From NCBI GenBank assembly GCA_038727095.1, contig JAVYWK010000001.1:1-64000 (forward strand): DNA of 64,000 nucleotides, read 5' to 3'. Under the pieces are notes generated by a model. That model made no database searches. It was not told where the DNA came from and saw only the letters and a list, made by a program, of their open reading frames with translations. The position numbers and the translations under genes are program-made. Shown one piece after another: positions 1 to 64,000 of this stretch; position 1 is the stretch's first letter; the number at the start of each line of letters is the position of its first letter. The stretch is from Thermofilaceae archaeon (GTDB lineage Archaea; Thermoproteota; Thermoprotei; Thermofilales; Thermofilaceae).

Positions 1-162
1 GTGAGGAGCTTCGAGTTGAAACTGCGCCTCTTCACGATCAGGGAGTTGAAGCACCTCCTCAACGACGCCGGCTTCGATATCGCTGCGATGTTCGAGGACT
101 ACTGCTGCAGGCCCTTGACGGAGAGCAGCTCGGAGCTCGTCGTTGTGGCGAGGGCCCGCTAA
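1..162 (+). CDS. C-terminal fragment of a probable class I SAM-dependent methyltransferase (cut by window edge)
   Basis: Frame 1 is open to TAA at 160-162: ...LRLFTIRELKHLLNDAGFDIAAMFEDY...ELVVVARAR, typical of a methyltransferase C-terminus. Confidence 0.55.
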   Translation: MRSFELKLRLFTIRELKHLLNDAGFDIAAMFEDYCCRPLTESSSELVVVARAR

Positions 163-192
163 TTCTTTATACTTTAAACGAGCTCGGTTTTC

Positions 193-1203
193 GTGAAACC
201 TCGAGTTTTCGTCACTAGGCAGATCCCCGAAGAGAGGTTACGAATCATTAGGGAGTACTACGAGGTGGAGGTCTGGGACCGCTACACGCCTCCCCCTCGC
301 GAGGTGCTGCTCGAGAAGGCTAGGGATGTTGACGCGCTGGTCACCCTTTTGACGGATAGGATCGATAGGGAGCTTCTAGACAATGCTCCGCGCCTCAGGA
401 TAATAGCCCAGTACGCTGTCGGCTACGACAACATCGACGTGGAGTACGCAACGCGAAAGGGTGTTTACGTCACCAACACGCCCGGAGTTCTTACGGACGC
501 GACAGCCGACTTGGCGTGGGCTCTGCTGCTCGCTGCAGCGAGGAGGATCGTGGAGGCGGACAGGTTCGTGCGGAGCGGTGAGTACTGGCGCACCGGCACC
601 GGCTGGCACCCTCTGATGATGCTCGGCTACCACGTCACAGGCAAGACTCTCGGGATCATCGGGATGGGGAGGATCGGGCAGGCTGTAGCGCGCAGGGCGA
701 AGGGCTTCGATATGCGCATACTCTACTACCAGCGCCACCGCCTGCCGGGGGAGCTGGAGAGGGAGCTGGGGGCCCAGTACGTCGACCTCGAGACTCTGCT
801 CCGTGAGAGCGACTTCGTAACGATACACGTTCCGCTGACGAAGGAGACGTACCACATGATCGGTGAGCGCGAGCTCAAAATAATGAAGCGGGCGGCAATC
901 CTAGTGAACACCGCGCGAGGAGCGGTTATAGACGAGCAGGCGCTCGTTAAAGCCCTGAAGGAGGGCTGGATAGCAGCAGCCGGCCTCGACGTTTTCGAGC
1001 TGGAGCCTCTGCCACCAGATCACCCGCTGACGAAGCTGGAGAACGTCGTGCTCGCCCCACACATCGGTAGCGCGACCTACGAGACGAGGGCAGCGATGGC
1101 GGAGCTCGTAGCACGAAACCTCGTCGCGTTTTACAAAGGTGAAGTACCACCAAACCTAGTGAACAGGGAGGTCGTAGGGGTCAGGCCGCCCGGTTTCAGT
1201 TAA
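193..1203 (+). CDS. gyaR: Glyoxylate reductase (D-2-hydroxyacid dehydrogenase)
   Basis: [17 protein letters not shown] Rossmann motif, [24 protein letters not shown]. Confidence 0.9.
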
Positions 1204-1229
1204 ACTGCAGTCCGCCGAGGAACCCCTGT

Positions 1230-2915
1230 TTAGCGCAGGGTCACTATTTCGAGGAACTCCTCAGCGCTTACGGGCGCCGCGGTTAGGCCCAACTGCTTCG
1301 CTAACCTCATCGCCTGCGGCTTAGTGAGCCGCCCCTCGTCTGCGGCCGGCGAGAGGAGTACGCTACGCGGGTGGCCGTCGGCGATTACTCTTCCATCCTT
1401 CACTACTACCAGCCGGTCGGCGTACTTGGAGGCTAGAGCTATGGAATGCGTGATGGTTACAACGGCCCTACCCTCCCTCGTCAGCGCCTTCAGGTTGGAG
1501 AAGAGGCTTTCGTTGAACCTCATGTCCTGACCCGTTGTTGGCTCGTCAACGATCAGAACCTTCGGGTCGAGAACGTAGGCTGAGGCTAGCGCCAACCTCC
1601 GCTTCTCACCCTTGCTGAGGAAGAAGGGGTGCTCATTCTCAAGCCCCTTCAACCCGAAGACCTCCAACGCGCGCCTAACACGCTCCCTCACCACTCTTTC
1701 AGAGAGCCCGCGGATCCTTAAGCCGAAGGAGATCTCCTCGTACACGCTCTTGTTGAATATCTGATGGTCGGGGTTCTGGTAGACGTAGCAGACGAGCGAG
1801 GACAGCGTCAACCTATCGTACTCCTCAACCCTCCTACCCAGCACCAGCACTTCGCCCCTTGAGGGCCGGAGAAGCCCGCTCACTACCTTGGCCAGCGTGG
1901 TTTTACCGCCGCCGTTTGGTCCCACGAGAGCGACCAGCTCGCCCCCTCTGATCGTGAGGGACGCTCCCTTGAGCGCCCTGAAGCCGCCGGGGTACACGTA
2001 CTCCACGTCGCGGCACTCAACGAGAACCTCTCCCTCCCCCACTCTCTCGACCTTTGGGATCCTGTCGGCGTGCACGAACAGCCTATCTCTCACGCTCTCC
2101 AGAGCTCGAACCAGATCACCGTACCTACAGATCGTGTCAAGGCCGAGCTTGAACGAGATTGCAGCTGCGTCGGGCGGGTAGACGCCGTGGCTCTTGAGCT
2201 CGTCATAGCGCGAGAACACGCGGCGAGGTTCGCCCACGGCAGCAACCCTACCCTCGCTGAGGACGGCGACTCTATCGGCAAGCTCCGCCACGAACTCAGA
2301 CTCGTGCTCGATCAGGATGATGGTCATGTCCAGCTCGTCTCGCAGCTTCCTGATGGCCGTCAGCACCTCCTCCTTACCCACGGGATCCAGGTCGGAGGTC
2401 GGCTCGTCGAGTATCAGCAACTCCGGCCTCCGGGCGACGGCCGCCGCTATGGCTACACGCTGCTTCTCGCCGCCCGATAGCTGCAGCGGGGATCTGCCTA
2501 GGAAGCCCTTGTCGAGGCCAACCAGCTCGAGGCCCCACTTGAGCCTCTCCCTTATCTCCTCGCGGCTTAGCCCGAGCGGCTCAAGCGATAGAACGAGCTC
2601 GTCTTCGACGGTGCTCATCACGAACTGTATCTCCGGGTCCTCGAACACTACAGCCACCCGCTTCGTGATCTCGGAGACATCCTGGCTCACCGTGCTCATG
2701 CCCAAGACTTCAACTCGACCGCGGAACTCGCCCGGTACCCTCTGAGGTATGATGCCGGTAAGGGCGAGGATCAGCGTCGTCTTGCCGGCGCCGGAGTGCC
2801 CCATGATGGCGAAGAACTCGCCGCGCTCAACCTCGAGATCGACCCTCCTCAGCGCGTGATCGCTCCGGCCGACGTACTTCCACCAGAGGCCTTCAACAGA
2901 AACCGCTCTGCTCAT
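1230..2915 (-). CDS. ECF transporter ATPase with two fused ABC domains
   Basis: Two Walker A motifs (GHSGAGKT, GPNGGGKT), LSGGEKQR/LSKGEKRR signatures, DEPT; start placed at MSRAV. Confidence 0.9.
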   Translation of the reverse strand: MSRAVSVEGLWWKYVGRSDHALRRVDLEVERGEFFAIMGHSGAGKTTLILALTGIIPQRVPGEFRGRVEVLGMSTVSQDVSEITKRVAVVFEDPEIQFVMSTVEDELVLSLEPLGLSREEIRERLKWGLELVGLDKGFLGRSPLQLSGGEKQRVAIAAAVARRPELLILDEPTSDLDPVGKEEVLTAIRKLRDELDMTIILIEHESEFVAELADRVAVLSEGRVAAVGEPRRVFSRYDELKSHGVYPPDAAAISFKLGLDTICRYGDLVRALESVRDRLFVHADRIPKVERVGEGEVLVECRDVEYVYPGGFRALKGASLTIRGGELVALVGPNGGGKTTLAKVVSGLLRPSRGEVLVLGRRVEEYDRLTLSSLVCYVYQNPDHQIFNKSVYEEISFGLRIRGLSERVVRERVRRALEVFGLKGLENEHPFFLSKGEKRRLALASAYVLDPKVLIVDEPTTGQDMRFNESLFSNLKALTREGRAVVTITHSIALASKYADRLVVVKDGRVIADGHPRSVLLSPAADEGRLTKPQAMRLAKQLGLTAAPVSAEEFLEIVTLR

Positions 2916-3739
2916 GGGATCCTCCCCCACAGGACGTAGACGATTATTAAGGTCACTGACACGGCGATAACGGCGTAGTCGTCGCGCCTCATCCTGAACG
3001 TGTAGTAGCCCGAGGCGGCTCTACTGCCCGGAGCGATCCCCCTAGACTCGAGGGCGAGGGATACCTCGTAACTCCTCGTGATCATGAGGCTGAGCAGGGG
3101 GATGAGCGCGTTCACGTAGAGCAGGAACCTTTTAGCCAGCGAGGTTCTCTCGAAGTCAACGCCCCTAGCCATCATTGCTTCCCTGATGGTGTAGAAGTCG
3201 GAGGCGAAGAGCTGTAACCCTCTAAAGAAGAGGGATGTAGCCACGCAGGCTCCGAATGGAACCTTGAGGGAGAGAAGGCCCCACACGAAGTCTCTGTCTG
3301 TGACTGTAGCCATCAGGAGTGTCGCGGAGAGTATCATGGCGAAAATCCGCAGTATGAAGGTGAGCGCATATGTTAACCCCGTGTCTGTCAGGGACAGCTT
3401 CCACTCAAAAACTCCTTTCTCAGCTTGCATGCTTAACAGCGTAACCTCGAAGAGTGTTTTACCCGGGATGTGTGTAAACAGTGAAAATGCCAGGACGATG
3501 AAGGAGCTCATGCTGACGATAACTGCTAGGTACCTCTTTATCGCGCTCAGTGGTACACCGGCTGCAACGCAGGCGCCCGCAGACGCAGCAGCAAGGAGGA
3601 GAGCCTTGATGGGGTCGGTTGCGAAGAAGATCGCCACCGCGAATGAGAGCGGGAGAAAAATTTTCGTTGAAACATGCAGGCTCAAGTACCTCGACGACTT
3701 TGATTCGACTCCGGCTAGTTCACCGAGTATAGTAGGCAT
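2912..3739 (-). CDS. ECF transporter transmembrane T component (EcfT/CbiQ)
   Basis: Hydrophobic helices with conserved xRG motifs (MMARG, LESRG); coupled to the ECF ATPase. Confidence 0.88.
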   Translation of the reverse strand: MPTILGELAGVESKSSRYLSLHVSTKIFLPLSFAVAIFFATDPIKALLLAAASAGACVAAGVPLSAIKRYLAVIVSMSSFIVLAFSLFTHIPGKTLFEVTLLSMQAEKGVFEWKLSLTDTGLTYALTFILRIFAMILSATLLMATVTDRDFVWGLLSLKVPFGACVATSLFFRGLQLFASDFYTIREAMMARGVDFERTSLAKRFLLYVNALIPLLSLMITRSYEVSLALESRGIAPGSRAASGYYTFRMRRDDYAVIAVSVTLIIVYVLWGRIP

Positions 3740-3742
3740 CCG

Positions 3743-4552
3743 TTAGGCCCACCATCCCCTTACGAAGAGCCCTGTCCTCTTGAAGATCGGCGTCAAGGCG
3801 ACGAGGAGGGCCGTGGAGATGACGGAGAGCACGATGAGGTCGCCCGCAACCCAGCCGACGAAAACTGGCCAGAACAGCTCAGCGGGGAGCGGGGGCGGCA
3901 GGTTCCATAGAGTCAACGTGCCGGCGCCCCAAATCCCGCTGCCGAACGCGGCGGCGATAACGCTCAGGATCGTTGCGAGCCACGTCCTGGCGTGACCGGC
4001 GATAAGCCCCATCGCGATCCCGACGCACGCTAACGCTAGGCCCAGGTACACCATCACGACGTAGATCGTGGTGAAAGGTTCGCCGTAAGTTGCACCCCAA
4101 AGCAACTGGACCACAATTCCGAGGAACAGAATCGTCGTGCCTGCAGCGATGAACCAAGGCAGTAGCTTCGCCGCGCCAGGGCGCTTAGGTGTAAAGTCGG
4201 GGTCGGGGCTCAAAGCTCTGAAGACTAGGAGCGGTAGAAGCGCCTCGATAAAGTCGGCCCACGACTAGATGAAGGATTGAATAAACGTGTAGCCGCTAGG
4301 GTACAGGCCCAGGAAGAGGCAGCTTATGTATCCGGCTAGGCACCCCCAAAGGCCCATCCAGATCCCGAGTGGTACGTAAATGGCTGCCGCCAAGTAGAGT
4401 GCTGACACCCCCGGAGCTCCTAAGACGGGGAAAATGAGGCTTGAGACCACCGCGAGCACGTACGAGATTGCTGTGGCAAAGGCGAATAGCACGATGTGCA
4501 TCCACGTGATCCTTTTCCTCACCGCCTTAACCTGAGTTTCGGGTCCTGCCAT
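3743..4552 (-). pseudogene. ECF substrate-binding (S) membrane component interrupted by one in-frame TAG at 4265-4267
   Basis: ORFs 4265..4552 and 3743..4213 are in the same frame and the 17 codons between them are open (FIQSFI*SWADFIEALLPLLVFRAL-SPDPDF). Confidence 0.75.
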
Positions 4553-4562
4553 CGATAAGATT

Positions 4563-4624
4563 CATGATAATTCTTTTTAGATCTTTCGTTTGAACAATGG
4601 GTATTTTAACTAGTGGTTATCATG
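4563..4624. promoter_or_regulatory. Divergent promoter region with inverted 8-mers CATGATAA (4563-4570) / TTATCATG (4617-4624)
   Basis: AT-rich spacer between the ECF operon and the HTH-PRTase gene; one copy sits just upstream of each start codon. Confidence 0.45.
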
Positions 4625-4632
4625 CTCTTGTG

Positions 4633-5391
4633 ATGAGAACGGGTAGTGCCGAGAGAAAGTTAGAGCACGTGAAGGTTCAGCTGCTAGCTGCAGAAGCGCT
4701 CAGGAGTCTGCGTAGCTTTATGAGCGGGAAAGAGGTGCTTGAGCTACTCGAGCGCGGGGGTGTGAGAATCTCCCCGGTGGACTTAAGCAGGTACGTCACG
4801 GGCACCGTCCTGCCAAACCCCTCCCGCTCCCTGGAGATCCTGCGCTTGCTCGCTGAAAGTAACGCACTGGGTATCGTCCTGCGCCGCGCCCTATTCATAG
4901 ACGAGAGGGGGGTCGTGAACGTTTCCAGAATCGCGTACGACAGCTCCATCCTCGGCCTTGCGGCCGCGCGAGCCTACATCGAGTTGAAAGACCTCGGTGT
5001 AACGAAGGTGCTCACAGCTGCCGTAAACGGCGTGCCCCTGGCTACGCGCGTCTCCCACGCCCTTGACGTGGATCTTTGCGTGGCTAGGCACGAGCCCGAT
5101 GTGAGCACCGACAGCTACCTCGAGGTGAGGTACTTCGCACCTGAACCGCCGCGGTACGCGCACCTCTACTTACCGGCCTTTACGCTGAACGAGAGGGATA
5201 GAGTAGCGATCGTCGACGACCTGCTGCGCTCCGGCCGAACTCTGCGAGCTTTAACGCGGCTCGTGGAGCTGAGAAAAGCGAGCGTTAACGCTGTCTTCTC
5301 CCTCGTGGCGATCGGAGTTGAGTGGCGGGACTCCCTCCCAAACACAGTTAAGAAAGTAATCACGGCGCTAGATATCCAAGACACGGTCTGA
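4633..5391 (+). CDS. HTH-phosphoribosyltransferase fusion (PurR/APRT-like regulator)
   Basis: N-terminal HTH (DLSRYVTGTVLP) plus PRPP-binding motif VAIVDDLLRSGRT. Confidence 0.8.
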   Translation: MRTGSAERKLEHVKVQLLAAEALRSLRSFMSGKEVLELLERGGVRISPVDLSRYVTGTVLPNPSRSLEILRLLAESNALGIVLRRALFIDERGVVNVSRIAYDSSILGLAAARAYIELKDLGVTKVLTAAVNGVPLATRVSHALDVDLCVARHEPDVSTDSYLEVRYFAPEPPRYAHLYLPAFTLNERDRVAIVDDLLRSGRTLRALTRLVELRKASVNAVFSLVAIGVEWRDSLPNTVKKVITALDIQDTV

Positions 5392-5602
5392 AGATTCTTC
5401 GGAGTAGAGGCTCGCTAAACTCCTCATTGAGATTCGCTCTGCGCGACTACCTCAGACATAGTGATTTTCAACCAACGGCCCTCTGCTCTCGGGACGCATA
5501 AAGAATCGGGCGATAAGAGTTCAATGCCACAAGTGCATGCGATAGAGGCGGGAATGCTCTGTACAGTCGGATCAGAGTAGCAGTTGGAGCTGAGGAAAGC
5601 TT

Positions 5603-6208
5603 ATGAGAGTCGAGGATGCTGTTCCTACCGTGAGGTACGCGATAATAGTTGTTGACATGCTGGAGGAGTTCGTTAGAGGCCGCCTACGCGCTGAGGCTGC
5701 TGAAGCTATCGTGCCTAACGTCGCGAAGCTCCTCCGCTTCGCCCGCAGCTACCGAATCCCCGTTGTTTACGCCGTGGACAGCCACTACCCCAATGTTGAC
5801 GCTGAGCTTAGGCTCTGGGGCCCGCACGCGATAAGGGGGAGCCCTGAAGCGAGGGTTGTTGAGGAGCTGAAGCCGGAGGCGGGCGACTACGTCGTATACA
5901 AGAGGCGTTACGACGCTTTCTTCGAGACCGATATGGACTTGCTACTGCGGGAGCTGGAGGTTGATACCGTTATACTGACGGGGATCCACACGCACATATG
6001 CGTCCAACAGACAGCTGTAGGAGCCTTCTTCAGGGGCTACAAAATCATCGTTCCGACGGACTGCGTAGCTGCGGCCACTAAGGATTGGCACGAGAGAGGC
6101 CTCGAGTACATGAGAGCGTTCCTCGGTGCCGAGCTAACTACCTCAGATGTGCTGATCGAAAGGCTGAAGAAGGAGCTCGCTCAACCGCCGTCAAGCCAGT
6201 ACATGTGA
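5603..6208 (+). CDS. Isochorismatase/nicotinamidase family cysteine hydrolase
   Basis: IIVVDM, KRRYDAFFETD, TGIHTHICV (D-K-C triad). Confidence 0.88.
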   Translation: MRVEDAVPTVRYAIIVVDMLEEFVRGRLRAEAAEAIVPNVAKLLRFARSYRIPVVYAVDSHYPNVDAELRLWGPHAIRGSPEARVVEELKPEAGDYVVYKRRYDAFFETDMDLLLRELEVDTVILTGIHTHICVQQTAVGAFFRGYKIIVPTDCVAAATKDWHERGLEYMRAFLGAELTTSDVLIERLKKELAQPPSSQYM

Positions 6209-6307
6209 CACGCAGCACCTCTGCCGCTGCACGCTGTACGGCTTCGAAGGTAGTGAATGTAGCTTTCGCTCTCGCGCGGCAGCCAAAGGTTCGATCAAGG
6301 CTGCAGG

Positions 6308-7147
6308 CTAACCCCACACTCGCCGGTAGTCTTCGAGGAGCTTGCGTTTGACCACGTGCGTGTAAACTTGCGTGGTGCGGAGGCTGGCGTGGCCGAGCAG
6401 CTCCTGTATCTCCCTCACATCCATCCCCTTTGACAGGGAGAGCGTCGCGAAGCTGTGCCTGAGCACGTGGGGTGTCACCTTCTTCTTGATTCCGGCCCTC
6501 CGGGCGAGCTTCCTGACGATCCTCTCGACCGTCACGTAGTGGATGTGCCCCCCTTTCCTCCCGGGGAAGAGGTAGTGGTCCACGTTTGCGCTCCGCAGGT
6601 ACTGCTCTAGGAGCTCGCGCGTACGGCTGTCGAAGAAGACTACGCGCTCCTTACCCCCCTTCCCCCTCACCCTGATGCCCCCCTCCTCCAGATCCACGTC
6701 TTGAGCCTCTATGCTCGCCAGTTCGCTCACCCTCATGCCCGTGCAGAACAGGAGGGAGATGATTAGCTTGTCCCGCAGGTTGTCGGCCGAGTCTATCATC
6801 GCTTGAACCTCTTCCTGGGTCAAGTACCGCGGCAGCTCGTTCGGCCTTCTGGGGAGCTCGAAGCCCTGGAGGTTCCCCTTCAAGCCTAGGTACTCCATGA
6901 ACCTCTTCACCGCTACGGCTGCCGTGTAGATGCTCCTCTCCTTGTAGCCGGAGGCCCTTAGTCTAGCCAGGAAGGCGTCCACATCCCATGTTGTGGCTTC
7001 GCTGACGTGCTTCGGACCGAGGAACTGGATGAAGCTATCTAGTATGCTCCTAAACGTCCTGATCGTTCTGGGCGAGCGGTTTCTCGCTGCCAAGTGGGCA
7101 AGGTAGACTTCGACCAGCTCCCTATTCGCTAGCTCCCTAACGTTCAT
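6308..7147 (-). CDS. xerA: XerA tyrosine recombinase
   Basis: TGMRVSEL, GKGGKER, TPHVLRHSFAT, LLGHASLRTTQVY; 279 aa. Confidence 0.88.
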   Translation of the reverse strand: MNVRELANRELVEVYLAHLAARNRSPRTIRTFRSILDSFIQFLGPKHVSEATTWDVDAFLARLRASGYKERSIYTAAVAVKRFMEYLGLKGNLQGFELPRRPNELPRYLTQEEVQAMIDSADNLRDKLIISLLFCTGMRVSELASIEAQDVDLEEGGIRVRGKGGKERVVFFDSRTRELLEQYLRSANVDHYLFPGRKGGHIHYVTVERIVRKLARRAGIKKKVTPHVLRHSFATLSLSKGMDVREIQELLGHASLRTTQVYTHVVKRKLLEDYRRVWG

Positions 7148-7643
7148 AGGGAGTATCCGCGTCAGTGAAGGAGCTTTCGCTTTGAGCGTACTTCCTAAGC
7201 TGCCTGTTCACGTAGATCGGAGCGCCCGTGCGGACGGCGATAGCCACCGAATCGCTCGGCCTAGCGTCGATGTAGTAGCGCCTCACCCTGCTGTTCTCCT
7301 CGTGAAGGAGCACGATCGTGGCGGTGTAGACGTTGTTTATGAGGGCGTCAATCGTAATCCTCTCCACTCTAACGCCGAGAGCCCCCAGGATCGAAACGAT
7401 TAGGTCGTGAGTCATGGGGCGCTGCGTTGGAACCCCGTAGAAGGCCCTGGCGATCGATTCGGCCTCCGACCTGCCGATGTATATGGGGAGTATCTGCTTC
7501 TCCCAATCCTCCCCCTTCAGCAGCATCACAGCACCTTGAGAGTACTCAGCTCCCCCCGACCTGACGACCACGCCGTAAACGCCCACGAGCTCGGCCCTAG
7601 TGTACTCCTCGCCCTCCCTATCATTCTCAACCTTCTCGCCCAT
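7137..7643 (-). CDS. Bifunctional nuclease family protein (DUF151)
   Basis: LPIYIG..EA, RPMTHDL, IDARPSDSVAIA. Confidence 0.9.
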   Translation of the reverse strand: MGEKVENDREGEEYTRAELVGVYGVVVRSGGAEYSQGAVMLLKGEDWEKQILPIYIGRSEAESIARAFYGVPTQRPMTHDLIVSILGALGVRVERITIDALINNVYTATIVLLHEENSRVRRYYIDARPSDSVAIAVRTGAPIYVNRQLRKYAQSESSFTDADTPYER

Positions 7644-7724
7644 GCTCCCCGATAACTAGCCTCATACCGTCTAATAAGCGTTCGTCTGCGACCCACCCTG
7701 CTCGCGGAGTACCGCGTAAGCTAC

Positions 7725-8372
7725 CTAGCGGGCCCACCACGCCTCGTTGTTGAAGATCACGTTTTCGAACCTTACAGCTATCAGCGGCCCTTTAAAGCGG
7801 GCGAGAGCCTTTACCCTCCTCGTAACCTCGTTGAGGAGGAGGATTGGGTTGCGCTCCAGGGCCTTGATCACCTCGTCAGCTCCGTTCGACCGCGATACCA
7901 TCATGAAGAGTATGTTCTTGACGATCGTCTCGGAGAGAGTGTCCGTGAAGCAGACTTCGCCGCTTTTCACCAGGGAGCCAAGCGCGAACCTCTTAGCCTC
8001 CTCAAACAGCGGCAGGTTGAAGAAGGGGCGCGTGCCCTGCTCGATCTTCTGCATCAGCTTCTCATCGAAGTCCTTATCATCCGCAAGCTTCACGCGCTGC
8101 CTCCACTTCATCGCCCATATGGGGAACCACTCATCGACCAGCGACACGTAGACGATCGGCCTCTCCTCCATCAAGTACTCCACGTACCTCATAGCGGCCT
8201 CATCGGGGGAGTCGTCGTACAGGAAGTCCTTCTCAACCTTAACGTAGTTGAGAAAATCTCTGCTGCAGACAGACGTCATGAACGATTCTTCAGGATCACT
8301 CATTTTACCGAACTCCTGAGCTATCTTCTTCGCAAAAGTAGCCTTGAACGCCGCAAGGCTGCGATTGTACAT
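7725..8372 (-). CDS. Hypothetical protein
   Basis: 215-aa ORF with coding-like composition; no recognised motif. Confidence 0.7.
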   Translation of the reverse strand: MYNRSLAAFKATFAKKIAQEFGKMSDPEESFMTSVCSRDFLNYVKVEKDFLYDDSPDEAAMRYVEYLMEERPIVYVSLVDEWFPIWAMKWRQRVKLADDKDFDEKLMQKIEQGTRPFFNLPLFEEAKRFALGSLVKSGEVCFTDTLSETIVKNILFMMVSRSNGADEVIKALERNPILLLNEVTRRVKALARFKGPLIAVRFENVIFNNEAWWAR

Positions 8373-8432
8373 TAGCTGATACCCTCCGCTCCAATAATGC
8401 GCCTTCTATTAACTTTTATGCCTGCCCAGCCT

Positions 8433-9311
8433 TCAGCTTTCAAAAAACCTCACTGTCCTAACCTCCCGCCGTAAACCCTTGTACAAAGAGAAGATGCCGA
8501 CGAAGGTGAGGCCGGCCGCGCAAGTTAAGGTAAAGAGGGGAGCATTCAATAGCAGCGGCAGCAGCGCGGCAGCCAGCGCGAGCGAGAGCGCCCCGCTGGC
8601 GAGGGCAGCGGCTCTAAACTTCAGCTCGATCGGCACCTCCGCGTACAGGATGCGCGCGTCGCTTGCGTCCGCCATAAAGCGGTAGCTGCGGCCGCGGTAC
8701 TCGTACACGCAGTCGTACACGGGCACGTGGACTAAGTAGCGATCAGTGACAACTACGTCGAGCTCGCCACGGCTGAAGCTGCCGCCGAACTTCCTCCTAA
8801 GCCTCTCCGCTATCGACTGCCAACCGACCGACTTTGCCATCCCCTCGGCCTCTGCAGGGCTTACGCTCGGGTTTACGAGCCTGCCGTTCCACTGGACCAC
8901 ATGCCTGTGGCTGTAGTAGATTTTCCCCGTGAGGCTCAACCGTAGTCGCTCGAGCGGCGTTCTCAGCATGGACCTGTGGGCTGGTATCGAGACCTCAACG
9001 CTCTCCTCCTCGACTTCGCCACCGATCTCGGTTCTCCCGATAACCTGGACCACCCAGTACGGGTAGAAGACCAGCCTGTAGTCCCTGAGTCTAGTCGCAC
9101 CGCTGAAATCGTTCGGGGTCTCCGGCATCCGAAGGGCCCACGATCGGAAGACATCTAGAACCTGCTGCACAGCGTAGTTCACAGACCCCATCAAGTGCTC
9201 GCCAACCTCTCCGCCACCCACGGCGAAAGCCGTCCCGCAGTAGGGGCAGGTGAGCACCACCTCCCCCGGCTGCTGCTCAACGCTGCCGCCGCAGTACGGG
9301 CAGACCGGCAT
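8433..9311 (-). CDS. Zinc-ribbon membrane protein
   Basis: CPYCG...CPYCG N-terminus, FYPYW and VHVPVY motifs, two C-terminal TM helices. Confidence 0.75.
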   Translation of the reverse strand: MPVCPYCGGSVEQQPGEVVLTCPYCGTAFAVGGGEVGEHLMGSVNYAVQQVLDVFRSWALRMPETPNDFSGATRLRDYRLVFYPYWVVQVIGRTEIGGEVEEESVEVSIPAHRSMLRTPLERLRLSLTGKIYYSHRHVVQWNGRLVNPSVSPAEAEGMAKSVGWQSIAERLRRKFGGSFSRGELDVVVTDRYLVHVPVYDCVYEYRGRSYRFMADASDARILYAEVPIELKFRAAALASGALSLALAAALLPLLLNAPLFTLTCAAGLTFVGIFSLYKGLRREVRTVRFFES

Positions 9312-9312
9312 C

Positions 9313-10512
9313 CTAACCCACCCTCGCGGGAGCGTAAGCCGACGTGGCCAGCTTGACCGCCACGATGAGCCCTACACCGGCGACGAGTAGAGGGGGGAGC
9401 ACATCGGAGGTCGCTCTGAAAGTCAGCTCGGCCGCCACCCCTGCACCGAAGACGGCTAAGAGGGAACCGAGCAGCCTGGCTGCCCTCTCAACGTTTGAAA
9501 GCGGGAGCTCCAACTTAAGCTTCGATAGATCGGGACCCGCCGCTGAACCGGTGTACAGAGCACCACCCCTGGAGTACGTGAAGATCCAGTAGGGCGCAAA
9601 GACCAGTGAAGCCCGCTTGAAGCTCACTGAGGGCTTGAACCTCAACAGCTGCACGCTCACAACGCTCCCCCCAACTTGCCTCTCAGCGCTCCACCTAGCT
9701 TCCGCGGCCGCATCATCCTCCAGCTCATCCTCGGCTCGGGCTCTCGCAACCCCCTCACTGAGCTCCGGCGCCAGGATGCTGGACGCGAACCGCTTCGCCT
9801 CCTCAGCACTCAACCTCTGCGGGGGACCGTAGTACCACATGCTCTGAACCCAGGTTCTCAGCTGCTCTCCACCGTAGATTTCAACCGCGAACCTCGCGGG
9901 TAGCGCCTTCACCGAGTCAAACACGACCCGCCCCGAAACCCTGGTACGCCTCGTCTCCACCCTCACCCTGGTGGATCGTTCGCGATCGAAGGGCCCGCCC
10001 GGGACCACTCGAGTTTCCTGATACGTAACGAGCGCCACGTACTCCGCGTCAACGTGCGCTTCGAAAACCCAGAAGGGAACGTAGCGCAGCTCCGCGGACA
10101 CGAGCTCGCAGCCGCTGCGCTCCACCAGCCCCCTGAGATCCTCCCGCCGCCCCGCGGGCCACGCTAGCAGTGAAACCTCCTCGCCGAACACACTGCCGGC
10201 CCAGCCGCAGTAGGGGCACACGTAAACCACGATCTCTGGCGTGAGCTGGATTGACGCCCCGCACTGCGGGCACCGGTAGCTGACCGCGATCAGCACATCA
10301 TCGACTTTGAAGCCCATCGCCCTCAGCGCCCTCAGCGCATCGACGCGGACCCTATCACCCAGCAGCTCGCTGTACTTGCGCTTCGCCAGCTCGTAGAGAA
10401 GGGAGGTTAGAGCCTGCTCAAGCCCCGGCTGAGGCGGACTGGCCTTTGCCGACAGGTAGACCAGGCGGCCGTCACCCGTGGTAGCGGCAACGTAGGCCGA
10501 CGCTTCACCCAT
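9313..10512 (-). CDS. Zinc-ribbon membrane protein (paralogous architecture to 8433..9311)
   Basis: CPQCG...CPYCG, YVPFW, FAPYW, two C-terminal TM helices. Confidence 0.75.
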   Translation of the reverse strand: MGEASAYVAATTGDGRLVYLSAKASPPQPGLEQALTSLLYELAKRKYSELLGDRVRVDALRALRAMGFKVDDVLIAVSYRCPQCGASIQLTPEIVVYVCPYCGWAGSVFGEEVSLLAWPAGRREDLRGLVERSGCELVSAELRYVPFWVFEAHVDAEYVALVTYQETRVVPGGPFDRERSTRVRVETRRTRVSGRVVFDSVKALPARFAVEIYGGEQLRTWVQSMWYYGPPQRLSAEEAKRFASSILAPELSEGVARARAEDELEDDAAAEARWSAERQVGGSVVSVQLLRFKPSVSFKRASLVFAPYWIFTYSRGGALYTGSAAGPDLSKLKLELPLSNVERAARLLGSLLAVFGAGVAAELTFRATSDVLPPLLVAGVGLIVAVKLATSAYAPARVG

Positions 10513-10601
10513 GAGTACACCCTACGAAGCCTGTTTTCGCTCAGTTATATTTACTCGCTACCCACAAACAAGCTTTTTAGCGCTTCAACGGAGGTTAAGC
10601 G

Positions 10602-10656
10602 GGGATGATGTCGCGACGGTCTCTCGAGCGGTGACGACTCTTTTCGCCCCTGACCC
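10602..10656 (+). ncRNA. C/D box methylation-guide sRNA
   Basis: C ATGATGT 10605-11, 12-nt guide, D' TCGA 10624-27, C' GTGACGA 10631-37, 12-nt guide, D CTGA 10650-53, GGG/CCC terminal stem, TTTTTA upstream. Confidence 0.8.
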
Positions 10657-10817
10657 ACCTTGACCAACCTCTGAATAAACAGTCAATCACCACCCCGGTG
10701 CGCGCCCGCTGCTCAACCGCGCCTTCCTCCAGCGCGTCGAGTACGATCCGCGCGAAGCGTAGAGCTCCAACGAAGAGCGCTGGACTCTTGGATCCTCTTC
10801 CGATCGCGCGCGGCCTT

Positions 10818-11918
10818 TCAACGAGGAACCCCTATCAATCTTGCGAGAAGCTCTCCGGACTCCAGCACTCTGCACAGCTTGTTGTGGTGGAGCTTCAAGC
10901 CCCGCCTTACGGGGCGGGGGAAGGCCTCGTAGTCGCGCTCGTCCAGCAGATGCACGTTGGGTGGCGGTTGTCCGGGCTTTAGTAAGTGCTCGAAAACCGT
11001 CTTCCTAAGGGAGTAGCGCGCAGCCATGTGCCAGGCTTGGCAGCAGTCGTGACCGTAGCGCGCGAAATCCGGCCAGAAGCCATCCTTGCACACTGTTACC
11101 ACCCCCCGACTCCCGATCTCCCTCCGCAGCCTATCCAGCATCCGCGCGCGCCAGTGGACCCCGGGCCTGAGCAGAGCGGTGCTCTTGGGGGAGTAGGGTT
11201 CCCACCGGTACAGGCCCACGTACTCGTCAGCGCGAACCCCGAGAGCCGAAGCTACCATCACGAGGCCATCCATCGTCTCCCTCAGCGGTTCAACGATGAC
11301 TCCCCTGCAGCCGTGCTCCAACGCCGAGCGGGCGGTTTCGACCTGCTCATCCTCGATACCAGGGATGAGCGGCTGCACTCTCGCGACCACGGGCACCCCG
11401 TGCTCGCCGAGCTCCTCAGCGAGGGCTAGCCTGGAGGAGGGTGAAGGCGCGTTGGGCTCGAGGCGATGCGCAAGCTTCTCGTCGAGCGCCGCTACGCTCA
11501 CCTGCACGAGGACCAACCCCTCCTCGGCCAGCTTCAGCAGAGCGTCGAGCCAGGGTGGGTTGCCGAGCATTATCGACTTCGTGTTTACTACGAGGGGGAC
11601 CTTGTTCTCGTATGCGGCCCGCATGATCTCGAGGGAGAAACGGCGCTCAGCCTCAGTATTCTGGAAGGGTTCCGCGAGCGTGGAGAGGCGAAAGTAGGGT
11701 GGGGGGACGCCCGCTCTGCCGAGCTGCTCGGCCAAGCGCCTCCACTGCTTGACGAGGCGCCTCCCCGCCACTGGGTGGGGTGATCTGTACCAGCTGGCGT
11801 AGCAGTACACGCAGCCGTAGGGGCACGAACGGTAGGGCTCTAGGCGGAAGATCGAGTAGCAGAGCGCGCTGATAATGCTGCTGGGCTTCACGGCGAACGT
11901 CGGCCAATCGATTCTCAT
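10818..11918 (-). CDS. Radical SAM protein (SPL/DNA repair photolyase-like)
   Basis: LEPYRSCPYGCVYCYA (CxxxCxxC), TKS, LEPNAPSPSSRL, PLIPG. Confidence 0.85.
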   Translation of the reverse strand: MRIDWPTFAVKPSSIISALCYSIFRLEPYRSCPYGCVYCYASWYRSPHPVAGRRLVKQWRRLAEQLGRAGVPPPYFRLSTLAEPFQNTEAERRFSLEIMRAAYENKVPLVVNTKSIMLGNPPWLDALLKLAEEGLVLVQVSVAALDEKLAHRLEPNAPSPSSRLALAEELGEHGVPVVARVQPLIPGIEDEQVETARSALEHGCRGVIVEPLRETMDGLVMVASALGVRADEYVGLYRWEPYSPKSTALLRPGVHWRARMLDRLRREIGSRGVVTVCKDGFWPDFARYGHDCCQAWHMAARYSLRKTVFEHLLKPGQPPPNVHLLDERDYEAFPRPVRRGLKLHHNKLCRVLESGELLARLIGVPR

Positions 11919-13144
11919 GCCATTTGCGTGAGCAGCTTCACGATCCCGCTGAGAGCTGCGGCTAGGGCGTCCACCTCCTCCCTGACGTTGTAGATGTAGA
12001 AGCTGGCGCGCACCGTCCCCTCCCTCAGCCCCAGGTACTCGTGGAGGGGTTGGGCGCAGTGGAAGCCGCTCCGCACCGCGATCCCGCGCTGGTCGAGGAG
12101 CGCTGCAACCGAGTGGGGGTCGAGCCCCCTCACGTTGAAGGGCACTATCCCGCCCCTATGCTCGGGCTCCGGCCCGTAGAACTCCAATCCCTCCAGCTCT
12201 GAGAGCCTCTTCAGCGCGTACCGGGTGAGCTCGATCTCGTGGAGCCTCACGTTCTCCATCCCCAGCCTCTCGAGGTACATCACGGCCTCCGCGAGGCCCA
12301 CGCCGCCGGCGATGTTCGGCGTCCCCGCCTCGAACTTCCAGGGCAGCTCGTTCCAGGCTGGCTTGATCTCGCCGCCCTCGTACCTGACCTCCTTCACCAT
12401 GTCCCCCCCGTATAGGAAGGGGGGCATCTCCTCGAGCAGCTCCTCCCTCCCCCACAGGACGCCGATCCCGCTGGGGCCCAGCATCTTGTGCCCGCTGAAG
12501 GCGAGGAAGTCGCACTCCAGCTCCCTCACGTTCACCGGAAGGTGGGGGACGCTCTGCGCCCCATCAACCAGGCAGATTGCACCGACCTTGTGCGCCAGCC
12601 TAGCAACCCTCCTGACGTCCACGATCGTCCCCAGGACGTTTGAAGCCTGAGTGATAGCCACGATCCTAGTCCTCTCCGTGACCGCCTGCTCCAGGGCCTC
12701 GTAATCCAGCGTATAGTCGCTGCGCAAGCCGACCAGCTTGACCCTGGCCCCCCTCATCCTCGCCACCGCGACCCACGGAAGCAGGTTGCTGTGGTGCTCC
12801 ATCACGCTCACGACCACTTCATCGCCCTCCTTGAGCTCGCTCAACCCCCAGGAGTAGGCGACGAGGTTGATCGCCTCCGTCGTGTTCCTCACGAAGACCA
12901 CCTCCCTCCAGCTGCGAGCCCCGATGAAACGGGCGACCACTTCGTGGGCCTCCTCGTAAGCCTCGCTCGCCTCCCTGCTCAGCCTGTGAACCCCCCTGTG
13001 GATGTTCGCGTACCTGCTCTCGTAGAACCTCGTCAGGGCTTCGATGACCTGCCTGGGCTTCTGGGAGGTCGCCGCGTTGTCCAGGTAGACGAAGCCTCTC
13101 TCGAGTATGGGGAAGTCCCTCCGGATCTCGTAGGGGTCCAGCAT
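11915..13144 (-). CDS. sufS: Cysteine desulfurase, SufS family
   Basis: YLDNAATSQKP, EHHSN, FSGHKMLGPSG, EAGTPN, RSGFHCAQP; start placed at MLDPYEIR. Confidence 0.92.
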   Translation of the reverse strand: MLDPYEIRRDFPILERGFVYLDNAATSQKPRQVIEALTRFYESRYANIHRGVHRLSREASEAYEEAHEVVARFIGARSWREVVFVRNTTEAINLVAYSWGLSELKEGDEVVVSVMEHHSNLLPWVAVARMRGARVKLVGLRSDYTLDYEALEQAVTERTRIVAITQASNVLGTIVDVRRVARLAHKVGAICLVDGAQSVPHLPVNVRELECDFLAFSGHKMLGPSGIGVLWGREELLEEMPPFLYGGDMVKEVRYEGGEIKPAWNELPWKFEAGTPNIAGGVGLAEAVMYLERLGMENVRLHEIELTRYALKRLSELEGLEFYGPEPEHRGGIVPFNVRGLDPHSVAALLDQRGIAVRSGFHCAQPLHEYLGLREGTVRASFYIYNVREEVDALAAALSGIVKLLTQMA

Positions 13145-13175
13145 CGATTGAAAGCCGCGACGCTGGCTGAAAAAG

Positions 13176-13367
13176 GTGATGGCCGACAGCGTTATAAGCC
13201 GCGCCTCAGGCGTTGGGGGCGTGGGGAGGGAGGAGCGGCTAAGGATAGAGCGGGAGAGGAGGAGGGCTGAGCGGAAGAGGCAGAGCTCACAGCTGATAAA
13301 GGTAATCATCCTGCTGCTCATCGCACTAATGCTCTCCTCAAGCCTTCTGATCCTGCTTCTGCCCTAA
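13176..13367 (+). CDS. Small basic protein with C-terminal TM helix
   Basis: Charged segment followed by a hydrophobic tail; divergent from sufS; start uncertain. Confidence 0.45.
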   Translation: MMADSVISRASGVGGVGREERLRIERERRRAERKRQSSQLIKVIILLLIALMLSSSLLILLLP

Positions 13368-13793
13368 TCAACGCCGGTGTTCAAGCCTCTTCACCACTCT
13401 TTTCAGCGGCTTGCCGGTTCTACTCTTCAGCCCCACGCTTTCAGGTCGCAGGCTGAGGGTTGGGTACATTTGACAGCTGTCACAGGGTGTAACTTACACC
13501 CCTATCGCTTCAGCGTCTCATCGTAAGACACGCGTCTAAGAGGTAAGCCCAGCCCGCCTCAGCAACTATTCAGCAGCCAATCGCTCAGCAGACCATCAAC
13601 GTCCCAACGAGGGTTGAGCTACGCGAGCGACAACAATAGCGAGCCACCTCTGGGAAGCGATCCCCAGCTCTTGCACTGTGTGGCAACTCTTAATTGAGTA
13701 AAAAGCCCCACGCAGGAGTGCAGTCCAGGGTAAGCCGTTAAGAAATGGTATCACTTGAGCTCCATTGATAAAAAAGAGAAAAGATTTAAGCTT

Positions 13794-15281
13794 TTACTTC
13801 CTCCACTCGATAACCTCGACCTTCACGTATAGGGTGCCGCTGCACTCGATCCTAAGCCAGCCCTCCCTGATCCCCTCCTTCACATTACCGCTGGGGCCGG
13901 CCTGCGTGTAGCCTGCCACGCAGTAGTTCTTTGGGACGTTGGGGCTGCAGCCGTACCCCTCGATGATGAAGTACTCCTTAATCCTGAGGTCCCAAGTCCT
14001 GTTCAGGGGCATGGGGTCGTAGCCGGGCTGGCCGAAGGCCTCCAGCGCGCCAACGTCTATGATGAAGGTGGCCCACCCCTCACCCTCCATCCCACGGGGT
14101 GGTATAGTGAAGCCCAGCCTCAGGTGGTCCACGGTGTTCCTCACCACGAGCTCCACGTAATTGTCCGGAAGATCTCTGGGCTTGACATGTTTGACTTGGA
14201 TTCTGACCCTCTCCCAGCCCTCCGGCATTTCAAGGTAGACGGCGATGCCCCAGCCCTCTAGCTTGATCCACCCGTCGCCCACGTACTCGTAGTCCCCGCT
14301 GAGGGGTAGCACAGCCCACCTGCCTATCGGTATCATCCTCACCTTTACGGGCCCCTCGGGCGTCAACACTTCCGCGTACTTGATCGGGTAGTTCCTCTTC
14401 GAGAAGACGTGGAGCTGGATTAGCTCAGCGTCGCCCATGATGGGCATGGGGATCACTCTGCTGGGGTAGTCGAACTGTGTTACGTTGTTTAGGGTCCAGC
14501 CGTGCAGCTTCACTCTCCAGCCCGTTACGCAGGCGAGGTGGGTGTCGTTGTACTCGGCGCAACCCTTCTGGTCGGTGAACGGTTCGATGTAGAGCGTCAC
14601 GTTCAAGGGGACTTCCAGTAGAGTATCGTTCTCGTAGAGGGTTCTGGCCGGCGTGAAGGTCCCGTTCACCCAGGTCGCGTTCACCCACACTGGCGCGAGG
14701 ATGCTTGAGAGCTTCACCAGGGCTGCAACCTTCTCGAAGGCGAGGTAGAGGCTCTCATCCTTCTCTACCTCCAACACCACTGAGCCGTTCAGCGGCCTGT
14801 AGCCCTTGGGCGCCACGGGCGTCACGTTCACCACGCTGCACCGCTGGAGGCTCAGCTCGACTGGGAGGGTGTGGAGCACGCCGTTCACCAGCGCGGATGC
14901 GTTAACCACGTTCGCGACGATCGAAAGCGTGTGGATCGGCCTCTCGAAGACAGCCCTTACAGTCGTGTTGCCTGCGACAGCCAGCTCAAACATGGAGTCC
15001 TCGACCGGCGTTCCGTTTACGAGCAGCTGCTTCAAAACATGGCATACTTCTGGCACGACCTCGATTATGGCTGCGAAGGGCTTTGTGGAGTTCACGAGGC
15101 TCGCGGGAGAGCCATTCACCAGCAGCCTGCCGGAGCCCTCTACCTCCAGCCTCAGCAGGTACACCTCCTTGGTCCCAGTTCCAACCGTCGTGTCTGTACT
15201 CTTAAGCTGTCCACTATGGAGGAGCAACAGTACTGCCAGCACTGCTGCCAGTGCGCACAGTGCCGGCAGAACCCTCTTCAT
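13794..15281 (-). CDS. Secreted/membrane-anchored surface glycoprotein with beta-rich repeat modules (paralog A)
   Basis: N-terminal signal/anchor, repeated L.VNG[ST]...TVRAVFE modules, many N-x-S/T sequons; paralogous to 28920..30347. Confidence 0.75.
   Translation of the reverse strand: MKRVLPALCALAAVLAVLLLLHSGQLKSTDTTVGTGTKEVYLLRLEVEGSGRLLVNGSPASLVNSTKPFAAIIEVVPEVCHVLKQLLVNGTPVEDSMFELAVAGNTTVRAVFERPIHTLSIVANVVNASALVNGVLHTLPVELSLQRCSVVNVTPVAPKGYRPLNGSVVLEVEKDESLYLAFEKVAALVKLSSILAPVWVNATWVNGTFTPARTLYENDTLLEVPLNVTLYIEPFTDQKGCAEYNDTHLACVTGWRVKLHGWTLNNVTQFDYPSRVIPMPIMGDAELIQLHVFSKRNYPIKYAEVLTPEGPVKVRMIPIGRWAVLPLSGDYEYVGDGWIKLEGWGIAVYLEMPEGWERVRIQVKHVKPRDLPDNYVELVVRNTVDHLRLGFTIPPRGMEGEGWATFIIDVGALEAFGQPGYDPMPLNRTWDLRIKEYFIIEGYGCSPNVPKNYCVAGYTQAGPSGNVKEGIREGWLRIECSGTLYVKVEVIEWRK
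14818..14877. repeat. 60-nt exact repeat shared with 29890-29949, inside a longer similar block
   Basis: GGCGTCACGTTCACCACGCTGCACCGCTGGAGGCTCAGCTCGACTGGGAGGGTGTGGAGC occurs at both loci. Confidence 0.9.
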
Positions 15282-15519
15282 TGCGGATTAGAGCGCGGCG
15301 CTAGTATTTAACGGCACCGCGGTACACTCCTGCCGAGTTCCAGCTTCCAATCTACTTATGCATCAAATCAGTCTACATGTCACCTGTAGAAGCAGTACCT
15401 CGCTACACCCGGGTTGAGTGGCCCGGCTGAGCGGGCACAAGACGCGGGCAGCTTAACCGTGGGCCCCCCGTATGATAACGCTGCCCTACGTGATGGGTGT
15501 GGAGGGCTCTCTGGCAGCG

Positions 15520-15993
15520 TTAGGTTTGCCGCTGCTCCTGCCCTAGGCGGCGCCTGTAGATGATGGCGACTCCCTTAACGCCTTGGAAGCTGGTCCCGAG
15601 TAGGAGGCTAGCTGAGACGAACCCCACGTTTGGGAGGACCGCCACAACATCACCCAGGTGTTTCTGGACGTAGTCAAGTGCCTGGCCTAGGTTGGGCAGT
15701 CTATTGTAGAAGGGGTCCGTCTCAACGTAAACGATACCGTACGCCTCGCCCTCGTAAACCACCTTAACTTCCCTCTGCAGCAGCGCGGCGATCCCGGACT
15801 CGTAGGCCTGCGCTTCGACGACCCTGTAGTCTCCAATCCGCTCCTCGAATAGCTTTTTGATCGCTTCCTCCCTACTCATCCCCTGCGCCACGAGCCTCGC
15901 GATATCGTTCTCCAGCTTCGCGCGGGGGTCTCCCCACAGCGTCTGCCCCCTGTAGTACTTCAGGAGGGCATTGTAGAGGCGTTCGACATCCAC
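15520..15993 (-). CDS. Hypothetical protein
   Basis: 157-aa ORF with coding-like composition, co-oriented with the flavin reductase gene. Confidence 0.65.
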   Translation of the reverse strand: MDVERLYNALLKYYRGQTLWGDPRAKLENDIARLVAQGMSREEAIKKLFEERIGDYRVVEAQAYESGIAALLQREVKVVYEGEAYGIVYVETDPFYNRLPNLGQALDYVQKHLGDVVAVLPNVGFVSASLLLGTSFQGVKGVAIIYRRRLGQEQRQT

Positions 15994-16017
15994 GGAATTT
16001 AGGCTGCCTCAACTCTC

Positions 16018-16524
16018 TTATAGTTTTACGTCAACTATACCCCCGACCTTGAAGACCCGATCCCCTGAGTAGTGCAGAATCGGATCGAACTCCAGCATCT
16101 CAACGTGCTCAGCCACTACTCGGCCGACGACGAGCCAGTGATCCCCGAACTCCCTCATCAGCTCAACAACGCACTCGAGCTGTACCGGGCACTCCCCAAC
16201 GCGGGGCGGCTTCACCTTCACGCTCGGCACCGGAGTGAGACCCGCAAGCTTGAACTTGTCAACATCCCTCCCCGAGTAGCGGCCGCAGATCCAAACCTTC
16301 TGAAGGAGGTCGAAGGTCGGCACGTTGACAACGAACTCGCCGACCTCCCGAAGGTTTGAGAAAGTGTGCCTCTGCGGGGCAACACTGAAGGCTACATACT
16401 TGGGGTCGAAGCTGATCGGCATGAAGAAGGAGAATGCGGCAACGTTTGGTTTACCGCTGCCATCGCACGTAGTGATCAGCACAGTGAGCCTAAGATACAA
16501 CAGTCGACTGATCCGGTGCGACAC
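16018..16524 (-). CDS. Flavin reductase family protein
   Basis: PNVAAFS, RHTFSNLREVGEFVVNVP, SGRDVDKF, GDHWLVVGRV; GTG start at 16524. Confidence 0.88.
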   Translation of the reverse strand: MSHRISRLLYLRLTVLITTCDGSGKPNVAAFSFFMPISFDPKYVAFSVAPQRHTFSNLREVGEFVVNVPTFDLLQKVWICGRYSGRDVDKFKLAGLTPVPSVKVKPPRVGECPVQLECVVELMREFGDHWLVVGRVVAEHVEMLEFDPILHYSGDRVFKVGGIVDVKL

Positions 16525-16594
16525 GGGTAAGACGACCCGTTTCTCTTTCAAAAGCTTTTTGCAGGGAAAGGCAAAATAGGGGGTGGGGTAAGGG

Positions 16595-17143
16595 GTGCGC
16601 GTGAAGGGCTGCATCTTCCTAGTGGCCCTCTCCGTAGTTGTGCCGCTCTCCTTCATAGCAGCTGCCGCCCTGCTGGCGGGCTGGTTTAACATCGTAAACA
16701 ACGCTTTGAGCGACTTGGGCCACGCGACGAGGAGCAACGTTGCCCCCCTCTTCAACTTCGGATTGAGCGCCGGCGGCGCCCTCCTCATCGTTGTCGGAGT
16801 AACCTGTGCCGCGGCGAAGTCGAAGCTCATCGGCTACACGCTCGCGGCCTCCGGCTTCATCCTCATCCTGATCGCGGTTTTTGACGAGGTTTACGGCCGA
16901 CTCCACTTCTACGTCTCGGTGGCCTTCTTCGTCTCCCTCGCAGTACTGCTAGCCGAGTACGCAGTCCTAAAGCGGGGAGTCAGAGCCGTGCTAGCGTCGC
17001 TCGCCATCATAGTCGGAGTCGCCTCGTGGGTGCTCCACCTGTACTACGGGATCCCGCCGGGAGCAGCGATACCGGAGCTAATCTCGATTGCTGTCGCATC
17101 GCCTTTCTACATCGACTTCGTGCTGGGTAAGGGCGGGGAGTAG
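16595..17143 (+). CDS. DUF998 family membrane protein
   Basis: NALSDLG, FNFGL, IAVFDEVYGRLHFYVS, AIPEL. Confidence 0.82.
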   Translation: MRVKGCIFLVALSVVVPLSFIAAAALLAGWFNIVNNALSDLGHATRSNVAPLFNFGLSAGGALLIVVGVTCAAAKSKLIGYTLAASGFILILIAVFDEVYGRLHFYVSVAFFVSLAVLLAEYAVLKRGVRAVLASLAIIVGVASWVLHLYYGIPPGAAIPELISIAVASPFYIDFVLGKGGE

Positions 17144-17220
17144 CTCAGCTTATCTTCCGAGGTTGCGGGTCCACCCCCGGAGCAGCAACTGTTTATTAGC
17201 GTTGAAGGCTTCTCAAAAGC

Positions 17221-18120
17221 GTGGATCTCAGCTGCGTCGCTGAGGAGCTTGGCGGTGAACTCTTCTCGTGCAAGAGGCTGGGTGGGCTTGCGAACGAAGC
17301 GTACCGACTGGAGGTTCGCGGGAGTGGGGGCATCGCACGCTACGCCGCTAAGGTCTACTTCGGCCGCGATGCGAAGCTAAAGGCTGTTAGGGAGTACTCC
17401 CTCTACGCTGTCGCCCCCTCCTTTGGGCTGGGGGCGCCCAAGGTTGTCCTCAAGGACTTCGAGGGGCGCTTAGTAGGCCGCCCCCTCCTTGCGTGGGAGT
17501 GGATCGAGGGGGTGAAATGTGAGGATCAATTGAAGAAAACCCTGTTGACGGCTAGGCTCGTTGGGGCGGGGCTAGCCCGCTTCCACGAAATCCCGTACGA
17601 GAGGGTGAACGTTGCTCCGCCCGCGGAGGGGTTCTGGATGAGGGAGATCGAAAGCGTCAGGTTCCTGCTAAAGCTCTCCAACCTGAGCGTCCACCCCAGC
17701 CTTCTGCAGCCTCCGGAATCGGAGGAGGTGGCGCTACTTCACGGCGACTACAACCCGGGGAACCTGCTCCTCTCGAGTGGGAAGCTCTACGTGATGGACG
17801 CGGAGAGCTTGAGCGCGGGCGACCCGCTCTACGACGTCGCGTACGCCTTCGCCTTCCTCTGGGCGAGCAACGTTCGCGCCGCTGAGAAGTTCGCAGCGGA
17901 GTACTTCGCTCTAACGGGGCGGGAGACGAGGGGGTTGGCCAAGCTGGTTAGGCTGGTGGCCCTGAAGCTGTACTGCATGCTATCCTTCCCCGCGATGAGG
18001 AGCTACTTGCGTTGGAAGCTGGGCGCCGCATACCCGCTCGCGGAGCTGCTCTTCCTCAACAGGTTCAGGAAGCTGCTCCTCGAGCTTTCACAGCCGGGCG
18101 GGCTGCTGGTCAGCGAGTAG
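17221..18120 (+). CDS. Aminoglycoside/choline phosphotransferase (APH) family kinase
   Basis: LLHGDYNPGNLL, VMDAE, GDPLYDVA. Confidence 0.85.
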   Translation: MDLSCVAEELGGELFSCKRLGGLANEAYRLEVRGSGGIARYAAKVYFGRDAKLKAVREYSLYAVAPSFGLGAPKVVLKDFEGRLVGRPLLAWEWIEGVKCEDQLKKTLLTARLVGAGLARFHEIPYERVNVAPPAEGFWMREIESVRFLLKLSNLSVHPSLLQPPESEEVALLHGDYNPGNLLLSSGKLYVMDAESLSAGDPLYDVAYAFAFLWASNVRAAEKFAAEYFALTGRETRGLAKLVRLVALKLYCMLSFPAMRSYLRWKLGAAYPLAELLFLNRFRKLLLELSQPGGLLVSE

Positions 18121-18193
18121 CACGTTGGCTGGCCGCTAGAGGGAGTTGGATTGGGGTAAAGCTTACCCGGCTTGAGAGGGGTGGTTCCGCGCA

Positions 18194-19006
18194 GTGATCG
18201 AGAGGGTTGCGGAAATACTCGCGCGCTCGCTGAAGCTCAACTTCAAGCTGGAGGGTGGGTACGCGCTGCTGTTCGACGGGGCTGGCCGCATCCAGCTCTA
18301 CCTGTTCGAGAGGGAGCCCTTGCCCCGGCTCGGCCTCTTCGGCTACTACGCCGCGCACTTCATCGAACTCTGGGAGGGGGAGAGGCTGCTTGAAGGCTAC
18401 AGGGAGGTTGTCGAAGGCGATGCGCTCATGGCTGCAGCAGCCAGAGTGCTTCTGGGCGTCGGCGAGCCGGTCGTAAGGGTTGGCAGAGTGAGGGGCAAGT
18501 ACGGCGACCCCCACGTCTCGAAGTTCTTCGAGACGAGGAGGTTTCAGATCATCAGGGAGGTCGTGCAGGTTGGGACCGCTTCAATCCCACCCCGCATCGC
18601 ACCCGGGGATTACGCGTGGGACCTGCCGGATGAGGTCTGCAGCGGCGGCGTAGTCGGCTACCTCGACGGCTTCTGGGTAACCTTCACCAGCGGGAGGATC
18701 GGCTTCGTGAGGGGTTTGAGCGTCTACAGGGATTGCAGGATGGTAGCCGGACGGGCAGAGTACGAGTCGATGGGCGACCTGGAGGAGCGCGAAATCAGCG
18801 GCTTAAGGCTCAAGAAGATCCCCTACCGGCTCGCCGTCTCCCTCCTCAACGCCAGCGAAGCTGAGTGCTGCGGATTCAAGGTCACGGAGATGTACGGGCC
18901 AGATAGCTGGGAAACCCCATTGTGGAAGAAGGTGTACGACCGATTCGAGGTCGTCCTCCGCCCCCTACTCTTCCAGCGGTGCGAAGAATCCTGCACAAAT
19001 GCTTGA
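18194..19006 (+). CDS. Hypothetical protein
   Basis: 270-aa ORF with upstream GAGGGTG; no recognised motif. Confidence 0.65.
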   Translation: MIERVAEILARSLKLNFKLEGGYALLFDGAGRIQLYLFEREPLPRLGLFGYYAAHFIELWEGERLLEGYREVVEGDALMAAAARVLLGVGEPVVRVGRVRGKYGDPHVSKFFETRRFQIIREVVQVGTASIPPRIAPGDYAWDLPDEVCSGGVVGYLDGFWVTFTSGRIGFVRGLSVYRDCRMVAGRAEYESMGDLEEREISGLRLKKIPYRLAVSLLNASEAECCGFKVTEMYGPDSWETPLWKKVYDRFEVVLRPLLFQRCEESCTNA

Positions 19007-19010
19007 TTAA

Positions 19011-19231
19011 GCGGGAGCGCGCTCTCGTGTGAGAAGAGGCCATCGCAGCACCCCGAGCAGGGCGCTGCCGCAAGATGTACGGGGTTCGGGCCTTTTAGGC
19101 CCTTGGGGCCTCCCGACTCGAGCCCCATTTCATCGGGGCCCATGTCACCGTTCACCAGCCCCCGCACAGGGTAACCCCACCCCGCGGCTGAACCGCGGGG
19201 GAAACCCCCGTGGGCCGCGCTCACGCGGCCC
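19011..19231 (-). ncRNA. Candidate structured non-coding RNA of unknown family
   Basis: Series of perfect or near-perfect GC hairpins downstream of a BRE/TATA-like AAAACTTTAAAG (19264-19253); no credible ORF; strand and ends inferred. Confidence 0.45.
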
Positions 19232-19479
19232 GGTTTTCCTGACCGGGTTCGGCTTTAAAGTTTTACCTCCACCCGCAGCTCCGGGAGCCCCCAGAGCAGA
19301 GGGAGGTGGCTAGGCGGGGAGCCGAGCGGTTAGGGCCGAAGGGAGGAGAGGGGTGGAGAGCCCTCGAACCTGATGCAGAGGCCACCCAGCGCCGATAGAT
19401 GTACGGCTTTCCCCTTGAGACCTTTGAGGAGACCCTTCGTTTCGCGGGGTGAAAATGGAGAGGTAGGGGGAGGCTATCG

Positions 19480-19743
19480 ATGGGCTACGCGAGCCTCGCA
19501 GTGAGGGGGAAGCCGTACATCGGCGCGTGCGGCCGCTTTTTGTTTGCGCTGCTGAGGGGCTGCGGGGAGGAGCTCAGGGTGACCCTGAGGTTGAGCAGCA
19601 TGGCGGGGGCTTTGGAGGCTTTCGAAATGGCTGGGTTGAAGCTGGGGAGCATTATATTTACGCGTGCCGGGGAGGGGCACACAGCGCTGGTCCAGCTGAG
19701 GGGAGGCTGGCTGAGAGCTTATGTAGCCGCGGTAGCCGAGTAA
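19480..19743 (+). CDS. Small hypothetical protein or gene remnant
   Basis: 87 aa with GGAGG upstream; its 5' part has an inverted copy at 19389-19415. Confidence 0.35.
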   Translation: MGYASLAVRGKPYIGACGRFLFALLRGCGEELRVTLRLSSMAGALEAFEMAGLKLGSIIFTRAGEGHTALVQLRGGWLRAYVAAVAE

Positions 19744-19977
19744 ACCCGGAGAACAGGGCGCCTTTTCATTCCATTTTTGTTTCCCTTTTCCCGCTGACCC
19801 CCCAGGCGTTGGTGTGAAGCGATTGGGCGAGGGCGTGGGAGCAGAGGGGGTCTGGTTGAGGAAGATGGAAAGTAGAGATGAGGCGACGGAAACCCAGGCT
19901 GGAACAATGGGTTTCGCGAGCCCGATGCGGTCCCAACCCCTTAGTACTTGCTTGACCTACGCTTCCCCTGCGCACCT

Positions 19978-21111
19978 TCACTTGATTGGGTACCTCCCGT
20001 ACTTCCTGCCGACTTCAAGCATCGCCAGGTAGTTCTCCAATTTCACGTAGTTTGCCACGCTGTTACCGCAGCCCAGCGCGTAGCCGCCACCGGGAGCGCA
20101 CTTCCGGAGTATCTCCTTGACGTACTCGACGAAGAGGTCCGTGGGCATCCTTGCGAGCTTGTCCATGTCCACCCCGCCCAGCAGCGCGATTCTATCGCCG
20201 TAGAGCCCCTTGTACTCGGTCACCGGGTAGGCAGCATCCTCGAAGGAGTGCTTCGCGTCGATCCCCACGTAGCTGATCAAGTCCTCCATGATCACCTTCA
20301 GGTTGCCGCAGGAGTGGAGGATGAAGGGCTTCCCGCAGCGGTGCACGGCGTCCGCGCACCTCTTCTGCCACGGGAAGACCAGCTCCCTGAGGGCGTTGGG
20401 CGAGATCATTGGGCCGCTCCTGAAACCCATGTCGTCGCCCATCGTCAGGGCACCGACCCTCTCGCACTCAGCGGCCGCCTTGCAGAGCTCCTCGAGAACG
20501 CGGCCCACCCTCTCGAAGAGCTCCCTCACGAAAGCACGATCCCTGTGGAGAGCCCTCGAGAACGGTGCAAAGCCCATCAGCCAAGTCACATTCTCAAAGA
20601 CGCCGCCGGGGGTCAACGGGATGAAGGCCATTCGCTCCGGCAGCAGTCTGGAGACGGCGCCGTAGTAGACCATGAACGTCTCAACAACCGCGCTCGGATC
20701 GGGCCACGGGTAGTTCTCCAGGTCCTCGCGCTTCTCTATCGTACCTCTGAACTCGTCGTTCCAGGCCCTCTTGGGCCTGCGGAGCGGCGCGGTGTCGTCG
20801 GCCAGCAGCACGTTAGTCCGCGGGAAGGGGGTCGGTATGGACAGCGTGATGTAGTCGTAGCCTAAACCACCGTAGAAGCGCACCAGCACCCTCACGTTGT
20901 GCTCAACCGTTCTCAAGAGCTCGGCCCTTCCATCGGGAGAGCTCAACTCGGATACTGCCTCGTGGACGCTCGCTGGCCCCGGCGCCAGTTTTTCACCCGT
21001 TAGAGCCTCGACAACCTCCGCGTCGGCGTAGAGGTCGTAAAAGGGGACCCTATCGGGAGGCTCCTCGAGGTGAAGCACCGAGAGAAGCCGCTCAAAGTTC
21101 GACTCCGACAC
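19978..21111 (-). CDS. Uroporphyrinogen decarboxylase/MtaA-like family protein
   Basis: PDRVP, GDDMGF, ILHSCGN, LLGGVD, GGGYALGCGNSV. Confidence 0.85.
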   Translation of the reverse strand: MSESNFERLLSVLHLEEPPDRVPFYDLYADAEVVEALTGEKLAPGPASVHEAVSELSSPDGRAELLRTVEHNVRVLVRFYGGLGYDYITLSIPTPFPRTNVLLADDTAPLRRPKRAWNDEFRGTIEKREDLENYPWPDPSAVVETFMVYYGAVSRLLPERMAFIPLTPGGVFENVTWLMGFAPFSRALHRDRAFVRELFERVGRVLEELCKAAAECERVGALTMGDDMGFRSGPMISPNALRELVFPWQKRCADAVHRCGKPFILHSCGNLKVIMEDLISYVGIDAKHSFEDAAYPVTEYKGLYGDRIALLGGVDMDKLARMPTDLFVEYVKEILRKCAPGGGYALGCGNSVANYVKLENYLAMLEVGRKYGRYPIK

Positions 21112-21164
21112 GAATTAGATTGGGGGAGCACAGTTAAAACCCTTTGGTGGGATCCCCAAGCTGA

Positions 21165-21214
21165 GGGATGAGGCACGTCGAGCTGAACCGTGATGCGATT
21201 GGTCTTTGCTGACA
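21165..21214 (+). ncRNA. Possible C/D box sRNA with degenerate C box
   Basis: ATGAGGC 21168-74, CTGA 21183-86, GTGATGC 21190-96, 12-nt guide GATTGGTCTTTG, CTGA 21209-12. Confidence 0.55.
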
Positions 21215-21245
21215 AACGCTCGCGCTTGAAGGTCTGCGCTTGGGC

Positions 21246-21515
21246 TCACTCGAGCTTTACCGCATCACTCAACTTGCTCGCTGCTACGCTCAGCGTAACG
21301 TAGTCGCCGACCCCCTTGACGTGGGTCAGGCTCACCGAGCCTCGCGGTCTAAGGGAAAAGCGTACCCCGATCGCTCTGGCGGCGTCACGGCTTAAGCGGA
21401 GGACGAGCTTCGTGACAACCCAGTTCTCGATCTCGAGGTCCTCGATCCGGCCGATGCTCACCCCGTCCTCCGTGACAACCTCCTTCCCTATTATGTTCTT
21501 CACCCGCACGATCAA
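21246..21515 (-). CDS. PRC-barrel domain protein
   Basis: IIGKEVVTEDGVSIGRIEDLEI...VKGVGDYV. Confidence 0.85.
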   Translation of the reverse strand: MIVRVKNIIGKEVVTEDGVSIGRIEDLEIENWVVTKLVLRLSRDAARAIGVRFSLRPRGSVSLTHVKGVGDYVTLSVAASKLSDAVKLE

Positions 21516-21573
21516 TCCGCCCGCCTACGAGAGGCCTTCTCAACGCTTAAAAGTTGCGCTGGGGAGGGGGCGC

Positions 21574-22827
21574 ATGCGAAGCTTGTTTAGCGATGCCAGG
21601 TACGCCTACGAGCTCGCCCTGCGCTTGTCCTCTGAGCCGCGCTTCACGGGGAGCGAGGGTGAAGCTAGGGCGCGCGAGCTGGTCGTGAGGGAGCTGTCCA
21701 GCATGGGCTACGACGTCAGGCTGGAGCCCTTCAAGGTGAAGGTGTACGAGATTCGGAGGGCGGAGCTGGAGGCCCTCGAGCCCGAGCGGCGCAGCGTTGA
21801 GTGCGCCGGTGTGGGCTTCAGCGGCGAGACGGGTGAGGAAGGGGTTGAAGGCGAGCTCGTCTACATCGAGGGGGGCGATCCGGCGCTCGTCCCTAGCTCC
21901 ACGGGCTGGATCGGTCTCGCCTCGGCGAGGCCCGACAAGGAGGGGTGGCGGAAGCTGGCCGGCAGGGCTTTGGGCCTCGTGATCGCCGAGGGCTCACCCC
22001 ACCGACAGCTGAGCCGGGTCGACGTGCCCCACGAGTGGAGGGAGAAGTTCGGCAACCTGCCCGCAGTCTACGTGAGGTACAGCGACGCGCTGAAGATGCT
22101 CGAGGCTAGGCGCGCGAGGCTCGTCCTGGTCCAGGAGTACAGGGAGGTGGAGGCATTCAACGTGGTTGCTGAGAGGCGGGGGTCGAAGTACCCGGATGAG
22201 GTCGTGTACGTGACGGCGCACCTCGACAGCGTTTACGGTGTGCGGGGCGCCGTTGACAACGCGGGCGGCTCGGCTCTCGCGGTAGCCATCGCGAGGGCCT
22301 TGAGCAACGTCCCCCTCAAGCGGACGCTCCGCTTCGTCCTCTTCAGCGGGGAGGAGCTTGGGCTGCGCGGCTCGCTGGCCCACGTCGAGGCGCGGAAGGA
22401 TGAGATGAGGAACGCCGTGCTCGTCGTGAACCTGGACGTCCACGGCGGGGCAATGGGGACGACTAGAGCGATCGTCACAGGCTCGAAGAGCCTGCGCCAT
22501 TCGATCGAGTTCCTCGCGAAGAAGCTGGGAGTAAAGGTGGAGGTGAGCGAGGACGTGATGTCGAGCGACAGCGCGAGCTTCGCGAGGTTGGGCGTCCCCT
22601 CAGTCAACGTGTTCCGGGCCAGCGGCGCCAACGCCGGTATGCACACGGTCGAGGACTCGCCCGAGCTGCTGCACCCCTCATCCTTCGAGCTCCCCGGCCT
22701 GCTCGCTCTCCACATCGTCAGGGAGGTGGCCGACGCTGAGGAGGTTCCGTTCGAGCGCGAGATACCGGAGGAGGTGAAGAGGAAGGTGGACGACTACTTC
22801 AGGAAGAGGCTCGGGATTTTCGAGTAA
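21574..22827 (+). CDS. M28 family aminopeptidase with PA-like domain
   Basis: RFTGSEGE, TAHLDSV, GAVDNAGG, FSGEELGLRGS, SSD, MHTVED; start placed at ATG 21574. Confidence 0.88.
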   Translation: MRSLFSDARYAYELALRLSSEPRFTGSEGEARARELVVRELSSMGYDVRLEPFKVKVYEIRRAELEALEPERRSVECAGVGFSGETGEEGVEGELVYIEGGDPALVPSSTGWIGLASARPDKEGWRKLAGRALGLVIAEGSPHRQLSRVDVPHEWREKFGNLPAVYVRYSDALKMLEARRARLVLVQEYREVEAFNVVAERRGSKYPDEVVYVTAHLDSVYGVRGAVDNAGGSALAVAIARALSNVPLKRTLRFVLFSGEELGLRGSLAHVEARKDEMRNAVLVVNLDVHGGAMGTTRAIVTGSKSLRHSIEFLAKKLGVKVEVSEDVMSSDSASFARLGVPSVNVFRASGANAGMHTVEDSPELLHPSSFELPGLLALHIVREVADAEEVPFEREIPEEVKRKVDDYFRKRLGIFE

Positions 22828-24706
22828 GCTTAAACAGCAGAGCCGCGGCAGCTAGCCCGGCGCCCACCGCAGCGGTTAGCACCAGCAGGGCGGTGAACCC
22901 CTCCCCCTTCCTCGCCTGAACCTGGGGCCCTCTGGCGGAAGACGCTTCAACCTCGATGGTAGCCTCTTCGGTCGCCAGCTGGCCCGAAGCTGACCACGCC
23001 TCAACCCTCACCTTCGCTAGCCTTCCAGCTGCGACACCCCGCAGCTCGACTCTCTCGCCGGGGCCGATGTAGGGGAGGAAGGCAGCGTGAGAAGTGCGGT
23101 TGATCGGCAGCGTGTAAGCGTGGAAGCCCGCTGGCTCCACCGCTACCCCCACCGACGCGTTGACCACGGTCAACCGGGCGGCCACGATCGGCTCCTCCTC
23201 AACGTTGCTGACGGCCACAACGATGGCATTGCCCTCCCCCGCCAACTCGACTCTAACCCTTGGGGCCTTCCCGATGGGCGGCTCCCAGCCCTTGTAGCGG
23301 GCCACGTACTCCCTCGTCATGCGGAGGTACTGGAAGCCGTACTCCCTGCTCGGCTCGATCTCCGTCCCCTCGTGCCACTCGTTCCACGAGCAGATGAGGA
23401 TCATGTCGGGCTCGCTCGCGATCGCCGCCTCCCACGTCCGCCTGTAATAACCGCCCTCCTCCCTCGCGACGTAGGCGCCGGGCCTTCGGATCTTCCTGTC
23501 GTCGTAGCCTGGGTTGACGGTTGCAGCCCAGAGCTTCCTCACAGCCGGGCCCTCCCCCACGCTGATGAAGGACTTGACGAGCCTCGACTGCTCCGCGTAC
23601 GTGGCCGCGTGGTCCCTTACCCAAATCGGGTTGTACGTGTGCAGCCCGTCGAAGACGGTCAGGAAAGCCGTGTTGAAAGTGTCTGCGATCCAGATCGCCT
23701 TCACGCCGGCAGACTCCTCCGCCCTCCTTAAAACCCCCCGCCAGAACTCGGGGTCTCTCGAGTAGGCTTCAACGGCGTACACGAAGACGACCGGCCTACC
23801 CTCGATCTTGAGGAAGGCCGGGTGCTTCGAGTACTTGCTGAGGACGTAGGAGAGCTCCCTCGCGACTTGTTCGGCCGTCATCTCGCGCACCGACTCGTAG
23901 TAAATGGTGAGGTTGAACCCAGCCTCCCCCGCCACCTCAAGCATGCGAGAGAACGCCTCGTCCTCGAAGCTGCCAGGGCCCCACCACGATACGATGAAGC
24001 CGTCGATCCCCGCGGCCTTTGCCATCTCGATGTGGGATTTGACGAGCCTCGCATCCCACGAGTCGTAAGGCCCCAGCAGCGGGAAGTTCGTCGCCGAGCC
24101 GATCTCCGCGTAGGAGACCCTCTCCCAGTGGAACCAGCGTCGCGACGCTCCCTGAGGGTTCCCGTACCAGGGGTAGTAGAAGGCGAGCACAAGCCTGGGT
24201 GCTCGCAGCTCCCTCACCTCCACCGCGACCGCCTGCGCTCCGAGGAGAGCGGACTTCGGCAGCAGCGAGCTCCTGGGATTAACGCCGGCGCTGCCGGGCA
24301 CGACGCCGGTGTTGGTGAAGCTCCACACCAGCCTCTCCTCGCCCCCCACGATCGCGAGCACGCGGATCGTCGTGTACTCGAGATCCCCCTTCGCGACAGT
24401 CACGTTCACCGCGTCGTTCGTAAACACGAGCCAGCCCTCAACCCTGACCTTGACGAGTGTCGTGTCGTACTGCCTCTTCCCAACGTGGATCGAAGAACCC
24501 GCAGCTGTAACCCTCAGGCCGGGCGCTCGCTCGCCCTCTACGATGGAGAAGCTCAGCGGGGTGAAGCCCGGTACCGTCACTGTCGTCCAATCGGACTTCG
24601 TCTCAACCTCGACAACGACCCTGAACGCTGTTACGCCGTTGGATTCGGTTAGGCTGGCCACCAGCGCGAGAAAGGCGAGAACGGTGATAACTTTTGCGGC
24701 ACGCAT
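22799..24706 (-). CDS. Membrane-anchored glycoside hydrolase family 99/71-like (endo-alpha-mannosidase-like)
   Basis: AFYYPWY, PLLGPYDS, GIDGFIVSWW, PGYDD, SWNEWHEGTEIEP; signal peptide and C-terminal TM helix. Confidence 0.85.
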   Translation of the reverse strand: MRAAKVITVLAFLALVASLTESNGVTAFRVVVEVETKSDWTTVTVPGFTPLSFSIVEGERAPGLRVTAAGSSIHVGKRQYDTTLVKVRVEGWLVFTNDAVNVTVAKGDLEYTTIRVLAIVGGEERLVWSFTNTGVVPGSAGVNPRSSLLPKSALLGAQAVAVEVRELRAPRLVLAFYYPWYGNPQGASRRWFHWERVSYAEIGSATNFPLLGPYDSWDARLVKSHIEMAKAAGIDGFIVSWWGPGSFEDEAFSRMLEVAGEAGFNLTIYYESVREMTAEQVARELSYVLSKYSKHPAFLKIEGRPVVFVYAVEAYSRDPEFWRGVLRRAEESAGVKAIWIADTFNTAFLTVFDGLHTYNPIWVRDHAATYAEQSRLVKSFISVGEGPAVRKLWAATVNPGYDDRKIRRPGAYVAREEGGYYRRTWEAAIASEPDMILICSWNEWHEGTEIEPSREYGFQYLRMTREYVARYKGWEPPIGKAPRVRVELAGEGNAIVVAVSNVEEEPIVAARLTVVNASVGVAVEPAGFHAYTLPINRTSHAAFLPYIGPGERVELRGVAAGRLAKVRVEAWSASGQLATEEATIEVEASSARGPQVQARKGEGFTALLVLTAAVGAGLAAAALLFKLTRKSRASS

Positions 24707-24774
24707 CGTGTGAACACTGCATCCGCGAGCTTTAAGCATTCTTAAGCCGGCCGCGCCCGGATCCCTCGTCAGCC

Positions 24775-25776
24775 TTAGCGCGTGGAGAGCACAATCGAGC
24801 CCGCGGGCGGCCTATGCTTAAGCTCGAGGAGCGCTTCGTTAGCGTCCTCCAGCCTGTAGACCTTCACAGCGGGCCGGACGCCAGCCCTCGCTGCCTCCTC
24901 CAGGAACTCGCGCACATCCCGGCGCGTGACGTTGGCGACGCTCTTCACTTCGCGCTCGAGCCAAAGCAGCTCGTACTCCAGCCTCTCGATGGGCGTCATG
25001 TAGATGCCGGCGAGAACGAGGCGGCCGCCCTTCTCCAGCTTCCTCAGCGCTTCCACAGCCACCCAGCCCGCAGGCGCAAATACGATGGCCGCGTCAAGCC
25101 TCACGGGCAGCTCGCCCCGCGCAGACCCCGCCCACGCTGCGCCCGCCTCCAGCGCCTGCCTCACCTTGCTTTCCGACTCTGTGAAGACGTACACTTCCAC
25201 CCCCTTCGCAACTGCTACGGGTAGGATCATATGGGCTGAGGAGCCGTAGCCGAAAAGGCCCAACCTGCCTCCCCGCTCGAGGAGCCCCGTGAGCCTCAGA
25301 GCCCTATAGCCGATCGCGCCGCCGCACAGGAGGGGGGCTGCCTCCTCGTCGCTGTATCCCGGCGGTATCGGGTGGACGAACTCGGACTTAGCGATCATGC
25401 ACTCGGCGTAACCGCCGTCAACATCGTAGCCCGTGAAGACCGCACTGTCGCAGAGGTTCTCGAGACCGGTGCGGCAGAACCTGCACGTTCCGCAAGCCCA
25501 GTAGAGCCAGGGCACGCCCACCCTATCGCCCACGCGTACACCCCCCGCATCCTCCCCTACTTCGCGCACAACGCCGACCACCTGGTGGCCGGGGGTGACA
25601 GGCAGCTTGTGCGGCTTGAGCTCCCCCTCAACGATGTGGAGGTCTGTGCGGCAGACTCCGCACGCTCTCACGTCTATGAGGACTTCATCCCTTGCTGGTG
25701 AGGGTCGGGGGGTTTCGACTAGCTTGAGGGGCTTCTCCTCGATTGGCGCCGGCCGCTCGAGGATTACGGCTCTCAC
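24775..25776 (-). CDS. Zinc-dependent alcohol dehydrogenase family protein
   Basis: CGVCRTDLH, PGHQVVG, CGTCRFC...ENLC. Confidence 0.9.
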   Translation of the reverse strand: MRAVILERPAPIEEKPLKLVETPRPSPARDEVLIDVRACGVCRTDLHIVEGELKPHKLPVTPGHQVVGVVREVGEDAGGVRVGDRVGVPWLYWACGTCRFCRTGLENLCDSAVFTGYDVDGGYAECMIAKSEFVHPIPPGYSDEEAAPLLCGGAIGYRALRLTGLLERGGRLGLFGYGSSAHMILPVAVAKGVEVYVFTESESKVRQALEAGAAWAGSARGELPVRLDAAIVFAPAGWVAVEALRKLEKGGRLVLAGIYMTPIERLEYELLWLEREVKSVANVTRRDVREFLEEAARAGVRPAVKVYRLEDANEALLELKHRPPAGSIVLSTR

Positions 25777-25855
25777 AGTTCAAAGCTCAGCGCGGGAGGG
25801 TAAAGGCTTTCGGTTAAAGAAATGCATATATACTGGCGTAACTTACAACTTTACG

Positions 25856-26578
25856 ATGGCCGAGAAGGTAAGGTCGAGGCTCAGGGAGCTGGAGTCGGAG
25901 TTCGCGAGTCTTTTCAAGAGCTTGAACGAGGAGCTGAAGAGGGTGGAGGCTGACGTTGAGAGGGGCAGGGTTGACGCTGTGGAAGCGCTTAGAGGGCTCC
26001 GCGAGCACCTTAGGGGCCTCAGGTCAAAGCTCATCGACGCCCGGATCGAGCTGCGCTCGATGCTGAGGGAGGCAAGGCTCAGCCTCCGGCCGGACGAGTG
26101 GGAGGAGTTGAGCGAGGAGGTCGACGAGTTCTTCGAGCGGTGGAGGGACGCTTTGGAGGATCTGCTGGACGACATGAGGGATTTGGCTAGGAGAGCGGAG
26201 AGGGTGAGGCGGAGGGTGGTTGTGTTCACGGATATCGGGAAGGTGATCGAGGAGAGCTTGGAGCAGACAGCGAAGGGGCTGGAAGCCGCGCTCGCCAAGC
26301 TGAAGGAGGCCCTGGAGAAGGGGTTGGAGGGGCCCTCCTACGCCGTCTCCGTGCGGCTGCCGCAGAGAGACCTGGAGATCGTGGATGCGCTCGTGGAGGC
26401 TGGGATCTTCAAGAGCCGCAGCGAGGCGATCGCCTTCTTCGCTCACAAGGGTATCGAGGGCTCAAGGCACCTGTTCAACGAGGCGCTTGCGAAGCTGGAG
26501 GAGCTGAAGGCGCTGCGCGAGAAGCTCAGGGAGGAGCTGAAGAGAGCCTTCGGGGAGGGGCAGCAGGCGTCGAGCTAG
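25856..26578 (+). CDS. Coiled-coil protein with C-terminal ribbon-helix-helix domain
   Basis: AVSVRLPQRDLEIVDALVEAGIFKSRSEAIAF is RHH-like; ATG 25856 follows a TATATA element. Confidence 0.75.
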   Translation: MAEKVRSRLRELESEFASLFKSLNEELKRVEADVERGRVDAVEALRGLREHLRGLRSKLIDARIELRSMLREARLSLRPDEWEELSEEVDEFFERWRDALEDLLDDMRDLARRAERVRRRVVVFTDIGKVIEESLEQTAKGLEAALAKLKEALEKGLEGPSYAVSVRLPQRDLEIVDALVEAGIFKSRSEAIAFFAHKGIEGSRHLFNEALAKLEELKALREKLREELKRAFGEGQQASS

Positions 26579-28155
26579 GCCCCCACCTTCGACTTCGTGC
26601 GGAACTGCTCCTCATAAGCCCTTTTTACATCCTCTATGGTTGACGCCTCGTAGGGGCTCTTGTCTGGCCTGAGCCTCACGATTCGCGCGAAGCGCAGTGC
26701 GTATCCCGACTTGTACTTCGGGCTTCGCTGCACCTCGCTGAAAGCGACTTCCGCAACGATGGCCGGCTTGACCCAGACTCGCCAAGGCTCCTCCTTCACC
26801 TTCAGCTCGAGCAGCTTCCTCGTCATCTCCTCGAACTCCGCGTCCGTCAAGCCCTTGAACGTCTTCCCCACGATCAGGAACTCGCCGGTGGACGGGTCCA
26901 GGGCGGCGAGGTAGTAGTCGCTTAACCAACCCGTCCTGCGCCCGTGCCCCCACTCGGCTCCAACGATCACGAGGTCCAGCGTCTCGGCCGGCTTCACCTT
27001 GAACCAGTACTTGCCCCTGGCGCCCGGCGTGTAGGGGCCGTCGAGCCTCTTGACCACAACCCCCTCGTTCCCCCTTTCGAGGCTCTCCCGGTAGAAAGCT
27101 TCAGCCTCCTGAACGTCGCTCGTCACGACCCTTTCGATCAGCACTTCGGGGCCTGCGACGCTCTCCAGCAGCTTCCACCGCTCTGCGTAGGGCAGGTCAA
27201 CGAGGACCCTACCGTCGAGGTAGAGGATGTCGAAAGCCCTGATCTCGAAGGGCATCTCCTCGGCCATCCTCTCGACGGCCTCCCTCCTCCTGATCCTCCT
27301 CACAAGGTCTTGGAAGCGCAGCGGCTTCCCCCCTCTGAAGCTCACGGCTTCGCAGTCGATGACAGCCTCGCCGGCCCTCACGTGCTCCAGGACGAGCTCC
27401 ACTACGTCTGGCAGGCTGGGGGTCACGTCCGTGAGCCTCCTAGTGTAGAGCTTAACCTCCCGCCCGCGCTTGTGTACCTGGAGGCGGACCCCGTCGTACT
27501 TGTACTCAACCACCGCCCTCCCACCGCACTCCTTCAGCGCCTCGCGGACATCCCTAGCCGTTTCGGCCAGCATTGGGCGGACGGGGTGGAATAGGCGCAG
27601 CTCAACCTGCTCCGGCTCCACGCCCTTCAGGAGGAGCTCCGCTAGATCGCCTATGTCGCCCGCGAACATGTACGCCTTCCTCACGGCCTCCGGGCTGGCC
27701 CCGCAGGCTCTCGCTAGCGCCTCCAGCACGAGCCCCTCGTTCGCGCCCAGCCTCGGTTCCCCGAAGATGAAGCGCGCGAGCATCTCAACCTCCTCCGGGT
27801 CCATATCGACGAGCAGCGACTGAAGCACGCGCAGCTTCCTCCGCCTCGAGTCCTCGCCGTTGATCCCAGCGATCCTCTCCAGCGCCTCGTAGACCTCCCT
27901 CACGGTCAGCTTGCGCCTCTCGAGCGGCACGACGCCCTTAACGCTGTTAACGGCCTCGCTGAGCAAGCTGTACCCCACGCCGAGCTCCAAATCCGCGTAG
28001 GCCGGGAAAATCTCGCCCGTCAGGAGCCTCACGACGATCGCCGCCTCAGCAGGGTCCAAGCCCCGTAAAGCCGCAGCGAGCGTAGCAACCTTCTCGTTCC
28101 TCGATGACGTAGACTCGAGGAGCTTGGCCAGCTTCACAAGCTCTTCGAAGAGCAC
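26575..28155 (-). CDS. lig: ATP-dependent DNA ligase
   Basis: PMLA, motif I EYKYDGVR, EGVVVK, WFKVK, DLVIVG, ALRFAR. Confidence 0.92.
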   Translation of the reverse strand: MLFEELVKLAKLLESTSSRNEKVATLAAALRGLDPAEAAIVVRLLTGEIFPAYADLELGVGYSLLSEAVNSVKGVVPLERRKLTVREVYEALERIAGINGEDSRRRKLRVLQSLLVDMDPEEVEMLARFIFGEPRLGANEGLVLEALARACGASPEAVRKAYMFAGDIGDLAELLLKGVEPEQVELRLFHPVRPMLAETARDVREALKECGGRAVVEYKYDGVRLQVHKRGREVKLYTRRLTDVTPSLPDVVELVLEHVRAGEAVIDCEAVSFRGGKPLRFQDLVRRIRRREAVERMAEEMPFEIRAFDILYLDGRVLVDLPYAERWKLLESVAGPEVLIERVVTSDVQEAEAFYRESLERGNEGVVVKRLDGPYTPGARGKYWFKVKPAETLDLVIVGAEWGHGRRTGWLSDYYLAALDPSTGEFLIVGKTFKGLTDAEFEEMTRKLLELKVKEEPWRVWVKPAIVAEVAFSEVQRSPKYKSGYALRFARIVRLRPDKSPYEASTIEDVKRAYEEQFRTKSKVGA

Positions 28156-28919
28156 AAGACAATTCTCGCACAGGAGTTTAGAGAGTAACGCTCAGATCAG
28201 GACGCCAGCTTCAAACACGCGAAATCAAACCGTTCGCCCCCTCCTCAGCCAGACAATGGAGCCGCAGCCGATTAACGCTCAACACGTCACCGTTGAATCG
28301 GGGCTACCACTCGACCATCAGCGCTGACTCTAGCCCTGTTTGCCGGCACCGTTATAGCCCCGGAGTCATATGAGCCCTACACACCCGCACTATGAGAGTA
28401 TATCTGGGGGCGACGATAAGTGCCGTATGAACATGAATTCGAAAATCAGAGATGCTTTCAGTCTCACATTCTAGCTAGAATCGTAATCTCATAAGAGTTC
28501 CTCCAGATGCTTGCTCATCAGTAGTGCCGATCTGCTCCGTCTCTGACTTCAGGCTTTCCTTGCAGCCTTCCTGTCAAACACAGAATTTATGTTGTAAGGT
28601 AACCGATAAAGAAGATGCAAACTTCCTGAACTGAGTGTAGTAATTCGTTACGATGCGGTGGTGCCAGGGCGCTCCCCTCCAGCGATAGGCACTCCCTCGA
28701 TCTAGTTACAGTTCTTTCCCCGTGACAACCATAGGTACAAGGAACAGCTTCGAGGCACTAGTCACCGTACACGGGCGCCCCCTCGCCAAAGTGGTCTTCC
28801 AGCTTTGCGGGCCCGTAGCCGTAATCCAGAACTACGCAGAGCAGCAACGTGAATAAAGCTACCCTCCACTTCATCGTGAGGAGGGAAAAGGAAAACGAAT
28901 TTGTTTAATCCCCCATCTC

Positions 28920-30347
28920 TCAACCCCCTTCGAGAACCTCGATCTTGATCCGCAGCAGCCCGTTACCGGAGATGTACAGCCAGCCCGCTCTCGTCCCCTC
29001 CTCGGGCTGGTGAGGCAGCCTAGCTCTATAGGCTGGCCCGCAGCTCACCCACTGCCCGCTTCTGTTGTAGAGGCAGGTGAAGTGCTCGCCGAGGGTTGCG
29101 TAGAAGAGGGTGTTGTTGCCGCCGGGCACTGGGAACAGGTTGTAGAGCGCCGTCAGGATGCCGCTGTCCACCTCGAAGATGTACTGGCCGGGCCCGAAGT
29201 AGTAGCCGGCCGAGAAGCAGAGGTCGTCGTTCCTGATGACGACCTCGATCGCGTTGACCGCCGGGTCCCTCACCCCTTCCCAGGATGCTTCAACGTGGAT
29301 CCTGAGCTTCCTCCAGGGCGGAACCTCGATGTTGTAGGCCCAGCAGCTGTAGCCGTCGTAGGCGCCCTTGACCTCCAGCCAGCCGTCGCCGAGGTACTTC
29401 GCCTCCCCGTCGAAGGGTACGACGAGGTACTTCGAGGGGTTGACCTCGACTCTCACGGGGCCGGCGGGGGTGAGGACCTCCATCCAAGCGCCCCCCGCGA
29501 GCCTCTTCGCGTAGACGACCAGCTGCTCCAGGAGGGTGTCGCTCGACGCGTTGAACCTGTAGTACCGGTCGTGCACTGGGCTCCCGTTGACGATCCAGCC
29601 GGCTAGGCAGACCCTGTGGGTCTCGTTGTAGGCTACGCAGCCTGCCCTGTCGACGCCGTAGGGGTAGAGGTAGAGAGTGGTGTTGAGGGGGACGCCCAGC
29701 ACCGCGTCGCTCGCGACGAAGGTCCCGTTGATGGGGGTTGGGGGTTGCGTGATGAGCTGGATGGGGATGAGCACGCCCTTCAGCTCGATTTCGGCTTCAA
29801 CCCTCCTGAACACCAGCGTTAGGGTCGTATCGCCCTCCACCGTCAGCAGCGTGGAGCCGTTCAGCGGCATGTATCGGCGCGGGGCAACAGGCGTCACGTT
29901 CACCACGCTGCACCGCTGGAGGCTCAGCTCGACTGGGAGGGTGTGGAGCGTCCCGTTCACCAGCGCGGACGCGTTAGCCGCGTTCGCGACGATTAGGAGC
30001 GTGTGGATCGGCCTCTCGAAAACCGCCCTGACCGTCGTGTTGCCCCCGATGGCCAGCTCAAACTTGGAGTCCTCGACCGGCGTCCCATTCACTAGTAACT
30101 GCTTCAGGGTGTGACAGGGATCGGGTACCGCTTCAACTACGGCAGTGAAGGGTCTGGTGGAGTTCACGATGCTCTGCGAAGAACCGTTCACCAGCAGCCT
30201 GCCGAGGCCATTCACTTCCAACGTTAGCAGGTAGATGATTTTCGCAGCACCTGTTGGACTGGTACCCTTGAGCTGCCCGCCATGGAAGAACAGTAGTGCT
30301 GCCAGCACAGCCGCCGCTGCAAGCAGTGCCGGCAGAACCCTCCTCAT
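28920..30347 (-). CDS. Secreted/membrane-anchored surface glycoprotein (paralog B)
   Basis: N-terminal ~180 aa highly similar to 13794..15281; divergent C-half ending GWLYISGNGLLRIKIEVLE. Confidence 0.75.
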   Translation of the reverse strand: MRRVLPALLAAAAVLAALLFFHGGQLKGTSPTGAAKIIYLLTLEVNGLGRLLVNGSSQSIVNSTRPFTAVVEAVPDPCHTLKQLLVNGTPVEDSKFELAIGGNTTVRAVFERPIHTLLIVANAANASALVNGTLHTLPVELSLQRCSVVNVTPVAPRRYMPLNGSTLLTVEGDTTLTLVFRRVEAEIELKGVLIPIQLITQPPTPINGTFVASDAVLGVPLNTTLYLYPYGVDRAGCVAYNETHRVCLAGWIVNGSPVHDRYYRFNASSDTLLEQLVVYAKRLAGGAWMEVLTPAGPVRVEVNPSKYLVVPFDGEAKYLGDGWLEVKGAYDGYSCWAYNIEVPPWRKLRIHVEASWEGVRDPAVNAIEVVIRNDDLCFSAGYYFGPGQYIFEVDSGILTALYNLFPVPGGNNTLFYATLGEHFTCLYNRSGQWVSCGPAYRARLPHQPEEGTRAGWLYISGNGLLRIKIEVLEGG

Positions 30348-30658
30348 TGCGGTATATACTACAACACCAGTATTTAACAGTCTTGCTGGTTCGTGGGGGC
30401 ACTTACAATTTACCGCATGGGATGACCTTAGAAGGCTGTAGCGGCTGAAGAGAGGGGGGTGAGAGAACTGTAGCGGGGGCCTGGTGGCGTTGAATCAGCT
30501 TGTGGCGGGGCTAAAGGGCGCTAGGAGGGGTAAGCCGAACACATGGATCACCGTCCGCAGCCTCGAAGAGAGATTTGCGAGGGTTGGCCGAGAGGGGTTC
30601 TGTGGTATGAGAGCTAGAAGGTATATGGTGAAGTGTGGGCCCCCGAACCTTGGCTGCC

Positions 30659-31153
30659 TCATATCATCATGCTCAGTAATAGCCTGCTCCTGTTGTCGAG
30701 CTTCTCGGGCTCCTCCACGATGTACGCGCGGTTGTAGATGTCCCTTATCAGGAGCCGGCCATCCCTCAGGACCCTCACCGCCCGACCCCACGAGTAGAAT
30801 GTTACCTCGCCCTTGTCGGTGACGACTTTCCACTCGTACTTCCCCTCTACGCTCCGGAGGCTGAGAACCTTCTTGACCTTCGGCATGAAGTAGATGACCT
30901 TGAGAACCCGCTCTATCAGCTCCCTCGACTTGGGGTCGAGACGGCGGTAGTCGCGCAGCATGCCCAGCTCCTCGTTATCCCTGTACAGGATCACGATCTC
31001 GGGGTAGGAGAAGGGGAAGGGCCTCTTCGGCCTAACCCCCTTGTACGCTACACCGTCGATCTCAACGTCCAACTCGTCCAGCCGCGCTTCCAGCACTCTG
31101 ACGCGGAGGGGGTCAAGGATCCTAAGGCTGCTGTGCGAGGACAACCTGCTCAC
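30659..31153 (-). CDS. DUF1854 domain protein
   Basis: VRPKRPFPFS, YFMPKV, WKVVTDKG, LLIRD; overlaps the ABC gene as is typical for this family. Confidence 0.8.
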   Translation of the reverse strand: MSRLSSHSSLRILDPLRVRVLEARLDELDVEIDGVAYKGVRPKRPFPFSYPEIVILYRDNEELGMLRDYRRLDPKSRELIERVLKVIYFMPKVKKVLSLRSVEGKYEWKVVTDKGEVTFYSWGRAVRVLRDGRLLIRDIYNRAYIVEEPEKLDNRSRLLLSMMI

Positions 31154-33344
31154 CCCCACCCTCAACCTTCGCTTCGGTCATCCTCATGAGACCCTTCAGC
31201 TGCGCCTCCCAGAGACGCTTGTACAACCCGTCCCTCCTCAGCAGCTCCTCGTGCTTGCCCTCCTCCACGATCCTCCCGTTCTCCATCACGATGATGCGGT
31301 CGGTGAAGCGGAGCGTCGAAAGCCTGTGGGCGATGATGATCGTGGTCCTCCCCCTAGTCATCCTCTCCAGCTCCTCCGTCACTTCGTCCTCCGTCAAAGC
31401 GTCCAGAGCGGCCGTCGGCTCGTCGAGGATCAGGATCTTCGGGTTCTTGAGAAGCGCAGCTGCAAGCGCGACCCTAGCCCTCTCGCCGCCCGAGAGGCGG
31501 GAGCCCTGCATGCCCACCTCCGTGTCGTACGCCTCGGGGAGGCGCATGATGAAGTCGTGGGCCCTCGCAACCTTCGCTGCCGCGATGATCTCCTCGGGCG
31601 TCGCATCGGGTTTGCCCAGCATGATGTTCTCGGCAATCGTTGTGTCGAGCAGGACGGGGTTCTGCAGGACGATCGCCACCTGGCTCTTCAGGGAGGAGAG
31701 CTTGATCCTCCTCACGTCGATCCCATCGTACTTGAGGACGCCCACCTGCGGGTCGTACAGGTGCAGGAGGAGCTTAGCCAGCGTCGTCTTACCTGAGCCG
31801 CTGGGCCCCACGAACCCCACCCTCTCCCCCGGCGCGATCCTCAGAGTGACGCCCTTGAGCGCGTAGTGGATCCCGTCGTAGGTGAACCACACGTTGTCGC
31901 ACTCGATGCCCCCCTTCAGCTCGAGGCTCACCGCGTCGGGCGAGTCCTGGACGTCGGGCTTGAGGTCGAGCAGCTCGAAGACCCTGCCCGCTGCGACAGC
32001 GAGCAGCTGCAGGTTCCTCACGTTCTCGATGAGGCCGAAGACGGGGGAGTAGAACTGCCACATGTAGCTAGTGAAGGCCATCAGCGAGCCGAGGCTCATC
32101 ACACCCTGTAGCACATCCCTGCCGCCGAACCACCACACGAGGAGGCTGCTGATCGTGAAGGCTAGTCCGACCGCGGGCCATATTTGCTGCTCAAACTTGA
32201 AGACGTCCATCTGCGCGCGCTCGAACTCGGTCTGCTGGCTCTCGAACCTATCGACGAACTCGCTCTCCTTCCCGAAGCTCTTGACGAGTATCGCGGCGTT
32301 GATGGTGTCCGAGATGACAGAGACGATCCTGGACCACTTCCGCCACAGCCTGTGGTAGTATCGGCTGGCCGTCTTCCTGTAGATGAGGTTCCCGGTCACG
32401 CTCACGGGTATCGGCATGAGGGCGATCAGTGTGAGCCATGGGTTCATCGTGGCGAGCATGATGCCGACGAACACGACCATCGCCGCGTTGATGAAGAGCG
32501 GGATGAAGGCGGCGGAGAGGAACCACTGAACTCTGTTCACGTCGTCAACGATCCTCGACCAGAGGCCTCCCGCCCCGAACCTGTCGTAGTGGGTGAGGGA
32601 GAGCTCCTGCAGCTTCCTGTAGACGTGACTGCGGAGCGTGTTTGTGACGCCCACGTTGAACCGTGTGTTGAAGTAGGCGTTGAGCGAGTTTAGCACGGTG
32701 TTGACGAGGTTGACGGCCAGTAGCCCGAGGATCACGTTGAGGAGCAGATCCGCCCTGCTCTTCATCAGCACCTCGTCGACGAGGATCTTCATCAGGTAGG
32801 GCGGGACGAGCCCAACCACTCTGATGGCGACGGCCACGACGATCGTTGCCACGAAGATCCCGGAGATCGGCTTGAGAAGCCCGAGCAGGCGGATGATGGC
32901 CGCTCTCACGCTCTTACGCTCCTCCACCTTCGACTTGCTGAGGAGCTGATCCTTAAGGAGCTGGTAGGGGATTTTCCCGACGACCAGGTTGTTGACTATC
33001 GTGACAAGCTTGTCGAACGCCTCCAGCCTCCCCCTAGTGAAGACCGCCAAGCTGCGGGGGCCTTCGTCGGTGTCGACGGTTAGCACGCACGTGTTGATGT
33101 AGCCCCTTATCGAGGCGGTTGTGATCTTTTCAAGGGGGACCGCTTCGACCAGCCTCTCGTTGACCACCAGGAGCCGAAGGTTGGTGAGAACGACGAGCTC
33201 CTCGCCGTAGTCTCCACCCACCATGTCCGTCTTCGCCAGGGCAACAACCTCCTCCCCCTCCTCGAGCACCGACTTGACGCTGGAGGGGATCTCATCGGGT
33301 TTAGGGTAGATGCGCAGCGAGTCTTGGTCGAGCGATGCCGGCAT
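31122..33344 (-). CDS. ABC exporter (N-terminal PH-like domain + TMD + NBD)
   Basis: GPSGSGKT, LSGGER, ILDEPT, IAHRLST; six-TM domain; VVLTNLRLL PH-like N-terminus. Confidence 0.9.
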   Translation of the reverse strand: MPASLDQDSLRIYPKPDEIPSSVKSVLEEGEEVVALAKTDMVGGDYGEELVVLTNLRLLVVNERLVEAVPLEKITTASIRGYINTCVLTVDTDEGPRSLAVFTRGRLEAFDKLVTIVNNLVVGKIPYQLLKDQLLSKSKVEERKSVRAAIIRLLGLLKPISGIFVATIVVAVAIRVVGLVPPYLMKILVDEVLMKSRADLLLNVILGLLAVNLVNTVLNSLNAYFNTRFNVGVTNTLRSHVYRKLQELSLTHYDRFGAGGLWSRIVDDVNRVQWFLSAAFIPLFINAAMVVFVGIMLATMNPWLTLIALMPIPVSVTGNLIYRKTASRYYHRLWRKWSRIVSVISDTINAAILVKSFGKESEFVDRFESQQTEFERAQMDVFKFEQQIWPAVGLAFTISSLLVWWFGGRDVLQGVMSLGSLMAFTSYMWQFYSPVFGLIENVRNLQLLAVAAGRVFELLDLKPDVQDSPDAVSLELKGGIECDNVWFTYDGIHYALKGVTLRIAPGERVGFVGPSGSGKTTLAKLLLHLYDPQVGVLKYDGIDVRRIKLSSLKSQVAIVLQNPVLLDTTIAENIMLGKPDATPEEIIAAAKVARAHDFIMRLPEAYDTEVGMQGSRLSGGERARVALAAALLKNPKILILDEPTAALDALTEDEVTEELERMTRGRTTIIIAHRLSTLRFTDRIIVMENGRIVEEGKHEELLRRDGLYKRLWEAQLKGLMRMTEAKVEGGGEQVVLAQQP

Positions 33345-33427
33345 ACCAGCAACGCCCCTCCCCGAAGCCCAATTAAACGTTTCCTACATTGAGACAAGGT
33401 TTAAAGTGCCTGGCGCAAGCTCTAATC

Positions 33428-33484
33428 GCCCATGAAGATCCATTGCAGCGCTGGATCATGATGAAAAGGTTTCCGGCCTGAGGC
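33428..33484 (+). ncRNA. C/D box methylation-guide sRNA (probable 16S targets)
   Basis: C ATGAAGA 33432-38, D' TGGA 33452-55, C' ATGATGA 33458-64, D CTGA 33478-81, GCC/GGC stem, TTTAAA upstream. Confidence 0.85.
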
Positions 33485-33486
33485 TC

Positions 33487-34443
33487 CTAGGCGCTCTCGA
33501 TACCCTTCTCGGTCACCAGGAACTTCGCGCTCGCTCCGCGTGGGAGGATGGGGGAGTCGAGAACCTCCATCAGCCATACATCTCCAGCTCTCCGTAGAAC
33601 CAGCCTGTGTGTTGAGGCGTGGGCGATGATGTTGCCGCCGGCGGGCACCTTCAGCGCGACGCCCCAGGGCACCGGCTGGGAGAGTACCTGGTTGGTTATC
33701 GCGACGACGGCTCCGTACCGCCTCGCGTATCGTTTAAGCCAATCCAGCAGGTAGTTGATCCGCTGCTGCCTGGCTGCCAGCATTTCCCTGCCCTTGAACT
33801 CGGCACGGTACAGAGCTATGATGCTGTCAACGACTATGAGCCGTACATTGTCACGGAGTAGGGAGGGTAGATCCTCGATAACCGCCTCCTCCAGCTCGTC
33901 CACGTTCAACGGCCTAACCACGTACAGGCCGGCCAGCGCGTCCTCAACGCCGAAGCGGTCGCCGATCGCTTCGACCCGCCCCGGGCTGAAGGTGCCCTCC
34001 GTGTCGATGTAGACGGCTTTCCCCGAAAGCCCCCCTTTGGATGGGGGCAGCTGGGCCGTCACAGCGAGCTGGTGGCAGAGCTGGGTCTTCCCCGTGCCGA
34101 ACTCGCCCGCGAACTCGTAGATGTCCCAAACCCTCAGGCCGCCGCCCAGCAGCTCGTCGAGAGCCCCAACACCGGTCGTCAGCAGGTCGCGTTCCTCGAG
34201 CATCCTCGCGTACTCTGGGCCCCTGAAGGTGCGCCGAACCTGCCGCGCTTCACGCACGTGCTTCCTCGCGGCTCTGACGATCGCTGCTGCTTTCTCCAGC
34301 TCGATCCCAACCCTCTCAGCTAGCTCCTCTGGGTTGAAGAGGGCTAGATCCTCGACGCACTGAACGGCTTCCGCCACCTTCTCGAGCGTCAGCTTGCCCA
34401 CTCCGGGGACCTTTAGCTCCCGAACCGGTGTGCAATCGCTCAC
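33487..34443 (-). CDS. radA: RadA/Rad51-family recombinase (probably a divergent paralog)
   Basis: HhH N-domain, GEFGTGKTQLCHQL, YIDTEGTF, IVVDS, TNQV, GGNIIAHASTHR. Confidence 0.85.
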   Translation of the reverse strand: MSDCTPVRELKVPGVGKLTLEKVAEAVQCVEDLALFNPEELAERVGIELEKAAAIVRAARKHVREARQVRRTFRGPEYARMLEERDLLTTGVGALDELLGGGLRVWDIYEFAGEFGTGKTQLCHQLAVTAQLPPSKGGLSGKAVYIDTEGTFSPGRVEAIGDRFGVEDALAGLYVVRPLNVDELEEAVIEDLPSLLRDNVRLIVVDSIIALYRAEFKGREMLAARQQRINYLLDWLKRYARRYGAVVAITNQVLSQPVPWGVALKVPAGGNIIAHASTHRLVLRRAGDVWLMEVLDSPILPRGASAKFLVTEKGIESA

Positions 34444-35003
34444 AGGACCTTCACCTCGCCGTCCACGACCACCAACTCCTCACCCCTCCAGCCTCTCGCC
34501 CTAATAACGGTGTGGAGCCAGCGCCATAGGCTGGCGAGCCCCGCCGATCCCGTGACGATGAAGGGAACCTTGTAGACGCTGCTCACCCTCTCCATGATGT
34601 CCAGCGCGTAGAGTACCCCCTCTCGGGCGTGCCTACTGAAGCGCGCATCAGGCTCCTCAACGAGGATCGGTCTCCTTTCGACTTCCAGCAGCTGGGGCAC
34701 TTCGATGAGGAGCTCCCAGAGGAAGTCGTCGTCCCGGCTGCCCCCGACGGTAAGCGGCTCAATGTTAACCGCGAACTCAACTCCTGAGAGGAGGGTTAGG
34801 CCGGGCGATAGGGTGAGGCTGCCGGCGGGGTGCCTCAGTTCAGCGATCAGGGGTTTCAGGAGGATTCTGTGCCTCGCAGCCCGCTCCAGGAGCCTCTCCG
34901 CCTCTTCGCGGCCGACCCACTGGGCCAGCTCCTCCAGCCTCAAGCACTTGAGGTGGGTGAGCGTTAAGAGGAGCTTGCCCACCGTCACGTAGGCCGGCTT
35001 CAC
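34440..35003 (-). CDS. Hypothetical protein, translationally coupled to the radA-like gene
   Basis: GTGA overlaps on both sides; no Walker A motif. Confidence 0.65.
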   Translation of the reverse strand: MKPAYVTVGKLLLTLTHLKCLRLEELAQWVGREEAERLLERAARHRILLKPLIAELRHPAGSLTLSPGLTLLSGVEFAVNIEPLTVGGSRDDDFLWELLIEVPQLLEVERRPILVEEPDARFSRHAREGVLYALDIMERVSSVYKVPFIVTGSAGLASLWRWLHTVIRARGWRGEELVVVDGEVKVL

Positions 35004-35356
35004 GTTCTCCCCCTCTCTCCGATCACCTGCAGCCACGGGTTGCCGCGGAGCCACTCCGGCAGGCTGGGGGCTCTCGGCTCGGAAACCTGTAGCGGCTCGG
35101 CGCTGGGGAGAGCGTGTTCTGAGGCGTTGAGCTCGCGGAGCGCTTCGAGGAGCTTCATCCTCACTCTCTCCCCCTTCTCCGTCAACCTCACCAACTTGGT
35201 GCGACCCAATCGCTCGACCCTGGCGAGACCCATGCTCTCCAGCGTGCGTACGACGCTCCAGGCCCTTCTCGAGTTCCGGTTGATTTGGGAGACCCTGACG
35301 CCGTCGCCGATGCGCAGGGTCCAGAAGAGGGCTTTCACCTCCGCCTCTCGATGCAC
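35000..35356 (-). CDS. Winged-helix DNA-binding protein
   Basis: VVRTLESMGLARVERLGRTKLVRLTEKG. Confidence 0.8.
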   Translation of the reverse strand: MHREAEVKALFWTLRIGDGVRVSQINRNSRRAWSVVRTLESMGLARVERLGRTKLVRLTEKGERVRMKLLEALRELNASEHALPSAEPLQVSEPRAPSLPEWLRGNPWLQVIGERGRT

Positions 35357-35387
35357 GCTAAAAAGAGGAGAATCAGGATAAAATCCT

Positions 35388-36677
35388 TTACTTCAATAGG
35401 CCGTGCTTTCGGGCGATCTCGACGAACTTGGGCAGGAGCTCCCAGCCGTGCTCCACTACTCCTAAGCTACCCCTGGCGCACTCCTTCTCTGTGAAGCGGA
35501 GGACGTTGTCGGGTTTGACGCCGGGCAGGTAGACGGCGACGGGAACTGGGTCGCCGGTGTGGGCTTTCGCCCGTGGGGGTGTCGCGTGGTCCGCAGTAAC
35601 GATTATAGCCGTCTCGCTCAGGTCGATTCTCTCGAGGAGGGGGGCGACGAAGTAGGTGTCGATGGCCTCTATGGCGCCGGCCTTCGCGTCGGCTAAGCCG
35701 TCGTGGCCGGGCTCGTCGGGGCCCTTCAGGTGCACGTAGACGGCATCCACTCGGCGTAGAAGATCGAGCGTTGCCCGGAGCCTCGTTAGGTAGTCACCGG
35801 CTTTGTCGCTGGTGGGCTCCCCCACTTCGGCGACCTCCATTCCCAACAGCTTCGCGATGCCCCTCTCGACCGGCATCTCCACAACCGCGCCGAACCTCAA
35901 GCCGAAGCGCGCTTCGATCGGCTCTACCTTCGGTAGCGCTCCACCCGCATCCCTGACGAGGATGACGTTGGCCTTCGGCTGGCCTTTCGCCTCCCTCTTC
36001 TTGTTCACCGGGTGGTTGCTCAGCACCTCTATCGCCCTCCTCGTGAAAATGTTGACGAGCTCCGCCGTAGCCCGGGCCTCCGGCGTGTCGACGAGGGGTT
36101 TGCACTCTGCTACGCGCTTCTCGAAGGTTGGCCTCGCGACCGATATCTTGCCGACCCTCGCGTAGGCAGGGTCGGTGTTCTCAACTTCGTCTGAGAGCCT
36201 GTGGCTCCTGCTGCCGACGACTACGACTCCTCTGTGCCCGACCGTGGCCTTGACTCTCACGTAGCCGCCGTAAGCCCCTAGCTCCATCCCGTCGAGGGCG
36301 TTCGCCAGCTCGCGCGCCTCCTCGGAGTGCAGGCTCCGCCCCACCCTGCGATCGAGGATCTCAAGAGTCCTCTCGTCTATAGTGGCGAAGTTCGCTCTGA
36401 AGGCCACCTCATAGCCCTCCCTAATCTCGATGTCCGCTCCGAGGGCCTCTAGCGGCCCTCTACCCGTGTAGTACACGTGCGGGTCGTAGCCGAGGAGGGC
36501 CATGACAGCAGCGTCGCTCTCCGGGGCAACCCCCCTCGCTATGGGGTACATCAGCCCGCAGAGGGAGAGCCGGGCGATCCGGTCGAGAGCTTCGGTCTTC
36601 GCGAGCTCGAGGCTCGTCTTAGGATCGGTGGGGGAGTCTGCAGCCCCGTCAATGACCAGGTAGATCAGCTTCACCAT
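35388..36677 (-). CDS. apgM: 2,3-bisphosphoglycerate-independent phosphoglycerate mutase
   Basis: IDGAAD, PESD, YTGRGPLEALG, HLKGPDEPGHDG, TADHATP, HTGDPVP. Confidence 0.93.
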   Translation of the reverse strand: MVKLIYLVIDGAADSPTDPKTSLELAKTEALDRIARLSLCGLMYPIARGVAPESDAAVMALLGYDPHVYYTGRGPLEALGADIEIREGYEVAFRANFATIDERTLEILDRRVGRSLHSEEARELANALDGMELGAYGGYVRVKATVGHRGVVVVGSRSHRLSDEVENTDPAYARVGKISVARPTFEKRVAECKPLVDTPEARATAELVNIFTRRAIEVLSNHPVNKKREAKGQPKANVILVRDAGGALPKVEPIEARFGLRFGAVVEMPVERGIAKLLGMEVAEVGEPTSDKAGDYLTRLRATLDLLRRVDAVYVHLKGPDEPGHDGLADAKAGAIEAIDTYFVAPLLERIDLSETAIIVTADHATPPRAKAHTGDPVPVAVYLPGVKPDNVLRFTEKECARGSLGVVEHGWELLPKFVEIARKHGLLK

Positions 36678-36712
36678 CGGCCACCCCTCTCTGGAGCGTT
36701 AATAAGCCTGCG

Positions 36713-38197
36713 CTACAAAGGCAGTTTTACCAGCTCCTTGCGCAGCTCGGACAGCGCGCGCTCGAAGCCTCGCTGCTCCCTGGGGCTCGGGACGGCTGGG
36801 GTGCGGATCAGACGGGCGGCGAGCTTGCAGATCCTCAGCAGCGATGCACTAACGTCGGCCGGAGTTCCAAGCTTTACAACCTCCGAGCGGAGAGCCCCCA
36901 GATTAAGCTCTGTGCTGTTCGAGGGGAGTAGGCCAAGTTTGAGCGCAATGCTCGATGATAGGAGCTGTAGAGCCCTTAGAGTGAGCTCCTTCCGCTCACC
37001 CTGGTCCCAGCCGCTCGCTGCCTCGAGGTAGTTCAGCGCCAGCGACTTGTACCGCTCGGCCACTTCGGCGGGAGCTGAGGCAGCCAAGTCCAGCCACGCA
37101 AATGAGACCTTGGGGGCTGTGTACCTAGCGATGCTCCTCAGCTCGTCGAGCCTAAGCACGCGCCCCTCGTAGAGCAGAGGGGCCGACGCCACCAGCTCCC
37201 GGAGCTCCTGCGCCACCCGCTCAGCGTGCAGCTGAACTAGGCGCCGAGGCGGCTTCAAGCCGCGCTCGCTGAGCACTTCGAGGGAAGCTTCCCGTAGGAG
37301 CCTCCAGGAGAGCCTCCTGACGACTCCGTCCTCCTCCACGTAGAGCCTGTCGAGCGCGTAGACGTAGTGGTAGAACCTCTCCGCGGAGCCCGTGGCTGGG
37401 AGAACCTCGTCGAGTAGGCTGCGGGTGAGCAGCGCGAGAACCCTCCTTGACACGTACCTCCTGCCTCTCAGCGCCCTTTCGATGTGCTCCAGAACTGTGG
37501 GGACTGCAGCGTAGGGCACTCCGCAGCCGTGCAGCGACGCGGCCAGCTTATCGAGGTTGAAGGGTTCCAGCGAACCCTCCTCGTCGACGACACCGATCCC
37601 CCCGCTCGTCTGGGTGCGCGGCTGGATCCTGAGCTTCGGTAGAAGGGAGTTCAGTAGTTTCTCACCCTCCCTCGTCAGCCCGCGCAAGTCGCTGCTCAAG
37701 TAGCCTTGCTCCGCTAGGCGCGAGAGCTCCGCGTCGACCTCCGCTGGGTCGAAGCCCAGGTAGGAAGCTGCCAGCAACGTCCTCGCCCTGCTGAAGCCGC
37801 ACAGGTAGTGGATCAAGAGGGGCAACACACCCTTCCCCAGCCCGTTGTGCTCAACGCCCTCGGCGGCGACCCTGATCAGGAAACCGAGGGTGCTTGGGCT
37901 TGGTAGGGCCTCCTCAACGTCAACGAAGCCGCGGGGGCCCAGCATCACCGGCTCGCTCCTCAACCCCAGGCTCCTCCACAGCGCTTCCGACACAACCCTC
38001 TTCGCCTCTGGCAGCGCTTCAGGCTCGCAGTGGAGGTGTATGAGGAGGAGGTTCTCGGGCTGGTCGTACTCCCACCCGTCCAGGATCGCGCCCCGCTGCT
38101 CCAGCAGCTCCTTAACCCTGCTTAGGGTCGGTTCAACCGCTTCGATGCTCTCCGGCTCCGCCGGGAACCTGAAGCCCACCAGGAAACGACCCCTCAT
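36713..38197 (-). CDS. Multidomain hypothetical protein with winged-helix and ATP-cone-like segments
   Basis: ELSRLAEQGYL...LTREG (wHTH); VVDEEGSLEPFNLDKLAASL (ATP-cone-like). Confidence 0.6.
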   Translation of the reverse strand: MRGRFLVGFRFPAEPESIEAVEPTLSRVKELLEQRGAILDGWEYDQPENLLLIHLHCEPEALPEAKRVVSEALWRSLGLRSEPVMLGPRGFVDVEEALPSPSTLGFLIRVAAEGVEHNGLGKGVLPLLIHYLCGFSRARTLLAASYLGFDPAEVDAELSRLAEQGYLSSDLRGLTREGEKLLNSLLPKLRIQPRTQTSGGIGVVDEEGSLEPFNLDKLAASLHGCGVPYAAVPTVLEHIERALRGRRYVSRRVLALLTRSLLDEVLPATGSAERFYHYVYALDRLYVEEDGVVRRLSWRLLREASLEVLSERGLKPPRRLVQLHAERVAQELRELVASAPLLYEGRVLRLDELRSIARYTAPKVSFAWLDLAASAPAEVAERYKSLALNYLEAASGWDQGERKELTLRALQLLSSSIALKLGLLPSNSTELNLGALRSEVVKLGTPADVSASLLRICKLAARLIRTPAVPSPREQRGFERALSELRKELVKLPL

Positions 38198-38207
38198 GGT
38201 TGTCGCC

Positions 38208-39029
38208 TCAGGCGAACATGAGCAGGACTTCCTGGTACTCTCGATCCAGCATCACGGGGGGCTGGAGCAGGAGAAGCCGTCTTTGCCTGAGAACCTCCTC
38301 GAAGAGCTCTGGGTCGAGCGATCGCTTCCTCAGCAGTCTCAGGGGCACGTTCACTCCCACGGGCCTAGCTGGGATGATGTGCCGCGTGGATTTCGGAGGC
38401 ATCAGGTAGCCCTCGCGGGCCGCCTCTAGCACGTCGGTTTTGGAGGGTGATGGCGGAAGGATGAGAAGGGGCTTGTGCGCGTGCAGCGGCCAGCTTGAGC
38501 GGGGCACGTAAGCGGAGGGGCGCTTTGCCAGCTTCTTAAGCATCCGCTCCAGGCTTCGCAGCTTCTCGAAAGCGTCTCTCACCCCCTCGTGCCGAACCAC
38601 GTAAGCCCGTCTACGGTGGATGACGGCGAGGTCGGACTCCCTCACCGATTCCAGGTCCACCCGCTCCACCTCGAAACCCTCCAGCGCCTTCTCCACGTCT
38701 GAGCCCGCCCAGTCGTACACCCGGGCCCACGTGTCCAGCTCCACGAGGGGGCTCATGTAGTCGACTCTGCAGGCCGCGATCAGTGGGAACCCGAGCTCCC
38801 TCATCGCAGCCCACCGGTGGGTGCCGTCCAGGATCAGGTTGCTGCCCGCGTCCACGATCACCGGGTTCCTCTGGTAGCGGCTGCGCGCGAACGCGCTGAC
38901 CAGACCCTTCAGGTGCTCCGGAATCACTTCCTCGTGTGGAAGGAGATCGGGCACGCTGCACACGGTGATTTCCAGCTCGAAGACTCCGGCTCTAAGCGGG
39001 ATCCTCAGCCTCAAGACGCCTCGACACAT
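38208..39029 (-). CDS. ParB/Srx-fold protein, SerK-like (putative free serine kinase)
   Basis: LLPHEEV, PVIVD, ILDGTHRW, PPKSTRH. Confidence 0.7.
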   Translation of the reverse strand: MCRGVLRLRIPLRAGVFELEITVCSVPDLLPHEEVIPEHLKGLVSAFARSRYQRNPVIVDAGSNLILDGTHRWAAMRELGFPLIAACRVDYMSPLVELDTWARVYDWAGSDVEKALEGFEVERVDLESVRESDLAVIHRRRAYVVRHEGVRDAFEKLRSLERMLKKLAKRPSAYVPRSSWPLHAHKPLLILPPSPSKTDVLEAAREGYLMPPKSTRHIIPARPVGVNVPLRLLRKRSLDPELFEEVLRQRRLLLLQPPVMLDREYQEVLLMFA

Positions 39030-39072
39030 GAGGGAGCGGGGGGTTTAACAAGATTCCTGAAGGGCGTCTACC

Positions 39073-39534
39073 GTGACTGGAGGGCCGAAGCTCCTGGTTA
39101 GCACGGAGCGGGGCAAGGAGAAGCGCGTAGCGAGGGATCTCATGGACGCCCTCTACCCCCACGATAGGAGCGTCAAGCTGGAGCTCATCGAGGGGGGCAT
39201 TGTCGTGTACAGCAGCCTTAGCCACGACCACCTTATCGGCCTGCTCCAGCAGTACCCAGTGCGGGGGCTGTTGCGCGTCCGCAGGGTTTTAGCCTCAGCT
39301 GAGGGTAGCCTCGAAGCGGCCGTGGATGAGCTGCTAGCTCAAGCCGCTCGCCTAGGCGTAAAGCTGAGAAGCGTGGAAGCTCGAACGGGCGGGCTTATAG
39401 ACAGGCACATGTTGGAGGAGCTCATAGTGTTACGGGCGGGGCAGCTGAACCTGACCGGTCGAAACGGCGTAAGAGCACGGACCGTACTGGTGCAGAGGGA
39501 TGAAGGGAACTGGCTACTCCTGCTCGCTGTCTAG
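39073..39534 (+). CDS. Hypothetical protein, THUMP-associated N-terminal-like
   Basis: LLVSTERGKEKRVARDLMDAL resembles the NFLD of THUMP proteins. Confidence 0.5.
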   Translation: MTGGPKLLVSTERGKEKRVARDLMDALYPHDRSVKLELIEGGIVVYSSLSHDHLIGLLQQYPVRGLLRVRRVLASAEGSLEAAVDELLAQAARLGVKLRSVEARTGGLIDRHMLEELIVLRAGQLNLTGRNGVRARTVLVQRDEGNWLLLLAV

Positions 39535-39891
39535 TTCGTTCTATTTTTCCAGCATGATACTTAAACTTGAGTACCTAAATTTAGTGAGGTTGCGGGCTCT
39601 CCGCTGTCGCTGGGCCCTCTGATCGCAGGGTTCAGCCTAGGAGGTGCTCTCGCGCGATGCGCTCTGCAGTGGTGGCCGCGCTTGTCGACACTCTCTGGAC
39701 GGGGATGGATGCCTATCCAGCGCGGTTTCGGCGGGGACCCTCAGCGTTCGTGCAACCGCTCTTTGACGCTCCAGGCTCTTAAGGGGTGTTTTGCCTTCCG
39801 ATACTTCACGCGTGTTCCGCACCGGCTGCGGTAAAGTCTTTAAGCGTTGTTTGATTGTCATTCACTAGAGCTGAAAGGTAAGGTAGTGGGA

Positions 39892-41112
39892 ATGTCCTAC
39901 GATGGTCTCTGGGTTGGAAGTAGGATCTTCCGGGATGAGAGTAAGCTGCAGGTAGATTACATCCCGAAGAACCTCCCACACAGGGAGGAGCAGTTGAGGC
40001 AGCTGAGGGAGTACTTCAAGCCCTTTCTGGCGAGCCCGGGCTCGGTGTTCGTGCGAGTCATACTCGTGGGCGATGTGGGCACGGGTAAGACGGCTGTGGC
40101 TAAGAAGTTCGGTGAAAGCGTAGACGGTTTGAAGACCCGCGGGGGCGCGGTGATCAGGTACTCCTACGTCAACTGCCACGCTAACCGCTCGTTCTTCTCT
40201 GTGCTCCAGAAGATCGGGAGGGATCTGGGTTTGAACGTGCCCCGGCGCGGCTACTCCAGGGAGGAGCTGCTGTACATGATCTGGAACCACCTCAAGAACG
40301 CCAACAAGTACCTCGTAGTCACGATCGATGAGGCGGATTACATCACCGGGGGTAGGGAGGACACCTTGTACAACTTGACTCGGTTGAGCGAAGTGGTCGG
40401 CGATACCGTCCACAGGGCTGGGATAATGTTCGTCTTCCGCGACCTCCAGTTCCTGATCCTCGACCCCTCGATACAGAGCACGCTGCAGCATAACCTCATC
40501 CGCTTCTACCCCTACACTTCGCAGCAGCTTATGGACATCCTGTGGCGGAGGATTCTCGAGGAGGGTGCCCTGTACGAGTCGGCGGCCAGCGACGAGGTGC
40601 TCGGGATGATCGCGGAGCTCGTGGGATACGATAAGGGTGGTAGAGGGGACGCGAGGCTGGCAATTGAGCTGCTCTATAGAGCGGGGAAGTACGCTGAGAG
40701 CGAGGGGAGGGGCGTTATCGAGCCGGAGGACGTGAGGAGGGCGTACAGCGACATCATGCCGGTCCCCAGGGAGGTTCTCCGGAACCTAAAGCTGGAGGAG
40801 AAGTTGCTCCTACTTGCTCTCGCTAGGCTGCTGCAGCGCAAGAAGTTCGTAAGCAAGATCCCGATGGGGCTGCTGGAGATGGAGTACCAGGAGGTGTGCG
40901 AGGAGTACGGTGTGCCGCCTCGGAGGCATACGACGGTGTGGGAGTACGTGCAAAATCTGAAGAGGATGGGCATAGTATCAGCGGAGCGCTCAGGCAAGGG
41001 GCAGAGGGGGAGGACGACCCTCGTGGGCTTGTCCGCTATCCCCCTGCAGACCTTGGAGCGGGAGCTCATAACGATGGTGAGGGAGGAGATTAGGCACGGC
41101 GCCTCGGCCTAG
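39892..41112 (+). CDS. cdc6: Orc1/Cdc6 replication initiator
   Basis: LPHREEQ, GDVGTGKT, IDEAD, FYPYT, GDARLA, C-terminal winged helix. Confidence 0.93.
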   Translation: MSYDGLWVGSRIFRDESKLQVDYIPKNLPHREEQLRQLREYFKPFLASPGSVFVRVILVGDVGTGKTAVAKKFGESVDGLKTRGGAVIRYSYVNCHANRSFFSVLQKIGRDLGLNVPRRGYSREELLYMIWNHLKNANKYLVVTIDEADYITGGREDTLYNLTRLSEVVGDTVHRAGIMFVFRDLQFLILDPSIQSTLQHNLIRFYPYTSQQLMDILWRRILEEGALYESAASDEVLGMIAELVGYDKGGRGDARLAIELLYRAGKYAESEGRGVIEPEDVRRAYSDIMPVPREVLRNLKLEEKLLLLALARLLQRKKFVSKIPMGLLEMEYQEVCEEYGVPPRRHTTVWEYVQNLKRMGIVSAERSGKGQRGRTTLVGLSAIPLQTLERELITMVREEIRHGASA

Positions 41113-42379
41113 AGGGGGCAGCCGGTTTAACCGGGCGACGCTCAACTCCGAGGGCCCTGAAGAGGGCGTCGGGGGGCAGTCCGAGGCTTTCAGCTATCCT
41201 AGAGCCCCGCTCCGGATCGCTCTCGCAGATCAGCTTCAGAAGGGGAGCAACTTCGAGCATAACTGTGCGGACAGACGTGTGGCAGGCGCGAGCGATCGCC
41301 CGGAAAACCCTCAGCTTCTCCTCCCTCTCCTCTCTCGTTGATGCGAGCAGCCTCAGCTTCCTGGGGAACTCGTACTTGACGAACTTGAAGGGGGGCTTAT
41401 CCCGCGCCGATGCCACGCCGACCGTCATCAGATCTAGCGCGTAGGGGAGGAGAGCCCAGGCCTGCCTCCTCTTTATCCGGGCCAGCATGACGTCTGCCTT
41501 CGAAAGCGCGTCGTAAGCGTCGGAGATCGCTGTAAGGCTGGGTGAGTACTGATGCGGGATGTTCTCGTTGAGCCAGAGCATCAGCATCTCGTAATCGAGG
41601 GAGGGCATGCTGAGGACGGAGCGGGCTGCTTCAGGGCGCTTAGTGGTCAAGACGGAGCGCACGACCTCAAACATGTTCAGCTGCTTGGCGCGGTAGCCGA
41701 GGATTTCAAGATCCTCCAGCTTCACGCTCCTCCGCCCCTCAGCTATCGACTGGAGGTCGTTGATGGCGGCCCTCAGATCGCCCTCGCTGTTCTCGGCGAT
41801 GGCGTCGAGGACGGCCGGGTCGCACTCGACACTCTCCCTCTTGCAGATCTCGCTAAGGACCTTCATCACGTCCCGCTTGCCGAGCTTCCTGAACTCCACC
41901 ATCTCGCAGTAGTTCCTGAGCTCTCGCAGCTTGGGATCCCAAGGGTCGTTAGCCGTCAGCACCACGGGATGACGCGACCTCTGGATGATCTCAAAGATCG
42001 TTTCAAGCCCGCCTCTATCCGCTCGCGGGTCGATACCGTCCACCTCGTCAAGGAGGATTACCTTACCTCTAGCGCCAGCTAAGGTCCCCTCCATGGCTGC
42101 CTTGAGAACCTTCCTCTGCAGTGCTTCAGAGGTTCTCACGTCGCTGGCGTTCACCTCGATCAATTCTAACCCCAGCTGGTTGGCAGCCGCTTGGACGAGG
42201 CTGGTCTTGCCGCAGCCTGGCGGGCCGTAGAGGAGGATCGCCTTCTTATCGGGAGGGTTTCCCGCCAGCCACCTATTAAGCCAAGCGACGAAAGCCTTCT
42301 TAGCCTCGGGGTTGCCGACGACGTCGTCGATCTTCCTCGGCCTGTACTTCTCAACCCAGAGGCCAACTCTAGCGGACAT
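41090..42379 (-). CDS. rfcL: Replication factor C large subunit
   Basis: WVEKYRP, GPPGCGKTS, NASD, LDEVDG, TANDPW. Confidence 0.95.
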   Translation of the reverse strand: MSARVGLWVEKYRPRKIDDVVGNPEAKKAFVAWLNRWLAGNPPDKKAILLYGPPGCGKTSLVQAAANQLGLELIEVNASDVRTSEALQRKVLKAAMEGTLAGARGKVILLDEVDGIDPRADRGGLETIFEIIQRSRHPVVLTANDPWDPKLRELRNYCEMVEFRKLGKRDVMKVLSEICKRESVECDPAVLDAIAENSEGDLRAAINDLQSIAEGRRSVKLEDLEILGYRAKQLNMFEVVRSVLTTKRPEAARSVLSMPSLDYEMLMLWLNENIPHQYSPSLTAISDAYDALSKADVMLARIKRRQAWALLPYALDLMTVGVASARDKPPFKFVKYEFPRKLRLLASTREEREEKLRVFRAIARACHTSVRTVMLEVAPLLKLICESDPERGSRIAESLGLPPDALFRALGVERRPVKPAAPSRPRRRA

Positions 42380-43364
42380 TATAGGCTCCCTTTCCCACTA
42401 GCGCTAGCTTAGCCAGAAGGGCGTTTAGCTGGATCTCGTCGTCCGCGCCCTCAACGAGCCTGTAGTTGACCTCCCCTATGAGCTCCATTACTTCGAGGCG
42501 CGATTTGTCGTCCAGATCCAAGCCCCCTCTAGCCGATGTCACCTCTCTGTAGATGAGTTTAACAACGTCGACGCCTGAGAGCCCGTAAGAGTATAGCAGA
42601 ATCCTCAGCCTCTCCCGCGCCGCGAGGAAGTCCCCGGAGATCGCCAGCTTGAGCATTTCCCGCACCTCAGTGGGCGTCACCTTCCCAATAGCCTTGTAGA
42701 CCGTATCCGCGTCAACCAGGCTGGCTACGGCTGCCGCCGCTTGTAGGGTATTGATGGCTTTCCTCATGTCGCCAGCGCTCTCCTCCCAGATTGCTTCGAG
42801 GCCCTCTGGCGTCACCTTCACCCCCTCCCTCTCAGCGATGTAGCTGAGCCGGCCGATGAAGTCCTCCTTGGGTATCGGCTGGAACCTGAAGATCGCGCAC
42901 CTCGACTGTATCGGCTCAATGATCTTCGAGGCGTAGTTAGCGATCAGGATGAAACGGGCCGTCCTGGAGAAGAGCTCCATCGTGCGCCTCAACGCCTGCT
43001 GAGCGTCGCCCGTCATGTTGTCCGCCTCGTCGAGGATTATCAGCTTGTAGGGGACCTCGCCGATCGGCATTGTTCTCGCGTAATCCTTGATGCGCGTCCT
43101 GATCACATCTATACCCCTCTCGTCTGAAGCGTTCAGCTCCAGGGTATTATCACGCCAGTACTCTCCGTACAGCTCGTACGCCACGCAGAGCGCGGCAGTC
43201 GTTTTACCCGTGCCAGGGGGTCCAACGAAGAGAAGGTGCGGTATGTTCTTGTCCTTCACGAACTCCTTCAGCCTCGCAACGATCTCCCTCTGATCTACCA
43301 TCTCGTCCAATCTGCGTGGCCTGTACTTCTCCACCCAAAGCTGGAGAGCTTGATCAATGCTCAT
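42369..43364 (-). CDS. rfcS: Replication factor C small subunit
   Basis: WVEKYRP, GPPGTGKT, NASDERG, LDEAD, IQSRC; no intein. Confidence 0.96.
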   Translation of the reverse strand: MSIDQALQLWVEKYRPRRLDEMVDQREIVARLKEFVKDKNIPHLLFVGPPGTGKTTAALCVAYELYGEYWRDNTLELNASDERGIDVIRTRIKDYARTMPIGEVPYKLIILDEADNMTGDAQQALRRTMELFSRTARFILIANYASKIIEPIQSRCAIFRFQPIPKEDFIGRLSYIAEREGVKVTPEGLEAIWEESAGDMRKAINTLQAAAAVASLVDADTVYKAIGKVTPTEVREMLKLAISGDFLAARERLRILLYSYGLSGVDVVKLIYREVTSARGGLDLDDKSRLEVMELIGEVNYRLVEGADDEIQLNALLAKLALVGKGAYNVR

Positions 43365-43464
43365 AGCCTAATCGCACCAAATTACTGGCTGGAGATTATA
43401 TAGGTAGCTTTGAGTCAGACTGACCCTTAGTGAGGAAACTTAAAAATTAGGCCGCTATCTAGGG

Positions 43465-43707
43465 TTGAGACTCTTGAAGAGGCCGGTGCTAGCGTTCGTG
43501 TTGGCGACGATAAGGACGGGCATGGAGTACGACGTAGTGTTCAAAGTTAAGGAGATTAAGGGCGTTAAGGAGGCTTACATCACATACGGTGCTTGGGATG
43601 CCGTGATAATAGTGGAGGTTGATTCGCTTAGCGAGCTCGATAAGGTTGTAACAATGATCCGCGGTATCCCGGGTATCGAGTACACAACGACGTTGGTGGG
43701 AGTTTGA
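43465..43707 (+). CDS. Stand-alone Lrp/AsnC ligand-binding (RAM) domain protein
   Basis: AFVL...ITYGAWDAVIIVE...IRGIPGIEYTTT. Confidence 0.85.
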   Translation: MRLLKRPVLAFVLATIRTGMEYDVVFKVKEIKGVKEAYITYGAWDAVIIVEVDSLSELDKVVTMIRGIPGIEYTTTLVGV

Positions 43708-44462
43708 ACGTACAAAGGCTGAAGGCTCTCGGGCGCTTAGCGCGCGCCTTCGCGAAAGCCCTCGCAAGGGCTGGCAGGAGAACAGCCCAGATGTACCTCG
43801 AGCCTTTCAAGCTTGTTGAGGAAGTGAAGTTTTCGCCGGACGCTTCCGGACCAGCCATACTCCTCTCCATCACTTTCGCGATTCAGACCCTCATCGCCGC
43901 TCAGCTGGTGACCGGCGTCACGATCGTCACGAACGGCACGAGGGAATCGCTGCTCGACATGTTTTACTCGAACATCGCGGGCTACGTCTCGATGAGAGCC
44001 GCCACACTCTTTGTCTTCTGGTTCATACTCTTCGTCATCTACTGGTTCATAATGTACCTCTTTGGCTCAAGGATCGAGGGGTTTACTGTATTCTCCGCGA
44101 CAGGTTACATCCTCTCTTCTCAGCTCCTAGCGTTCTCCGTGTACTTTGCATCTTACGTGATCGCTTCACGAATCGTTCCCGCTGTAGAACTCGTAAGCCA
44201 GCCTGGCGCTTACCCGAGGCTTCTCGCTTTAACGGCCTACCTGTACAGGCTAGATCTCACCTCCTCGCACATCGGCATCCCCCTACGGTACCTTCTCGAT
44301 GCTATGAGCTACTTTGGAACGATATGGAACATGGTTCTCACGCTCCTAACCTTCAAGATAATCGGCGATCTAAGCTGGAAGAAATCGATTGCTGGTACGG
44401 CAGCAGCGATGGCAGTATCCTGGCTTCTCGCCAGCTTATTCAGAGCCGCGGGAATGCTGTAG
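43704..44462 (+). CDS. Yip1-like multi-pass membrane protein
   Basis: About five TM helices. Confidence 0.6.
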   Translation: MNVQRLKALGRLARAFAKALARAGRRTAQMYLEPFKLVEEVKFSPDASGPAILLSITFAIQTLIAAQLVTGVTIVTNGTRESLLDMFYSNIAGYVSMRAATLFVFWFILFVIYWFIMYLFGSRIEGFTVFSATGYILSSQLLAFSVYFASYVIASRIVPAVELVSQPGAYPRLLALTAYLYRLDLTSSHIGIPLRYLLDAMSYFGTIWNMVLTLLTFKIIGDLSWKKSIAGTAAAMAVSWLLASLFRAAGML

Positions 44463-44539
44463 GATTCACGTAGCACAATTCAAAGAGCGCGGGCTCGGAG
44501 TGAGGGATCGAGAGCTCCAGGCTTAATAGATCAAGGTTG

Positions 44540-45814
44540 CTAGCCGAGTATTCTACCGTACCCTATGAGCCTCCACCGCCCCTCGATCTGGCGGCTTATG
44601 GCAACTGTTGCTCTGGGGAGCGCTGAGACAGGTGATCTCAACGAGAGAGATGCTGTACCACCTTTGGCTGCGGTTACGATGCCGACTGTGACCGCCGTCC
44701 CCACGTTGAGCATGAGGGGTTCACCCCTCCTAAGCTGCTCTACGCGGATCTCTCTCTCGAAACCTACGATGCGTTCCATGAGCTGGTACTCAACCTCCAG
44801 CTGGTTGTACACGGGTGGGGTTTCTCCCGGGCGCCCTACCACGCATCCCATGAGATTATCCCCTTTCGTCATGCTGGGATCTAGCTTCGTCCCTACGCCT
44901 ATCAACCCTCCAGGGTAGGCTACGTCCAATTCCTCCTCACCAGACCTTAAGCTGGTTATCTCGGTGATAACCGGCTCGTACCTCACCTCTCCCCTACGCA
45001 CCTGTACCTTGACGCCGGGCTTGATCTCGATCTCGTCGCCCACTTCGAACTTGCCCTGGATTACCATCCCACCGATCACACCCCCTCTGATCTCCTCCAC
45101 GGATGTCCCAGGCTTGTTCACGTCGAAACTCCTTGCAACGAGCATGAGCGGTGGCCTACTCAGGTCCCTAGAGGGGGTGGGGATGTACTTCTCGATAGCC
45201 CAGATCAGAGCGTCGATGTTGACCCGGTGCAGCGCCGAGACGGGGATGATCGGTGCCTTCTCAGCCCACGTACCGGTGAGAAACTCCCTGATCTCCTCGT
45301 AGTTCTCCTTGGCTCTCTCCTTCGGCACGATGTCTATCTTGTTCTGCACCACGATCAGGTTCCGAACGCCCGCCATCGTTAGAGCCATGAAGTGCTCCTT
45401 CGTCTGTGGCCTGGGACAGGGTTGCGACGAATCGGTTACTAGTAGAACCCCATCCATCAGCGCTGTACCGGCCAGCATAATGGCCATGAGCATCTCGTGG
45501 CCCGGGACATCGACAAAGGAGATCTTCCTGACCGGGACCAGCTCGCTCCCGCAGTACTTACACTTGCCATTCTGTGGGGCTGTCACAGAGGTGTAGTACG
45601 CCTGCGGCGGTGGGCAGGAGGGGCACTTCAGGATGGTGGTGTCAGCGTAGCCTAGCTTTATCGTTATACCCCTCTTCAACTCCTCCGAGTACCTGGAGGT
45701 CCAAACTCCCGTTAAGGCTTCGACTAGCGTCGTCTTACCGTGATCCACATGGCCGGCAGTCCCTATGTTAACCAGAGGTTGACGAAGCTCCACTCCCCTC
45801 TCCAACTTCATCAC
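44540..45814 (-). CDS. eif2g: Translation initiation factor aIF2 gamma subunit
   Basis: GHVDHGKTT, RGITIKLGY, Zn knuckle, DVPGHE, NKID, WRLIGYG. Confidence 0.96.
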   Translation of the reverse strand: MMKLERGVELRQPLVNIGTAGHVDHGKTTLVEALTGVWTSRYSEELKRGITIKLGYADTTILKCPSCPPPQAYYTSVTAPQNGKCKYCGSELVPVRKISFVDVPGHEMLMAIMLAGTALMDGVLLVTDSSQPCPRPQTKEHFMALTMAGVRNLIVVQNKIDIVPKERAKENYEEIREFLTGTWAEKAPIIPVSALHRVNIDALIWAIEKYIPTPSRDLSRPPLMLVARSFDVNKPGTSVEEIRGGVIGGMVIQGKFEVGDEIEIKPGVKVQVRRGEVRYEPVITEITSLRSGEEELDVAYPGGLIGVGTKLDPSMTKGDNLMGCVVGRPGETPPVYNQLEVEYQLMERIVGFEREIRVEQLRRGEPLMLNVGTAVTVGIVTAAKGGTASLSLRSPVSALPRATVAISRQIEGRWRLIGYGRILG

Positions 45815-46160
45815 CGCCTTCGACGATTATCGTGTTTATCTGGACTATATCCTCTGTGATCATGTTACCGCGAACGAATTTACGCCTTCTCTCGCCCTTA
45901 TCCTTCGGGTGGTAGCCTGGCGGCCGTGAAAGCAGAAGGTAGCGCTTCACTCCACCCGGTAGGAAGGGCAGCATCGGTTCTCCGGCTTTCCCCGAACCGC
46001 CGGTGATCTTTAGCTTCAAACCGGGTTTTCCCACTATACTACCGTCGAAAACGTCGCCGATGCGAAGGCCTATCAGCCTGGCCGCGTTCTGCCCCGTAAC
46101 CTCTACCTGCTCCGAGCGCCCAGTTTTCGGATTCGCTATAACGACCTTGAACGAGACCAT
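45768..46160 (-). CDS. rps6e: 30S ribosomal protein S6e
   Basis: LIGLRIGD, LKITGGS, GERRRKFVRG, IVQIN. Confidence 0.95.
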   Translation of the reverse strand: MVSFKVVIANPKTGRSEQVEVTGQNAARLIGLRIGDVFDGSIVGKPGLKLKITGGSGKAGEPMLPFLPGGVKRYLLLSRPPGYHPKDKGERRRKFVRGNMITEDIVQINTIIVEGGDEVGEGSGASSTSG

Positions 46161-46207
46161 CGGCAGACTGCCCCTTTAATGGTATTTGAAATTTTGCTGG
46201 CGATTGG

Positions 46208-48001
46208 CTAGGGAGGCAGCACCTCCAAGAAGCCTAGTTTGAAGGCCCGGAGGCTCTTCAGGAGAGCAACCTCCTCTTCGCTCAAATCGCCTGCGAACTT
46301 CTCGAGCAGCTTGTTGATGTGCTCGAGGGGAACGTCCACGTAGAGGATATCACCCTCCTTAACCTGCCTCCCGATGATGACTTTCCCCCGGATCGAGACC
46401 GCAACTTCCTGTCCTTTGACCGCTTCATCGACCGGCTTCCTCTGCACTTGTATCTGCATGACCTCACCCGCCTCCCGGCCCTCCCTCGTTATGAGGGGAG
46501 AGCCTCGGCGCACTCTACCTGCAAGGACTTTTACTCCCACGATCGCCGGGTCACTCCTCCTGAACACGTAGCCGGGGAGGATCTGGATCTTCCCGGGAAG
46601 AATCAGCCTACCGAGCTCCGCCCTCTTCTCGCTCTCTCTCTCGCTCTCGTACCATTTCAGGTACTCCTCGAACAGCTGGTAAATCACGTTGCTTTGGAAG
46701 ATTCGTAGGCCCCGAGCCTTCGCTTCAACCTCGCCCTCCTCTGTGACCTTTACGTTGAAGGCCAAGATAACCGCTCTCAATCTATCAGTGTTCTTGACGA
46801 TTTCGGCCTCTACCACGTCACGCTTTACGACCGGCCCCACGTCCGCATACCTGACTGGTACATCGAACCTACGCAGGTAACTGACGAGGGCTTCCAGCGT
46901 CCCCAGCGTATCCGCCTTGACGACGACACCCACAGTGTCCCGCGCAACCCTGACGGACTTTACCTCCTCCTCAACTTCACTAACTAATTTTTTCACTTCC
47001 TCATCTGTAGGGGCGGCTAAAAACGGGGCACCGGGGATAGCTCCATCGAGGTCTGGAGCGGCCACAAGCACTCCCGCGGCCGCTCTCACCTCATCCATCA
47101 GGTAGAAGCGATCCTCTGGCGACCTCATCTCGTCAAGCGGCTTAGGCATGAGGATCGCTCTAACTCGCGTCACAATCGTCTTCTCCATGCCCCCTACGAC
47201 AACGGTATCCCCCTTCCTTAGAACACCATCGTACAGGATCACAGCCACGGTGGTCCCCAGACCGGGCGTCTCCTTCACTTCGAGCACTACCCCCTTTGCC
47301 GGGCCTTCTGCTACGTGGAGCCGGTTAATCAAGTACCTCTGGGCAAGCCCTGCCAGAACCAGCATCAAGTCAGCTATGCCCTCGCCCGTAAGCGCGCTGA
47401 TAGGGACGATCGCGACAGTCCTCGTGAAATCCCTGACCCTGTCGTACCTATCCGCCATGAAGCCCTCCCTGTTTAGATCAACGATCAAGGCTGCGAGGAG
47501 CTCTTCGAGCTTCATTTGCACGTCGGGATCCTGCAGCGCGAAGCTCTGGACGAACGAGGCTCCAGGGTGGGGCTCCCAGCCGGGGATCCTATCAATCTTG
47601 TTGGCTGCGACGATGAATGGCACGCGCCTTGACTTCAGCAGCTCAATCGCCTCGTAGGTCTGCTTCTCAAAGCCCCTGTTTACGTCCACGACGAGAATCG
47701 CAAGGTCAGCTACGCTACCACCCCGGCGCCGGAGGTTCGAGAAGGCCTCGTGGCCGGGCGTGTCTATAACGAGGAAGCCCGGTATCTTAACCGTTGCGCG
47801 GAGCTGCTTGGTGAGCGGAGCACACATGCTCTCGAGCGCGCTCCACGGTAGGTACGATGCTCCGATGTGCTGCGTCATAGTCCCCGGCTCCCTCCTCGCG
47901 ACAGCTGTTCCCCTTATCTTATCCAACAATGTCGTCTTCCCAACATCTACGTGACCCAGTACTACTAGGATTGGGGACCGCACATGCACTGCTTCCTGCA
48001 C
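46208..48001 (-). CDS. infB: Translation initiation factor aIF5B (IF-2)
   Basis: GHVDVGKTTLLD, TQHIGA, DTPGHEAF, NKID, KADTLGTLEAL. Confidence 0.96.
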   Translation of the reverse strand: MQEAVHVRSPILVVLGHVDVGKTTLLDKIRGTAVARREPGTMTQHIGASYLPWSALESMCAPLTKQLRATVKIPGFLVIDTPGHEAFSNLRRRGGSVADLAILVVDVNRGFEKQTYEAIELLKSRRVPFIVAANKIDRIPGWEPHPGASFVQSFALQDPDVQMKLEELLAALIVDLNREGFMADRYDRVRDFTRTVAIVPISALTGEGIADLMLVLAGLAQRYLINRLHVAEGPAKGVVLEVKETPGLGTTVAVILYDGVLRKGDTVVVGGMEKTIVTRVRAILMPKPLDEMRSPEDRFYLMDEVRAAAGVLVAAPDLDGAIPGAPFLAAPTDEEVKKLVSEVEEEVKSVRVARDTVGVVVKADTLGTLEALVSYLRRFDVPVRYADVGPVVKRDVVEAEIVKNTDRLRAVILAFNVKVTEEGEVEAKARGLRIFQSNVIYQLFEEYLKWYESERESEKRAELGRLILPGKIQILPGYVFRRSDPAIVGVKVLAGRVRRGSPLITREGREAGEVMQIQVQRKPVDEAVKGQEVAVSIRGKVIIGRQVKEGDILYVDVPLEHINKLLEKFAGDLSEEEVALLKSLRAFKLGFLEVLPP

Positions 48002-48065
48002 ATGACCACCGATCTCACGAGTCCCGGCAGCTTAATATTTATATGGGGCCGTACGCGCATGCTCC

Positions 48066-48121
48066 GCAAGTGATGACGAAGAGACGATTGGACCGGTGAT
48101 ATGATCTGTCTCGGCTGACCA
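48066..48121 (+). ncRNA. C/D box methylation-guide sRNA (probable 23S PTC targets)
   Basis: C GTGATGA 48070-76, D' TGGA 48089-92, C' GTGATAT 48096-102, D CTGA 48115-18; AT-rich TATA upstream. Confidence 0.8.
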
Positions 48122-48521
48122 GCAACCTTCATCCCCCTTCTCTTCTCCCGCGTGATACGGGCCCCACAACTGCCGCAGAGGCGAATCAACTCTTAAATGG
48201 CAGGATCGCTCCTCGACACCCCTTCATCGTGTAGCCTAACTTTGGAGGAGCAATTGGGAACAACGGAGGCTTTACGCTTAGGTAGTAGCTGTCGACCGTG
48301 CCGCTCCTTAAAATTTACCAATCGGTGGGTTGCATTTACGACTAGGGTCAATCACCACATCGGTCTTTTCTCTCTCCTTGAGTATCGTATCATAAGGCCT
48401 CGCGGCGGCAGAGATGCTCTCACGACAAAGGCTTACCCTACTTTTCGAGAGCTTTCGTTCACGCTTAGCTAAAACGTTCAGCTAAAAGACAATATTTTGA
48501 GCTCAGCTGCTCAGTAGCTAC

Positions 48522-49268
48522 GTGCACCTCAACAACGTGTCAGTAGCGTTCGTTGAACCCCTTTACGAGATCAACGTGGGTTACGTAGCTCGATGCATGA
48601 AGAACTTCGGGTTGACAAAGCTGATCCTCGTGAAACCTAGGTGCCGCATCGGCGATGAAGCCCACCGCTTCTCTGCTCACGCTCAAGATGTCCTCGTAAG
48701 CGCTCGCATAGCCGATAGCCTCGCCGAGCTGAGGGAAGAGTTCGACCTCATCGTAGGCACCACCGGCGTCGCTACGAAGGATTTCGACCTCGTCCGCCGC
48801 TGGGTCCCCCCCGATCAGCTCGCTAGGAGAGTAGCTGAGCAGGAGGGGACGATCCTCCTCGTGCTGGGGAGAGAGGACATAGGCCTTACGAACGAGGAGC
48901 TCTCCCTCTGCGATATCGTTTCGATCATCCCGGCCAATCCCGAGTACCCGATAATGAACGTGTCCCACGCGGCCGCAGTCTTCTTCTACGAGATCTACAA
49001 GCAGATGGCCCAGACAGCCCCGGCGTGGCAGCGGGAGAGGATGCCTAGAAGGGAGGAGCTGGAGGTACTCCTACGGTACCTCAAGCTGCTCCTCCTTGAG
49101 CTGGGGGAAAGGGAGGATCGGGCTGAGAGAGCGTGCCTCATGATGAAAAGGCTTCTCGGCGGCGCGACCCCCACTGACGCCGACGTTAGGATGCTACTCG
49201 GCGCATTGAGAGGAGCGTACGAGCGCATACAAGCGCTCAAGGCCTCGGAGCGCCCACAAAGCATATAA
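48522..49268 (+). CDS. trmJ: TrmJ family SPOUT RNA methyltransferase
   Basis: NVGYVARCMKNFG, GREDIGLTNEEL, YPIMNVSHA. Confidence 0.88.
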   Translation: MHLNNVSVAFVEPLYEINVGYVARCMKNFGLTKLILVKPRCRIGDEAHRFSAHAQDVLVSARIADSLAELREEFDLIVGTTGVATKDFDLVRRWVPPDQLARRVAEQEGTILLVLGREDIGLTNEELSLCDIVSIIPANPEYPIMNVSHAAAVFFYEIYKQMAQTAPAWQRERMPRREELEVLLRYLKLLLLELGEREDRAERACLMMKRLLGGATPTDADVRMLLGALRGAYERIQALKASERPQSI

Positions 49269-49298
49269 CCGATAAAAGCTCGAGCAGGGAGAGCAACC

Positions 49299-49829
49299 AT
49301 GCCGCTTAGACCCGGAAGGTGCTACAGGAGGTTCGACACTCCACCCTACACCAGGCTAGAGTACATCAAGAGCATACCGCCCGTCACAATACCGAAGTTC
49401 GAGTTGGGCAACCCGAAAGGTGAGTTCGAGTATACGTTGAAGCTCGTGGCTATGAAGCCCGGACAGATCAGGCAGAACGCTCTGGAGGCGGCGAGGCAGA
49501 TAGCCAACAAGTACCTGTCCACGAAGCTGGGCGAGCAGAGCTACTTCATGAAGATAGTGGTTTTCCCCCACCACATAATTCGGGAGAACAAGATGATGGC
49601 CATGGCCGGGGCCGACCGTCTCCAGGACGGCATGCGCCTCTCCTTCGGCACGCCGATCGGTAGAGCGGCGAGAGTAGATGCGGGGCAAGCCATACTAATG
49701 GTGAAGGTCAACAAGAGCGGCCTCGAGCACGCGAGAGAAGCTCTACGCAGAGCATCGTCCAAGATCTCGCTGCCCTGCAGGGTTGAGATCGAAGCTAGGG
49801 GGCGCACGAGTGAAGGCGCTGCACTCTGA
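49299..49829 (+). CDS. rpl10e: 50S ribosomal protein L10e (uL16)
   Basis: RPGRCYR, ALEAAR, RENKM..AGADRLQDGMR. Confidence 0.96.
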   Translation: MPLRPGRCYRRFDTPPYTRLEYIKSIPPVTIPKFELGNPKGEFEYTLKLVAMKPGQIRQNALEAARQIANKYLSTKLGEQSYFMKIVVFPHHIIRENKMMAMAGADRLQDGMRLSFGTPIGRAARVDAGQAILMVKVNKSGLEHAREALRRASSKISLPCRVEIEARGRTSEGAAL

Positions 49830-50514
49830 ACGAATCAACGCCTGCCTCGACCTCATCTCTAAAGCCCTCCGGGGCGAGCTCCACTCGAGGGAGGATCTAG
49901 TCCTCGAGCTCGAGAGAATCTACGGTCAGAGGGGCGTCGAGCCGATAAGGGGTCGCACCAAGATCAACATCTTCGATAAGGAGGTTTGCACCGTCTACGT
50001 TGTCGCGAAGTACGGGCTGGGCCTCGACCCTGATGAGTACAAGGACTTCTACGAGAAGTTCCTCAACGTAGAGCTGAGGGCTGAGCGAGCTGCTGAGCGC
50101 TTACTCGCCGGTGAGGGTGAGAGGGCAGTCGCAGAGGAGATGGGGGTTGCGGATGAAAACGCGGTGTTCCGAATCGCCAGGCTGGAGGCGACGGCCGTCC
50201 TGATGGGGTTCAAGTCCGAAGAGCGGCTTTCCACCCTTCTTGCTAGACTCGAGGAGGCTTTCCCCCAGCTTACGCAGAAGATCCAGGGCTTCAAAAGGTT
50301 CTTCATCGCATTCGCCGTGGCACAGGCCATAGCCGTCGGCAAAGTGACAACGAGGTTTGAGAAGGAGACGTTGAAGCACGCGCTCTGCATCAAGCTCAAT
50401 GCATCAAAGGCGGCCCCCTCAGACGATTTGATCGGGGACATCGCCATCAACGTTTTAGGTGCTAGCGAGAGGCTTGTCTACAATGCGCTCACCTTAAAAC
50501 ACCAACCCTATTGA
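49810..50514 (+). CDS. DUF2192-like protein
   Basis: PIRG....IFDKE..TVYVVAKYGLGL; crenarchaeal family usually found after rpl10e. Confidence 0.7.
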   Translation: MKALHSERINACLDLISKALRGELHSREDLVLELERIYGQRGVEPIRGRTKINIFDKEVCTVYVVAKYGLGLDPDEYKDFYEKFLNVELRAERAAERLLAGEGERAVAEEMGVADENAVFRIARLEATAVLMGFKSEERLSTLLARLEEAFPQLTQKIQGFKRFFIAFAVAQAIAVGKVTTRFEKETLKHALCIKLNASKAAPSDDLIGDIAINVLGASERLVYNALTLKHQPY

Positions 50515-51251
50515 GGTGTAAGGGAGGGATCTTGGAGCTCGTGGAGACGGGCATCGAGGGCTTAGACGATGTCATAGGTGGGGGCTTCATAAAGGGGAGG
50601 ACGTACCTTGTTGCCGGCGAAACTGGTACCGGGAAGACCCTCTTCTCGCTCAACTTCCTGCTGCATGGCGTTGCGAAGGGGGAGAGCGGTGTCTATCTCC
50701 TGGTGGACGAGGAGTACGAGAGCTTCGTGGAGGGCGCGAAATCCTTCGGCTGGGACATCGAGCCGCTGATAAAGACCGGGCAGCTCTACGTCGTTACTCT
50801 GCTACCCGATTTCATCGAGCGTGTGCGAAGCAAGCCTGTGGAATCTGTGGTCGACTCCATTGTGAGCAACTTGAAAGAGGCTGTTGAGGAAGTGGGTGCC
50901 GAGAGGCTAGTGATCGACCCTATTGCTCCTCTGGTGGTGGAGGAGGAGAGCGTTGTGAAGATGCGGGACTACGTTAGGAGCTTGCTCGTGAACATTGAGC
51001 GGAAGATAGGGGCCACTACTTTAATCACCTCGGAGATCCCAACGGGTTCAACTCAGCTCAGCCGCTTCGGAGTTGAGGAGTTCCTGGCGGCAGGAATCTT
51101 AGTGCTAGGCCTCCGCTACGTGGGTAACAGGTACACGAGGACGATCTGGGTGAGAAAGATGCGATGGAGGCCGGCTGATCCGGCAGTCTACGAGTTTCAG
51201 ATAAAGCCCGGGAAGGGCATCGTTGTTTTGAAGGATAAGAGGCTGGCTTAG
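50511..51251 (+). CDS. KaiC/RAD55-family RecA-fold ATPase
   Basis: TGIEGLD, GETGTGKT, RLVIDP, SRFGVEEF, VRKMR. Confidence 0.88.
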   Translation: MRCKGGILELVETGIEGLDDVIGGGFIKGRTYLVAGETGTGKTLFSLNFLLHGVAKGESGVYLLVDEEYESFVEGAKSFGWDIEPLIKTGQLYVVTLLPDFIERVRSKPVESVVDSIVSNLKEAVEEVGAERLVIDPIAPLVVEEESVVKMRDYVRSLLVNIERKIGATTLITSEIPTGSTQLSRFGVEEFLAAGILVLGLRYVGNRYTRTIWVRKMRWRPADPAVYEFQIKPGKGIVVLKDKRLA

Positions 51252-51311
51252 GGGCCTCGGCTCTGGTGTCGCTCATCAGGGGGCAGCTATACCAGCCTTC
51301 TTCATAGGCCC
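51252..51311 (-). ncRNA. C/D box methylation-guide sRNA
   Basis: Minus strand: GGGCCT-ATGAAGA-12 nt-CTGC-CCC-CTGATGA-12 nt-CCGA-GGCCC with terminal stem. Confidence 0.78.
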
Positions 51312-51394
51312 GTTTTCATATCCCCTTGGGTAAGATCAACTTTGCGCTGCCGAAAGAACATTTTTAACCTTGGCACGCTCGATGTTCGTCGCGA

Positions 51395-51697
51395 ATGAAT
51401 GCATGGTGCTACGTGAAAGTGCACAGGCAAGGCGGAGATATGCTGGTGGCCGTGTGCGATGAAGAGCTTCTCGGGAGAGAGCTCGATACCGGTAGTTTCA
51501 AGCTTCCGATACGCCCGGAGTTCTACGCAGGTGAAAGGGTGCCTCTCGATCGCCTCTGGGAGTACCTTGAGGGGGCGACGATGATTAACGCGTTTGGTGA
51601 TAGGGTTGTCTCTGAGCTTGCGAAGCGCATACCGATCATCAACTTAGCGGCGGTAAGAATTGGTGGGGTGCTGCACGTACAGTTGATACTGAGGTGA
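51395..51697 (+). CDS. DUF424 family protein
   Basis: LVAVCDEELLG, FYAGE, INAFG, IGGVLHVQ. Confidence 0.88.
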   Translation: MNAWCYVKVHRQGGDMLVAVCDEELLGRELDTGSFKLPIRPEFYAGERVPLDRLWEYLEGATMINAFGDRVVSELAKRIPIINLAAVRIGGVLHVQLILR

Positions 51698-52782
51698 CGG
51701 GCTTGGCGCCGGGGAAAAATGGCCTCCTGTCCAGATTATGCCCTGTCTGCGGTAAAGAGGTTAGAGAGCTCTACAACGGGGTTTGCGAAGAATGTTTCAG
51801 AGCAAGGTGGAGCTCCGTTGAGGTGCCCCGAGCCATCGAGGTGACAGTGTGCAAGGTGTGCGGGGCTTACAAGCTGGGGGGTAGGTGGAGGAAAGCGGCT
51901 GGGGGCGACCCTATCGTCGAGGCTGTGAAGGCCGAAGTGAAGAGGAGAGGAAAGACCAGGGGTAGGATCCGCTCTTTGGATGTGAGCCTCGTGGAGGGGG
52001 ATCGCGTGACAATCAGAGTGGTGAGCACCCCTGAGGGGGGCGTGGCGCCTCAAGAGGAGTTGCACGAGGCTGCACTGCACGTGCAGTGGGCTCTGTGCTC
52101 AGATTGCATCATGGCAAAGTCGAGGAGAGAAGCTGCACGCATCCAGGTGCGGGCTAGGGGGAGGCCCTTAACAGCCAGTGAGGTGGAGGAAGTCAAGAGG
52201 ATCGTGGAACGAGGTTTAAGCGCTAGATGGCGTGGGAGCCTCGATCTTTTCGAGGTGGAGGAGAGAGAGGGGGGTGTCGACTTCGTATTCTCCTCTCAAC
52301 CCAGCGCTCGACTAGCTGTGAGCGCGCTAAAGCGCGAGCTCTTCGCTTCCATTTTGGAGACTCGTAAATCTGCTGGCAGCGTATCGGGTAAGCCTGTCGC
52401 CAGGATTACTCTAAGAGTCCTTCTACCGGGTTTCAGGCCGGGTGACATCATTGAGTTTGAGCAACGAGTATACTACGTCCTTGAAGTCGCGCGGCAAGGC
52501 GTGAGAGCGCTCTGCTTACAGACGTACGACGAGCGCACGTTAAGCAACGTGAGGCAACTGATCGAGAGGAGCCGCGTTATACTCAGACGGGAGGAGCTGG
52601 AACCCGCTATTGTAGCTTCTGTAACAGGCGAGAACGTCGATGTGGTACTCACACGCTCTCGCAACGCCATCTCCTTCGCGCTCGCTAAGAAACCGAGCTG
52701 GCTGATCGAGGGGGGGCAAGTGATGCTGGCCTTCATTAACGGCCGGGCGTATCCAGTTCCGCTCGTCCGACCAGCCAGGTAG
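51694..52782 (+). CDS. nmd3: NMD3 family ribosome biogenesis protein
   Basis: CPVCG..CEEC, CKVCG, CSDC, IQVR. Confidence 0.82.
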   Translation: MTGLAPGKNGLLSRLCPVCGKEVRELYNGVCEECFRARWSSVEVPRAIEVTVCKVCGAYKLGGRWRKAAGGDPIVEAVKAEVKRRGKTRGRIRSLDVSLVEGDRVTIRVVSTPEGGVAPQEELHEAALHVQWALCSDCIMAKSRREAARIQVRARGRPLTASEVEEVKRIVERGLSARWRGSLDLFEVEEREGGVDFVFSSQPSARLAVSALKRELFASILETRKSAGSVSGKPVARITLRVLLPGFRPGDIIEFEQRVYYVLEVARQGVRALCLQTYDERTLSNVRQLIERSRVILRREELEPAIVASVTGENVDVVLTRSRNAISFALAKKPSWLIEGGQVMLAFINGRAYPVPLVRPAR

Positions 52783-52819
52783 CGCAAGATATAAAGACGA
52801 CGAAAACACGCGAACGTTC

Positions 52820-53155
52820 GTGCCTAAAAGAAGGGGGGAGGAAGAAAGGAAGGACAGCATGCCGCTGCCTAACGGTAAGGACATGCTGCTGGGCGTTATC
52901 CAGCAGTTCCTGGGCTACGATCGAGCGAGAGTCCTTTGCGAAGACGGGAAGGTTAGGCTCTGCAGGATCCCCGGGAGGTACAAGAAGAGGGTTTGGATGA
53001 GGGTAGGGGATGTCGTACTCGTAGCCCCTTGGGAGTTTCAGCGCGACGAGAAAGGGGACATCATCTACAGGTACTCCGGCGGCGAAGTCCAGAAACTGGA
53101 TAGCATGAGACTCACAGAGGGGCTCAAGAAGGTGCTGGAAGGCACCTCCATGTGA
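52820..53155 (+). CDS. eif1a: Translation initiation factor aIF-1A
   Basis: CEDGKVRLCRIPG, VWMRVGDVVLVAPW, KGDIIYRY. Confidence 0.95.
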   Translation: MPKRRGEEERKDSMPLPNGKDMLLGVIQQFLGYDRARVLCEDGKVRLCRIPGRYKKRVWMRVGDVVLVAPWEFQRDEKGDIIYRYSGGEVQKLDSMRLTEGLKKVLEGTSM

Positions 53156-53284
53156 CACGGTATTCCTCGTAGTATCCGCTAAGACGGGTAAACAGATAGG
53201 CTTCGCTAAACGTTAGGTAGTTGGGGAATCAAGACGAGATCTGCTTGGCGGGGTCACACCACTGTTTTACTGTTGGCCCTGCAG

Positions 53285-54073
53285 TTAGCGCTCTTGCAAG
53301 CACCGTTGAAGGAATTTTCCGGGATCACCCGTTTCGACGCCGAGCCTGGCGAAGTAGAGGAAGATTTTACGGATATCCCGCTCCAGGAACTCCAGAGCTC
53401 TCGGATGCCGCGCGTCAACTGCTGAGCCGAAGTCGATGAGCACTAGCTCATCTCCTCTTACCATGACGTTATACTCGGATAGATCGGCGTGCACGAGCTT
53501 GGCCTTTCTGTATAAAGCGATAATGTACTGTTTCAGGGTTTCAAAAGCAGGAAGGGGGTTTTCAAGCTCTACGTCCTTCAGCAGCGGTGCCGGTCTACCG
53601 CGAGCTTCCGGGTCTCCGATGAACTCCATGACCAGTATGTTGCCACTCCTAGCGATCGGGCGGGGAACTCTCACCCCAGCTTCCCAAGCCCTGATCAGAT
53701 TCCTGTACTCCTTCGAGCACCACGCTTCAACGATTTTTCTGACGTCGCCCCTAAGCCTCCTGAACCTGGGATCACCCTCAAGGTAGGCGAGCCTACCCCT
53801 TCGAAATTCCGAAGCTGTGACAAGGTAGATCTTCAGAGCAAGATCCTCATCTTGCGAACCTTGAGCCCAGTATATCCTCGCCTCCTTCCCGGCCGCAACA
53901 GCCCCGTAAACCCTCTTTATGACTCCTTCATTCAGTAGCTTGTAGAGCGCCATCAAGGTTCTGTAATCAAAAACCTCTTCCACAACTTCCAGAATCCTAC
54001 TATCCTTCACCTTTTTTTCACTTTTCATTTTCTTAACAAGCTTATCAGTTATCTCATCTTCGCTCCATTGCAT
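53285..54073 (-). CDS. rio1: RIO1 serine kinase
   Basis: GKEARIY, ALKIY, GDPRF, KEYRNL, LVHADLSEYNV, IDFG. Confidence 0.93.
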   Translation of the reverse strand: MQWSEDEITDKLVKKMKSEKKVKDSRILEVVEEVFDYRTLMALYKLLNEGVIKRVYGAVAAGKEARIYWAQGSQDEDLALKIYLVTASEFRRGRLAYLEGDPRFRRLRGDVRKIVEAWCSKEYRNLIRAWEAGVRVPRPIARSGNILVMEFIGDPEARGRPAPLLKDVELENPLPAFETLKQYIIALYRKAKLVHADLSEYNVMVRGDELVLIDFGSAVDARHPRALEFLERDIRKIFLYFARLGVETGDPGKFLQRCLQER

Positions 54074-54304
54074 CCAAACGGAAAAGACCCGGCCGTTTTA
54101 AACTGTTTGCTTCGGGACGGTTGCCCTTACTCCCACCAGCGGTTCTTCGCCCGATCACAATAGTTTCGATAGCTCTGAAAGGCTTCCGCGAAAGTTGACG
54201 GGCACGGCTCTTTCCTGAATAGACACGCTGGGGCCCGGAGCAGTGATCCCTTCAGCCTCCAATGGTGCAGAAAGTTCTTAAGCTTGCAACACGAGAGCAG
54301 TACG

Positions 54305-54416
54305 GGGGCCGTAGTCCAGCTTGGTAGGATGCGCGGCTCGGGAGGTTTAGTCTCGGGATCCCGCGTAGGTTGAGCGCCGCGGAGGGACCCGGGTTCAAGT
54401 CCCGGCGGCCCCACCA
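54305..54416 (+). tRNA. tRNA-Pro(CGG) with two introns (37/38: 54343-54359; 44/45: 54367-54384) and encoded CCA
   Basis: Removing both introns gives a canonical cloverleaf GGGGCCG...CGCGG-CTCGGGC-CCGCG-TGGAC-CCGGG-TTCAAGT-CCCGG-CGGCCCC-A-CCA; both junctions fold as bulge-helix-bulge. Confidence 0.9.
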
Positions 54417-54489
54417 CGAGGTCTTAAGATCTTCTGGAAGGGCAAGTATTGGAGGAAAATCTAAAGTGGGCGCTGTAGCCAATGAGCGT

Positions 54490-54984
54490 ATGCAGCTGGA
54501 CGAGCTGGATAGAGTTTTGCTTCGCTCGCTGCTAGCTAACGCGAGAGTTCCCCTATCTGAGGTGGCGAAGAGCATTGGGGCGGCTAGAACAACGCTGAGC
54601 GAGAGGCTTGATAGGCTTGAGCGAGAGGGGGTCGTGAAGGGGTACAGGGCAGACGTCGATTTGCGGAAACTCGGATACAAGTACGTCGCCTTTGTACTCG
54701 TTAAGGTCAGAAGGACGGGAGGTCTTCGAGGCGATAAGTCGAATCAGGAGCTCCTAGCGGAAAAAATCGTTGAAGATTGCTACACGCGGAAAGGCCTCCC
54801 CTGGGTCGAGGAAGCCCACATAATAACCGGTGAGTACGATCTCCTGCTTAAGGTCTGGGCGCGAGAGTGGGATGAACTGACCTCGTTTCTGATCAAGTAC
54901 ATGCCGGAGCACAACGATGTATTGCAAACCCACACAATTCTCGTGTTGAAGACGATTCAAGACGATAAGCGTCCCCCCCTCTAG
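54490..54984 (+). CDS. Lrp/AsnC family transcriptional regulator
   Basis: LDELDR..NARVPLSEVAK..RLDRLEREGVVKGY; ITGEYDLLLK. Confidence 0.9.
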   Translation: MQLDELDRVLLRSLLANARVPLSEVAKSIGAARTTLSERLDRLEREGVVKGYRADVDLRKLGYKYVAFVLVKVRRTGGLRGDKSNQELLAEKIVEDCYTRKGLPWVEEAHIITGEYDLLLKVWAREWDELTSFLIKYMPEHNDVLQTHTILVLKTIQDDKRPPL

Positions 54985-55043
54985 CAGCAAAATCCTGATG
55001 GACTATAAAAAGATTAAAAATAAAAAATAGGTAAATTTACTTT

Positions 55044-55481
55044 CTACTCTTTAATCATTTCCAGCACTAGTGACGGCATTACGTCGCGAGCGCCGTACTT
55101 GTTCTTGATCTCGTTTACGAACTTCTCTAGCTCAATGTTGTCTTTGGCCCAGTAGTCTACGATTACCATGTGGTCGCCGGATGTAACGGCCAGGAATTTG
55201 ACCTCCGGCAGTTCCGTGAGAGCCTTAATCACTTCAAGAAGCCTAGCGGCTTCAACGTTGAAGCCTATGATAGCTCTAGCCCTGTAACCCAGCTTCGAGT
55301 GATCCAGTCGGAGCCTGTAGCCCTTGATTATGCCCTCGTCCTCTAACCTTTTCAACCTCTTCCTAATGGCAACGTCGCTCATGCCAACCTTCTCTGCTAT
55401 CCTTGTTAACGGCATTCGGGCGTTATTTTCTAGCATCTTTATTATCTCCAAGTCCTTTTCATCTATTACCGAGCTCATCAT
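55044..55481 (-). CDS. Lrp/AsnC family transcriptional regulator (LrpA-like)
   Basis: IDEKD..NARMPLTRIA..RLKRLEDEGIIKGY; TSGDHM. Confidence 0.9.
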   Translation of the reverse strand: MMSSVIDEKDLEIIKMLENNARMPLTRIAEKVGMSDVAIRKRLKRLEDEGIIKGYRLRLDHSKLGYRARAIIGFNVEAARLLEVIKALTELPEVKFLAVTSGDHMVIVDYWAKDNIELEKFVNEIKNKYGARDVMPSLVLEMIKE

Positions 55482-55552
55482 GTAAACGCTTGGGGGATGT
55501 AGTATTTTAATTTTTCTCTTCAATAAACTGTTGAATAATCCTTCGATTCTAT

Positions 55553-57463
55553 CTAAACAGCTCTGATTGATTCAAGGTTTTCAGGAGCGTATATCTCCAC
55601 GTTGGGGAAGATCCTCTCGAGACTTTTAGCGAACGTCTTCATTTTGTTCCTCTCGCCGTGGTTCAGGATTACCTTCCTAGGCGTCGGTGTTACCCTCTTC
55701 AGGTAAGATACAAGCTGCCTCCTGTCGCTATGCCCGGAGAACCCCTCAACCCTGTATATATGCATTTTCAACTCCCTCAGCTCCACTCTCCCCCGGCTGT
55801 CCACGAACGTGAGTTCCCTCAAGCCCTGCAGTATCTTCCTACCCAGCGTACCTTCCACCTGGTAGCTCACAAAGACGAGCGAGCTTCGCTCATCCTCAGC
55901 TAGGAGCTTCAAGTACTCCATCACGGGCCCGCCTGTAAGCATGCCTGAAGTGGCAAGTATGACGCAGGGTCGGGCTTCAATGACCTCCTCCCTTTCCTCA
56001 CCTTTCAAGACGTGCACATTGGGCGCGGTGAACGGATTGACTTTCCGGTATATCATTTCGCTGACTGTAGCGTTCTGGTACTCGGGGAAGACGGTGTGTA
56101 TAGCGTCGACCTCATCTATCATCCCCTCGATGAATATCGGGACGGTCGGCAGCTGGCCGGCCTCCATGGCTAGCCTGAGCGCCAGTAGGACTTCCTGAGC
56201 TCTACCAACTGCGAGTACCGGAATTAGCACCACTCCGTTCCTCCCTATCGTTTCCGCTACAACGTCTACTAGCTGCTTCGCCGCTTCGTCTCTGCTTGGT
56301 AGGATGTCATCCTTCCCGCTGTAGGTGGCTTCCAGTATTAGGACCTCAAGCCTGGGGAACTTAAAGTCGGCCGCGTCGAGCATCAGCGTATGCTCGAACT
56401 TGAAGTCTCCCGTGTAGACTATGTTGATGAGGCCCTCGCCTATGTGGAGGTGGACCATAGCGCCACCCAGGATGTGGCCAGACTTGTAGAGGGTTAGCTT
56501 CACATCGGGGGCGATGTCCGTCACTTCCCCGTAGGCGAGCGGGTAGGTGTGAAGCACCGCTGTCGCAATATCTTTTTCGCTGTAGGGTAGCGGCCTACCC
56601 TCTCTACGGGCCACCCTAAGGTAATCCTCCTGCACGAGCTTCATCAGGTAGAAGGTGGGCTCTGTCGCGTAGACTAGGCCGCGGTACCCGTACTTGAAGA
56701 GGTATGGTAGTGCTCCGCAGTGGTCTAAGTGGGAGTGCGTTATCACAACCGCATCCAGCTTGTCGACGTTGAATTCGGGAATCTCGAAGAACGGGTACTC
56801 ATCCGTGTTCGAAGTGGGCTTTATGCCGGCATCGAGGAGTATCTGACTCTCAGGCGTCTGTACTAGAATTGCACTTCGCCCGACCTCCTGGAAGCCGCCT
56901 AACCCGATGATCCTCACGTAGTTGTTTTCGAATAGTTTCGCGCGGAAGATCCTTTCCCCTGTCTGCTCCAGAAGGTTGGCGCGATCCTCCGCATGAACCC
57001 TAAAGAGCTCCCTAATCTCCGTAATGCTGGGCGAGCTGAGCGCTGGAGCTCGCAGAATGCGCGGGTGCCAGCCTGTCCTTCTGAAGATCTCCCTTCTCGT
57101 CTCTCCGCTCTTACCGATCACGTACCCAGGTTTCTCGGCTTCGATCTCAACCTCGCTCAGCTCCTCGTTGAAGTATATCCTGCGAATCCCGGCTTCCGGA
57201 GGTACGATGCTCCTTATCTCCCTTTCAGCCTCTTGCGCCTTTAGCCTAACAGCCTGGTCAGCTCTAACAACTATCCTTTTCTTTATAGTTTTTACTATCT
57301 CTTTTATCAACTTTTCTTCTTCGCTTATGAATATATCGGGTCTTCTTGTGTAAATCGCTATGCGCGGTCCCTCGAATTTTATATTTGTAACCTCTGCTTC
57401 AAGCGGTATCAATTCTAATATCTTCCTCCTAAGGTCTAATATAGTGCCTCTAAGAGCCTCCAT
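55553..57463 (-). CDS. aCPSF1/FttA beta-CASP ribonuclease, transcription termination factor
   Basis: Two KH domains, EVGRSA, THSHLDH, GHILG, YTGD, GRAQE, GFSGHSD, HGE. Confidence 0.95.
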   Translation of the reverse strand: MEALRGTILDLRRKILELIPLEAEVTNIKFEGPRIAIYTRRPDIFISEEEKLIKEIVKTIKKRIVVRADQAVRLKAQEAEREIRSIVPPEAGIRRIYFNEELSEVEIEAEKPGYVIGKSGETRREIFRRTGWHPRILRAPALSSPSITEIRELFRVHAEDRANLLEQTGERIFRAKLFENNYVRIIGLGGFQEVGRSAILVQTPESQILLDAGIKPTSNTDEYPFFEIPEFNVDKLDAVVITHSHLDHCGALPYLFKYGYRGLVYATEPTFYLMKLVQEDYLRVARREGRPLPYSEKDIATAVLHTYPLAYGEVTDIAPDVKLTLYKSGHILGGAMVHLHIGEGLINIVYTGDFKFEHTLMLDAADFKFPRLEVLILEATYSGKDDILPSRDEAAKQLVDVVAETIGRNGVVLIPVLAVGRAQEVLLALRLAMEAGQLPTVPIFIEGMIDEVDAIHTVFPEYQNATVSEMIYRKVNPFTAPNVHVLKGEEREEVIEARPCVILATSGMLTGGPVMEYLKLLAEDERSSLVFVSYQVEGTLGRKILQGLRELTFVDSRGRVELRELKMHIYRVEGFSGHSDRRQLVSYLKRVTPTPRKVILNHGERNKMKTFAKSLERIFPNVEIYAPENLESIRAV

Positions 57464-57483
57464 AGCTCCTATCTACACCCCCT

Positions 57484-58122
57484 CTACAGGATTTCTTCGC
57501 CTCGAATGACTCGTACACCGTCCTTCACTGTTACCACCGCTAAGTCCACTCCTTCACCGCTCCCAGGATCCCTTAAAGTCGCGGCTTTAACAGCTTGTAT
57601 AGCGAGCTTTATCGCCTCTTCAGGGTTCATGTCCTCTCTGTACTGGCTCTCTATGAGGCTGATCGCGTAGGGGGTGCCCGAGCCCGTCGCAGTGAACCTT
57701 TCCCGCGTGACAGTGCCGAGCCAGTCGAGGCTGTATAGGGCACCACCCTCATGGTCGACCCCTCCGATCAGCATCTGAACCACTATCATCGGTCTGCTCC
57801 TGAAGAGTATCGTTGAAGCCAGGGTAGCAATCGCCTGAACGCTAATCGGTTCTCCCACATTGCTCCGGTAGAGCAGCGCTTCTGCCCTTAACCTTTCAAC
57901 AAGCCACTGAGCGTCGCCTACGTAGCCGGCTATAGTAGCAGCGACGTGCTCATCGATCTTGTGTATCTTTTCAGCCCTTTTGTGCGCGATGAAGGAGCCG
58001 CTGATCGCCCTCCTATCCGCCGCTAAAACTATGAAGTCCTTGAAGGCCATGCCTACGGTTGTTGTACCCTTGAGCGGTTCCACGCTCAAGTAGGGTTTAC
58101 CACTTGAAAAGGCAGGTTGCAT
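57484..58122 (-). CDS. psmB: Proteasome beta subunit
   Basis: Propeptide then G|TTTVG, AADRR, ATGSG, RDPGSG. Confidence 0.95.
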
Positions 58123-58160
58123 GGTCTTCCAGCGTACCAGCGCGTCACAGCTTAAAAAAC

Positions 58161-58613
58161 ATGTCGCCACCAGACCTCGTGCCTAAGCTGGCGATGGTTC
58201 CAGAGCCCCAAGCGTCCCGCGGCTTCATTTTCAGAGCGGTAATCGATCCTCGGTGCTCCAGGTGTGGCTACTACTCGGTTTGCTCGAAGAATTTGAGGCA
58301 AGGATGGCGTTACAAAGTGCTTTCGGTTAGGAGAGTTGCACACGTTTGCCCCATACTGGGCGAAAAAATGTACGTTGTTGAGATAGAGGAAGCTCCTCTT
58401 CGAGTGGTTGTCGATAGTAAGGTGGCGGTAGCAGGGTTGAAGCTTCGATACAAGCGGGTTGCTTGCGACGAGAGAAAGTGCACTATCCGGAGTTACTGCG
58501 CCCAAGCGCCGCTTCTCGACGGAGAGAACGTAAGGGTGGCTGGGGTGCTTAACCGCGTTGAGTGCCTGCGCGGGTTTCATCTGGCCCTTGTCGAGCTCGT
58601 CCCTGCGGAGTAA
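58161..58613 (+). CDS. UPF0179 family protein
   Basis: C..C....VC..NL..G..YKV..VR...H.CP pattern. Confidence 0.8.
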
Positions 58614-58663
58614 AAGCTCTTATACGTCAACAGGCTTGGGCTTCTGTGTCAACAGGGGAGAGA

Positions 58664-58804
58664 ATGTACAAGTGCGCTAAGTGCGGCAAGGAGTTCTCCA
58701 AGTCCGATATGGAGATACTGCCGGGTGTCAAGTGTCCCTTCTGCGGCTGGCGGATAGTGATAAAGCTTCGGGCACCTGCGATTAGGAAGATTAGAGCTGT
58801 TTAA
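58664..58804 (+). CDS. rpoP: RNA polymerase subunit Rpo12 (P)
   Basis: YKCAKCG...VKCPFCGWRIVIKLR...IRAV. Confidence 0.92.
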   Translation: MYKCAKCGKEFSKSDMEILPGVKCPFCGWRIVIKLRAPAIRKIRAV

Positions 58805-59673
58805 CTCTGGGTCAAGAGGATTAGGCATCTCATTAGGAGCTTCGCTGCAATACGGCTGGTCAGGTCGTTTACATCCACGAGAGGGTTGACTTCGACCACA
58901 TCGAGGCCCGCCACTCCCCCTTCGAATACCGGCGAGAGGATGTCCAGTATCTGGTAGTAGTTTAAACCGCCCGGTTCCGGACACCCGACGCCTGGAGCTA
59001 CTGATGGGTCAAGGACGTCGATATCGATGCTCACGTAGAATGGCCTGCTCAACGTGCTCAACGCGGCTTCGATCTCGCTTCTCCCAGCCCACGGGTGTAG
59101 AACAGTGACTCTGTCGTCCAGGGATAGCGCTTCGACCTCCTCCTTCGAGAAAGCGCGTGCACCTATGACTACCGCCTCCTTCACCAGCACCTCTCTAGCC
59201 CGCCTCAGCACGGTTGCATGACTGAGCCTATCTCCACGTGGATACTCGTTACGGTAATCTAAGTGCGCATCGAACACCACCATCGAAATGGGATGCTTCA
59301 TGCCGCTGAGCACCCCCAGCGTTACGGTGTGGTCGCCGCCGAGGCACGCAACCAACTTTCCCCTCTCGAGCAGCCCTTCAACAACCTTCGATACATCCTT
59401 GATCATTACTTCGGGGTTCAGGGATGTCACAACGTCCCCCACATCGGCTACCGGAAGCTCCTCGACGTTAACCCTCAATTGAGGATCAAAGGCTTCAAGC
59501 GCGTGAGACACTTCCCTCACTCGCGCTGGAGCGTAGCGGCAGCCAGGTGCGCAGGTTGAGCTGCTGTCGTAGGGGACGCCCAGTATAACCACCTTGGCGC
59601 TCGCTGGGTCGCTCGAGAAGCCGAGGAAGGTCGGCCTTCTCGGCTCAACCAGGAAACTATGGTAATCTTCCAT
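58801..59673 (-). CDS. speB: Agmatinase
   Basis: GVPYD, GGDHTVT, FDAHLD, SHAT, SIDIDVLDP..APGVG.PEPGG. Confidence 0.9.
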   Translation of the reverse strand: MEDYHSFLVEPRRPTFLGFSSDPASAKVVILGVPYDSSSTCAPGCRYAPARVREVSHALEAFDPQLRVNVEELPVADVGDVVTSLNPEVMIKDVSKVVEGLLERGKLVACLGGDHTVTLGVLSGMKHPISMVVFDAHLDYRNEYPRGDRLSHATVLRRAREVLVKEAVVIGARAFSKEEVEALSLDDRVTVLHPWAGRSEIEAALSTLSRPFYVSIDIDVLDPSVAPGVGCPEPGGLNYYQILDILSPVFEGGVAGLDVVEVNPLVDVNDLTSRIAAKLLMRCLILLTQS

Positions 59674-61000
59674 CGGCTCTCATCCTTTTGACAAAAGAGA
59701 GGATGATCTCTGCGAGCCTCCCAGGCTCGTTTATCTCGAATCGGACCCTAGCAACCGGCTTGTTGAGCTTCATATACCTAGAAAGATCGCTGGGGGTTCC
59801 AAGAACCACAGCGTCCGCCGGTACGCTGTTAATCGCTGTTTCTAGCTCCTTCATCTGCGAGGGCCCATACCCCATAGCAGGGAGCACGGGGCCTATGTGC
59901 GCGTACTCCTCGTACACTTTCCTCAGGCTTCCCACGACGTAGGGCCGCGGATCCACAGGGATTCCTCCGAACTTCACCGCTGCCACGTATCCGGCACCAT
60001 AGGGCATGTGCCCGTGCGTAACCGAAGGCCCATCCTCTACTACTAGAACCCTTCTGCTCTTCACGAGCTCAGGGTTGCTGATGTAGACCTCTGATGAAGC
60101 CTGAACGATCTCAGCAGAGGGATTGAGCTTCGTGATCCTTCTGATAGTCGCCTCAACTGCTTCTCGGTCAACCACGTTAACCTTGTTCACAACGATCACG
60201 TCCGCTAGAAGTATATTCACTAGACCGGGAAAGGAGAGTTCGTGGCCTTGCCGCGTGGGATCCGCAACCGTCACGTAGAGGTCCGGCTTGATAAAGGGCC
60301 AGTCGTTGTTCCCACCATCCCAAACTATGACGTCGTAAGGCCCCTCCTCAATCTCCCGCAGGATCCCTGCGTAATCAACCCCTGCGTAAACCGTCGTCCC
60401 CTCGACGACGTGCTGCTCGTACTCCTCCCTCTCCTCGATGGTAAACGTGTGGGCGTCCAGATCCTCTAACCGGCTGAACTTCTGGACCTTCATCGCTTCT
60501 AAGTCGCCGTACGCCATTGGGTGCCTTACTACAGCGGGTCTGAGGTTCGCCCGCTTTAGCACCCTCACGATGTAGCGGGAGGTAGTGCTCTTCCCGGCTC
60601 CCGTCCGCGTAGCTGTGACCGCGATGACCGGTTTCGAGGCCTTCAGCATCGTTTCTCTAGGTCCCAGCACTCTGAAGCTGGCGCCGGCTGCTAACACTCT
60701 GCTTAGCTTCACGAGGACATCTTCGCATGTGAGATCGCTGTATGCTAAGACAACCTCATCTACTCGCAACTCTTGAATTAGCCTTGGAAGATCATCCTCG
60801 CTGTAGATTGGTACCCCCTTCGGGTACAGTGAACCCGCCAGTTCCGGGGGGTAAACCCGCCCTTCGATATTTGGGATCTGAGCGGCCGTAAAAGCCACAA
60901 CCTCGTAATCGGGGTTCCCTCGGAAGAAGATGTTAAAGTTGTGAAAATCGCGACCCCCCGCCCCCATGATGATAACTCTCCTCCGTCGACCCCCCGGCAT
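59657..61000 (-). CDS. COG2403/CpgS-like P-loop protein, probable arginine synthetase (ArcE-like)
   Basis: GAGGRDFHNFN, RTGAGKS, RHPM.YG, TIEEREEYE, WDGGNND, VEDGP..THG, LPAMGY. Confidence 0.75.
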   Translation of the reverse strand: MPGGRRRRVIIMGAGGRDFHNFNIFFRGNPDYEVVAFTAAQIPNIEGRVYPPELAGSLYPKGVPIYSEDDLPRLIQELRVDEVVLAYSDLTCEDVLVKLSRVLAAGASFRVLGPRETMLKASKPVIAVTATRTGAGKSTTSRYIVRVLKRANLRPAVVRHPMAYGDLEAMKVQKFSRLEDLDAHTFTIEEREEYEQHVVEGTTVYAGVDYAGILREIEEGPYDVIVWDGGNNDWPFIKPDLYVTVADPTRQGHELSFPGLVNILLADVIVVNKVNVVDREAVEATIRRITKLNPSAEIVQASSEVYISNPELVKSRRVLVVEDGPSVTHGHMPYGAGYVAAVKFGGIPVDPRPYVVGSLRKVYEEYAHIGPVLPAMGYGPSQMKELETAINSVPADAVVLGTPSDLSRYMKLNKPVARVRFEINEPGRLAEIILSFVKRMRADGRLP

Positions 61001-61148
61001 CTTGACCCTCTTACGCCAATCACTATAAATTTCGCCATCAAATGAGGTTCCACACATTCTAGCAGTAGAGCGAAGCAATGGTTAACCTGCCACTGAGGAT
61101 TTGAACGGAAGTTTTTAGCGCAGGCAGTTCTCCAATTGAAGACTCGCA

Positions 61149-61547
61149 ATGCCCGAGAAAAAGGTGGTTGTGATTGATTCGAGCGCGATAATCGCATGCT
61201 TAGAGGATAGGAGGGATCTCTTCGAAGCACTGAGAGACACTTTCGAAGGGGGTGTGGAAGTCGCCGTGCCCAACGCCGTGCTGGAGGAACTAAAGAAGCT
61301 AGCCACGCAGAGTGGGCGCAGGAAGCTAGCGGCTAAATCAGCGCTACAGCTCCTACAAAGAGGCTCGGATGACATAGTTGTCCGCGTGATTGATGTGGAC
61401 GCAAAGAGCACTGATGAAGCCCTCCTGAAACTGTCCATGGAACTGAACGCGTGCCTTATCACTCTTGACAGAGAGCTGCGTAAAACAGCTGAAGCCAAAG
61501 GCATAACGGCTCTCACCTACCTCCGCTCCAAAAAGAGGTTTGGGTGA
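61149..61547 (+). CDS. PIN domain protein (Fcf1/Utp24-like)
   Basis: VVIDSS, VLEEL, TDEALL, ITLDRELR. Confidence 0.85.
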   Translation: MPEKKVVVIDSSAIIACLEDRRDLFEALRDTFEGGVEVAVPNAVLEELKKLATQSGRRKLAAKSALQLLQRGSDDIVVRVIDVDAKSTDEALLKLSMELNACLITLDRELRKTAEAKGITALTYLRSKKRFG

Positions 61548-61640
61548 ACAAATGTGCAAAGTCGCGTGCTCGATTTGATAATCCACCAACCGAGCCGCAA
61601 CAGAAGGTAGAAATACTCCGACTCAGCTTTGCACGGCGAT

Positions 61641-62528
61641 ATGAACGCCCAATTCCGTGAAAAATCGCGGAATACTTCGCTCGAGGGCGATAGAAACAGG
61701 AGTGCAGGTTGGCGTAAATTCCACGAAAGGATAACCTCCATTGATTACGCATCCGTGGAGAGAAGAATTGCCAGCTACTTGCGGGAGTACCTTGAAGGGA
61801 CAGGAGCTGGCTGTTACGTCCTAGGGCTCAGCGGCGGCATAGACTCGTCGGTTGCGGCCACCCTCGCGGCACGAGCTGTAGAGCCGGAGCGGGTTGTCGC
61901 GCTGATAATGCCCGATTCAACCTCCACGCCCGGTGAGGATCTGGAGGACGCCAGGTGGCTGGTCCGCCACTTGAGCATCAGGTTCCACGAGGCTCCAATC
62001 GACACTCTCGTAGCGGCTGCGTCTACGAGCGTGCCTCTCTTCGACCGGACCGATTTGAAGGCGCTGGGTAATCTGAAGGCTAGGATCCGCATGCTGATGC
62101 TGTACTACGTTGCTAACAGGCTGGGGGGGATCGTGCTCGGCAGCGGCGACCGCAGCGAGCTCCTGCTCGGCTACTTCACTAAGTACGGCGATGGGGCTGC
62201 CGACCTTCTACCCATCGGAGACCTCTACAAGAGTCAAGTTCGAGGGCTCGCTAAGCACTTGGGGCTGCCCGACCGGATCGCCCTGAAGCCGAGTAGCCCG
62301 AGGCTGTGGCCCGGGCAAATGGCGGAAAGCGAGTTGGGGTTCACTTACGACGTGGCGGACGTGGTGTTGTACGCCGTTTTCGACCTCGGCTACGCTCCTG
62401 AGCGCGTTGTTGAGGAGACGGGAATCCCCTTTGAGAAGGTGAGGAGCATCCTGTCCAGGGTGGAGAGCTCAGCCCATAAGCGCCGTTTACCGCCCGTTGT
62501 TGAGCTGAAGGGGGTGGCGCACCCGTAG
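61641..62528 (+). CDS. nadE: NH3-dependent NAD+ synthetase
   Basis: GLSGGIDSS, NLKARIRM, GYFTKYGDG, DLYKSQV, HKR; start uncertain. Confidence 0.93.
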   Translation: MNAQFREKSRNTSLEGDRNRSAGWRKFHERITSIDYASVERRIASYLREYLEGTGAGCYVLGLSGGIDSSVAATLAARAVEPERVVALIMPDSTSTPGEDLEDARWLVRHLSIRFHEAPIDTLVAAASTSVPLFDRTDLKALGNLKARIRMLMLYYVANRLGGIVLGSGDRSELLLGYFTKYGDGAADLLPIGDLYKSQVRGLAKHLGLPDRIALKPSSPRLWPGQMAESELGFTYDVADVVLYAVFDLGYAPERVVEETGIPFEKVRSILSRVESSAHKRRLPPVVELKGVAHP

Positions 62529-62529
62529 C

Positions 62530-63813
62530 CTACGCCCGAAGCCAGTAACCCCTCACATCAAGGTCCATCTGCCCGTTGACCTCGCTCTTCGCTAACCGCT
62601 CTCCCGACAACACATCCAACAGCGCTGGGTAGATCGTTTCGACGGCGAGCTCGCGGAGGCTCCTTCCACTGAAGACCTCCTCTACCGGGATGTAGACGTC
62701 TATGATGCTGGCCAGCTTAGCGTAGGTCTCCCTGTTTGCGGTCACCTTCAGGACAGGGCTCACAACGGACCCCGCCGGCGTTCCTAAACCCGTGGTGAAA
62801 ATGACCGCGTGAGCCCCACCTGCCACCATCCCCGTTATCGCTGGGATGTCCTCACCCGGCGAGTCCATCAGGAAGAGGCCGCCCCTCCCCCGCGGGACTT
62901 GACGAGCGTACGGGAGGACATCGAGGATCTTCACGTTTGCGTCGCTGCCGATCTTCAGCACGCTACCGAGAGACTTCTCAGCGAGAGTTGAGATGCCGCT
63001 CGCGATGTTGCCGGGGGTCGGGTCCGTCTCCAACGTGTACTCCGATAGCGCCTCCTTCACAGCGTAGGCTGCCTCGAGCAGCCTCTTCAGCTTCCTGGCT
63101 ACAGTCTCGTCAGCTACCCTGCTCAATAGTAGGCCCTCGCTACCCAGAACCTCAGTTGTTTGACAGAAAACCACGCTGACCCCCTCTCTAACCAGCTTCT
63201 CAACGACGTACCCAACAGCCGGGTTGGCGAAAAGACCCGAAGTTGGGTCAGATGCTCCGTTACCAACCCCTATCACTACGCGCTTGAGCGGGGCGTCTGT
63301 CCTCTTCAACGAGCTGGCGCTCTCCAGCATCCCCCTCACGAACTTCCTGCCGAGTTCTACGACTCTTTCGAAACCGTCCACTGACTCGGGCCACGGCTCC
63401 TGTAGGTTCACCCAGCGTACTTCAACCCCCCTCTTCACAAGCCTCTCGTAGAGCTTGAACGAGAGGAGGTTCTCCAGCCTACTTTCACCGGAGCCGAGGG
63501 GTCTTTTACAAAGCTGCCCGCAGCCCAGGCTGACGAGCAGTACCCCGTAAACGTTTGGGTGCGAAGCTATGCCGAGCAGGGTTTCGAATGCTACGTCCAG
63601 ATCGAAGCCGACGTGGCAGCAGCCCGCGTTGTGGCGCGCCAGGACAACCCTGTTCTCCCCGTGCTCCCCCCACCTCTCACCCTTGAACTCCTCGTACACG
63701 AGCTCCGCCAACCTGTTCACGCAGGGCGTCGTCGGTAGGATTAGGACGTGGTTCCTAACTCCAAACACCTTCCTAGACTCCCTGTAGTAGGCCTGCACCG
63801 CTTCGGCCATCAC
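62530..63813 (-). CDS. UxaA/GarD family dehydratase, large (C-terminal) subunit
   Basis: GVRNHV, HPNVYG..VSLGC, SD.TSG..ANPAVG, PTPGNIASG.STL.EKSLG, FTTGLGTP. Confidence 0.88.
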   Translation of the reverse strand: MMAEAVQAYYRESRKVFGVRNHVLILPTTPCVNRLAELVYEEFKGERWGEHGENRVVLARHNAGCCHVGFDLDVAFETLLGIASHPNVYGVLLVSLGCGQLCKRPLGSGESRLENLLSFKLYERLVKRGVEVRWVNLQEPWPESVDGFERVVELGRKFVRGMLESASSLKRTDAPLKRVVIGVGNGASDPTSGLFANPAVGYVVEKLVREGVSVVFCQTTEVLGSEGLLLSRVADETVARKLKRLLEAAYAVKEALSEYTLETDPTPGNIASGISTLAEKSLGSVLKIGSDANVKILDVLPYARQVPRGRGGLFLMDSPGEDIPAITGMVAGGAHAVIFTTGLGTPAGSVVSPVLKVTANRETYAKLASIIDVYIPVEEVFSGRSLRELAVETIYPALLDVLSGERLAKSEVNGQMDLDVRGYWLRA

Positions 63814-64000
63814 ACCTGCACCCTGGCGAACTCGATGAAGCTCGAGCGGAGAAACCTGTAGAAGTCCTTCACGAGCCTAACGTATCGCTCGTTGAGCCGG
63901 ACGCCCGGTGGCGGCTCAACGATGTTACCCAGCCTTAGGGTGCCCCCCTCTCGAACGGGCGCCACAGCGACCCCCACCTTCGTGCGCGGGGGGAGCTGCC
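63810..64000 (-). CDS. 3' end of upstream gene, probably the UxaA SAF-domain small subunit (cut by window edge)
   Basis: ...KVGVAVAPVREGGTLRLGNIV...ARVQV* with TGA overlapping the start of the uxaA-like gene. Confidence 0.45.
   Translation of the reverse strand, partial: QLPPRTKVGVAVAPVREGGTLRLGNIVEPPPGVRLNERYVRLVKDFYRFLRSSFIEFARVQV

Follow-up and report, generated by a model that had tools for sequence, protein, structure and literature searches.

A hairpin tract in a Thermofilaceae genome is very probably the right-end omega-RNA module of a tnpB-only transposable element

Introduction

The omega RNA (reRNA) of TnpB systems is described as deriving from the 3′ end of tnpB together with the right end of the transposon, its guide being taken from the flanking DNA (PMC10097598). 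A scaffold lying 3′ of tnpB and running to the end of the element has the defining geometry of a TnpB omega RNA. For archaeal SisTnpB1, this arrangement of tnpB and omega RNA is reported as experimentally demonstrated (PMC10640517). Gene-less PATE-like elements are said to 'often encode omega RNAs', with TnpB needed in trans (PMC10055086).

Here, we analyzed an intergenic hairpin tract (19011–19264) in a 64,000-nt (64-kb) stretch of a Thermofilaceae genome (G000), hereafter the window. A preliminary description had taken the tract for an uncharacterised archaeal ncRNA, with a non-autonomous mobile-element relic as the alternative. Our analysis indicates that it is very probably the right-end omega-RNA module of an IS200/IS605-superfamily, tnpB-only (IS1341-like) element. 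This identity rests on the tnpB gene directly upstream in an intact relative, together with a sharp terminus, multiple copies and an empty site. The same evidence removes the uncharacterised class and shows the mobile-element alternative to have been right on origin.

The locus resembles the omega RNA of ISDra2 from Deinococcus radiodurans, as presented in PMC8612924 and PMC10097598, in several respects: the RNA is encoded on the tnpB strand, at or immediately behind the gene's 3′ end, the multi-stem scaffold of little over 100 nt ends at the right end with the flank as guide, and AACCCC, with which the scaffold ends, has a complementary GGGGUU upstream, as a pseudoknot like that of ISDra2 would require. 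It differs from the RNA in those accounts in showing no detectable sequence similarity and having no Rfam family for its scaffold, in a scaffold that begins after the stop codon in the closest copies, with little ORF overlap, and in the complete lack of tnpB in the window. With the PATE-like elements of Geobacillus stearothermophilus, as characterized by Meers et al. (PMC10055086), it shares short length, the loss of nuclease and transposase genes with retention of the omega-RNA end, a need for TnpB and transposase in trans, and presence or absence between close relatives. Unlike the elements portrayed there, it is chimeric, its right end and its far end (with a small broken ORF) coming from two TnpB families, and searches of the window's genome found neither a cognate TnpB nor a Y1 TnpA. 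Sulfolobus islandicus SisTnpB1 (PMC10640517) and the haloarchaeal and Sulfolobales omega RNAs (PMC12558985) are comparable as archaeal, tnpB-only and thermophile-compatible systems, in which these reports place the omega RNA gene at the 3′ end of tnpB with a conserved RE and a variable guide. In contrast to them, the present clade is divergent and GC-rich, extends over Thermofilaceae and neighbouring families, and scores below the NCBIfam cut-off.

Results

Structure of the hairpin tract

A check of the sequence confirmed the four hairpin groups of the preliminary description, all on the minus strand at the expected places and followed by a short terminal segment:

19231–19212, minus: hairpin group 1 (helix H1), GGGCCGCG-UGAG-CGCGGCCC, read from the sequence
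19209–19180, minus: hairpin group 2, GGGGG-TTT-CCCCC / CCGCGG-TTCAG-CCGCGG block, read from the sequence
19141–19120, minus: hairpin group 3 (P5), GGGCCCC-GATGAAAT-GGGGCTC, read from the sequence
19102–19088, minus: hairpin group 4 (P6), GGGCCT-AAA-AGGCCC, read from the sequence
19087–19081, minus: GAACCCC, directly 3′ of P6

The group 2 block is present as described, but its two inner hairpins compete for two C residues, so that only one can be complete at a time. The sequences of relatives point to a single 8-bp helix, CCCCGCGG-UUCAG-CCGCGGGG (19200–19180), which is P2. The 254-nt tract folds to −140.5 kcal/mol on the minus strand (z −4.34, none of 200 shuffles as stable) and to −131.3 kcal/mol on the plus strand (z −4.05). 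The span originally given, 19011–19264, is too wide, as 19011–19071 is ordinary flank that is conserved in the sister genome G002. The conserved unit itself covers 19081–19235, or 19081–19311 when the tnpB remnant described below is included. Its main parts, beyond the hairpins listed above, are:

19081–19235, minus: putative omega-RNA (reRNA) scaffold core, covariance model (CM) match of 150–154 bits; its 3′ end, 19081, is the right end of the element
19211–19206 with 19171–19166, minus: P1, enclosing P2 and the conserved GGGGUU (19178–19173)
19162–19158 / 19109–19105, minus: P3, in the 3′ domain (19105–19162)
19150–19147 / 19117–19114, minus: P4, in the 3′ domain
19134–19127, minus: P5 loop GAUGAAAU, conserved, in the 3′ domain

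The structure of this minus-strand RNA module is evolutionarily conserved. In an alignment of 22 sequences fitted to model R1, a procedure that inflates the pairing percentages in the model's favour, 89.7% of cells were paired, against 32–57% when the partners were slid by 1–3 columns, and 23 of 36 pairs had changed on both sides. Shuffles never reached the observed values in four of five measures (0/500), and did so in 12 of 500 cases for further pair types. The refined model (H1 and P1–P6), again with a model-fitted alignment and the same inflation, gave 87% paired cells compared with 36–52% for slid partners (0/500 shuffles as high), compensatory changes at 28 of 43 pairs, and a covariation of 0.329 against at most 0.115 after sliding. 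The slid controls and the compensatory changes in P3–P6 are stronger evidence than the pairing percentages.

Considered helix by helix, all seven pairs of H1 change on both sides, with 73% of cells paired and the helix lost in two relic copies; P1 is 85% paired with three compensatory pairs, and P2, present in 10 sequences, is 91% paired there and has two compensatory pairs. Helices 4–6 (P3–P5) are 87–94% paired, 11 of their 16 pairs having changed on both sides, and five of the six pairs of P6 (helix 7) are compensatory, for example GGGUU/AACCC in copy C44. The window copy forms every one of the 43 model pairs (39 Watson-Crick, 4 G-U). Among the single-stranded parts of the scaffold, none is more conserved than the GAUGAA loop. 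Read in the tnpB sense, which is the window's minus strand, the alignment has 75 G-U cells against 36 A-C cells, which favours this strand. In addition, GGGGUU (19178–19173) is complementary to AACCCC (19086–19081); both are invariant in the close copies and align ambiguously in distant ones, and by analogy with the ISDra2 omega RNA they could form a candidate pseudoknot next to the guide.

Copies, shared terminus and empty site

BLAST located three copies of the scaffold core in G000, namely the window copy, C44 (91%) and C10 (83%). Searching at the DNA level found the core in three of the 41 genomes of the relatives set (G000, its genus-mate G002 and G020, from another genus), and the covariance model recovered the same three among 23 family genomes. 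Nine copies, oriented alike, all start at the position equivalent to 19081, with plus-strand GGGGTTCGGG (GGGGTTC...), and share the scaffold terminus ...CGAACCCC. Their flanks are unrelated, except in one orthologous pair. A comparison of rates in an orthologous relic pair, C44 and G002:C73, gave ~95% identity for relic and flank alike and so no difference between them. Three of the G002 copies are located at contig ends.

Comparison with G002 delimits the inserted DNA, which has the following components:

19072–19893: insertion relative to sister genome G002, 822 nt (~820 bp), a chimeric gene-poor mini-element
19265–19311, minus: tnpB remnant, the last ~15 codons (~47 nt), aligned by MAFFT with ...FWELPEVRLEV...
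19355–19893, plus: module B, the far-end module of a second TnpB-like family, with nine further copies in G000

Contig G002:C43 is collinear with the window over 17000–19071 (98.4% identity) and 19894–23000 (98.3%), and has 15 nt (L024 2858–2872) where the window has 822 nt. A metatranscriptome contig from a third, ~95%-alike organism joins the flanks as in G002, with the insertion absent. These collinear flanks and the join in the relative's transcript contig show that the tract is one end of an ~820-bp insertion, and the empty site places its right boundary within 9 nt of 19081. Two other genomes of the genus do not preserve synteny around the insertion, which leaves G002 as the one genome with an empty site.

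More than a clean insertion separates the two sites. In the filled site, 14 nt present in G002 (GGATCATTCGGCGC) have been replaced, and AAGATGTAC (19072–19080), 9 nt long, is part of neither the flank nor the repeat. No terminal inverted repeats join the two ends of 19072–19893, no target-site duplication flanks this interval, and the sole long inverted repeat is internal; a classical MITE was rejected on these grounds, and the lack of both features agrees with an IS200/IS605-superfamily, tnpB-only element. The 10 nt at the right-end junction (19073–19082) are identical to the small-ORF start region of module B (19397–19406). This identity may have been left behind when the two modules were joined, or may be due to chance, since the 866 nt analyzed contain a second exact 10-mer repeat. 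A target-site duplication of AGATGTAC around 19081–19397 was discarded because the homology of module B with a copy lacking the omega-RNA end (module A) reaches left to 19355.

The insertion lies between a 270-aa ORF (18194–19006, plus strand), for which Pfam gave no match, and a URO-D-family gene (19978–21111, minus strand; PF01208, 1.8e-17). These two neighbours are adjacent only in G000 and G002 among five genomes of the genus.

Linkage to tnpB in intact and diverged relatives

In a MAFFT alignment, three copies run upstream into an ORF ending ...CKRCGLTMDRQRLAAVNVWLRAVKKLGLKAELPPRFWGLPELKIEVKL*, and tblastn detected C-terminal pieces of tnpB upstream of other copies, of which C44 and L020 keep residues 342–403 and 358–403, respectively. 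The copy in G020 has an intact ORF of 403 aa (L021:4322–5533). Its product matches PF07282 (Cas12f1-like TNB domain) at 2.8e-12 and NF040570 (guided_TnpB) at 4.3e-17, the latter with 62.5 bits and so below the curated 100-bit NCBIfam cut-off. Matches in the PDB include the TnpB-like L79 / Fanzor2 protein (1e-4) and Cas12f, and ISDra2 TnpB at an E-value of 0.05, above the default cut-off. An alignment of seven TnpB homologues shows GWDxN, FEDL and DRQ..A..N, which we take to be the D-E-D motifs of RuvC, and two CxxC motifs, presumably of a zinc finger. These RuvC and zinc-finger features bear on the intact relative only, the window being without tnpB.

The scaffold of G020 begins 69 nt past the tnpB stop codon on the same strand and extends to the element boundary. 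The same arrangement was seen in the metagenome locus L134, where tnpB residues 234–403 (86% identity) lie directly upstream of a 131.5-bit CM match. A metagenome search with a 20-nt core pattern returned at least 120 stretches, and the 80 examined comprised 79 chance matches and one true copy.

The linkage extends to diverged families. Homologues of the 403-aa TnpB (E ≤ 1e-20) are present in 10 other genomes of the 120 in the class, and the CM built from the close copies gave a same-strand match in six of these 10, located −26 to +69 nt from the end of the tnpB match. Scores beside diverged tnpB genes were 47 bits in G051, 34 in G056, 32 in G057 and 20 in G035. In G050, the model matched all 10 loci of a tnpB family of 33–35% identity and none of the five loci of a more distant family. 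It gave no match in four of the 10 homologue-bearing genomes; two of the four have only a gene fragment without its 3′ end (at contig or locus ends), and two truly have none.

Two of the seven aligned TnpB homologues, from G051 and G038, carry NRQ in place of DRQ at the third RuvC motif; judging from this substitution, both may have lost nuclease activity while retaining the RNA. G051 has a 47-bit scaffold match. G020 also contains a diverged solo copy of the scaffold (G020:C2:4825–4984, L022/L035; 37–46 bits) with no tnpB nearby; it lies between the genes for aIF2-beta and EF-1-alpha, which are 256 nt apart.

State of the window copy

A tblastn search of G000 with the intact protein returned only residues 342–403, at C44. 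The NF040570 profile found no cognate tnpB in G000 or G002, with only a weak match to the other TnpB-like family in G000, and the Y1 TnpA profile (PF01797) had no match in G000; as this assembly is 92% complete and in 52 contigs, and as three G002 copies lie at contig ends, the absence of tnpB and Y1 is not proven. From these searches of a 92%-complete assembly, we infer that no TnpB matching the window copy is left in its genome, which would make the copy an orphan. It is a tnpB-less PATE-like relic and, if orphan, most likely a decaying one able to act only in trans; it may have no activity at all.

Module B is the far end of a ~3.1-kb repeat, present in three places, whose TnpB-like gene (~485 aa) belongs to a second family (tnpB2). 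Because module B belongs to this other family and is lacking in the intact G020 element, the window element is a chimera, with a far end that is only roughly defined. The same order of omega-RNA end (A) and module B (B) was found in G000:C10, which has an internal deletion, and in G002:C1.

Intact elements of this type carry tnpB followed on the same strand by the ~155-nt scaffold (H1, P1–P6), which stops at the last base of the transposon. According to the mechanism known from the literature, read-through into the flank would supply a guide of ~16–20 nt, and guide-loaded TnpB would cut the matching empty site beside the TAM, leading to retention of the element. In the window, the nuclease gene has been lost except for ~47 nt, and the RNA module is fused to the far-end module of the other family.

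Promoter-like box, transcription and guide

Two further features of the window copy bear on its possible activity:

19264–19253, minus: BRE/TATA-like box AAAACTTTAAAG; H1 begins, with its first G, 21 nt downstream
19061–19080, minus: would-be guide flank GUACAUCUUGCGGCAGCGCC, placed by analogy with known omega RNAs

The promoter-like box noticed in the preliminary description is real and forms a plausible archaeal promoter, being rare in the window and resembling the promoter of the SRP RNA gene. The motif AAANNTTTAAA, a pattern picked after the box had been seen, occurs once in the 64-kb window (0.06 expected), and five of 100 shuffles contained at least one occurrence. The SRP RNA gene of the same genome has a similar box, AAACATTTTAAG, ending 23 nt before its 5′ end. 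AAAACTTTAAAG replaces the stop-codon region of tnpB and is absent from all other copies. Judged from the position of the box, a transcription start near 19230 is plausible, and we infer that the window copy is still transcribed from it.

In three raw-read RNA runs, 1.6 kb of the locus was covered by 0, 0 and 2 reads, too few to be usable, and a fourth run, available as contigs, represents a different strain without the insertion. A 208-nt contig of this fourth run (depth 59) matches 19117–19148, with DNA carry-over possible; at most, it gives a hint of a relative's omega RNA. For the window's would-be guide, a search of the genome found no other site below 3 mismatches over 16 nt, and for the three would-be guides together, no second target below 2–3 mismatches over this length.

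The SRP RNA and RNase P RNA genes of G000 (G000:C7:27162–27935) are divergent neighbours separated by 143 nt. Each has a recognisable AT-rich promoter box, and together they provide this genome's reference ncRNA promoters.

Alternative explanations and significance

We weighed three other accounts of the tract. The least probable, to which we give practically no weight, is that it encodes an RNA of an established housekeeping or guide type (type-T RNase P, SRP RNA, H/ACA or C/D sRNA) that had gone unrecognised, as its size, GC-rich stacked hairpins, GAUGA-containing loop and two ACA triplets might suggest. At the gathering cut-off, Rfam placed no family in the tract, and the sole match at that level in the 64-kb window was a tRNA (54305–54413); a permissive scan of 18800–19500 (E ≤ 10) returned only noise, with a best E-value of 0.087. 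The RNase P RNA (162 bits) and SRP RNA (98 bits) of G000 lie side by side on contig C7, in keeping with the preliminary description, which had excluded both for the tract, and type-T RNase P was rejected because the RNaseP-T model matches only this known RNase P locus. The proposed H/ACA-like reading finds no support, with no H/ACA match above noise and the ACA triplets falling in a helix junction and in the flank. A known housekeeping RNA is also at odds with the multi-copy, patchy and tnpB-linked distribution of the element. H/ACA and C/D RNAs, an IS110 bridge RNA and a viral att site were all dropped because tnpB lies directly upstream in intact copies, and a DGR template or variable repeat was dropped on this ground alone.

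It is very unlikely, in our judgement, that the conserved feature acts at the DNA level only, as subterminal transposase-binding hairpins of a MITE or PATE end, with no functional RNA in any copy. The ends of IS200/IS605 elements do have subterminal hairpins, which are used on single-stranded DNA; here both strands fold well, and only 7 nt separate the terminal hairpin P6 from the element's end. Against this stand a conserved structure of ~150 nt and seven helices, far beyond one end hairpin, the excess of G-U over A-C cells (75 vs 36) on the tnpB-sense strand, and a homologous structure that stays directly 3′ of tnpB in families diverged to 15–49 bits, as known omega RNAs do. An account somewhat less remote, though still improbable, is that the window copy gained a promoter in place of the tnpB stop region and became an exapted, independently transcribed host ncRNA with a transposition-independent role. 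It would then yield a discrete RNA of ~170 nt, used in trans as a guide by a TnpB2-type protein, or by the host as an L7Ae-type RNP bound through the GAUGAA loop. Insertion-free flanks in the closest relative and in a second one mean that the element is no conserved host gene, and the account also faces the lack of second-site targets for the would-be guide and a CM search 3′ of the tnpB2 genes that returned noise (best 11 bits), leaving no scaffold common to both families. It does draw on the unique box at the former stop region, with its SRP-promoter-like spacing and its absence from other copies, on the 43 intact model pairs, on the strong conservation of the GAUGAA loop, and on the fusion of the RNA to a tnpB2-type far-end module in a genome with three to four tnpB2-type ORFs (~485 aa). 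Use of the window RNA by a TnpB2-type protein, if true, would amount to cross-family sharing of guide RNAs.

On the preferred reading, an omega-RNA module of a tnpB-only element, a false lead is removed, in that the tract does not represent a new class of archaeal ncRNA. The omega-RNA family itself is new, a known kind of RNA that falls outside Rfam coverage, and its structure, in the model-fitted alignment, is supported by covariation for a divergent clade of thermophilic archaeal TnpB. Its model helps to annotate similar unassigned structured RNAs in Thermoproteota, and the intact G020 element is, by its sequence, a candidate heat-stable compact RNA-guided nuclease. The window copy also illustrates a route of decay in which the guide-RNA end persists after the nuclease gene has gone, is recombined with an end from another family, and may land behind a promoter-like box. 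Such decayed ends are raw material from which domesticated guide RNAs could arise.

Module B and the tnpB2 family

Module B contains a small conserved ORF with the following position:

19480–19743, plus: small conserved ORF of module B, 87 aa; long form with ATG at 19399

The long form is broken by an in-frame TGA (19450–19452), at which three other copies read tryptophan. The encoded protein family (74–112 aa; copies L077–L083 in G000) has the consensus ...AEALEAF..AGL.PGS.AF....GR..L.QLRGGWLKAY... and gave no Pfam or NCBIfam match. Among 1.84 billion representative proteins, 26 matches at E ≤ 1e-3 were obtained, mostly short, and a word-based protein search with the small ORF found only itself. 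The protein may have an accessory or regulatory role in the element. The small ORF starts between the arms of an 18-nt inverted repeat (19398–19415 / 19504–19521; 94% complementary, 88 nt between the arms), and the start codon of the long form is overlapped by one of them.

The tnpB2 family was located at G000:C38:4416–7556, C3:56393–59526, C41:401–1870 and C3:12067–13794. It shows only sub-threshold PF07282 similarity, and the copies of the ~3.1-kb repeat are 82% identical. Upstream of tnpB2, the repeat has ~1 kb without any ORF common to the copies. By eye, the RuvC-II and RuvC-III motifs look altered (VLVDKPS and WNRDY), and tnpB2 could encode a relative of TnpB that is divergent or impaired as a nuclease and has its RNA encoded upstream.
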